From assembly GCA_044222065.1 (NCBI GenBank), contig JBGAOA010000053.1, positions 1-29,996 of the forward strand: a DNA stretch of 29,996 nucleotides, given 5' to 3'. The stretch is from Candidatus Eiseniibacteriota bacterium. GTDB lineage: Bacteria > Eisenbacteria > RBG-16-71-46. The translations under genes were made by a program, and so were the position numbers. The notes under the pieces are model-generated. The model did not search any database. It was not told the DNA's origin and worked only from the letters and a program-made list of their open reading frames with translations. This document shows, one piece after another, positions 1 to 29,996 of this stretch (position 1 is the first letter of the stretch; every line of letters begins with the position of its first letter).

Positions 1-134
1 CCGCCGGGGCGGAGGCGGCGCGCCGGGCCTCGCCTCGACCCCGCGCGTGCGGCTTTGCTAGCCTTTCCGCCCGCGCGACCTGCCTGCCACCCCGAGCGCC
101 GCGCCTTCCGACCTCGCGATTCACCGGAGCCCCC

Positions 135-1751
135 ATGAACGAAACCGCCCGCCGCGTGCTGGTCGCGGTGCTCGTCTTCGCCGGATTCCTGGCGCTCTAC
201 CTCGCGACGACGGCGCCCGGGCTGCTGTTCCACGACAGCGGAGAGTTCCAGACGGTCGCGGCCGTCGGCGGAATCCCGCACTCGACCGGCTACCCGACGT
301 TCGTGCTCGCGGGCCGCGTGTTCACGGCCCTGCTGCCCGGCGACGTCGCCTGGCGCGTCAACGCGATGAGCGCGTTCTTCGGCGCATCGACGATCGCGCT
401 GCTCCTCGGAGCGCTCGTCGCGTTCGGCGTCCGGCTGCCGGCGGCCGCCGCGACGGCGATCGCGTTCGGCCTGTCGTTCACGTTCTGGCGTGCGACCTCG
501 CGCGCCGAGGTCTACACGATCGCGACGTGCTTCGCCGCGGGCGCGCTGCTCGCGGGCTTCCTCGCGTGGCGCCATCGCTCGTTCCGGCTCACGCTGCTCA
601 CCGGCTTCCTGATGGGGCTCACGGCGTGCTCGCACCTGAGCTACGCCCCGGCGATCGCGCTCGCGGGGATCGCGCTCGCCTGGCGCACCGCGCGCGACGT
701 GCGGCCCGCGATCCCGGCGCTGTTCGCGCTGCTCGCCGCGTTCCTGCTCGGCGCGGCGCCGTTCCTCTACATCCCGTGGGCCGACGCGCGGCACGTGCCG
801 GCGAACTTCCTCGACCACGTCGCGCGGCTCAAGTTCCTGCTCGCCGACACGACGACGCCGTTCGAGGCGCCGCTCGACAAGCTGCGCTGGCTCGTGCTGG
901 GCGGCAACTACTTCCCGCCGCGGCCGTTCGTCTTCCACCTGCGCCCGGCGGTCGTGAACACGTTCACGAGCGTTTCGATCCTCGCGCTGTTCGAACTCGG
1001 CCCGGTCGCGGTCGTCGCCGCGCTGTTCGGCCTCGCGCGCGAGTGGCCGGCCCGCCGCGCGCTCGCGGCCGTGCTCGTCGCCGGCCTCGCCGGCGTCAGC
1101 GTGTTCGCCTCGCTCGTCCAGGGCGGGCCGATGCTGCACCTGTTGCAGCTGCCCGCCATGCTGCTCGCGCTGCCGTTCATCGCGCGCGGCCTCGAGGCCG
1201 CCCTCGATGCGACGAGCCGCCGCGACGCCGGCACGCGCGGACTCGCGTGGCTCGTCGCGCTCGCGCTTCTCGTCGTGCCGCAGCACGCGCTCCGGCTGTA
1301 CGCGGCGGAGCACCCGATTCCGCCGAAGCGCCTGCACGTCGAGGAGGAGGGCGTGATGCCGCGCGCGGGCTGGTTCCCGTCGCTGCGCGGATTCGACGAC
1401 GCGCGTCGCTACACCGACGCGGCGCTCGCCGCCGCGCCCGAGAGCGCGCTCGTGCTCGCCGCGTGGACCGAGTACACGCCGCTCCGCCACCGGCTGCTCG
1501 TCGAGCACGCGCGGCCCGACCTGCGGATCGAGACCGCGATCGTCGAGGTCGAGCGGCGCAGCGCCGCGATCTGGCGCTCGGACCCGCTCACCGCGCATCG
1601 TCCGATCGTGCTCACGGAGTCCGGGCCCGCGCTCGATTCGCTGCGCGCCGAGACCGACTCGCTGGCGATGCCGGGAGGGCGCTGGCTGTGGATCGTGAAG
1701 CCCGAGGCGCGTCCGAGCGCGAGCGCGATCCCCGATTCGGCCGGAACGTGA
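135..1751 (+). CDS. DUF2723 / TMEM260-like membrane glycosyltransferase (GT-C fold, putative protein O-mannosyltransferase family)
   Basis: N-terminal TM helix, then DSGEF...GIPHSTGYPTF...WRVNAMSA and AEVY motifs typical of DUF2723 proteins; many hydrophobic segments; GGAG SD upstream of the ATG. Confidence 0.8.
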   Translation: MNETARRVLVAVLVFAGFLALYLATTAPGLLFHDSGEFQTVAAVGGIPHSTGYPTFVLAGRVFTALLPGDVAWRVNAMSAFFGASTIALLLGALVAFGVRLPAAAATAIAFGLSFTFWRATSRAEVYTIATCFAAGALLAGFLAWRHRSFRLTLLTGFLMGLTACSHLSYAPAIALAGIALAWRTARDVRPAIPALFALLAAFLLGAAPFLYIPWADARHVPANFLDHVARLKFLLADTTTPFEAPLDKLRWLVLGGNYFPPRPFVFHLRPAVVNTFTSVSILALFELGPVAVVAALFGLAREWPARRALAAVLVAGLAGVSVFASLVQGGPMLHLLQLPAMLLALPFIARGLEAALDATSRRDAGTRGLAWLVALALLVVPQHALRLYAAEHPIPPKRLHVEEEGVMPRAGWFPSLRGFDDARRYTDAALAAAPESALVLAAWTEYTPLRHRLLVEHARPDLRIETAIVEVERRSAAIWRSDPLTAHRPIVLTESGPALDSLRAETDSLAMPGGRWLWIVKPEARPSASAIPDSAGT

Positions 1752-2128
1752 AGCGCCCCGGCCGCGCGCGACGAGCGCGCCATGGTGCAGGTGAAGCTGC
1801 CGCGACCGCGTGCTAGCGTGCGGGCCGCGAGTCTTCGCGACGTTGGGTGCGCGCGTGCGGCCGCTGCGTCGCGGGCGAGGAAGAGAGGAAACGTGTCTTT
1901 GCGCTGGACGACGTTCGCCGAAGTGCCGGAATGCTGCGCGGGCGCGGGGCGCCCGCGGGCGGTGACGGCGGCGCGCGCGGCGCGTTCGGCGTCTGCCCGG
2001 GGCGATCGCGTCGGCCTCGCGAGCGACACGTCGCCGCGCCGCACCGTTCGCGCCGCCGCCGCACGACGGGCCGGCCCCGGGGTCGCGCTCGCGCGTCCCG
2101 CTCGAGCGCTTCGCGGTCATCGGCCTCG

Positions 2129-3769
2129 ATGACCGGCCTCCCCGACGCGCGTCCCCGGCCGTTCGAGGCCGCGATCGTCGAGTTCGCCGAGCGGAACGCT
2201 CGAACGCTCCTCGCGGCGACCTGCCTGATCCTCGGCCTCGGCGCGTGGGTGAACCGCTTCGTCCAGGACGACGCCTTCATCCTGCTCGTGTACGCGCGCC
2301 ACCTCGTCGAAGGGCGCGGGCTCGTCTGGCTTCCCGGCGAGCGCGTCGAGGGCTACACGACGTTCCTCTGGACGCTCGTGCTCGCGATTCCCAACGCGCT
2401 GCGCCTGGATCCGATCGCGTTCGTGTACGGCGCGGGCCTGCTCGTGTTCGAGGCAACGCTGCTCGCGACCTACGCGCTCGCGCGGGACGTGTTCGGATCC
2501 CGCCCGGTCGCGCTGCTGGCGCTGTGGGTGCTCGGGACAAACTACTCGTTCAGCGCGTACGCGACCGGAGGTCTCGAGACGCAGCTGCAGGCGTGCTTCG
2601 TCGTCGTGTCGCTGTGGTTCTCCCGCCGCGTCGGCGGCGGCCGGGGAGGGCCCGGAACGCTCGCGGCGCTTTCGCTCGCCGCCGCCGGAGCGCTCCTCAC
2701 GCGCCTCGATTCGGCGCTGCTGCTGGTCGTGCCGCTGGCCGCGAGCCTCGACGCGGTGCTGCGCGGGAGGAGCGCGACGAATCGCGCCGCGGCGCTCGCG
2801 TGCCTCGTGCTGCCGGCCGCGGCGCTCCTCGGCGCGTGGTTCGCGTGGAAGGTGCCGTTCTACGGCGACCTGCTTCCGAACACGTTCTACGCGAAGGCCA
2901 GCGCGATCTCGTCCTACCGCCGCGGCGTGCGCTACGTCCTGCTGTTCGCTCGCGAGTACGCGCTGTGGCCGTTCGCGATCGCGGTCCTGTTCGCGGCGCG
3001 CACGCTGCTGCGGGACGCGCGGACGACGATCGTCCAGTTCGCGAGCGTCGCGCTCTGGATCGCCTACATCGTGAAGGTCGGCGGCGACTTCATGGAGTTC
3101 CGCATGTTCGTTCCCGTGCTCCCGATCCTCGCGGTCTGGATCGCGGGCGTGCTCGCCGAACTCCGGCCGCGCGTCGTCGCCGCGGCGCTCGCGGCGGGAC
3201 TCGTCGCTTCGAGCGCCGTCCACCGGCTGACCTACGGCTTCGAGATCGAGATGGAGTCCGTCCCGATGCTCCACGCCTACGTGGCCGACCCCGACATCGG
3301 CTGGATCGGCGTCGGCCGGGTGCTCGGCCGCGAATTCGGCGAGGTGCGCGATTCGGTGCTGTTCGCCACGACGGCGGCGGGCGCGATTCCGTTCTACTCC
3401 GGGCTTCCCACGCTCGACATGCACGGACTCATGGACCGGTGGATCGCGCGCCACGGCGCGGTGCGGGATTCGAAGAAGCCCGGGCACCAGCGGTTCGCGC
3501 CGCTCGGCTATCTCGAGCGTCGAGGCGTGAACTTCGTGCTCGGCCATCCCCATCTCTTTCCCCTCGAACCGGAGATGAAGCGATTCCCGCTCGAGAGCTT
3601 CCTCGCGCTCGACTCGGCGGACGTCGTTCGGCCGGCGCAGGCGCGGCTCGTCGAGGTGCCGATCGGCCGGGGTCACGCGCTCACGCTGCTCTACCTCACG
3701 CGCACGCCGGCGCTCGACGCGCTGGTGGCGCGTCGGGGCTGGCGCGTCTCGGAGCCCTCGGACCACTGA
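2129..3769 (+). CDS. Multi-pass membrane glycosyltransferase, AftB-like (GT-C)
   Basis: DDAFI..YARHL..G.GLVW.PGERVEGYT, GLET, LPNTFYAK, GGDFM..R and GAIPFYS...DMHGLMD..IA...KPGH motifs. Start set at ATG 2129; the ORF-track extension from 1847 is low-complexity. Confidence 0.7.
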   Translation: MTGLPDARPRPFEAAIVEFAERNARTLLAATCLILGLGAWVNRFVQDDAFILLVYARHLVEGRGLVWLPGERVEGYTTFLWTLVLAIPNALRLDPIAFVYGAGLLVFEATLLATYALARDVFGSRPVALLALWVLGTNYSFSAYATGGLETQLQACFVVVSLWFSRRVGGGRGGPGTLAALSLAAAGALLTRLDSALLLVVPLAASLDAVLRGRSATNRAAALACLVLPAAALLGAWFAWKVPFYGDLLPNTFYAKASAISSYRRGVRYVLLFAREYALWPFAIAVLFAARTLLRDARTTIVQFASVALWIAYIVKVGGDFMEFRMFVPVLPILAVWIAGVLAELRPRVVAAALAAGLVASSAVHRLTYGFEIEMESVPMLHAYVADPDIGWIGVGRVLGREFGEVRDSVLFATTAAGAIPFYSGLPTLDMHGLMDRWIARHGAVRDSKKPGHQRFAPLGYLERRGVNFVLGHPHLFPLEPEMKRFPLESFLALDSADVVRPAQARLVEVPIGRGHALTLLYLTRTPALDALVARRGWRVSEPSDH

Positions 3770-3846
3770 GGCCGAGGCCCGCGGCGGAGTCCACCGGCGA
3801 GCCGGCCGCGACGATTCGTCCGAGCGTGGAGGCCGCCGTCGAGCGA

Positions 3847-3875
3847 TTGCCGCGCCCGGTTTCGCGGTGTAGTCT
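3847..3875 (+). promoter_or_regulatory. Putative sigma70-type promoter for the transketolase genes
   Basis: TTGCCG (3847-3852), 17-bp spacer, TAGTCT (3870-3875); GGAGG SD at 3909-3913 before TTG 3918. Confidence 0.5.
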
Positions 3876-3917
3876 GCCGCGACTTTTCGCACCCCGACCC
3901 GCGATTCCGGAGGCCTC

Positions 3918-4829
3918 TTGAGCCCGATCACGATTCCCGCGAGCGAACTCGAAGCGGCGCACCGGCAGGGCCGGCTCCAGTGGCCGGTGGACCGGCTGCG
4001 CGCGAAGGCGCTCGAGATCCGCCGCGACATCCTCACGCTGCTGACGAAGGCCCAGACTGGCCACACCGGCGGGCCGCTCTCGTGCGCCGACTTCGGCACG
4101 GCGCTGTTCTTCAACGAGATGAACCTCGATCCGAAGAACCCGAAGTGGCCCGATCGCGACTTCTGGACGTTCTCGATCGGGCACGTCACGCCCGTCATCT
4201 ACTCGCTCATGGCCGAGCGCGGTTACTTCCCGCTCAAGGACCTCATGCAGTTCCGCTCGTTCGAAGGTCACGCGCAGGGCCACCCCTCGACGCACGACAC
4301 TCCGGGCATCGAGGTGTCCTCGGGTTCGCTCGGGCAGGGGCTGTCGGTCGCGTGCGGCGTCGCGAAGGCGGCGAAGATCGACGGCCACGCGCGCCGCGTG
4401 TACTGCGTGATGGGCGACGGCGAGCAGCAGGAAGGGCAGATCTGGGAGGCCGCGATGTTCGCCGCGCACTACAAGCTCGACAACCTGTGCGGCATCATCG
4501 ACTACAACCACAAGCAGATCGACGGCGACGTGCAGGACATCATGGGCATCGCGCCGCTCGCCGAAAAGTGGCGGGCGTTCGGCTGGAACGTGATCGAACT
4601 CGACGGTCACGACTTCGACGCGATCCTCGCGGCCTACGCGGCCGCGCGCGCCTGCAAGGGCAAGCCCAGCGTGCTCGTCGCGCGCACGTTCATGGGACAC
4701 GGCGTGTCGTTCATGAACGACGACTTCCGCTGGCACGGCAAGCCGCCGAAGCCCGAACAGGGCGAAGCGGCGCTGAAGGAGCTCGGCACTTCCTACGCGG
4801 AGTGGTCCGAGCGTCTGCTCCAACACTGA
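3918..4829 (+). CDS. Transketolase, N-terminal (TPP-binding) subunit
   Basis: GHTGGPLS, QGHP, GSLGQGLS, GDGE..EGQIWEA...N TPP motif, DGHD and WHG; TTG start with GGAGG SD. Confidence 0.93.
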   Translation: MSPITIPASELEAAHRQGRLQWPVDRLRAKALEIRRDILTLLTKAQTGHTGGPLSCADFGTALFFNEMNLDPKNPKWPDRDFWTFSIGHVTPVIYSLMAERGYFPLKDLMQFRSFEGHAQGHPSTHDTPGIEVSSGSLGQGLSVACGVAKAAKIDGHARRVYCVMGDGEQQEGQIWEAAMFAAHYKLDNLCGIIDYNHKQIDGDVQDIMGIAPLAEKWRAFGWNVIELDGHDFDAILAAYAAARACKGKPSVLVARTFMGHGVSFMNDDFRWHGKPPKPEQGEAALKELGTSYAEWSERLLQH

Positions 4830-4893
4830 CGAGCCGGCGGCCGCGCCCGAGCGGCTGCGCGCCGGCCGAGCCCAGGCCCGAGGCCCTTTCGAA

Positions 4894-5868
4894 ATGACGG
4901 CGACTCCGATCACGCTGCCCGAGAAAGTCGAGATGAAGAAGACGCGCGAGGGCTTCGGCCGCGCGCTCGTCGCGCTCGGCGAGCAGGACCCGCGCATCGT
5001 CGTGCTCGTCGGCGACCTCGCCGAGTCCACGATGGTGCACTTCTTCGCCGAGCGCTTCCCCGAACGCTTCGTGCAGGTCGGGATCGCCGAACAGAACATG
5101 TGCAACGTCGCCGCGGGGCTCGCCGCCGCCGGCAAGATCCCGTTCTTCGCGACCTACGGCGCGTTCGCTTCGTGCCGTGCGGCGGACCAGATCCGCGTCA
5201 CGGTCGCGTACTCGAACCTGCCGGTGAAGATCGCCGGCGCCCACGGCGGCATCTCGGTCGGCCCCGACGGCGCGACGCATCAGGCCATGGAGGAGATCAG
5301 CATCATCCGCTCGATCCCCAACATGAGCATGATCGTGCCGTGCGACTACTGGGAGACCTACAAGGCGACGATCGCCGCGGCGAAGCATCCGGGCCCCGTG
5401 TACCTGCGGTTCGGCCGCGAGGACGTGCCGGTCGTGACGGGCGAGCAGACGCCGTTCGCCTTCGGCAAGGGCAACGTGTACGCCGAGGGGACGGACCTCA
5501 CGGTCGTCGCGTGCGGCGTCATGGTGTACGAGGCGCTGCGCGCGCGCGAGGCGCTGGCCGCGAAGGGCGTGAACGCGCGCGTTGTCGACCTGCACACCGT
5601 GAAGCCGCTCGACCGCGAGCTGATCGCGCGCTGCGCGCGCGAGACCGGCGCGATCGTCACGGCCGAAGAGCACCAGGTGAACGGCGGGCTCGGGGGCGCG
5701 GTCGCCGAGGTCGTCGTGTCGGAGCACCCGGTGCCGATGGAGTTCGTCGCCGTGATGGACCGCTTCGGACAGTCGGGCAAGCCCGCCGAGCTGATGGACG
5801 CGTTCGGCCTGCGCGCCGTGAACATCGTCGCCGCGGCGGAGCGGGCGCTCGCGCGCAAGAAGCGCTGA
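4894..5868 (+). CDS. Transketolase, C-terminal (pyrimidine-binding + C) subunit
   Basis: GIAEQNM, DQIR, GPDGATHQ, GPVYLRFGR, TVKPLD, EEH...GGLG and DRFGQSG motifs. Confidence 0.93.
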   Translation: MTATPITLPEKVEMKKTREGFGRALVALGEQDPRIVVLVGDLAESTMVHFFAERFPERFVQVGIAEQNMCNVAAGLAAAGKIPFFATYGAFASCRAADQIRVTVAYSNLPVKIAGAHGGISVGPDGATHQAMEEISIIRSIPNMSMIVPCDYWETYKATIAAAKHPGPVYLRFGREDVPVVTGEQTPFAFGKGNVYAEGTDLTVVACGVMVYEALRAREALAAKGVNARVVDLHTVKPLDRELIARCARETGAIVTAEEHQVNGGLGGAVAEVVVSEHPVPMEFVAVMDRFGQSGKPAELMDAFGLRAVNIVAAAERALARKKR

Positions 5869-5892
5869 GCGCGTCACGCGCGGGCCGCGCGG

Positions 5893-5922
5893 TTGACGCC
5901 CTCTTCCGGCCCCTCCTATAGT
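5893..5922 (+). promoter_or_regulatory. sigma70-type promoter of the tRNA-Leu/smpB operon
   Basis: TTGACG (5893-5898), 18-bp spacer, TATAGT (5917-5922), GC-rich discriminator, 12 nt before the tRNA. Confidence 0.7.
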
Positions 5923-5934
5923 CCCCGGCCGCGT

Positions 5935-6021
5935 GCGGAAGTGGCGGAACTGGCAGACGCACTAGATTCAGGTTCTAGCGCCCGCAAGGGTGTGGGGGTT
6001 CAAATCCCCCCTTCCGCACCA
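5935..6021 (+). tRNA. tRNA-Leu(CAG)
   Basis: Acceptor GCGGAAG/CTTCCGC + ACCA; anticodon arm CTAGA-TTCAGGT-TCTAG; long variable arm; GTTCAAATC T-loop. Confidence 0.97.
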
Positions 6022-6149
6022 TCTCTTCGCCCGCGCGACGGGCGATTCCGGGCCCGCGCGCGGCGATCGCGCCCGAGCGCCTCCGTCCGGACGGCGCCCG
6101 CACGATCCGCCGGGCCCGCGGTCGCGGATCGTGTCCAGGGAGAGCGCGC

Positions 6150-6626
6150 GTGAGCCCCAAGTCGGAGTCTCCCGATCGTCCGATCGCCCAGAACCGGCGC
6201 GCGCACCACGACTACGCCATCCTCGAGACCTACGAGGCCGGGGTCGTGCTCACCGGCACCGAGGTGAAGAGCCTGCGGCTCGGCAAGGCGAGCCTCGCCG
6301 AGTCGTACGTCGGGATCGAGAACGGCGAGGCGGTCGTGCGGCAGATGCACATCCCGCCGTACGAGCAGGGCAACCGCTGGAACGTGGATCCGGTGCGCAC
6401 GCGCAAGCTGCTGCTGCACCGCGCCGAGATCGGCGAGCTGAAGCGCGCGATCGAGCGCAAGGGCCACACGATCGTGCCGCTCAAGCTGTACTTCTCGAAG
6501 GGCTACGCGAAGCTGCTGATCGGCGTCGCGCGCGGAAAGCAGACGCACGACAAGCGCCACGCGATCGCCGAGCGCGACGCGAAGCGCGAGATCGCTCGCG
6601 CGCGCCGCGCGGCGGAGCGCGGATGA
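6150..6626 (+). CDS. smpB: SsrA-binding protein SmpB
   Basis: NRRAHHDY, EAGVVLTGTEVKSLR, RTRKLLLHR, GK..HDKR motifs. Confidence 0.98.
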   Translation: MSPKSESPDRPIAQNRRAHHDYAILETYEAGVVLTGTEVKSLRLGKASLAESYVGIENGEAVVRQMHIPPYEQGNRWNVDPVRTRKLLLHRAEIGELKRAIERKGHTIVPLKLYFSKGYAKLLIGVARGKQTHDKRHAIAERDAKREIARARRAAERG

Positions 6627-8032
6627 ACGTGCGCCGTGCCCCGCGACTCGCGGCCTTCGCGCTCGCGGCGTTCGCGCTCGCCGCCGGCGCGACGCGCGTG
6701 CGCGGCGCGGGCGCGACGCGCGTGCGCGGCGCGGCGCCCGAGACGGCGCCCGTCACGCAGCTCGACGGCGTGCCGTACGTGAGCGGGCGCGATTTCGCGC
6801 ACCTGATCGGCGCGACGCGCTACTGGCGCGCCGACCTGCGTCGGCTGTCGCTGCGCGCGGGCGTGCACCAGATCCAGGTCGTCGTGGACGACCCGTTCGT
6901 GCTGCTCGACGACCGCACGATCCGGCTCGACCATCCGGTGCGTTCGCTGCGCGGCGAGGTCCAGCTGCCGGTGGCGCTCGCGGACTCGCTGCCGCGCGAC
7001 ACGACACTCGCGCGCCTCGTCTACGACCCGCGCCGCGCGTGGGTCGCGAGCGCGCCCGCGGGCGGCGTCGTCGGCGCGCCGAAGCGCGCGCTCACGGGCG
7101 CCGGCGAGCGCTGGACGTTCCCGTTCGAGCGCTGCCGCGGCGCGACGGTCGTCGGGCGCGGCCGCACGCACTTCCGCGTCCGCTTCGACGGCTACTTCGC
7201 CGGCGCGCTGCCCGACTCGCTCGACCCCGACGGCGCCGTGCTCGCCGTGCGCGCGCTCGACGCCGCGAGCGGCTCGGTCCTCGAGTTCGCGCTCGATCCG
7301 GAGGTGCGCGGCTACCGCCTGAACGCGAGCGCGTCCGGCGCGACGCTCGAGTTCGCGCGCGAGGCGGGGGCGGGGCTCGAGCCCTTCGCGCCCGAGGGCG
7401 AGCCCGGGCCGCGACGCCTGCGCGTCGTCGTGCTCGATCCCGGCCACGGCGGAGACGACCCCGGGGCGGGCGACGGCGGGCTGATCGAGAAGGACGTGAC
7501 GCTCGCGGTCGCGCGCGCGCTCAGGCCCGAGCTCGAGCGCCGACTCGGCGCGCGCGTCGTGCTCACGCGTGACGCCGACGTCGCGCTGCCGCAGGAGAAG
7601 CGCGCCGAAGCCGCGAACCGCGCGGGCGCGGATCTCGTGCTGTCGCTGCACGCCGACGGTTCGCCGCTCGCGGCGGCCCGCGGCGTGTCCGCGTGGTGCG
7701 CGCCCGCCGTGTGGGCCGAGGAGTCGTCGCGCGCCGCGCTCCGCCCGGCGGTCGAAGTGCTCGCGTGGCGCGATGCCGGGCTCCGGCACGCCGTGCCGTC
7801 GCGCGCGCTCGCCGAAGCGCTGCTCGGCGCGCTCGACCTGCACGGCTACGGCCCGACGCGCGTGCACGAGTCGCTGCCGTATCCGCTGCTCGGCGTGAAC
7901 GCCCCCGGCGTGCTGCTCGAGTGCGGCATGCTGACCTCGGCGGCGGATCGCGCGCGCTTCGAGCCCGCGGCGCTCGGCGCGTTCGTGAGCGCGATCGCCG
8001 AAGGCGTCGAGGCGTGGCGGAGGAACGAGTGA
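6623..8032 (+). CDS. N-acetylmuramoyl-L-alanine amidase (Amidase_3) with signal peptide and N-terminal accessory domains
   Basis: VVLDPGHGGDDPGA, EKD, LTRD.D, SLHAD and LLECG supply the Zn/catalytic H-E-H-E residues; ATG overlaps the smpB stop (ATGA). Confidence 0.9.
   Translation: MNVRRAPRLAAFALAAFALAAGATRVRGAGATRVRGAAPETAPVTQLDGVPYVSGRDFAHLIGATRYWRADLRRLSLRAGVHQIQVVVDDPFVLLDDRTIRLDHPVRSLRGEVQLPVALADSLPRDTTLARLVYDPRRAWVASAPAGGVVGAPKRALTGAGERWTFPFERCRGATVVGRGRTHFRVRFDGYFAGALPDSLDPDGAVLAVRALDAASGSVLEFALDPEVRGYRLNASASGATLEFAREAGAGLEPFAPEGEPGPRRLRVVVLDPGHGGDDPGAGDGGLIEKDVTLAVARALRPELERRLGARVVLTRDADVALPQEKRAEAANRAGADLVLSLHADGSPLAAARGVSAWCAPAVWAEESSRAALRPAVEVLAWRDAGLRHAVPSRALAEALLGALDLHGYGPTRVHESLPYPLLGVNAPGVLLECGMLTSAADRARFEPAALGAFVSAIAEGVEAWRRNE
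6686..6733 (+). repeat. Perfect 24-bp tandem duplication (GATRVRGA x2) in the amidase signal-peptide region
   Basis: GGCGCGACGCGCGTGCGCGGCGCG occurs at 6686-6709 and 6710-6733. Confidence 0.9.
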
Positions 8033-8574
8033 CGCTCCGGCGCGCCGTCGTTTTCGGGCTCGTGCTCGCCGTGCTAGCGTTCGTCGCGCTGCGCTGGTGG
8101 GCGGGCACGCGCGCGCCGTCGCCGGTCGTCGCGACGGCCGCGGACACGAGCGGCGCCGGGGTGCGCGCCGTGTCGCTGTGGTTCGTCGCCGCGGACGGCG
8201 TGTCGCTCGCGAACGAGCGTCGCGAGCTGCCGGCGCGCGAGACGCTGCACGAGAGGGTCGCGATCCTCGTCGAGGAGCTCGCGAAGGGCCCGCGCGGCGC
8301 GGGAACGGCGGCGCTGCCCGCGGGCACGTCGCTGCTGCACGTGTACGAGGACGATCGGGGGCTCCTGACGGTGGACTTGTCGCGCGGATTCGTGAAGGGC
8401 TTCCGGGGCGGAGCGACGGCCGAGGGCCTCGCGATCGGCGCGCTCGTGCGCACGCTCGCGGACGACGTGCCCGGCGTGCGGCGCGTGCTCGTCGTGTGCG
8501 GCGGCGCACCGCTCGCGACGCTCGGCGGCCACGTCGCGCTCGACCGCCCGCTCGACGTCGAGGACTGGCCGTGA
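8029..8574 (+). CDS. GerMN (sporulation/germination) domain protein, membrane-anchored
   Basis: N-terminal TM; L.F...L..E.R, EEL..GP, LP.GT.LL, VDLS..F, ..V.TL, TLGGHV.L..PL pattern; GTGA overlap with the amidase stop; context next to murI/rph. Confidence 0.85.
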   Translation: MTLRRAVVFGLVLAVLAFVALRWWAGTRAPSPVVATAADTSGAGVRAVSLWFVAADGVSLANERRELPARETLHERVAILVEELAKGPRGAGTAALPAGTSLLHVYEDDRGLLTVDLSRGFVKGFRGGATAEGLAIGALVRTLADDVPGVRRVLVVCGGAPLATLGGHVALDRPLDVEDWP

Positions 8575-9416
8575 GCGCCGGCCACGATCCGCGTCCGATC
8601 GGCGTGTTCGACTCGGGACTCGGCGGCCTGACCGCGGTCCGCGAGCTCTTCCGCCGCCTGCCGAACGAGACGGTCGTGTACTTCGGCGACACCGCCCGGC
8701 TGCCGTACGGCAACAAGTCCGGCACGACGGTGACGCGCTTCAGCCTCGAAATCGCGCACTTCCTCGAACGCCACGACGTGAAGTGCCTGCTCGTCGCGTG
8801 CAACACGTCGTCCTCGTACGCGCTCGACGCGCTGCGCTCGCGGCTCGCGGTCCCCGTCGTCGGGGTGATCGAGCCGGGCGCGCGCGCCGCGCTCGAGGCC
8901 AGCCCGCACCGGCGAATCGGCGTGATCGGCACGCTCGGCACCGTGGGGAGCGGCGCCTACTCGCGCGCGATCGAGTCGATCGCGCCCGGCACGACCGTGC
9001 TCCAGCGCGCTTGCCCGCTGTTCGTGCCGCTCATCGAAGAGGGCTGGACGCGCCACGACGCGACCCGCGCGATCGCGACCGAGTACCTCGCGGAACTGCG
9101 CGCGGGCGGGCTCGAGAGCCTGATCCTCGGCTGCACGCACTACCCGCTGATCGCGCCGTTGCTCGCCGAGCTCATGGGCCCCGGGGTGCGCCTCGTGGAC
9201 TCGGGCGCCGAGGCGGCTCGCGCGGTCGAGCGACTGCTCGCCGATCGCGGCGCGCTCGCCCCGGCCGGCGCACCGCAGCACCGGTTCTTCCTGAGCGACG
9301 AGCCGCGCAACTTCCGCAAGGTCGCCGAGGCGTTCCTCGAGCGCGAGCTTCCGCCCGTCTCGGTCGTGGATCAGACCGACCTGCCCTGGTACGAGCGCGT
9401 TCCCGATCCGCGCTGA
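8571..9416 (+). CDS. murI: Glutamate racemase
   Basis: IGVFDSGLGG, GDTARLPYG, ACNTSS and LGCTHYP (both catalytic Cys); GTG overlaps the upstream stop. Confidence 0.97.
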   Translation: MSAGHDPRPIGVFDSGLGGLTAVRELFRRLPNETVVYFGDTARLPYGNKSGTTVTRFSLEIAHFLERHDVKCLLVACNTSSSYALDALRSRLAVPVVGVIEPGARAALEASPHRRIGVIGTLGTVGSGAYSRAIESIAPGTTVLQRACPLFVPLIEEGWTRHDATRAIATEYLAELRAGGLESLILGCTHYPLIAPLLAELMGPGVRLVDSGAEAARAVERLLADRGALAPAGAPQHRFFLSDEPRNFRKVAEAFLERELPPVSVVDQTDLPWYERVPDPR

Positions 9417-9447
9417 GCGGACGCGTCACCCCGAAAGGACGTCCCCG

Positions 9448-10209
9448 ATGACCCGACCGCCGCGCGCCATCCGCGAACGCACGCCCGACGCGCCCGACGA
9501 ACACCGCCGCCACGACGGCCGGCGCGTGGACCAGCTCCGTCCGCTCAAGGTCGAGCGCGGCGTGCTCGCGCACGCCGAGGGCTCGGCGATGCTGTCGATG
9601 GGGCGCACGCGCGTGCTCTGCACCGCGACCGTCGAGGAGCGCGTGCCGGGCTGGATGAAGGGGCAGGGCCGCGGCTGGGTGACGGCCGAGTACGCGATGC
9701 TGCCGCGCGCGACCACGGATCGCACGCCGCGCACGAGCCAGACCGGCGGGCGCGCGCAGGAGATCCAGCGGCTCATCGGCCGCTCGCTCCGCACCGTGAC
9801 CGACCTCACCGCGTTCGGCGAGCGCACGATCATCCTCGACTGCGACGTGATCGAGGCCGACGGCGGCACGCGCACCGCGAGCATCAACGGGGCGCTGATC
9901 GCGCTGCACGACGCGTTCGTGACGCTCTCGAACCGCCAGCACCTCGCGCGCGCGCCGCTCCGCTCGGGCGTGGCTGCGGTTTCCGTCGGGCTCGTGGGCG
10001 GCATGCCGTGCCTGGACCTCGACTACGCCGAGGACTCGAAGGCGGGCGTGGACATGAACGTCGTGATGACGGGCGAAGGGCGCTTCGTCGAGCTGCAGGG
10101 CACGGGCGAGAGCACCTCATTCGGCGACGCGGACCTCAAGCGCCTGATCTCGCTCGCGAAGCGCGGCATCCGCCGCATCCTCGCGCAGCAACGCAAGCTC
10201 GGGTCGTGA
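9448..10209 (+). CDS. rph: Ribonuclease PH
   Basis: AEGS, GWVTAEYAMLP, EIQRLIGRSLR, DCDVIEADGGTRTASING, DLDYAEDS, DMNVV and ELQGTGE motifs. Confidence 0.98.
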   Translation: MTRPPRAIRERTPDAPDEHRRHDGRRVDQLRPLKVERGVLAHAEGSAMLSMGRTRVLCTATVEERVPGWMKGQGRGWVTAEYAMLPRATTDRTPRTSQTGGRAQEIQRLIGRSLRTVTDLTAFGERTIILDCDVIEADGGTRTASINGALIALHDAFVTLSNRQHLARAPLRSGVAAVSVGLVGGMPCLDLDYAEDSKAGVDMNVVMTGEGRFVELQGTGESTSFGDADLKRLISLAKRGIRRILAQQRKLGS

Positions 10210-10340
10210 CGGCGCGGTCCGGCCCGGCCCCCGCGCGCCGCCGTGCCGGCTCGCCGCATTTGGCCTCGTCACGTCGTCGTCGTGCGCTCGGACGGAGGCG
10301 GCTGAAGAAGTCTCCGAACCTCCGTGCTTTTTCGTCGCGA

Positions 10341-10383
10341 CGGGCGTTTAGCTCTTGGGGCGGGCGTTTCACGGCGCTAGGCT
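10341..10383 (+). promoter_or_regulatory. Possible promoter with a direct-repeat operator upstream of the cohesin/dockerin cluster
   Basis: CGGGCGTTT at 10341-10349 and 10361-10369 (20-bp period) flanks TTGGGG (10355-10360), which lies 17 bp before TAGGCT (10378-10383). Confidence 0.3.
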
Positions 10384-10471
10384 CGCCTCGTTCTGGTCGC
10401 AGCCAACCGGCGCTCCCCCCCACCGTCGCACCGGCAGGGCGGGAGTGTCCCCCCACAGGGAGATTCTCCCC

Positions 10472-13400
10472 ATGCACCGCCTCCGTCGCGGATTCGTCGC
10501 GGCCCTCGCCGCCGTCGTCGCTCCCGTAGTGGCTCACGCCGCCGTCGTTCCCGTGACGAGCAATATCGCGGTCAATACGACCTGGACCAATGGCAACGTC
10601 TACTGGGTCCAGAACTCCATCGCCGTCAACGGGGGCGTCACGCTCACCATCCAGCCGGGTGCCGTCGTGAAGTTCTCGGCGAGCCGCCAGCTGACGGTCA
10701 ACGGCAGCGTGCGCGCGATAGGCGATCCCGTGACCCGCATCACGTTCACCTCGATCAAGGACGACAACGTCGGCGGCGACACGAACGGCGACGGCAACAC
10801 CACGCTGCCCGCGGCGTCCGACTGGTTCGGCATCTACTGGCCCGACGCGAGCGTGGACTTCTCGAGTCGCCTGCACGAATGCGACGTGTTGTACGGCGGT
10901 ACGAGCGCGAGTGCGGCGCTCGTCTTCACGAGCGCGAGCGACACGATCTCGAACTGCAACATCCGTCGCTCGTACTTCGGCGTCGACTGCGCCGGCACCG
11001 CCGCGCCCGTGCTCACGAATACGTCCATCGAGGCCTCGACGCTGACACCGATCGTGCTCGATTTCACGGCCACGCCCGTGTTCTCGAGCCTTGTATTCTC
11101 GAGCGCGAACAATGGCTACGACGCGTTCGGCCTGCGCGGCGCGACGCTCACGACGGGTCAGGTCGCGACGCTGCCCCAGCGCGGCGCGACCGTGGGCGCG
11201 AATCCCGTGACGAACGTCACGTACGTGCTGCTCGGCAGCCTGACGATCAACGCCGGCGCGAGCCTGACGATCAACCCGGGCGTCGTGATCAAGCCGATCT
11301 CGAGCTACGTGATCAGCGTGTTCGGCAATCTCACGATGAACGGCACCGCCGCGGCGGGCGACACCATCACGATCACGTCCATCAACGACGACAACTTCGG
11401 CCTGCCGGGCGACACGAACAACAACGGCTCGATCACGGCGCCCGCGGTCGGGAACTGGGGGTACGTGTACTTCCAGCAGGGTTCGACGGGCTCGGTCAAT
11501 CGCTGCCGGCTCAAGTTCGGATCGAACTCGGCCTCGCTGGGGCTCGTGAGCATGAACAACAACAGCGCCGTGCCGGTGTCGAACTCGCTGCTGAGCGACG
11601 CGGCTCACGGTCTGCTGATCCAGGGCGTGTCGAATCCGGCGGTGACGAACGTCGCGATCAACAACTGCACCTCGACGCCGATCCTCATGTCCGTGTCGGC
11701 GAACCCGACGTACACGAACCTGAGCTTCCTCGCGAACGCCGTGACCGCGCTCGGGCTGATCGGCGAGGACATCGCGGTGAACTCGCACATCTTCTTCCGC
11801 AACGTCGCCGGCTTCACGAACATCACCTACTACGTGATGAACGGTCAGGTGCACATGCAGAGCCCGGCGATCCTCACCATCGATCCGGGCGTCGTGATCA
11901 AGAACCAGCTGTCCGGAGGGGGATTCCTGATCGATGGCGGGCTCATCGCCGACGGCACTCCGGCACAGCCGATCGTCTTCACCTCCGAGCGTGACGACGC
12001 GTACGGCAATCCCCCGGACACGAACGGGGACGGCTCGATCACGACTCCGGCGCAGGCGAACTGGACCTACATCCGCTTCACCGGGACGACCGACGACGCG
12101 AACGCGGTGATCGACAACTGTCGCATCACCTACGCCTCCTACGGTCCGTTCGACAGCTGGCCCACGTCGCTGTGGATCACGAGCGCCGCGCCGATCGTGA
12201 CGAACACGTTCATCACGAAGGCCGCCTACGGAATCCGCATCGACGGCAACGGGACGCCGACGATCTCGACCTGTGACATCAACAACTGCTCTTCCGCTCC
12301 GATCGTGATGTCGGTGCTCTCGGATCCGACGATCGCGACGAACAACGTGTACTCGACGAACGGCTTCAACGCCCTCGCCCTGATCGCCGAGACGCTGTCG
12401 CAGGATGCGCGCATCAAGTACCGCCCGGGCGTCGGCACGCCGACTTTCGCTTACCTGCCGACGGGCACGATCACGGTCGCGACCGGGGTCACGCTGACGA
12501 TCGATCCGCAGGTCGTCCTGAAGCCCTCGAGTTCCTTCACGATGTTCGCGGTGAACGGCGCGCTCAATTGCGTGGGATCGAACGGCACGACCGGTCGCGT
12601 GATCTTCACCTCGCGCCGCGACGACAACCCGTCGTACGGCGGAGACACGACGCCGCTCGACAGCTCGACGCCGCAGGCCGGCGACTGGGGAAACATCACC
12701 TTCAGCGACCAGGCGCTCGACGCCCAGTGCAAGATCCGCAACACGCTGTTCCAGTTCGGCGGCGCGGGGGGCAACGACAACGGCGCGATCTACACCGTGA
12801 GCGCGAGCCCGACGATCGCGCGCAACGAATTCTTCCAGAACGTCACGGCGATGACGTTCGCCGGCACGTCCGCGCCGGTCGTGGACTCGACCACGATCCT
12901 GAACTGCACGCAGCTGCCGATCGTGCTGTCCCTCACGAGCAATCCCCAGTTTCCGCATCCGGATCTCGTGTCGCTCGCGAACAACACGTACACGGCGCTC
13001 GGGCTGTTGGGCGAGACGGTCGCGGTGGACGTGCTGACCGGGGTGCGGCGCCTGAGCGGAATCCCGAACATCGCCTACGTGCCGACGTCCACGATCACGA
13101 TCGCCTTCGGCGCGAAGTGGACGATCAACCCCGGCATCGTGCTCAAGTTCGGCCGGATCTTCGCCGACCCGATCGGCACCCAGATCAACATCGATGGCGC
13201 CCTCGTGGCGGACGGCAAGCCCGACAGCCTGATCGTGTTCACCTCCAGCGCCGACGACGCGTTCGGCGGCGACATCCGCAACGACGGCGCGCTGACGCTG
13301 CCGGCGGCGGGACAGTGGTCGGGAATCGAGTTCCGCAACATCAGCAACGACGCGGCCACGGTCGTGGATCACTGCCGGTTCCGCTACGGCGGCTACTGGG

Positions 13401-15241
13401 CCGCGGGCGCGCTGCGCTTCATCAGCGCGGGACCGACGGTGACGAACTCGGTCTTCTCGCTCTTCAGCGGCGTGGGCACGTCGATCGAAGGCAATTCGAC
13501 GCCGACGTTCACGAACGTGAACATCGATTCGTGCACGAACGTCCCCGTCAACATGTCGCTCGTGAGCGAGCCCGTCTTCAACAACGTGAACTTCCTCGGC
13601 AACACGTTCACGGCGCTCGGGCTGATCGGCGAGAGCATCGCGCAGGACGTGCTGTGGCGGATCCGGCCGGTGTCGGGCCGCAACAACATGCCGTACCTGC
13701 TGCAGGCCCAGCTCACGACGGGGCTCGGAGCGACCGTCACCGTTCAGCCCGGCGTCATCTGCAAGATGTACAGCTCGGGCAGCGTGTTCGTGCAGCGCGC
13801 CTTCATCGCCGAAGGCAAGACCGAGCCCGACAGCAACATCGTGTTCACGTCCTATCGCGACGACTTCTTCGGCGGTGACACGAACGGGGACGGCGTGACG
13901 ACCGTGCCCGCACCGAGCGACTGGAGCTACGTGACGATCGACGGCACGGCGATCGACCCGCAGGTGCGCTTCAAGAACTGCGTGTTCCGCTACGGCGGCA
14001 GCGGCTCGACGCTGGGCGCCCTGCGCGCGGTCAACTCGTCGCCGGCGCTCGATTCGTGCCTGTTCGCGAACAACGCGGTCGGCATCTCGGTCGAGGGCGC
14101 GAGCAATCCCACCGCGCGCGGATGCTCGTTCTTCGGGAACACCCAGTTCGCGATCAACAACACCGGGAACTCGTTCTGCGTGAACGCCGAGGGTTCGTGG
14201 TGGAGCGCCACGAGCGGACCGAACGACGCTTCGGCGACCGCGGACCTGTGCGCGCTCGGCGCGAACGCCGGCACCGGCGACAAGGTGAGCAACAACGTGG
14301 ACTACCAGCCGTTCGTCTCGACGTCGCTCATCAACCCGCTCATCGGTGACGTGAGCCTGAACGGACAGGTGCTCGCCTACGACGCCTCGCTCACACTGCA
14401 GTACCTCGTTGCGCTCGTGTCGCTGTCGCCGCTTCAGAAGCTCGTGGCCGACGTCACGGGCACGGGTGGCATCTCGGCGTTCGACGCGTCGCTCATCCTG
14501 CAGTACGTCGCCGGCATCATCCCCGCGTTCCCGGCCGTCTCGAACCGCGCGGGTCACGTCGAAGTGAGCCCGGCGATCGCACGCCGTACGGTCGATCCCG
14601 CGCGCGGAACGTTCGAGCTCGCGCTCGGCGCTCCCGAGCGCGCGGGCGACGGCTGGGACGTTCCGGTGCGGGTCACCGGCACGGCGCCGGTGTGGTCCGC
14701 CGAACTCGAGCTGCAGGGGGCGGGCGACCTCGTCGCCGTGATTCCTGCGGAAGGCTCCGGTGCGATGGAAGCGCACGCGAGCGCGGACGGCATGATGCGC
14801 GTCGCGCTCAGCGCCGCTTCGCCGATCGAAGGCGCCGAGATCGCGCGGCTGCGGTTCGCCGACGCGGGCGCGGCGTTCGGAGCGCCGGCGGTGACGTACG
14901 CGCGCGTCAACGAGACGGAACTCGTCTCGCGTCCCGCGCCGCCCGTGCACCTGCCCGCCGTCTCCCGGCTCGGCGCTCCGGCGCCGAACCCGGCGAGCGA
15001 CGTCGTGCGGCTCGATCTCGCGATCGCGTCGGCGGACGAGGGCGCCGCGACGGTGCGCGTGCTCGATCTCGCGGGCCGCGTCGTGCGCGACCTCTCTCGC
15101 GGTCCGCTCGCGGCCGGCGAGCACCCGTTCGTGTGGGACCTGCGGGACGGCGGGGGTCGGACGGTCTCGCCCGGCCTCTACTTCCTGCACGCCCGCACCC
15201 GGACGTTCGAAGCCTCCCGTTCCGTGATCGTCGTCCGCTGA
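10472..15241 (+). CDS. Large secreted protein (1589 aa): six beta-helix-type repeats + dockerin + cohesin-like domain + FlgD-Ig/T9SS-like C-terminal domain
   Basis: Signal peptide MHRLRRG...AHA; GGGAG SD. Six copies of LTI.PG.V.K...G.L...G....I.FTS..DD..GGDT...G...P...W. Dockerin GDVSLNGQVLAYDASLTLQY...ADVTGTGGISAFDASLILQY at ~14345-14515. CTD PNPA...VLDLAGRVVR...WD...G..V.PGLYF...VIVVR. Confidence 0.88.
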   Translation: MHRLRRGFVAALAAVVAPVVAHAAVVPVTSNIAVNTTWTNGNVYWVQNSIAVNGGVTLTIQPGAVVKFSASRQLTVNGSVRAIGDPVTRITFTSIKDDNVGGDTNGDGNTTLPAASDWFGIYWPDASVDFSSRLHECDVLYGGTSASAALVFTSASDTISNCNIRRSYFGVDCAGTAAPVLTNTSIEASTLTPIVLDFTATPVFSSLVFSSANNGYDAFGLRGATLTTGQVATLPQRGATVGANPVTNVTYVLLGSLTINAGASLTINPGVVIKPISSYVISVFGNLTMNGTAAAGDTITITSINDDNFGLPGDTNNNGSITAPAVGNWGYVYFQQGSTGSVNRCRLKFGSNSASLGLVSMNNNSAVPVSNSLLSDAAHGLLIQGVSNPAVTNVAINNCTSTPILMSVSANPTYTNLSFLANAVTALGLIGEDIAVNSHIFFRNVAGFTNITYYVMNGQVHMQSPAILTIDPGVVIKNQLSGGGFLIDGGLIADGTPAQPIVFTSERDDAYGNPPDTNGDGSITTPAQANWTYIRFTGTTDDANAVIDNCRITYASYGPFDSWPTSLWITSAAPIVTNTFITKAAYGIRIDGNGTPTISTCDINNCSSAPIVMSVLSDPTIATNNVYSTNGFNALALIAETLSQDARIKYRPGVGTPTFAYLPTGTITVATGVTLTIDPQVVLKPSSSFTMFAVNGALNCVGSNGTTGRVIFTSRRDDNPSYGGDTTPLDSSTPQAGDWGNITFSDQALDAQCKIRNTLFQFGGAGGNDNGAIYTVSASPTIARNEFFQNVTAMTFAGTSAPVVDSTTILNCTQLPIVLSLTSNPQFPHPDLVSLANNTYTALGLLGETVAVDVLTGVRRLSGIPNIAYVPTSTITIAFGAKWTINPGIVLKFGRIFADPIGTQINIDGALVADGKPDSLIVFTSSADDAFGGDIRNDGALTLPAAGQWSGIEFRNISNDAATVVDHCRFRYGGYWAAGALRFISAGPTVTNSVFSLFSGVGTSIEGNSTPTFTNVNIDSCTNVPVNMSLVSEPVFNNVNFLGNTFTALGLIGESIAQDVLWRIRPVSGRNNMPYLLQAQLTTGLGATVTVQPGVICKMYSSGSVFVQRAFIAEGKTEPDSNIVFTSYRDDFFGGDTNGDGVTTVPAPSDWSYVTIDGTAIDPQVRFKNCVFRYGGSGSTLGALRAVNSSPALDSCLFANNAVGISVEGASNPTARGCSFFGNTQFAINNTGNSFCVNAEGSWWSATSGPNDASATADLCALGANAGTGDKVSNNVDYQPFVSTSLINPLIGDVSLNGQVLAYDASLTLQYLVALVSLSPLQKLVADVTGTGGISAFDASLILQYVAGIIPAFPAVSNRAGHVEVSPAIARRTVDPARGTFELALGAPERAGDGWDVPVRVTGTAPVWSAELELQGAGDLVAVIPAEGSGAMEAHASADGMMRVALSAASPIEGAEIARLRFADAGAAFGAPAVTYARVNETELVSRPAPPVHLPAVSRLGAPAPNPASDVVRLDLAIASADEGAATVRVLDLAGRVVRDLSRGPLAAGEHPFVWDLRDGGGRTVSPGLYFLHARTRTFEASRSVIVVR

Positions 15242-15263
15242 GCCGGCGGGGAGGAGGCACGAC

Positions 15264-17330
15264 ATGAAACCGCATCCTCGCTCGGAGACGCCGCGGCGCG
15301 CGCGGCGCGGCGCGTGGTTCGTACTCGCGCTCGCGCTGCTCGCCGCGGGCGCGCCGCGACCGGCCGACGCCGTTCAAGTGACCACCGGCGCCGGCTCGGG
15401 ACTCGCGGGGCAGACCGTCGACATCACGCTCAGCACCGGGAACCTGACCGGGCTCGGCATCGTGTCGCTGCAGTTCGACCTCACCTACTTCGCGAATCGC
15501 GTCACGGCCGTGGACGTGATCGAAGCCGGCACGTCGGTCGGGGCGGCGGGCTGGGGCGACGCGACGTTCAACGTCACGTCCGGGAAGATCTCGGTGAGCC
15601 ACGCGGGCACGACGCCGCTCACGGGCTCGGGCCCGCTGCTCGTGATCCGATTCCTCGTGAATCCGGCGCAGCTCGCGGCGTCGAGCACGCCGCTGACGCT
15701 GTCGAATTTCGTCTTCAACGAGGGCGTGCCGAACGACACGACGACGAACAACACGCTGACGATCCCCGCGACGCCGATCATCACGGTGTCGCCGAACACG
15801 GCCGAGATCGTGCGCGGGAACACGCAGTCGTTCACGGTGTCGGGGACCGTCACGAACCCGGTGACGTGGGCGACGACGAACCCCGCGATCGCGACGGTCA
15901 CGGGCGGCGGCCTGCTCACGGGCGTCGCGCCGGGCGAGGTGCGCGTGTTCGCAGTGGATGCCGCGACGCGCCGAGACACGACCGACCAGGACGTGTTCGT
16001 CCGCGGCATGAGCCTCACGCCGGGCACGCTCACCACGACGCTCGGCCAGTCGTTCAGCCTGCCGATCAACGTCTCGTCGCTGACCGGACTCGGCATCCGC
16101 TCGGGCCAGTTCTCGCTGTCGTTCTCGGGCGGCCGCATCGGGGCGACGGGCGTCAGCACGCCGCCGGGGACGCTGTTGAACGGCTACGGTCCGGTCGCCT
16201 TCGGCTCGACCGCGAACACGGCGACCGTGGATTTCGCCGGCGCGAGCGACCTCTCGGGCTCGGGCATCCTGTGCTACGTCACGTTCGACGCGCTGACGTC
16301 GGGCGGCGTGACCGTCGTGCCGACCTCCGCGCTCTTCAACGAGGTCCTGCCGGCCAAGCTGACGAACGGAACGGTGACCGTGAGTCCGCTGCCCACGATC
16401 ACGGTGAGCCCCGAAAACGTGACGCTGCTCGCGGGCCAGACGCAGGCGTTCACGCTCGGCGGAAGTCCGACGCCGCCGATCACGTGGAGCACGCTCGATC
16501 CGGCGGTCGCGACGATCTCGCCGGGCGGGCTCCTCACCGCGGTCGCGGGTGGCGTGACGAAGGTGCGCGCGCAGGACGCTCTCGGGGCGGTGGACCTGAA
16601 CGGTTCGGTGACCGTGTACGACTTCAAGGTCACGCTCGCGACCGTGAACGCTCCGCCGGGCGCGACCGTGCGCGTGCCGTTCCTGCTCGATCGCGACATC
16701 AGCGCACTCGGCGCCCACTCGCTGCAGTACACCGTGACGTACAACGGCACGCACGTGCTGCAGTCGCGCTCGCTGCACGAGGGGCTCGTGTCGGTGTGGG
16801 ATCCGAACATCGTCACGAACGTGCACCCGACGTCGATCGTCGTCGCCGAAGGCGGCGTCGCGACGCTCGGGAGCGGCAACGGCGAACTCGACGTGCTCGA
16901 ATTCGACCTGTCGCCGTCCGTGCCGGTCGGGACGAACCTCCCGCTCACGGTCCTCGGCATGACGTTCAACGAAGGCCTGCCCTCGCCGCAGGTCGTGAAC
17001 GGCATGATCCAGGTGCGCACGAACGCGGATGCGCCCGGGGCCGAGGCGCCACGGCTCGCGTTCGCGGCGCCGTGGCCGAACCCCGCGCACGGCGCGGTGC
17101 GGCTGCAGCTCTCGCTGCCCGAGGCCGACGCCGGCGCGTGCGTGCGCATCGTGGGCGTGGACGGGCGCCTCGTGCGCCGGCTTGACCTCGCCGCGTCGGA
17201 TGCGGGTGCGGGCGAAACGCTCTGGGACGGACTCGACACCGCCGGGCGCCGGGCGCGCCCGGGACTCTATTTCGCGACGCTCGAATGGCGCGGCGAGCGC
17301 CTGACGCGCCGCTTCGCGCTCGTGCGCTGA
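15264..17330 (+). CDS. Scaffoldin-like secreted protein: cohesin-Big2-cohesin-Big2-cohesin + FlgD-Ig/T9SS-like CTD
   Basis: GGAGG SD; signal peptide ending ADA. Three ~125-aa units with G.TV.I....L..LGI.S.QF.LTY...GSG.L....F...FNE. Two Big_2 units ITVSP....L..G.TQ.FT.......TW....PA.AT....GLLT.VA.G...V.A.DA. CTD PWPNPA...DGRLVR...WDG.D..G...PGLYF. Confidence 0.85.
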   Translation: MKPHPRSETPRRARRGAWFVLALALLAAGAPRPADAVQVTTGAGSGLAGQTVDITLSTGNLTGLGIVSLQFDLTYFANRVTAVDVIEAGTSVGAAGWGDATFNVTSGKISVSHAGTTPLTGSGPLLVIRFLVNPAQLAASSTPLTLSNFVFNEGVPNDTTTNNTLTIPATPIITVSPNTAEIVRGNTQSFTVSGTVTNPVTWATTNPAIATVTGGGLLTGVAPGEVRVFAVDAATRRDTTDQDVFVRGMSLTPGTLTTTLGQSFSLPINVSSLTGLGIRSGQFSLSFSGGRIGATGVSTPPGTLLNGYGPVAFGSTANTATVDFAGASDLSGSGILCYVTFDALTSGGVTVVPTSALFNEVLPAKLTNGTVTVSPLPTITVSPENVTLLAGQTQAFTLGGSPTPPITWSTLDPAVATISPGGLLTAVAGGVTKVRAQDALGAVDLNGSVTVYDFKVTLATVNAPPGATVRVPFLLDRDISALGAHSLQYTVTYNGTHVLQSRSLHEGLVSVWDPNIVTNVHPTSIVVAEGGVATLGSGNGELDVLEFDLSPSVPVGTNLPLTVLGMTFNEGLPSPQVVNGMIQVRTNADAPGAEAPRLAFAAPWPNPAHGAVRLQLSLPEADAGACVRIVGVDGRLVRRLDLAASDAGAGETLWDGLDTAGRRARPGLYFATLEWRGERLTRRFALVR

Positions 17331-17341
17331 GGAGACGAACC

Positions 17342-18127
17342 ATGCCGACGCCTCTCGTGCTTCTCCGCTCGTGCGTATGCGCGGGCCTCGTCGCGTGCGC
17401 GCTCGCCGCGTGCACGACGCCGGCGCGCGCCGTCGTCGTGGACCTGCCGACGATCGCGGCCGCGCGCGGCGACACCGTCACGCTCGACATCGCGGCCGAT
17501 CAGCCGCTCGGCGGGCTGGGCATCTATGGGATCGAGTACACGCTGACGTTCGATCCCGCGGTCGTATCGGCGGCGCTGCCCCAGCCGGTCGGCGCCGCGT
17601 GGACGTGGGGGCCGCCGTTCGCGAACGTCACGTCGAACGCCGTGCTGCTCGCCGCGGCGGGCGCGACGCCCGTCGCCTCGCCTTCGGCGCTGCTCCATCG
17701 CGTGCGGCTCGTCGTCTCGGGCAGCGCGCCGAACGGTTCGTCGCTGCTGTCGCTCACGCGCCTGCGCTTCAACGAAGGCTCGCCCGCGGCGACGCAGGTC
17801 TCGGGCTTCCTGCAGATCGGGACCGTGGACGTCGCCTCCGGTCGCGGGGCCGGCGCGGTGCTCGCGCCGGTGAGCCCGAATCCCGCGCGCGGGCGCGCCT
17901 CGTTCGCGATCCGCGTCGAGGATGCGCGCCGCGCGCGCGTCGCGATCTTCGACCTGCACGGGCGGCGCGTGCGCGGAGTCGACGTCGCCTCGCTCGGCGC
18001 GGGCACGCACGCGCTGTCGTGGGACGGCCGCGACGATGCGGGCGCGCCGTCGCCCGCGGGCGTGTACGCGGTCCGGCTCGAAGCGGGCGGGACCGCGGCG
18101 GTGCGGCGCTTCGTCTGGCTGCGCTGA
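17342..18127 (+). CDS. Single-cohesin secreted protein (261 aa) + FlgD-Ig/T9SS-like CTD; possible lipobox
   Basis: GGAG SD; GDTVTLDI...LGGLGIYGIEYTLTFDPAVV...LRFNEG matches the cohesin units of the upstream gene. CTD PNPARG...IFDLHGRRVR...WDGRDDAG...AGVY. LAAC at Cys24. Confidence 0.82.
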   Translation: MPTPLVLLRSCVCAGLVACALAACTTPARAVVVDLPTIAAARGDTVTLDIAADQPLGGLGIYGIEYTLTFDPAVVSAALPQPVGAAWTWGPPFANVTSNAVLLAAAGATPVASPSALLHRVRLVVSGSAPNGSSLLSLTRLRFNEGSPAATQVSGFLQIGTVDVASGRGAGAVLAPVSPNPARGRASFAIRVEDARRARVAIFDLHGRRVRGVDVASLGAGTHALSWDGRDDAGAPSPAGVYAVRLEAGGTAAVRRFVWLR

Positions 18128-18140
18128 TCGTCCGCGGGCT

Positions 18141-18168
18141 TTGCCGTGCGCCGGGGAGCCGCTAAGGT
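18141..18168 (+). promoter_or_regulatory. Possible promoter for rdgB
   Basis: TTGCCG (18141-18146), 16-bp spacer, TAAGGT (18163-18168). Confidence 0.35.
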
Positions 18169-18221
18169 GCGCAGCCGGAAGTCGCGCGACGCACCCTCGG
18201 ATCCGGCACCACGGAAGGCCC

Positions 18222-18824
18222 ATGGGACTGAGCTTCCCGAAGATCGTCCTCGCCTCGTTCAACCGCGACAAAGTCCGTGAACTGCGAGCGCTGCTCGCGC
18301 GCTATCACGTGGACGTGCTCGGACTGTACGAGGTGGCGGGTTCGAGCGCTCCGGCCGAGTCGGGCAAGACCGTCGCCGAAAACGCGCTCATCAAGGCGCG
18401 CGCCGCGTTCCAGCTGACGGGACTGCCGACGATCGCCGACGACACCGGGCTCGAGGTGGACGCGCTCGGCGGACTCCCCGGGATCTTTGCCGCGCGCTTC
18501 GCCGGCGCCGGGGCGTCCTACCGCGACAATCTGCTGCTGCTGCTCGAGCGGCTCGAGAACGTCCCGCTCGCGCGGCGCACGGCGCGCTTCCGCACCGCGT
18601 GCGCCGCCGTTCTCCGCAAGGGCCGCGAACTCACGGCCGAGGGCGTGCTCGAAGGCCGCATCACGCTCGAGCCCCGCGGCTCGGAGGGCTTCGGCTACGA
18701 CCCGGTGTTCGAGGTCGGCACGACGGGACGAACGCTCGCCGAGATGTCCGCGCCCGAGAAGAACCGCATCTCGCACCGCGCGCTCGCGATGAAGAACCTC
18801 GTCACGCTGCTCGAGCTCGAGTAA
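18222..18824 (+). CDS. rdgB: Non-canonical purine NTP pyrophosphatase (RdgB/HAM1)
   Basis: N..K..E, ENALIKA, ADDTGLEVDALGGLPG..AARFAG, GFGYDPVF and EKNRISHR motifs. Confidence 0.96.
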   Translation: MGLSFPKIVLASFNRDKVRELRALLARYHVDVLGLYEVAGSSAPAESGKTVAENALIKARAAFQLTGLPTIADDTGLEVDALGGLPGIFAARFAGAGASYRDNLLLLLERLENVPLARRTARFRTACAAVLRKGRELTAEGVLEGRITLEPRGSEGFGYDPVFEVGTTGRTLAEMSAPEKNRISHRALAMKNLVTLLELE

Positions 18825-18828
18825 CGCG

Positions 18829-18848
18829 CGCGGCGCCGTGGCGCCGCG
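18829..18848. terminator. GC hairpin between convergent rdgB and pyk
   Basis: CGCGGCGC-CGTG-GCGCCGCG, a perfect 8-bp stem; no U-tract. Confidence 0.4.
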
Positions 18849-18853
18849 ACGGC

Positions 18854-20275
18854 CTAGATCTCGCCGAGGTGGTGCACGCGGATCAGGTTCGTGTTGCCCG
18901 CGGCCCCCGGCGGCGTTCCCGCGACGATCACGACCGAGTCGCCGCGCCTTCCGCGGCCGAGCTCGATCATCGCGCGGTCCACCTGTCGCACCATCTCGTC
19001 CGTCTCGGACGCGTACGGCACGACGAACGTCTCGACGCCCCACGTGAGCGCGAGCTGGCTGCGCACCGCGGGTTCGGTCGTGAACGCGAGCAGCGGAATC
19101 GGACAGCGCTGGCGCGCGAGCAGGCGCGCGGTCGAGCCCGAGAGCGTGAACGCGACGAGCGCGATCGCGCCGACGTCGGCGGCCACGTGCGCCGCGGCGG
19201 CGGCGAGCGCGTCCGGCTGCGCGCCGCGCGCCGCCCCGAGGCTCGGGAGCGCGCGCAGCGCTTCGGGCTCGGCGCTCGCGACGAGCGACGCCATCGTGCG
19301 CACCGCCTCGATCGGATGTTCGCCGACGCTCGTCTCGCCCGAGAGCATCACGGCGTCCGCGCCGTCGAACACGGCGTTCGCGACGTCCGACGCCTCGGCG
19401 CGCGTCGGGTGCGGGTGGCGGATCATGTTCTCGAGCATCTGGGTCGCGACGATCACCGGGCGGCCGCGCTCGCGCGCCGCGCGCACGGCGCGCTTCTGGA
19501 CGAGCGGCACCTCGGTGAGCGGCAGCTCCACGCCGAGGTCGCCGCGCGCCACCATGAGGCCGTCGAACGCGTCCACGATCGCCTCGAGGTTCGCGACCGC
19601 CTCGGGCTTCTCGAGCTTCGCGATCACCGGCACGCGCCGGTTCTGTTCGCCAAGGATCGCGTCCACCGGCGCGCGATCGGCGGGCGTGCGCACGAACGAC
19701 AGCGCGACGAGGTCCACGCCGAGCTCGAGCGCGAAGCGCAGATCCTCGGCGTCCTTGTCGCTGAGCGCGGGCGCGCTGACCGCGACGCCGGGCAGGTTGA
19801 TGCCCTTGTGGTCGCTCACGATGCCGCCTTCGACGACGCGGCAGCGCACGTCGTCGCCCGCGACGTCGAGCGCGGCGAGCCGCACGCGCCCGTCGTCGAG
19901 CAGCAGCGTGTCGCCGGGCTTCACGTCGCGCGCGAGCCGGACGTAGGTCGTGGACGCGCGCGCGGCGTCGCCCTCGACGTCGCGCGTCGTGAGCGTGAAC
20001 TCGGCGCCCGGCAGCAGTTCGGCCCAGCCGCCGGCGAAGCGGCCGAGGCGGATCTTGGGGCCCTGCAGGTCGGCGAGCAGGCCGACCGCCCGTCCCGAGG
20101 CGTCGGACGCCTCGCGAACGGCGCGCGCGAGCGCGGCATGGTCGGCGCGCTCCCCGTGCGAGAAGTTGAGCCGCGCGACGTCCATGCCGGCATCGATGAG
20201 CGCGCGAACGGCGGCCGGGGAGGCGCTCGCGGGGCCGAGCGTGCAGACGATCTTGGCGCGGCGTGTCTGGAACAC
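18854..20275 (-). CDS. pyk: Pyruvate kinase
   Basis: RRAKIVCTLGP, ARLNFSHG, DLQGPKIR, AKLEKPEA, MVARGDLGVE, ATQMLE and MLSGETSVG motifs. Start set at GTG 20275, with GGAGG (20281-20285, minus strand) 5 nt upstream. Confidence 0.97.
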   Translation of the reverse strand: MFQTRRAKIVCTLGPASASPAAVRALIDAGMDVARLNFSHGERADHAALARAVREASDASGRAVGLLADLQGPKIRLGRFAGGWAELLPGAEFTLTTRDVEGDAARASTTYVRLARDVKPGDTLLLDDGRVRLAALDVAGDDVRCRVVEGGIVSDHKGINLPGVAVSAPALSDKDAEDLRFALELGVDLVALSFVRTPADRAPVDAILGEQNRRVPVIAKLEKPEAVANLEAIVDAFDGLMVARGDLGVELPLTEVPLVQKRAVRAARERGRPVIVATQMLENMIRHPHPTRAEASDVANAVFDGADAVMLSGETSVGEHPIEAVRTMASLVASAEPEALRALPSLGAARGAQPDALAAAAAHVAADVGAIALVAFTLSGSTARLLARQRCPIPLLAFTTEPAVRSQLALTWGVETFVVPYASETDEMVRQVDRAMIELGRGRRGDSVVIVAGTPPGAAGNTNLIRVHHLGEI

Positions 20276-20293
20276 GGTCGCCTCCGTCGTTCG

Positions 20294-20328
20294 CCTCACC
20301 GGGAAGCCCGAGGGCTTCACCGGCGAGG
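20294..20328 (-). other. Stem-loop between tRNA-His and the pyk ribosome-binding site
   Basis: Minus strand CCTCGCCGG-T-GAAGCC-CTCG-GGCTTC-CCGGTGAGG; 15-bp stem with one G-U and one bulge; no U-tract. Confidence 0.55.
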
Positions 20329-20338
20329 TGCGATCGAA

Positions 20339-20416
20339 TGGGGTGGATGAGGGGATTTGAACCCCCGACCCCCTGAGCCACAGTCAGGTGCTCTAACCAG
20401 CTGAGCTACATCCACC
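20339..20416 (-). tRNA. tRNA-His(GTG)
   Basis: G-1 plus acceptor GTGGATG/CATCCAC, discriminator C, CCA; anticodon arm CCTGA-CTGTGGC-TCAGG. Confidence 0.97.
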
Positions 20417-20449
20417 ACCAGCGGATGACGGGACGCAAGGAAGCACGTC

Positions 20450-20526
20450 TGGCGCGCCTGGAGGGAATCGAACCCCCGACCCGCGGATTAGAAATCCGCT
20501 GCTCTATCCAACTGAGCTACAGGCGC
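20450..20526 (-). tRNA. tRNA-Arg(TCT)
   Basis: Acceptor GCGCCTG/CAGGCGC + GCCA; anticodon arm GCGGA-TTTCTAA-TCCGC. Confidence 0.97.
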
Positions 20527-20575
20527 GGAGGCCTTCGGTCGGACGCGATCCCTGGGTCCACCCGCGGCTGTGCAG

Positions 20576-20652
<77 letters not shown>

Positions 20653-20679
20653 GAATATCGAGTTGTACGAGCGGGCGGC

Positions 20680-20709
20680 AGGATAGCCGCGCGTTCCGAG
20701 CAGCGTCAA
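20680..20709 (-). promoter_or_regulatory. sigma70-type promoter of the tRNA-Pro-Arg-His(-pyk) transcript
   Basis: Minus strand TTGACG (20709-20704), 18-bp spacer, TATCCT (20685-20680); same -35 and spacing as the tRNA-Leu promoter. Confidence 0.65.
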
Positions 20710-20835
20710 ACCCGCGCCGCGAGCCCGCGCGCACGATGCGAGGGCGGGAAATGCCGCTGGCGGCGAGACGGGGGGCGGCCTATCGTCCAGCGTCATCGCC
20801 GCACTCCACTCCTCTCGCGCGGGTTCGCCTCCGAC

Positions 20836-23316
20836 GTGACCAGCACTTCCCACCGGTCCGCCCTGATCAGCGGGCGCAACGTCCTGACGGCCATCGGCCT
20901 CGTCGGGCTCCACTTCGGCGCAGCCGTGCTCGGACTCGAGCTCGCCCGGAGCTGGCACCAGGTGTCGCCCGTGTGGCCCGCGAGCGGCGTCGCGGTGTGG
21001 ATGGCGCTCGTCTACGGTCCGCGGGCGATCGTGCTCGTCGCGCTGTCGTCCATCGCCGTGACGTTCGTCCGCGGAAACGCGGACTGGACGAGCGCGGCGC
21101 TCGTGGCCGCGAACGTGCTCGAGGCGGGTGTGGCGGCGCTGCTCCTGCGGCGCGTCGTGCGCTTCCGCGTTCAGCTCGACCGCCCCGACGACGCGCTCGG
21201 CCTGATCGCGATCGGCGGCATGCTCGCGCCGGCCGTGAGCGCCACGATCGGCGTCGGCTCGCTCGTGCTCGCCGGCCGTTTCCCCGTGGCGCAGGCGTTC
21301 GATCCGTGGCGCTCGTGGTGGGCGGGCAATTCGATCGGCGTGCTCGTGTTCACCCCGGTGCTGCTCGCGTGGGCGCCGCGCAGTTCGGTCGTCCGTCCGC
21401 GCACGGCGCGCGTGGAGCTGATCGCGCTGCTCGTGCTCGCGCTCGGCGTGAGCCTCGCGGCGTTCGGCATCCTGCGCGTGGACGAGAGCCTGATGTTCGC
21501 CTCGCGGTTCGCGCTATTGCCGGTGCTCGTGTGGACGGGGCTGCGCTTCACCGCGAGCGAGACGTCGCTCGTCGTGCTGGTCGCCGGGGTCACGGCCACG
21601 CTCGCGACGTTCGGCCGCAGCGTCGGGCTCGGGGTGCAGGACCATCGCGAGGGCGAGGTCGTCTTGCAGGCGTTCCTCGGCTTCGTCGCCGGCGCGGGAT
21701 TGCTGCTGTCCACGGTCACGAGCGGCATGCGGCGGACCGAGCGCGAACTGCGCGAGGCGTTCTCGCTGCTGTCGGCGACGCTCGACTCCACGGCGGACGG
21801 CATCCTGGTCGTGGATCTCGAGGGCCGGATCCGCACGTTCAACCGCCGCTTCGGGGACCTGTGGCGGATCCCGTCCGAGATCCTGCTCACGCGCGACGAC
21901 CAGCGCGCGATCGCGTTCGTGCTCGATCAGCTGCGCGACCCGGGCGGATTCCTGAGCAAGGTCGAAGCGCTGTACGCGCACCCCGGCGCCGAGAGTTCCG
22001 ACGAGCTCGAGTTCAAGGACGGACGCATCTTCGAGCGCACGTCGCGGCCGCAGTACGAAGGCGAACGCGTCGTCGGCCGCGTGTGGTGCTTCCGCGACGT
22101 CACGAAGTCCCGTCGGCTCGAGACGGAGCTGCGCCAGACGCAGAAGATGGAGGCGATCGGACGGCTCGCGGGCGGCGTCGCGCACGACTTCAACAACCTG
22201 CTCACCGTGATCCTCGGGCACTGCGAGATGCTGCTCCAGAACCTGCGCGCCGAGGCGCCGCAGCGCCGCGACGTGACCGAGATCCGCGACGCGTCGCAGC
22301 GCGCGGCGGATCTCACGCGCCAGCTGCTCGCGTTCAGCCGGCGCCAGGTGCTGTCGCCGCGCACGCTCGAGCTGAACACGATCGTGCGCGAGACGAGTTC
22401 GATGCTTCGCCGCCTGCTGCCCGAGGGCATCGAGCTGCGCACCGACCTCGGCACCGCGCAGGGCGGAGTGCGCGCGGATCCCGGCCAGATGCAGCAGGTG
22501 CTCCTGAACCTCGCGCTCAACGCGCGCGACGCGATGCCCGACGGCGGCGCGCTCACGATCCGCACGTACGAGGTCGCGCTCGAGGGCGGCGGCACCGACG
22601 GACTCGACCTGCCGTCCGGTCCCTACCTCGTGCTCTCGGTATCGGACACGGGCGCAGGCATGGACGAAGAGACGCGCACGCACCTGTTCGAGCCTTTCTT
22701 CACGACGAAGGAGCAGGGGCAGGGGAGCGGACTCGGGCTCGCGACCGTGTACGGCATCGTGCGGCAGAGCGGCGGCGACATCGCGGTGTGGAGCGCGCCC
22801 GGAGAGGGTTCGCACTTCCGCGTTTTCCTGCCGCGCGTCGGGCTCGGCCCCGATCCGCTCGCGAGCCCGGCCGAGGCGACGTTCGCGCGACGCCGGGCGA
22901 CCGTCATGCTCGTCGAGGACAATCCCGGCGTGCGCCGACTTCTCGGCGACGCGCTGCGCAGCGCCGGCTACCGCGTGCTCGAAGCCGCGCACGGCGGCGA
23001 CGCGGCCGGGCTCGCGCGCGAGACCGCCGAAGAGATCCACGCCCTCGTCACCGATGTCGTGATGCCCGGGCTCGGCGGCCCCGAACTCGCGGACCGCCTG
23101 CACGCGGAGCGGCGCGTCGGCGCGGTGCTGTTCGTGACCGGCTACTCCGACGTGCGCGACCTCGACGTCGGCGCGAAGCCGTACCCGTGCGAGCTGCTCC
23201 AGAAGCCGTTCACGCCGCAGGCGCTCACCCGGGCGCTCGCGGACCTGCTCGATCGCGCCGCCCCGGGGACCTCGGGCGGCGCGTCCGCGCGCCGCGACGG
23301 CGACGAACGCGGGTAG
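20836..23316 (+). CDS. Hybrid sensor histidine kinase: MASE1 - PAS - HisKA - HATPase - receiver
   Basis: MASE1-like SPVWPASG...[16 protein letters not shown] ([17 protein letters not shown]); H-box [48 protein letters not shown]...TDVVMPG...QKPF. Start (GTG 20836) uncertain; the ORF-track start overlaps the tRNAs and is not credible. Confidence 0.92.
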
Positions 23317-23342
23317 ACGCCCCGGCGGGGCGCGCGTACACT
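23314..23342 (+). promoter_or_regulatory. Putative promoter for ssb/ssrA
   Basis: TAGACG (23314-23319), 17-bp spacer, TACACT (23337-23342). Confidence 0.5.
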
Positions 23343-23390
23343 GCCCCGCCTCGTGCCCCCGATGTGGGCACTTTCGCCGAGGAGAGCATC

Positions 23391-23810
23391 ATGAGCGTCA
23401 ACAAAGTGATCCTGGTCGGCAATCTCGGACAGAATCCGGAGATGCGATTCACGCAGGGCGGCCAGGCGGTCGCGAACATGCGGCTCGCGACCACCGAGCG
23501 CTACACCGACAAGAGCGGTCAGAAGCAGGAACAGACCGAGTGGCACACGGTGGTGGCGTTCGGCCGGCTCGCCGAGATCTGCGGCCAGTACCTGACGAAG
23601 GGCCGGCAGATCTACGTCGAAGGTCGGCTGCGCACGCGCCAGTGGCAGGACCAGCAGGGCCAGAAGCGCTACACGACCGAGATCGTCGCGAACACCATGC
23701 AGATGCTGGGCGGTCGCGGCGAGCGTTCGGAGGGCGCGCCGTCGTCGCACATGGACGAGCCCGTCGCCGCCGACTTCGGCGGCGGCCCCGACGACGACAT
23801 CCCGTTTTGA
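23391..23810 (+). CDS. ssb: Single-stranded DNA-binding protein
   Basis: [34 protein letters not shown] and C-terminal DDDIPF; GAGGAG SD. Confidence 0.98.
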
Positions 23811-23849
23811 GTCGCGCCGCGCGTCCCGAACCCGCGGGGCGTGGATCGA

Positions 23850-24205
23850 GGGGGCGATTGGTTTCGACGGGGGTCGAGAACCGAAAAGTGCAGGCCGGGG
23901 GTCCCGTGCCCTCGTCAAAAACGCGGGAATATCACAACTGCCGATGAGCAGTTGGCTCTCGCCGCTTAATTAAGCGGTGACGATCGCCCGGACCCCGCCT
24001 GTGGGGGCCGGATGCGAGCGTCATACAAACGCAGGCTGGTCCAACGCCCTCGCTCGTGGGCCGAGGACGAGATCAATCGAGCTGGCGCGCCGACGATCCC
24101 GCCGGTCGGAGCGGGGGCGCGCGAGATTCAAACGGCCGGACACGCCTGTAGGACTCTTCGGGGACAGACTTTCGGACGCGGGTTCGATTCCCGCCGCCTC
24201 CACCA
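23850..24205 (+). ncRNA. ssrA: tmRNA; tag reading frame 23940-23969 encodes (A)ADEQLALAA
   Basis: 5' GGGGGCGA..TGGTTTCGAC; 3' GGACGCGGGTTCGATTCCCGCCGCCTCCACCA; acceptor stem with G3-U70. ACAACT-GCC resume context; tag ends LAA-TAA inside the CCGCTTAATTAAGCGG hairpin. Confidence 0.97.
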
Positions 24206-24325
24206 TTCGCGCCTCGCGCGCCCGAGGGCCGCGAGCGGACGCCTCCGCGTTCGCGCCCCCGCCCCCCGCGCCGTCCGGGAATTCGCTTGCGGGATCGGGG
24301 GTCGGTGACTACCCTGCCGCGTTCT

Positions 24326-25021
24326 GTGAAAACCGCTGAGGGCCTTCGGGCCCGTCTGGACGAGGTTCGCGGCCGCATCGCGGAGGCCGCGAGGCGAGCC
24401 GGCCGGTCGCCGGACGAGGTGACGCTCGTCGCCGTGACCAAGACCGTACCGGCCGACGCCGTGCGGGAGGCCGTGGACGCGGGCCTCGCGGATCTCGGTG
24501 AAAATCGTGTGCAGGAAGCGGAATCGAAGATCGCCGTCCTCGGCCGGACGTGCGCGCGCTGGCACCTGATCGGCCATCTGCAGCGCAACAAGGCGGGGAA
24601 GGCGGTCGGGCTGTTCGATCGGATCCACGGCGTGGACTCGGTCGAACTCGCGGACGCGCTCTCGAAGCGCGCCGTGGCCTCGGAGCTCGTGATTCCGATC
24701 ACGCTGGAAGTGAACGTCAGCGGCGAGGCGAGCAAGTTCGGAGTGACGCCGGACGACGCGCCGGCGGTGGCGCGTGCGATCGCGACGCTGCCGGGGCTCG
24801 CGTTCGACGGACTGATGACGGTGGGCGCGCCGGTCGCGCGGCCCGAGGACGCGCGTCCCGGGTTCGCGAGACTGCGCGAGTTGCGCGACGCGCTCTCGGC
24901 CGGGCTCGGCCGGGCGCTGCCGCAGCTGTCGATGGGGATGAGCGGCGACTACGAGGTCGCCGTCGAAGAAGGCAGCACGATGGTGCGCGTCGGGACCGCG
25001 TTGTTCGGCGCGCGCCGCTAG
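24326..25021 (+). CDS. yggS: YggS/PLPBP pyridoxal phosphate homeostasis protein
   Basis: LVAVTKT (PLP Lys), GENRVQE, WHLIGHLQRNK, EVNVSGEASKFG, LSMGMSGDY and VRVGTALFG motifs. Start is GTG 24326 or 24305. Confidence 0.95.
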   Translation: MKTAEGLRARLDEVRGRIAEAARRAGRSPDEVTLVAVTKTVPADAVREAVDAGLADLGENRVQEAESKIAVLGRTCARWHLIGHLQRNKAGKAVGLFDRIHGVDSVELADALSKRAVASELVIPITLEVNVSGEASKFGVTPDDAPAVARAIATLPGLAFDGLMTVGAPVARPEDARPGFARLRELRDALSAGLGRALPQLSMGMSGDYEVAVEEGSTMVRVGTALFGARR

Positions 25022-25042
25022 AGAACGGGAAAGAAGGAAGGC

Positions 25043-25342
25043 GTGTTCATCTTCGGCAACCTCGTGAGCGCGATCGCGGTGCTGCTCGATTTCGCGATTC
25101 GGGCCTTGATGCTCGTGCTGCTCGTGAACGCGGTGATGTCGTGGGTGCGGCCGGATCCGGCGAATCCGATCGTCCGGTTCCTCGAGCGCGTATCCGATCT
25201 GGTGTGCGATCCGATCCGGCGTGCGTTCCCGACCGTGCTGTCGGGGCTCGATTTCGCGCCGTTCATCGCCATGCTGGCGTTGTGGTTCGTGAGCATGTTC
25301 GTCGTCCAGAGCCTGCACGATCTGGCGGCGCGGATGGGGTGA
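25043..25342 (+). CDS. yggT: YggT family membrane protein
   Basis: SWV.PDP.NPIVRFL..V...P.RR..P...GLDFAP motif; AAGGAAGG SD. Confidence 0.93.
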   Translation: MFIFGNLVSAIAVLLDFAIRALMLVLLVNAVMSWVRPDPANPIVRFLERVSDLVCDPIRRAFPTVLSGLDFAPFIAMLALWFVSMFVVQSLHDLAARMG

Positions 25343-25623
25343 GCGCGCGCTTCGATGTGCGCGTGCAGCCGGGGGCGCCGCGGACCGGATTCCGCGGGCG
25401 GCTCGCCGACGGCACGGTGAAGCTCGCGGTCACGGCGCCGCCCGAGGACGGGCGCGCAAACGAAGCGGTGGTGGCGTTCCTCGCCGAGCAGCTCGGCGTG
25501 TCGCGCCGACAGGTGACGATCGTCCGCGGGCTCGGCTCGCGGTCGAAGACGGTGGATGTGGAAGGATTCGACGCGGCGGAACTCGGGCGCAGGCTCGACG
25601 CCGCGATCGGCGGAGCGGACTGA
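25339..25623 (+). CDS. DUF167 (YggU/UPF0235) protein
   Basis: VRVQPGA, KLAVTAPPEDGRAN..V..FLA..LGV....V.IVRG..SRSK; GTGA overlap with the yggT stop. Confidence 0.9.
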   Translation: MSARFDVRVQPGAPRTGFRGRLADGTVKLAVTAPPEDGRANEAVVAFLAEQLGVSRRQVTIVRGLGSRSKTVDVEGFDAAELGRRLDAAIGGAD

Positions 25624-25626
25624 ACG

Positions 25627-26454
25627 ATGGCGAGTGACCTGAGCGCGAAGATCGAAGAAGCGGCGGCGGCGATCCGCTCGCGCACGTCCGTGCGTCCGGC
25701 GATCGGCATCATCCTCGGCACGGGGCTCGGCGAGTTCGCGGAGGCCATGAAGGTCGAATCCGTCGTGCCGTACGCCGAGATCCCGAACTTCCCGCACTCG
25801 ACCGTCGAGAGCCACGCGGGCGAGCTGCTCCTCGGGACGCTGTCGGGCAAGTCGGTCGCGATCATGAAGGGCCGCGTCCACTACTACGAGGGCTACTCGA
25901 TGCAGCAGGTCGGGTTCCCGACGCGCGTGCTCAAGGCGATCGGCTGCCGGACCCTGATCATCACGAACGCGTGCGGCGGCATGAACCCCGACATGGCCCC
26001 GGGCACGATCGTCGTGACGACCGACCACATCAACCTGATGGGCGACAATCCGCTCATCGGTCCGAACGACGACGCGCTCGGTCCGCGATTCCCGGACATG
26101 AGCGAACCTTACTCGCGCGAGCTCGTCGCGCTCGCCGAGGCCGTCGCGCTCGACCTCAAGGAGCCGCTGCAGCGCGGCGTGTTCGTGGGCGTCGCCGGTC
26201 CGAACCTCGAGACCGCCGCCGAGTATCGATTCCTGCGCTGGATCGGCGCCGACGTCGTGGGCATGTCGCTCGTGCCCGAGAACATCGTCGCCGTGCACGG
26301 CGGCCAGCGCGTGCTGTCGTTCAACGTCGTCACCGACCGATGCCTGCCCGACGACCTTCACCCCGTGGACCTCGCCTCCGTTCTCGAGGTGGCGGGACGC
26401 ACGGCGCCGCGCCTCAGCCGGCTCGTCGCCGAGATCGTTCGCAGGCTGAACTAG
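25627..26454 (+). CDS. punA: Purine nucleoside phosphorylase (trimeric PNP family)
   Basis: IILGTGLG, YAEIPNFPHSTVESHAG, GRVHYYEGY, TNACGG, DHINL, GPRFPDMS, GPNLET.AE and DVVGMS motifs. Confidence 0.93.
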   Translation: MASDLSAKIEEAAAAIRSRTSVRPAIGIILGTGLGEFAEAMKVESVVPYAEIPNFPHSTVESHAGELLLGTLSGKSVAIMKGRVHYYEGYSMQQVGFPTRVLKAIGCRTLIITNACGGMNPDMAPGTIVVTTDHINLMGDNPLIGPNDDALGPRFPDMSEPYSRELVALAEAVALDLKEPLQRGVFVGVAGPNLETAAEYRFLRWIGADVVGMSLVPENIVAVHGGQRVLSFNVVTDRCLPDDLHPVDLASVLEVAGRTAPRLSRLVAEIVRRLN

Positions 26455-26468
26455 GAGAATCGGAGCCG

Positions 26469-27350
26469 ATGGCCAGCAAGAAGGCGAAAACGAAGAGCTC
26501 CGCGAAGAAGCCGGTCAAGGCCGCGGCGAAGCCCGTGAAGAAGCCGGCCAAGCCCGCGAAGTCCGCGGTGTCCGCGAAGTCCCCGAAGCCGGCGAAGAAG
26601 CCGGTGCCGAAGCCGTCGGTGAAGCCGGCCCCGAAGAAGCCGGTCGCGAAGCCGCCGGCCGCGAAGTCCGCGCCTCCGGCGAAGGGCAAGCCCGCGCCGA
26701 AGCCCGTCGTGGCCGCGAAGGGAAAGGCGCCCGCCAAGGGCGCGAAGCCCGCCGCCAAGGCGGCGCCTCCGAAGAAGATCGTTCCGGTCGCGAAGAAACC
26801 CGAGAAGCCCGCCGTGCCGGTGCGTCCGCTCGGCGTGCTGCCACCCGAAGCGCGCGCGCGCACGGTCGAGCGTCCGAAGATGCCTCCCGTGCGTCCTCTC
26901 GTGCACCCGGGCGGCCCCGTCACCCAGCGTCCGCACTCCCAGGGAGCCCAGCCCGTGACCGAGAAAGACACGAAGGAATTCGAACAGCGCCTGCTCGCCG
27001 AGCGCGCGAAGATCATGAAGGAGATGGGCCACCTCGAGGAGACGGTGCTCAAGCAGAACCAGCGTGACAGCTCCGGCGATCTCTCGGGCTACTCGTTCCA
27101 CATGGCGGACGCCGGCACCGACGCCTACGAGCGCGAGAAGGCGTTCCTGCTCGCCTCGGCCGAAGGCCGCAACCTGCTCGAAGTGAACGAGGCGCTGCGG
27201 CGGCTGTATCGCGGCGAGTACGGCGTGTGCGAGTCGTGCGGCAAGCCGATCGCGAGGGCGCGGCTCGAGGCGATGCCGTACGCGCGGCTGTGCGTGTCGT
27301 GCAAGGAGAAGGAAGAAAAGGCCGCGCGGAATCCGCTGCCTTCGCAGTGA
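26469..27350 (+). CDS. TraR/DksA C4 zinc-finger protein with a long Lys/Ala/Pro-rich N-terminal extension
   Basis: AGGAG SD; HMADAGTD..ERE, AL.R...G.YGVCESCG.PI...RLEA.P.A.LCVSC. Confidence 0.9.
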   Translation: MASKKAKTKSSAKKPVKAAAKPVKKPAKPAKSAVSAKSPKPAKKPVPKPSVKPAPKKPVAKPPAAKSAPPAKGKPAPKPVVAAKGKAPAKGAKPAAKAAPPKKIVPVAKKPEKPAVPVRPLGVLPPEARARTVERPKMPPVRPLVHPGGPVTQRPHSQGAQPVTEKDTKEFEQRLLAERAKIMKEMGHLEETVLKQNQRDSSGDLSGYSFHMADAGTDAYEREKAFLLASAEGRNLLEVNEALRRLYRGEYGVCESCGKPIARARLEAMPYARLCVSCKEKEEKAARNPLPSQ

Positions 27351-27916
27351 ACCGCCCCATCGTCCGTGTCGGATTGGCCGCCGCCGCCGTCCTGGCGCTC
27401 GACCTGTGGTCGAAGGCCTGGGCCGTGCGCGTGCTGCAGCACCACCCGCCGATCTCCGTGATCGGCGATCTCGTGCGCTTCACGTTCACGCGCAATTCCG
27501 GCGTCGCCTTCGGACTGGGCCAGGGGACGGGATTCCCGTTCTACGTGTTCTCGATCATCGCGTCGCTCGGCATCCTGTGGCTCGTGCTGCGGGGCCGCGT
27601 GCACGGCGGCCTGCCGCTCCTCGCGCTCGGACTGATCCTCGGCGGGGCGATCGGCAACCTCGTGGACCGCGTCACGACCGGCGAAGTCGTGGACTTCATC
27701 CTGCTGAGCTGGCGTGGTCACGACTTCCCGGTGTTCAACGTCGCCGACTCGGCGGTGACGATCGGCGTCGCGCTGTTCGCGCTCGCGTGGGGCCGCCCGC
27801 ACGAGCACGAAGCGTCGCACGACGCGCCCGCCGCGGCCGGGGCGCCGCGCGACGCGGCCGCGCCGGCGTCCGATCCGGACGAGCGCGCGCGCGACGCCGC
27901 CTCCGGCGCCGAGTGA
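27347..27916 (+). CDS. lspA: Lipoprotein signal peptidase (SPase II)
   Basis: DLWSK, NSGVAFG, GGAIGNLVDR, VVDFI and FNVADS motifs; GTGA overlap with the dksA-like stop. Confidence 0.96.
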   Translation: MNRPIVRVGLAAAAVLALDLWSKAWAVRVLQHHPPISVIGDLVRFTFTRNSGVAFGLGQGTGFPFYVFSIIASLGILWLVLRGRVHGGLPLLALGLILGGAIGNLVDRVTTGEVVDFILLSWRGHDFPVFNVADSAVTIGVALFALAWGRPHEHEASHDAPAAAGAPRDAAAPASDPDERARDAASGAE

Positions 27917-27923
27917 GCGCCGC

Positions 27924-28892
27924 GTGTCGGAGCGCTTCGAGGTCGGCGCCGCGCAGGCGGGCGTGCGGCTCGACCGCTTTCTCGCCGAGGCGCAGCCCGA
28001 GCTGTCGCGCAGCCGTCTCCGCGCGCTGATCGACGACGGACGCGTTCGGGTCAACGGACGCGCCGCGCGCGCATCGCTGAAGCTCAAGGCCGGCGACGAC
28101 GTCGAGCTCGAGCGTCCGCCCGCACGGGCGACGACGATCGAGCCCGAGCCCATCGCGCTGCGCATCGTCTACGAGGACGACGATCTCGCGATCGTGGACA
28201 AGCCCGCGGGCCTCGTCGTGCATCCGGGCGCCGGAGTGACGAGCGGGACGCTCGTGCACGGGCTGCTGCATCGCGATCCGGCGATCGCGGACGTCGGCGG
28301 CGAGGGGCGCCCCGGACTCGTCCACCGGCTCGATCGCGACACGTCGGGGCTGCTCGTCGTCGCGCGTACCGTCCGCGCGCACCGCGCGCTCGTCGAGGCG
28401 CTCCAGCGCCGCGAAGTGCATCGCCACTACGCCGCGCTCGTGTGGGGCGACCCGCGCGAGGACTCGGGCGTCGTCGAGACCGCGATCGGCCGCGATCCGC
28501 GCGACCGCAAGCGCATGGCGGTCGTCGAGCGCGGAGGCAAGGAGGCGCGCACCCGCTGGGCGGTGCGGGAGCGCTTCGGCATCGCCGCACTGCTGGACGT
28601 CGAACTCGACACCGGCCGCACGCACCAGATCCGGGTTCACTGCGCGTACCTGCGCCATCCGGTCGTCGGTGACCCCGTCTACGGCGGCCGGAAAAAGGAT
28701 TTGAGCCCGAACCCGGCGCAGCGTAGCCTCGCGACCGCCCTTCTGAGCACGCTCGACCGACAGGCCCTGCACGCTCGGAAGCTGGAATTCGACCATCCCG
28801 TGACGGGGCGGAGGCTCGTCTTCGAGTCGCCGCTGCCGGACGACTTCCGAAACGCCCTCGACCGCCTCCGGTCCACGCGTTCACCCGCCTAG
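27924..28892 (+). CDS. rluD: RluA/RluD-family 23S rRNA pseudouridine synthase with S4 domain
   Basis: RLDRFLA...SRS (S4), KPAGLVVHP, HRLDRDTSG and TGRTHQIRVH...HPVVGD.VYG motifs; lspA-rluD context. Confidence 0.93.
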   Translation: MSERFEVGAAQAGVRLDRFLAEAQPELSRSRLRALIDDGRVRVNGRAARASLKLKAGDDVELERPPARATTIEPEPIALRIVYEDDDLAIVDKPAGLVVHPGAGVTSGTLVHGLLHRDPAIADVGGEGRPGLVHRLDRDTSGLLVVARTVRAHRALVEALQRREVHRHYAALVWGDPREDSGVVETAIGRDPRDRKRMAVVERGGKEARTRWAVRERFGIAALLDVELDTGRTHQIRVHCAYLRHPVVGDPVYGGRKKDLSPNPAQRSLATALLSTLDRQALHARKLEFDHPVTGRRLVFESPLPDDFRNALDRLRSTRSPA

Positions 28893-29033
28893 GCCCCGTT
28901 GGAGAACTCGAGTGCAAGACGGCGAGGAAGTGAGCAACCAGGTGTATTCGCAGGATACTCCGCAGTGACGAACGACTGAGCCGGGCACCCGCCGAAGGCG
29001 GGTCCTGCAATCGAGTTCTCAAACGGAACCCAG
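28889..29033 (-). repeat. 145-bp palindromic/structured intergenic element with 32-bp imperfect terminal inverted repeats (MITE-like or ncRNA)
   Basis: 28889-28920 pairs with 29002-29033: 26 Watson-Crick pairs, 4 positions that are G-U on the minus strand, and 2 mismatches. Internal hairpins CCCGCC-GAA-GGCGGG and GGTGTAT...ATACTCC. Confidence 0.75.
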
Positions 29034-29048
29034 CCCACCGACGCTCGA

Positions 29049-29495
29049 ATGGCCCCAGACACCGCTGACGTCATCACCGTCCGAATGCCGAGCCGGCTCG
29101 AGCTGCTCAACGTGCTCGACCACGTGGCGCAGTCCGTCTGCCAGCGGCTGGAGTTCGACGACAGCACGATGTCGCAGGTCACGATGTCGGTGATCGAGGC
29201 GGGGACGAACGCGATCCAGCACGGCCATCGACGCGACGCCTCGAAGCCGGTGGACGCCCAGTTCCACGTGTTCGAGGACCGGCTCGAGGTCGTCGTGCAC
29301 GATTCCGGGCCGGGTTTCGACCTGTCGCGCATCGGCGGCGACATCACGACGCCGGAGCACCTCTTCGACGTCCGCGGGCGCGGGATCTTCATCATGCGCG
29401 CGTGCATGGACTCGGTGAACTTCGAGTTCGGCCCCGACGGCACGCGCTGCCGGCTCGTGAAGCGCCGGCCCGCCACTCCCGCGAACGGCGCCTGA
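29049..29495 (+). CDS. RsbW/SpoIIAB-like anti-sigma factor / Ser kinase (HATPase_c_2)
   Basis: EAGTNAIQHG (N box), DSGPGFD (G1) and GRGIFIM..CMD.V (G2). Confidence 0.88.
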   Translation: MAPDTADVITVRMPSRLELLNVLDHVAQSVCQRLEFDDSTMSQVTMSVIEAGTNAIQHGHRRDASKPVDAQFHVFEDRLEVVVHDSGPGFDLSRIGGDITTPEHLFDVRGRGIFIMRACMDSVNFEFGPDGTRCRLVKRRPATPANGA

Positions 29496-29503
29496 CCGCG
29501 CGG

Positions 29504-29941
29504 ATGCCGCGCATCCTCGCGGTGGATTGGGGCGAGCGCCGCATCGGGCTCGCGATCAGCGATCCGGAGGGAATCCTCGCCTCGGGTCTCCCGACGCTCG
29601 AGGTGCGCACCCGCGACGAGGCGCTCGAACGCGTCGCGCGCGTCGTCGCCGAGGAAGAGGCCGCGGCGGTCGTCGTCGGCCTGCCGTTGCTGCTGTCGGG
29701 CGAGCAGGGAGAGGCGGCCCGCATCGCCGCGGCGTTCGCGGACTCGCTGCGCGAACGCGTTTCGGTTCCGGTGGACACGTACGACGAGCGGCTCACGTCG
29801 GCGCTGAGCCAGCGCCGCATGCGCGAGGCCGGACTCAAGACCGCCGGGCGGCGCCCGAAGATCGACCAGGGCGCGGCGATCGCGCTGCTCGAGTCGTACC
29901 TGCAGCGCGCGCGCGTGCGGCGCGAGCGCGGGGACGCGTGA
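29504..29941 (+). CDS. ruvX: RuvX/YqgF RNase H-like nuclease (pre-16S rRNA maturation)
   Basis: ILAVDWGERRIGLAISD, VVVGLP, DERLTS and ID..AA..LLESYL motifs. Confidence 0.95.
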   Translation: MPRILAVDWGERRIGLAISDPEGILASGLPTLEVRTRDEALERVARVVAEEEAAAVVVGLPLLLSGEQGEAARIAAAFADSLRERVSVPVDTYDERLTSALSQRRMREAGLKTAGRRPKIDQGAAIALLESYLQRARVRRERGDA

Positions 29942-29996
29942 TGCGCGCGCGTCCCCGCGCGGGAGCGCGCGCGTGACGCCGGCGCCGTCGCGGCCG

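Follow-up and report, generated by a model that had tools for sequence, protein, structure and literature searches.

A conserved non-cellulosomal cohesin-dockerin module with T9SS-type tails, proposed to act at the cell surface, in Candidatus Eiseniibacteriota

The three-gene operon described here, from a Candidatus Eiseniibacteriota bacterium (assembly GCA_044222065.1, contig JBGAOA010000053.1), is according to our analysis a real, conserved and non-cellulosomal cohesin-dockerin surface module. It lies in a window of 29,996 nucleotides, which is the whole stretch of DNA that was analysed. Judging from the sequences, its products would be secreted surface proteins, and the evidence leans towards their assembling via a dedicated cohesin-dockerin plug-and-socket system. 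New here are a degenerate fifth cohesin in gene 1, the closed character of a system with a single dockerin, and the recognition of the C-terminal tail as a generic sorting tag. The features are as follows.

10210..10471, + strand: upstream intergenic region of 262 nt, between RNase PH and gene 1
10472..15241, + strand: gene 1, 1589 aa; signal peptide, six-module beta-helix, dockerin, degenerate cohesin, T9SS-type C-terminal domain (CTD)
10541..14311, + strand: right-handed parallel beta-helix region, aa 24 to about 1280; six ~205-aa modules
14345..14509, + strand: dockerin, gene 1 aa 1292-1346; two near-identical calcium-loop and helix segments
14603..14938, + strand: predicted degenerate cohesin X, gene 1 about aa 1378-1489, between dockerin and CTD
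14963..15238, + strand: gene 1 CTD; FlgD_ig 32.7-37.5 bits; TIGR04183 15.5-20.6 bits, below cut-off
15264..17330, + strand: gene 2, 688 aa; signal peptide, CohA-Big_2-CohB-Big_2-CohC, CTD; scaffoldin-like
15366..15773, + strand: cohesin A; Pfam 33.2 bits, above cut-off; profile A3 against solved cohesins E 6.2e-8
15774..16007, + strand: Big_2 domain 1 (Pfam Big_2)
16008..16388, + strand: cohesin B; Pfam 19 bits; profile A4 E 4.8e-4; 47 bits to the CohA profile
16389..16619, + strand: Big_2 domain 2 (Pfam Big_2)
16620..17027, + strand: cohesin C; Pfam 14.7 bits; profile A5 against solved cohesins E 1.5e-6
17055..17327, + strand: gene 2 CTD; FlgD_ig 31-33.8 bits
17342..18127, + strand: gene 3, 261 aa; signal peptide, cohesin D, CTD
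17426..17836, + strand: cohesin D; Pfam 17.8-18.8 bits; profile A6 against solved cohesins E 5.2e-4
17855..18124, + strand: gene 3 CTD; FlgD_ig 44-46 bits; TIGR04183 26-28.5 bits, above cut-off

The tight, co-directional cluster reported in an earlier note on this DNA stands as described in coordinates, in the 22- and 11-nt spacing and in the protein endings. Gene 1 starts at ATG 10472, with AGGGAG 5' of it, and stops at 15241; the 22-nt gap to gene 2 (ATG 15264, stop at 17330) contains GGAGGAGG, while at the 11-nt gap to gene 3 (ATG 17342, stop at 18127) a GAGGAG overlaps the gene 2 stop. GC3 is 0.88-0.93 in the three frames, the N-termini look by eye like Sec signal peptides, and the proteins end in IVVR, ALVR and VWLR, respectively. 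The promoter of the operon probably lies in the 262 nt 5' of gene 1, where a search for a sigma-70-like site found none. Evidence for expression is weak, consisting of short contigs in RNA libraries only, where DNA carry-over is possible. By the labels of 14 DNA runs the organism occurs in sludge, biofilm and bioreactor metagenomes, all of which are exopolymer-rich.

The dockerin proposed for gene 1 proved genuine. Dockerin_1 (PF00404) scored 22.1 bits at aa 1292-1346 in hmmscan of gene 1, against a cut-off of 22.9, and 29.4 bits, above the cut-off, in a six-frame scan of the genome. Ortholog profiles were made for the dockerin and for the four cohesins of genes 2 and 3 (10-16 orthologs each), and the dockerin profile A1, with 16 orthologs, matched solved dockerins with 4uyq_B as the best (E 2.5e-7), dockerin-bearing chains making up 21 of the 24 matches listed. 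The alignment shows two segments of ~22 residues in tandem (GDVSLNGxVxAxDAS...Q in segment 1, DV(S/T/D)xxxx(V/I)xxxDA(S/T)..L in segment 2), and in each of them a helix follows an EF-hand-like calcium loop of 12 residues; loop 1 keeps its D, S, N, G and D unchanged in 16/16 sequences. The dockerin has a mean column identity of 78%, compared with 69% for the entire gene 1 and 53% for X; it is the best-conserved segment of the dockerin-X-CTD region. Other dockerin-bearing proteins, for which the earlier note had suggested searching the genome, did not appear: the Pfam genome scan gave 1 Dockerin_1 site, and the lineage profiles placed the dockerin in gene 1 only and these cohesins in genes 2 and 3 only. 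As the sole dockerin of the genome it makes this a closed system, with one plug type and five sockets.

Four of these sockets belong to genes 2 and 3. Pfam assigned gene 2 as a whole to Cohesin (PF00963) at 50.6 bits in 2 stretches, CohA itself reaching 33.2 bits, and to Big_2 (PF02368) at 63.3 bits, also in 2 stretches. CohB, CohC and CohD fall under the Pfam cut-off; solved cohesins top the matches of their ortholog profiles, and they score 44-54 bits against the CohA profile. Pfam and the ortholog profiles together uphold the reading of gene 2 as three cohesins parted by two Big_2 domains, and the match of profile A6 to solved cohesins (E 5.2e-4) agrees with a single cohesin in gene 3. Gene 3 aligns with gene 2 aa 456-687 at 32% identity and the CohC and CohD profiles match each other at 95-102 bits, by which gene 3 reads as a paralogue of CohC and the CTD of gene 2.

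A fifth cohesin of the operon, missed in the first reading, is predicted in gene 1, about 30 residues from the dockerin. This domain, X, has no Pfam match and no PDB profile match at E up to 10; hhalign gave E 0.002 and a probability of 14% against the CohD profile, and its probability to cohesin profiles is at most 14%. Homology to cohesins is indicated only indirectly, via a collinear alignment (E 4e-34) with the homologue P0216 (Kryptonia), in which the equivalent domain is a Pfam cohesin of 63.9 bits. In the AF2 model X has pLDDT 80-90, and VIA-align superposed it on 2jh2_B with Z 10.6 and rmsd 3.0 (110 of 134 residues aligned), on 2vo8 with Z 10.5 and on 2o4e with Z 9.4, these cohesin modules being the top matches for this range. 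X thus combines a cohesin-type beta-sandwich in the predicted model with a sequence that does not match PF00963, and owing to this own cohesin gene 1 is plug and socket both. The best structural matches of X (2jh2, 2vo8, 2o4e and 2w1n, Z 9.4-10.6) are all non-cellulosomal cohesins of Clostridium perfringens. In the glycoside hydrolases of that species cohesins sit on cargo proteins and not on a dedicated scaffoldin, which is similar to the position of the gene 1 cohesin on the cargo protein itself. The carriers in C. perfringens, a Gram-positive, are however recognised enzymes of GH84 and GH33, whereas the carrier here is a beta-helix, paired with a separate three-cohesin protein and with T9SS tails.

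All three C-termini score over the FlgD_ig cut-off of 27 (31-46 bits). For the Por_Secre_tail model TIGR04183, with a cut-off of 23, the gene 3 tail passes, as type A cargo of the T9SS would; unlike such cargo, the gene 1 and gene 2 tails stay below it, the latter not being listed at E up to 0.01, and the tails score higher to FlgD_ig than to Por_Secre_tail. Likeness to type A cargo is also seen in the predicted model of the gene 1 tail, an Ig-like beta-sandwich of the T9SS CTD type that matches the CTDs of PorU (6za2_B, Z 10.4, 92 aligned) and PorZ (5m11, Z 9.1); profile A8 likewise matches the PorU CTD (E 2.1e-4). As in the hosts of such cargo, machinery genes are present in the same genome: PorU with 469.5 bits (cut-off 420), SprA with 512 bits summed (cut-off 200) and, directly after PorU, a PorV-like gene with 91.6 bits, below the cut-off of 250. 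This supports the suggestion of a probable diderm, here one that bears a T9SS. To our knowledge, T9SS function has not been demonstrated experimentally in Eisenbacteria. At least 150 genes of the genome carry such a C-terminal-domain tail, which is the organism's generic sorting tag; the sorting tail noted on each subunit is present on all three but is not special to the system.

Full-length gene 2 was found in 22 of 151 Eisenbacteria genomes; these 22, and no others, also gave a strong dockerin match (E below 1e-33), with one dockerin each except for G141, which has two. Gene 1 stands directly upstream of gene 2 in 15/15 fetched loci, where its orthologs are full-length and 52-68% identical, and coordinates give the same adjacency in 4 further genomes (G008, G131, G136 and G143). 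Gene 3 is present in 10 of the 15 loci and is optional, so that co-occurrence of the cluster in relatives is strict for genes 1 and 2 but not for gene 3. The flanking genes recur at only 1 of the 15 loci and no further conserved neighbour was found around the gene 1-gene 2 loci; the module, therefore, moves as a unit. Among 36 metagenome loci from other FCB lineages 30 have the dockerin, and 23 of those extend at least 500 nt downstream; a cohesin gene follows directly on the same strand in all 23 informative loci and, when complete, always has 3 cohesin units. Pfam gave Cohesin (65-88 bits), Big_2 and Por_Secre_tail on 4 multi-cohesin downstream genes, and Cohesin (25.8 bits) and Por_Secre_tail on a 281-aa one-cohesin downstream gene. 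By these comparisons we regard genes 1 and 2 as a conserved two-gene module across FCB lineages, beyond Eisenbacteria.

We propose that each protein would cross the inner membrane via Sec and the outer membrane via the T9SS, where the PorV/PorU machinery would recognise its tail and leave the cargo at the cell surface or close to it. Once outside and loaded with calcium, the gene 1 dockerin would plug into the cohesins of gene 2, and into that of gene 3 where present, and up to three beta-helix subunits could be clustered on one Big_2-spaced scaffold. The near-identity of the dockerin halves suggests a dual binding mode. Since there is a single type of payload protein, the system would serve to display the beta-helix multivalently rather than to recruit diverse enzymes, and the displayed beta-helix may bind, or possibly cleave, an extracellular polymer or surface. 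We infer the dockerin-cohesin contact solely from family membership and co-inheritance. Any two genes that share an operon are expected to be inherited together, which by itself does not prove contact. Five sockets per plug would be an odd stoichiometry for a display scaffold, and the dockerin (in hmmscan) and cohesins B, C, D and X all lie below the Pfam gathering threshold. Gene 1, moreover, needs no scaffold to reach the surface, because a sorting tail is present on each of the three proteins.

The nature of the payload bears on a further reading, which we hold to be unlikely: that of a minimal enzyme complex, in which the beta-helix would belong to an undescribed family of polysaccharide lyases, hydrolases or epimerases and the whole would work as a one-enzyme cellulosome-like machine with three catalytic subunits concentrated on a surface scaffold. 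Gene 1 matches Pfam Beta_helix (PF13229) at 92.7 bits in 5 stretches, and its six modules are marked by an [FI]TSxxDD motif (aa 92, 301, 503, 712, 923 and 1125) followed by a DTNGDG-type loop. The AF2 model of aa 24-450 (pLDDT 86.4, pTM 0.82) has the right-handed parallel beta-helix fold, matching solved beta-helix proteins across model residues 1-427 with Z 13-17, autotransporter adhesins, phage tailspike depolymerases, alginate epimerases and lyases, and NosD alike. Among these, the AlgG and AlgE4 epimerases, PL6 alginate lyases, polygalacturonases and phage depolymerases (Z 13-16) speak for an enzyme, and the weak Foldseek list, with no match at E 1e-3 or better, names the same classes; NosD/CASH-type Pfam matches in gene 1 homologues and the exopolymer-rich habitats point the same way. 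Equal matches are given, however, by the non-enzymatic autotransporter passengers Vag8 (Z 17.2) and pertactin (Z 16.1), catalytic residues could not be assigned in the beta-helix, six tandem modules look more fibre- or adhesin-like than like a single active-site groove, and Pfam recognised no CAZy-type family in genes 1-3. The predicted fold does not tell an adhesin from a polysaccharide-active enzyme. The description of the system as lacking glycoside hydrolases is right for recognised families but not as an exclusion of an enzymatic payload, which is still conceivable because the beta-helix fold is common to many polysaccharide lyases, hydrolases and epimerases.

It could also be suggested, though we hold this to be unlikely as well, that cohesin and dockerin do not touch at all. 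The cohesin-fold and Big_2 domains would then serve as Ig-like spacers, or as modules that bind carbohydrate or matrix; the dockerin would be only a calcium-stabilised linker, and the genes would share an operon because they act on the same extracellular substrate. Non-cellulosomal cohesin and dockerin modules without a known partner are reportedly widespread (as reported by Peer et al. in 2009), and the sub-threshold Pfam scores of most modules, together with a separate tail on each protein, would suit such a picture. It fits poorly with the exact co-occurrence of the single dockerin and the cohesin family, in 22 and 22 of the 151 genomes, and with the adjacency of the genes across phyla. The dockerin also exceeds gene 1 as a whole in conservation, and residues of its calcium loops and helices are invariant, a pattern expected of a constrained interface.

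Self-assembly, in which the gene 1 dockerin binds the cohesin of another gene 1, or its own, and gives dimers or head-to-tail chains, leaving the cohesins of genes 2 and 3 another role such as capping, anchoring or binding of a non-dockerin ligand, seems to us improbable: the proximity of dockerin and cohesin in gene 1, the predicted cohesin fold of X and the dockerin-cohesin-tail order, kept in homologues named from Kryptonia, Bacteroidales, Ignavibacteriae and Carboxylicivirga, are in its favour, but in Eisenbacteria no part of gene 1 is less conserved than X (53% against 78% for the dockerin), X lacks detectable cohesin sequence similarity, which suits a relaxed or changed role, the AF2 single-chain model of the gene 1 tail, with its poorly modelled dockerin (pLDDT 35-70), packed no dockerin confidently on X in cis, and the three-cohesin gene kept beside gene 1 in 23/23 informative loci outside the phylum argues that the gene 2 sockets are used.

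Docking of the gene 1 dockerin on the neighbouring cohesins, which we prefer, resembles what is known of clostridial cellulosomes in its parts. By profile search its two module families are those of the type I pairs, such as the ScaB dockerin and ScaC cohesin of Acetivibrio cellulolyticus (4uyp/4uyq) and the scaffoldin cohesins of Clostridium (6kg8, 1g1k). Duplicated calcium-loop and helix segments in the dockerin, tandem cohesins of gene 2 on a non-catalytic scaffold with Ig-like spacers, and gene 3 with one cohesin, in the manner of an anchoring scaffoldin, are all shared. The operon is nevertheless not an enzyme-recruiting cellulosome. In place of dozens of enzymes there is one dockerin-bearing protein per genome, which has its own cohesin, and the operon contains no recognised CAZyme or carbohydrate-binding module (CBM); the host is a diderm, where export and anchoring would proceed by T9SS tails instead of SLH or sortase, and binding is here predicted from sequence. 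A cellulosome proper was considered and rejected, since the many dockerin-bearing CAZymes of such a complex are not found (1 dockerin site in the genome, no CAZyme family recognised in genes 1-3), nor is a scaffoldin with a CBM, Pfam giving only Cohesin, Big_2 and FlgD_ig in gene 2.

Comparable, too, is the T9SS-tail-anchored cellulosome-like complex proposed for 'Ca. Stygibacter' of the Cloacimonadota, also an FCB-group diderm whose assembly, as ours, was deduced from genomes only (PMC8542988). Dockerins occur there on several enzymes (GH18, GH57, S8 and C25 peptidases) and the scaffoldin has 3755 aa, with CBMs (PMC8542988). Our system has only one payload, a beta-helix protein, together with a compact scaffold of 688 aa, and it is encoded in a fixed operon of two or three genes.

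We may even suggest, as a speculation to which we attach low probability, a surface fibre or lattice polymerised by cohesin and dockerin, in which gene 1 would form head-to-tail chains, the dockerin of one in the cohesin of the next, held at their base by the trivalent scaffold of gene 2 and by gene 3 as a monovalent anchor. Such chaining of beta-helix subunits is conceivable because gene 1 has a plug and a socket beside its T9SS tail. If true, this would be an undescribed way in which T9SS-bearing bacteria of several FCB phyla, without pilus or S-layer machinery, could extend long appendages of beta-helix, or lay down a coat, on the outside of the outer membrane.

Genes 1, 2 and 3 form a compact co-directional group in a genome of 4.21 Mb (131 contigs, ~72% G+C), and our analysis confirms this operon as a genuine, conserved module. 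Its genes are:

10472-15241, + strand, gene 1, 1589 aa: beta-helix protein with a dockerin, a cohesin-like domain X and a sorting tail
15264-17330, + strand, gene 2, 688 aa: cohesins CohA, CohB and CohC separated by two Big_2 domains, with a sorting tail
17342-18127, + strand, gene 3, 261 aa: a single cohesin, CohD, with a sorting tail

The intergenic gaps are 22 nt between genes 1 and 2 and 11 nt between genes 2 and 3, GC3 is 0.88-0.93, each ATG has a purine-rich Shine-Dalgarno string upstream, and the N-termini, inspected by eye, resemble Sec signal peptides. The C-terminal residues are IVVR, ALVR and VWLR for genes 1, 2 and 3, as they had been read earlier. A promoter scan gave 0 sites, and the number of terminator-like sites (3 observed against 4.1 expected) gives no signal. 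The signal peptide of gene 3 has Cys-bearing lipobox-like strings, and we considered a lipoprotein, a reading which was rejected because the Cys is missing from the ortholog N-termini examined. Housekeeping genes flank the operon, upstream those for SmpB, an amidase, a Germane-domain protein, glutamate racemase and RNase PH, and downstream that for pyruvate kinase on the opposite strand.

Several other features of the window deserve mention in their own right. A tmRNA gene (23850-24205, +), which scores 179.9 bits with Rfam and has the tag peptide ADEQLALAA, is found ~17 kb 3' of its partner smpB (5979-6626); smpB has tRNA-Leu(CAG) at 5935-6021 (+) immediately 5' of it. The clustered tRNA-His, tRNA-Arg(TCT) and tRNA-Pro(TGG) genes (20339-20652, -) overlap the 5' part of a long ORF, 20425-23316, and the start of the MASE1 hybrid histidine kinase must therefore be downstream of its first ATG. 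After a TMEM260-like protein O-mannosyltransferase homologue (135-1751, +; 68 bits) comes a 640-aa ORF (1847-3769) with no Pfam match, and no link of these two to the operon was found.

Pfam recognises in gene 1 Beta_helix (92.7 bits), Dockerin_1 and FlgD_ig, the dockerin falling just short of its cut-off of 22.9 bits in the protein scan (22.1) and reaching 29.4 bits in the genome scan; in gene 2 Cohesin (50.6 bits), two Big_2 domains and FlgD_ig; and in gene 3 a low-scoring Cohesin (17.8 bits), FlgD_ig and the TIGR04183 T9SS tail above cut-off. Profiles built from orthologs place all the dockerin and cohesin modules proposed in the earlier note with solved representatives of these families. 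The dockerin profile (16 sequences) finds solved dockerins, the best being 4uyq_B (E 2.5e-7), and its alignment displays two calcium-loop/helix segments that are almost identical and whose loop residues do not vary; the top matches of the CohA, CohB, CohC and CohD profiles are solved cohesins (E 6.2e-8, 4.8e-4, 1.5e-6 and 5.2e-4, respectively). The four cohesin profiles also cross-recognise one another in the genome, CohC and CohD being the closest pair. Since the profiles match solved cohesins, an identity of these units as unrelated Ig or CBM domains, the outcome named beforehand as refuting, is not supported and was not seen in the sequence profiles.

Gene 1 contains one more module of this kind. 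The ~110 residues between its dockerin and its tail, named X, have no Pfam match, their profile (A2) found 0 PDB sequences at E up to 10, and hhalign scores against the profiles of CohD (A6; E 0.002, probability 14%), CohC (A5; 0.011, 3.9%) and CohA (A3; 0.48, 0.1%) are too weak for use alone. A search with the X region found 409 proteins, and its homologues outside Eisenbacteria, whose names point to sources such as Ca. Kryptonia, Bacteroidales, Ignavibacteriae and Carboxylicivirga, are beta-helix proteins of 1750-2000 aa with precomputed Pfam annotations of Beta_helix, Dockerin_1, Cohesin and Por_Secre_tail. Five of them, when rescanned, have a Pfam cohesin (25.5-63.9 bits) about 25-35 residues past the dockerin, and the gene 1 tail region is collinear with one of these (E 4e-34). 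In the AF2 model of the tail region X has a pLDDT of 80-90, and VIA-align places it with the cohesin modules 2jh2_B (Z 10.6), 2vo8 (Z 10.5) and 2o4e (Z 9.4); Foldseek with the whole three-part tail model gave mixed two-domain alignments, to cohesin constructs and to many scFv/FN3 pairs (rmsd around 15), and was uninformative until VIA-align split the domains. Because homologue search, collinear Pfam cohesin and predicted fold agree, we identify X, on sequence relatives and model, as a predicted cohesin, the fifth of the system.

The inventory is closed, with one plug type, the dockerin, and five sockets. Pfam Dockerin_1 has 1 site in the genome, and the lineage profiles find the dockerin solely in gene 1 and these cohesins solely in genes 2 and 3, so that the search for other dockerin-bearing proteins suggested earlier yielded none beyond gene 1. 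A cellulosome has the opposite inventory, with many dockerin-bearing enzymes, which were not found in this genome, and a CBM on the scaffoldin, which was not found in gene 2. Elsewhere in the genome, on contig C47 at about 12600-14100 (-; loci L005/L006), two adjoining ORFs have FlgD_ig tails, one of them with a weak Pfam cohesin (17 bits) and neither recognised by the lineage cohesin profiles; they are possibly another pair of cohesin-like surface proteins that has diverged further.

The T9SS-like tail which the earlier note ascribed to each subunit is indeed present on all three, but it is generic to the genome rather than specific to this system. There are at least 150 genome matches each to TIGR04183 and FlgD_ig, and the T9SS genes which the note advised to look for were found, namely PorU (469.5 bits, above cut-off), a PorV-like gene adjoining it, and SprA (512 bits). 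In the AF2 model the last domain of gene 1 has structural counterparts in the PorU (Z 10.4) and PorZ (Z 9.1) C-terminal domains. Given the abundance of tails and the presence of the machinery, the tail on every subunit reflects the general surface-protein export of the organism.

The first two genes are inherited together. Full-length gene 2 (E below 1e-130) occurs in 22 of the 151 phylum genomes, the window's own included: 20 belong to its family and the remaining two to other families, one within the same order and one elsewhere in the class, and every other gene 2 match among the 151 is to the tail only. Strong dockerin matches (profile, E below 1e-33) occur in precisely those 22 genomes, one in each except G141, which has two; weaker dockerins occur in 4 further phylum genomes. 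Of the 21 other loci we retrieved 15, excluding G008, G095, G131, G136, G141 and G143, where gene 2 is near a contig end, and in 15/15 a full-length gene 1 ortholog (52-68% identity) lies immediately 5' of gene 2. Coordinates place the dockerin just 5' of gene 2 also in G008, G131, G136 and G143, and in G095 and G141 genes 1 and 2 are at the ends of separate contigs. Flanking synteny is common to 1 of the 15 loci. The expectation that the three genes co-occur in relatives holds for genes 1 and 2, but gene 3 follows gene 2 in only 10 of the 15, among them G005, whose frame contains a TAG. A different dockerin architecture is seen within the phylum in G082 (C1:3673979-3675235) and G137 (C29:3640-4947), which have no member of the gene 2 family and carry single ORFs of ~1500 aa with two more distant dockerins each.

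Beyond the phylum, a metagenome scan with a Kryptonia-named homologue gave 45 loci, from which we examined 36 strong matches (L054-L089), dropping L090-L098 as partial (E 2e-7 or weaker; identity 25-37%, save one 33-residue match at 62%). The dockerin is present in 30 of the 36, and in all 23 of those with at least 500 nt downstream a same-strand cohesin gene lies directly 3' of the beta-helix gene. Every complete copy of the downstream cohesin gene has three units; a one-cohesin gene intervenes before it in 3 loci. Scanning of these downstream genes gave Pfam Cohesin, Big_2 and Por_Secre_tail, frequently with a PKD stalk. The PKD or PKD_6 repeats separate the cohesin core from the T9SS tail (L070:11937-15899, L071:5505-8435, L088:11121-14498), and this insert of other lineages, which resembles a variable-length stalk, is missing from the Eisenbacteria three-cohesin protein. 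The Coh-Big_2-Coh-Big_2-Coh core was found in 298 representative clusters (E 1e-30 or better) among 1.84 billion, and ORF clustering over the window and 51 loci gave no conserved neighbour outside the system, the largest other cluster covering 6 loci.

We propose that the products of genes 1-3 would be exported by Sec and then by T9SS and kept on the cell surface, where the gene 1 dockerin would insert, in a calcium-dependent manner, into the cohesins of genes 2 and 3, so that up to three beta-helix subunits might be clustered per gene 2 scaffold. On sequence evidence we lean towards this scaffold docking, with some reserve. It is supported by the conservation of the dockerin, the most conserved segment of the dockerin-X-tail region and above gene 1 overall (mean column identity 78%, against 69% for whole gene 1 and 53% for X), and by its near-duplicate halves, which in cellulosomal type I dockerins go with a dual binding mode.

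The payload itself extends from aa 24 to about aa 1280 of gene 1 and consists of six modules of ~205 aa, marked by the motif [FI]TSxxDD at aa 92, 301, 503, 712, 923 and 1125, a count that rests on motif spacing only; self-BLAST for internal repeats gave nothing off the diagonal. The model covering modules one and two (pLDDT 86.4, pTM 0.82) predicts a continuous right-handed beta-helix, with Z 13-17 to autotransporter passengers (Vag8, pertactin) and phage tailspike depolymerases, and equally to alginate epimerases, PL6 lyases, NosD and polygalacturonases. Foldseek with this model gave no match at E 1e-3 or better, and the ESM Atlas gave for the region generic Beta_helix/NosD clusters only. The modelled fold fits both an adhesin and a polysaccharide-active enzyme and does not decide between them; we consider an enzymatic payload rather unlikely, and this possibility overlaps with scaffold docking, since it is about the payload and not the assembly.

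Several observations count against scaffold docking: most modules are under Pfam thresholds, gene 1 has a tail of its own, sockets outnumber plugs 5:1, and the AF2 single-chain model shows no docking of the dockerin to the adjacent cohesin X in cis. A system in which cohesin and dockerin make no contact is, in our estimate, unlikely, set beside the dockerin conservation. Self-assembly of the beta-helix protein through its own cohesin, for which gene 1 holds both partners, is the least probable reading.

As for habitat, 14 DNA runs labelled as bioreactor, biofilm, activated sludge or sludge contain 63-94% of the sampled words of the window stretch, one of them possibly being the source sample. 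Four RNA-library runs from 3 studies gave short zero-mismatch contigs on genes 1, 2 and 3, among them X15 (17125-17391), which crosses the gene 2/gene 3 junction; the uncovered parts of the operon are uninformative either way. These contigs are a weak hint of transcription, and DNA carry-over is possible. RNA-library contigs also pile up at 13204-13837 (word depth about 35-39 against 0-4 elsewhere), in two runs from one sample and with loose ends and extra letters between aligned parts; this is most likely a related sequence of another organism and not gene 1.

Cohesin-dockerin pairs are textbook parts of the Gram-positive cellulosome with wide use in synthetic biology, and the role of the numerous non-cellulosomal copies is an old open question. 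A review of such non-cellulosomal cohesins and dockerins is reportedly that of Peer et al. 2009. In our literature search no paper combining Eisenbacteria with cohesin was found, nor were dockerin, cohesin, 'parallel beta-helix' and Bacteroidetes found together; dockerin, cohesin and Ignavibacteria co-occur in two papers, with a single occurrence in each. For Cloacimonadota, genome data have led to the proposal of a 'cellulosome-like' cohesin-dockerin complex anchored by T9SS tails, whose dockerins are borne by enzymes and whose scaffoldin bears a CBM (PMC8542988). The operon described here is a variant of the cohesin-dockerin kind that is closed, single-payload and by prediction T9SS-exported, with a plug protein that also bears a socket and with binding predicted from sequence.

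It is a clean minimal case, in which all components are predicted T9SS cargo, and the fixed two- to three-gene module recurs in Eisenbacteria and among homologues named from Kryptonia, Ignavibacteriae and Bacteroidota, some of the last bearing the name of cultured Carboxylicivirga. Should binding occur as predicted, diderms would use the assembly logic of the cellulosome for a non-enzymatic or single-enzyme surface structure, and the operon would provide a new orthogonal cohesin-dockerin set as well as a testable function for a large 'hypothetical' beta-helix family that is common in sludge and biofilm communities.
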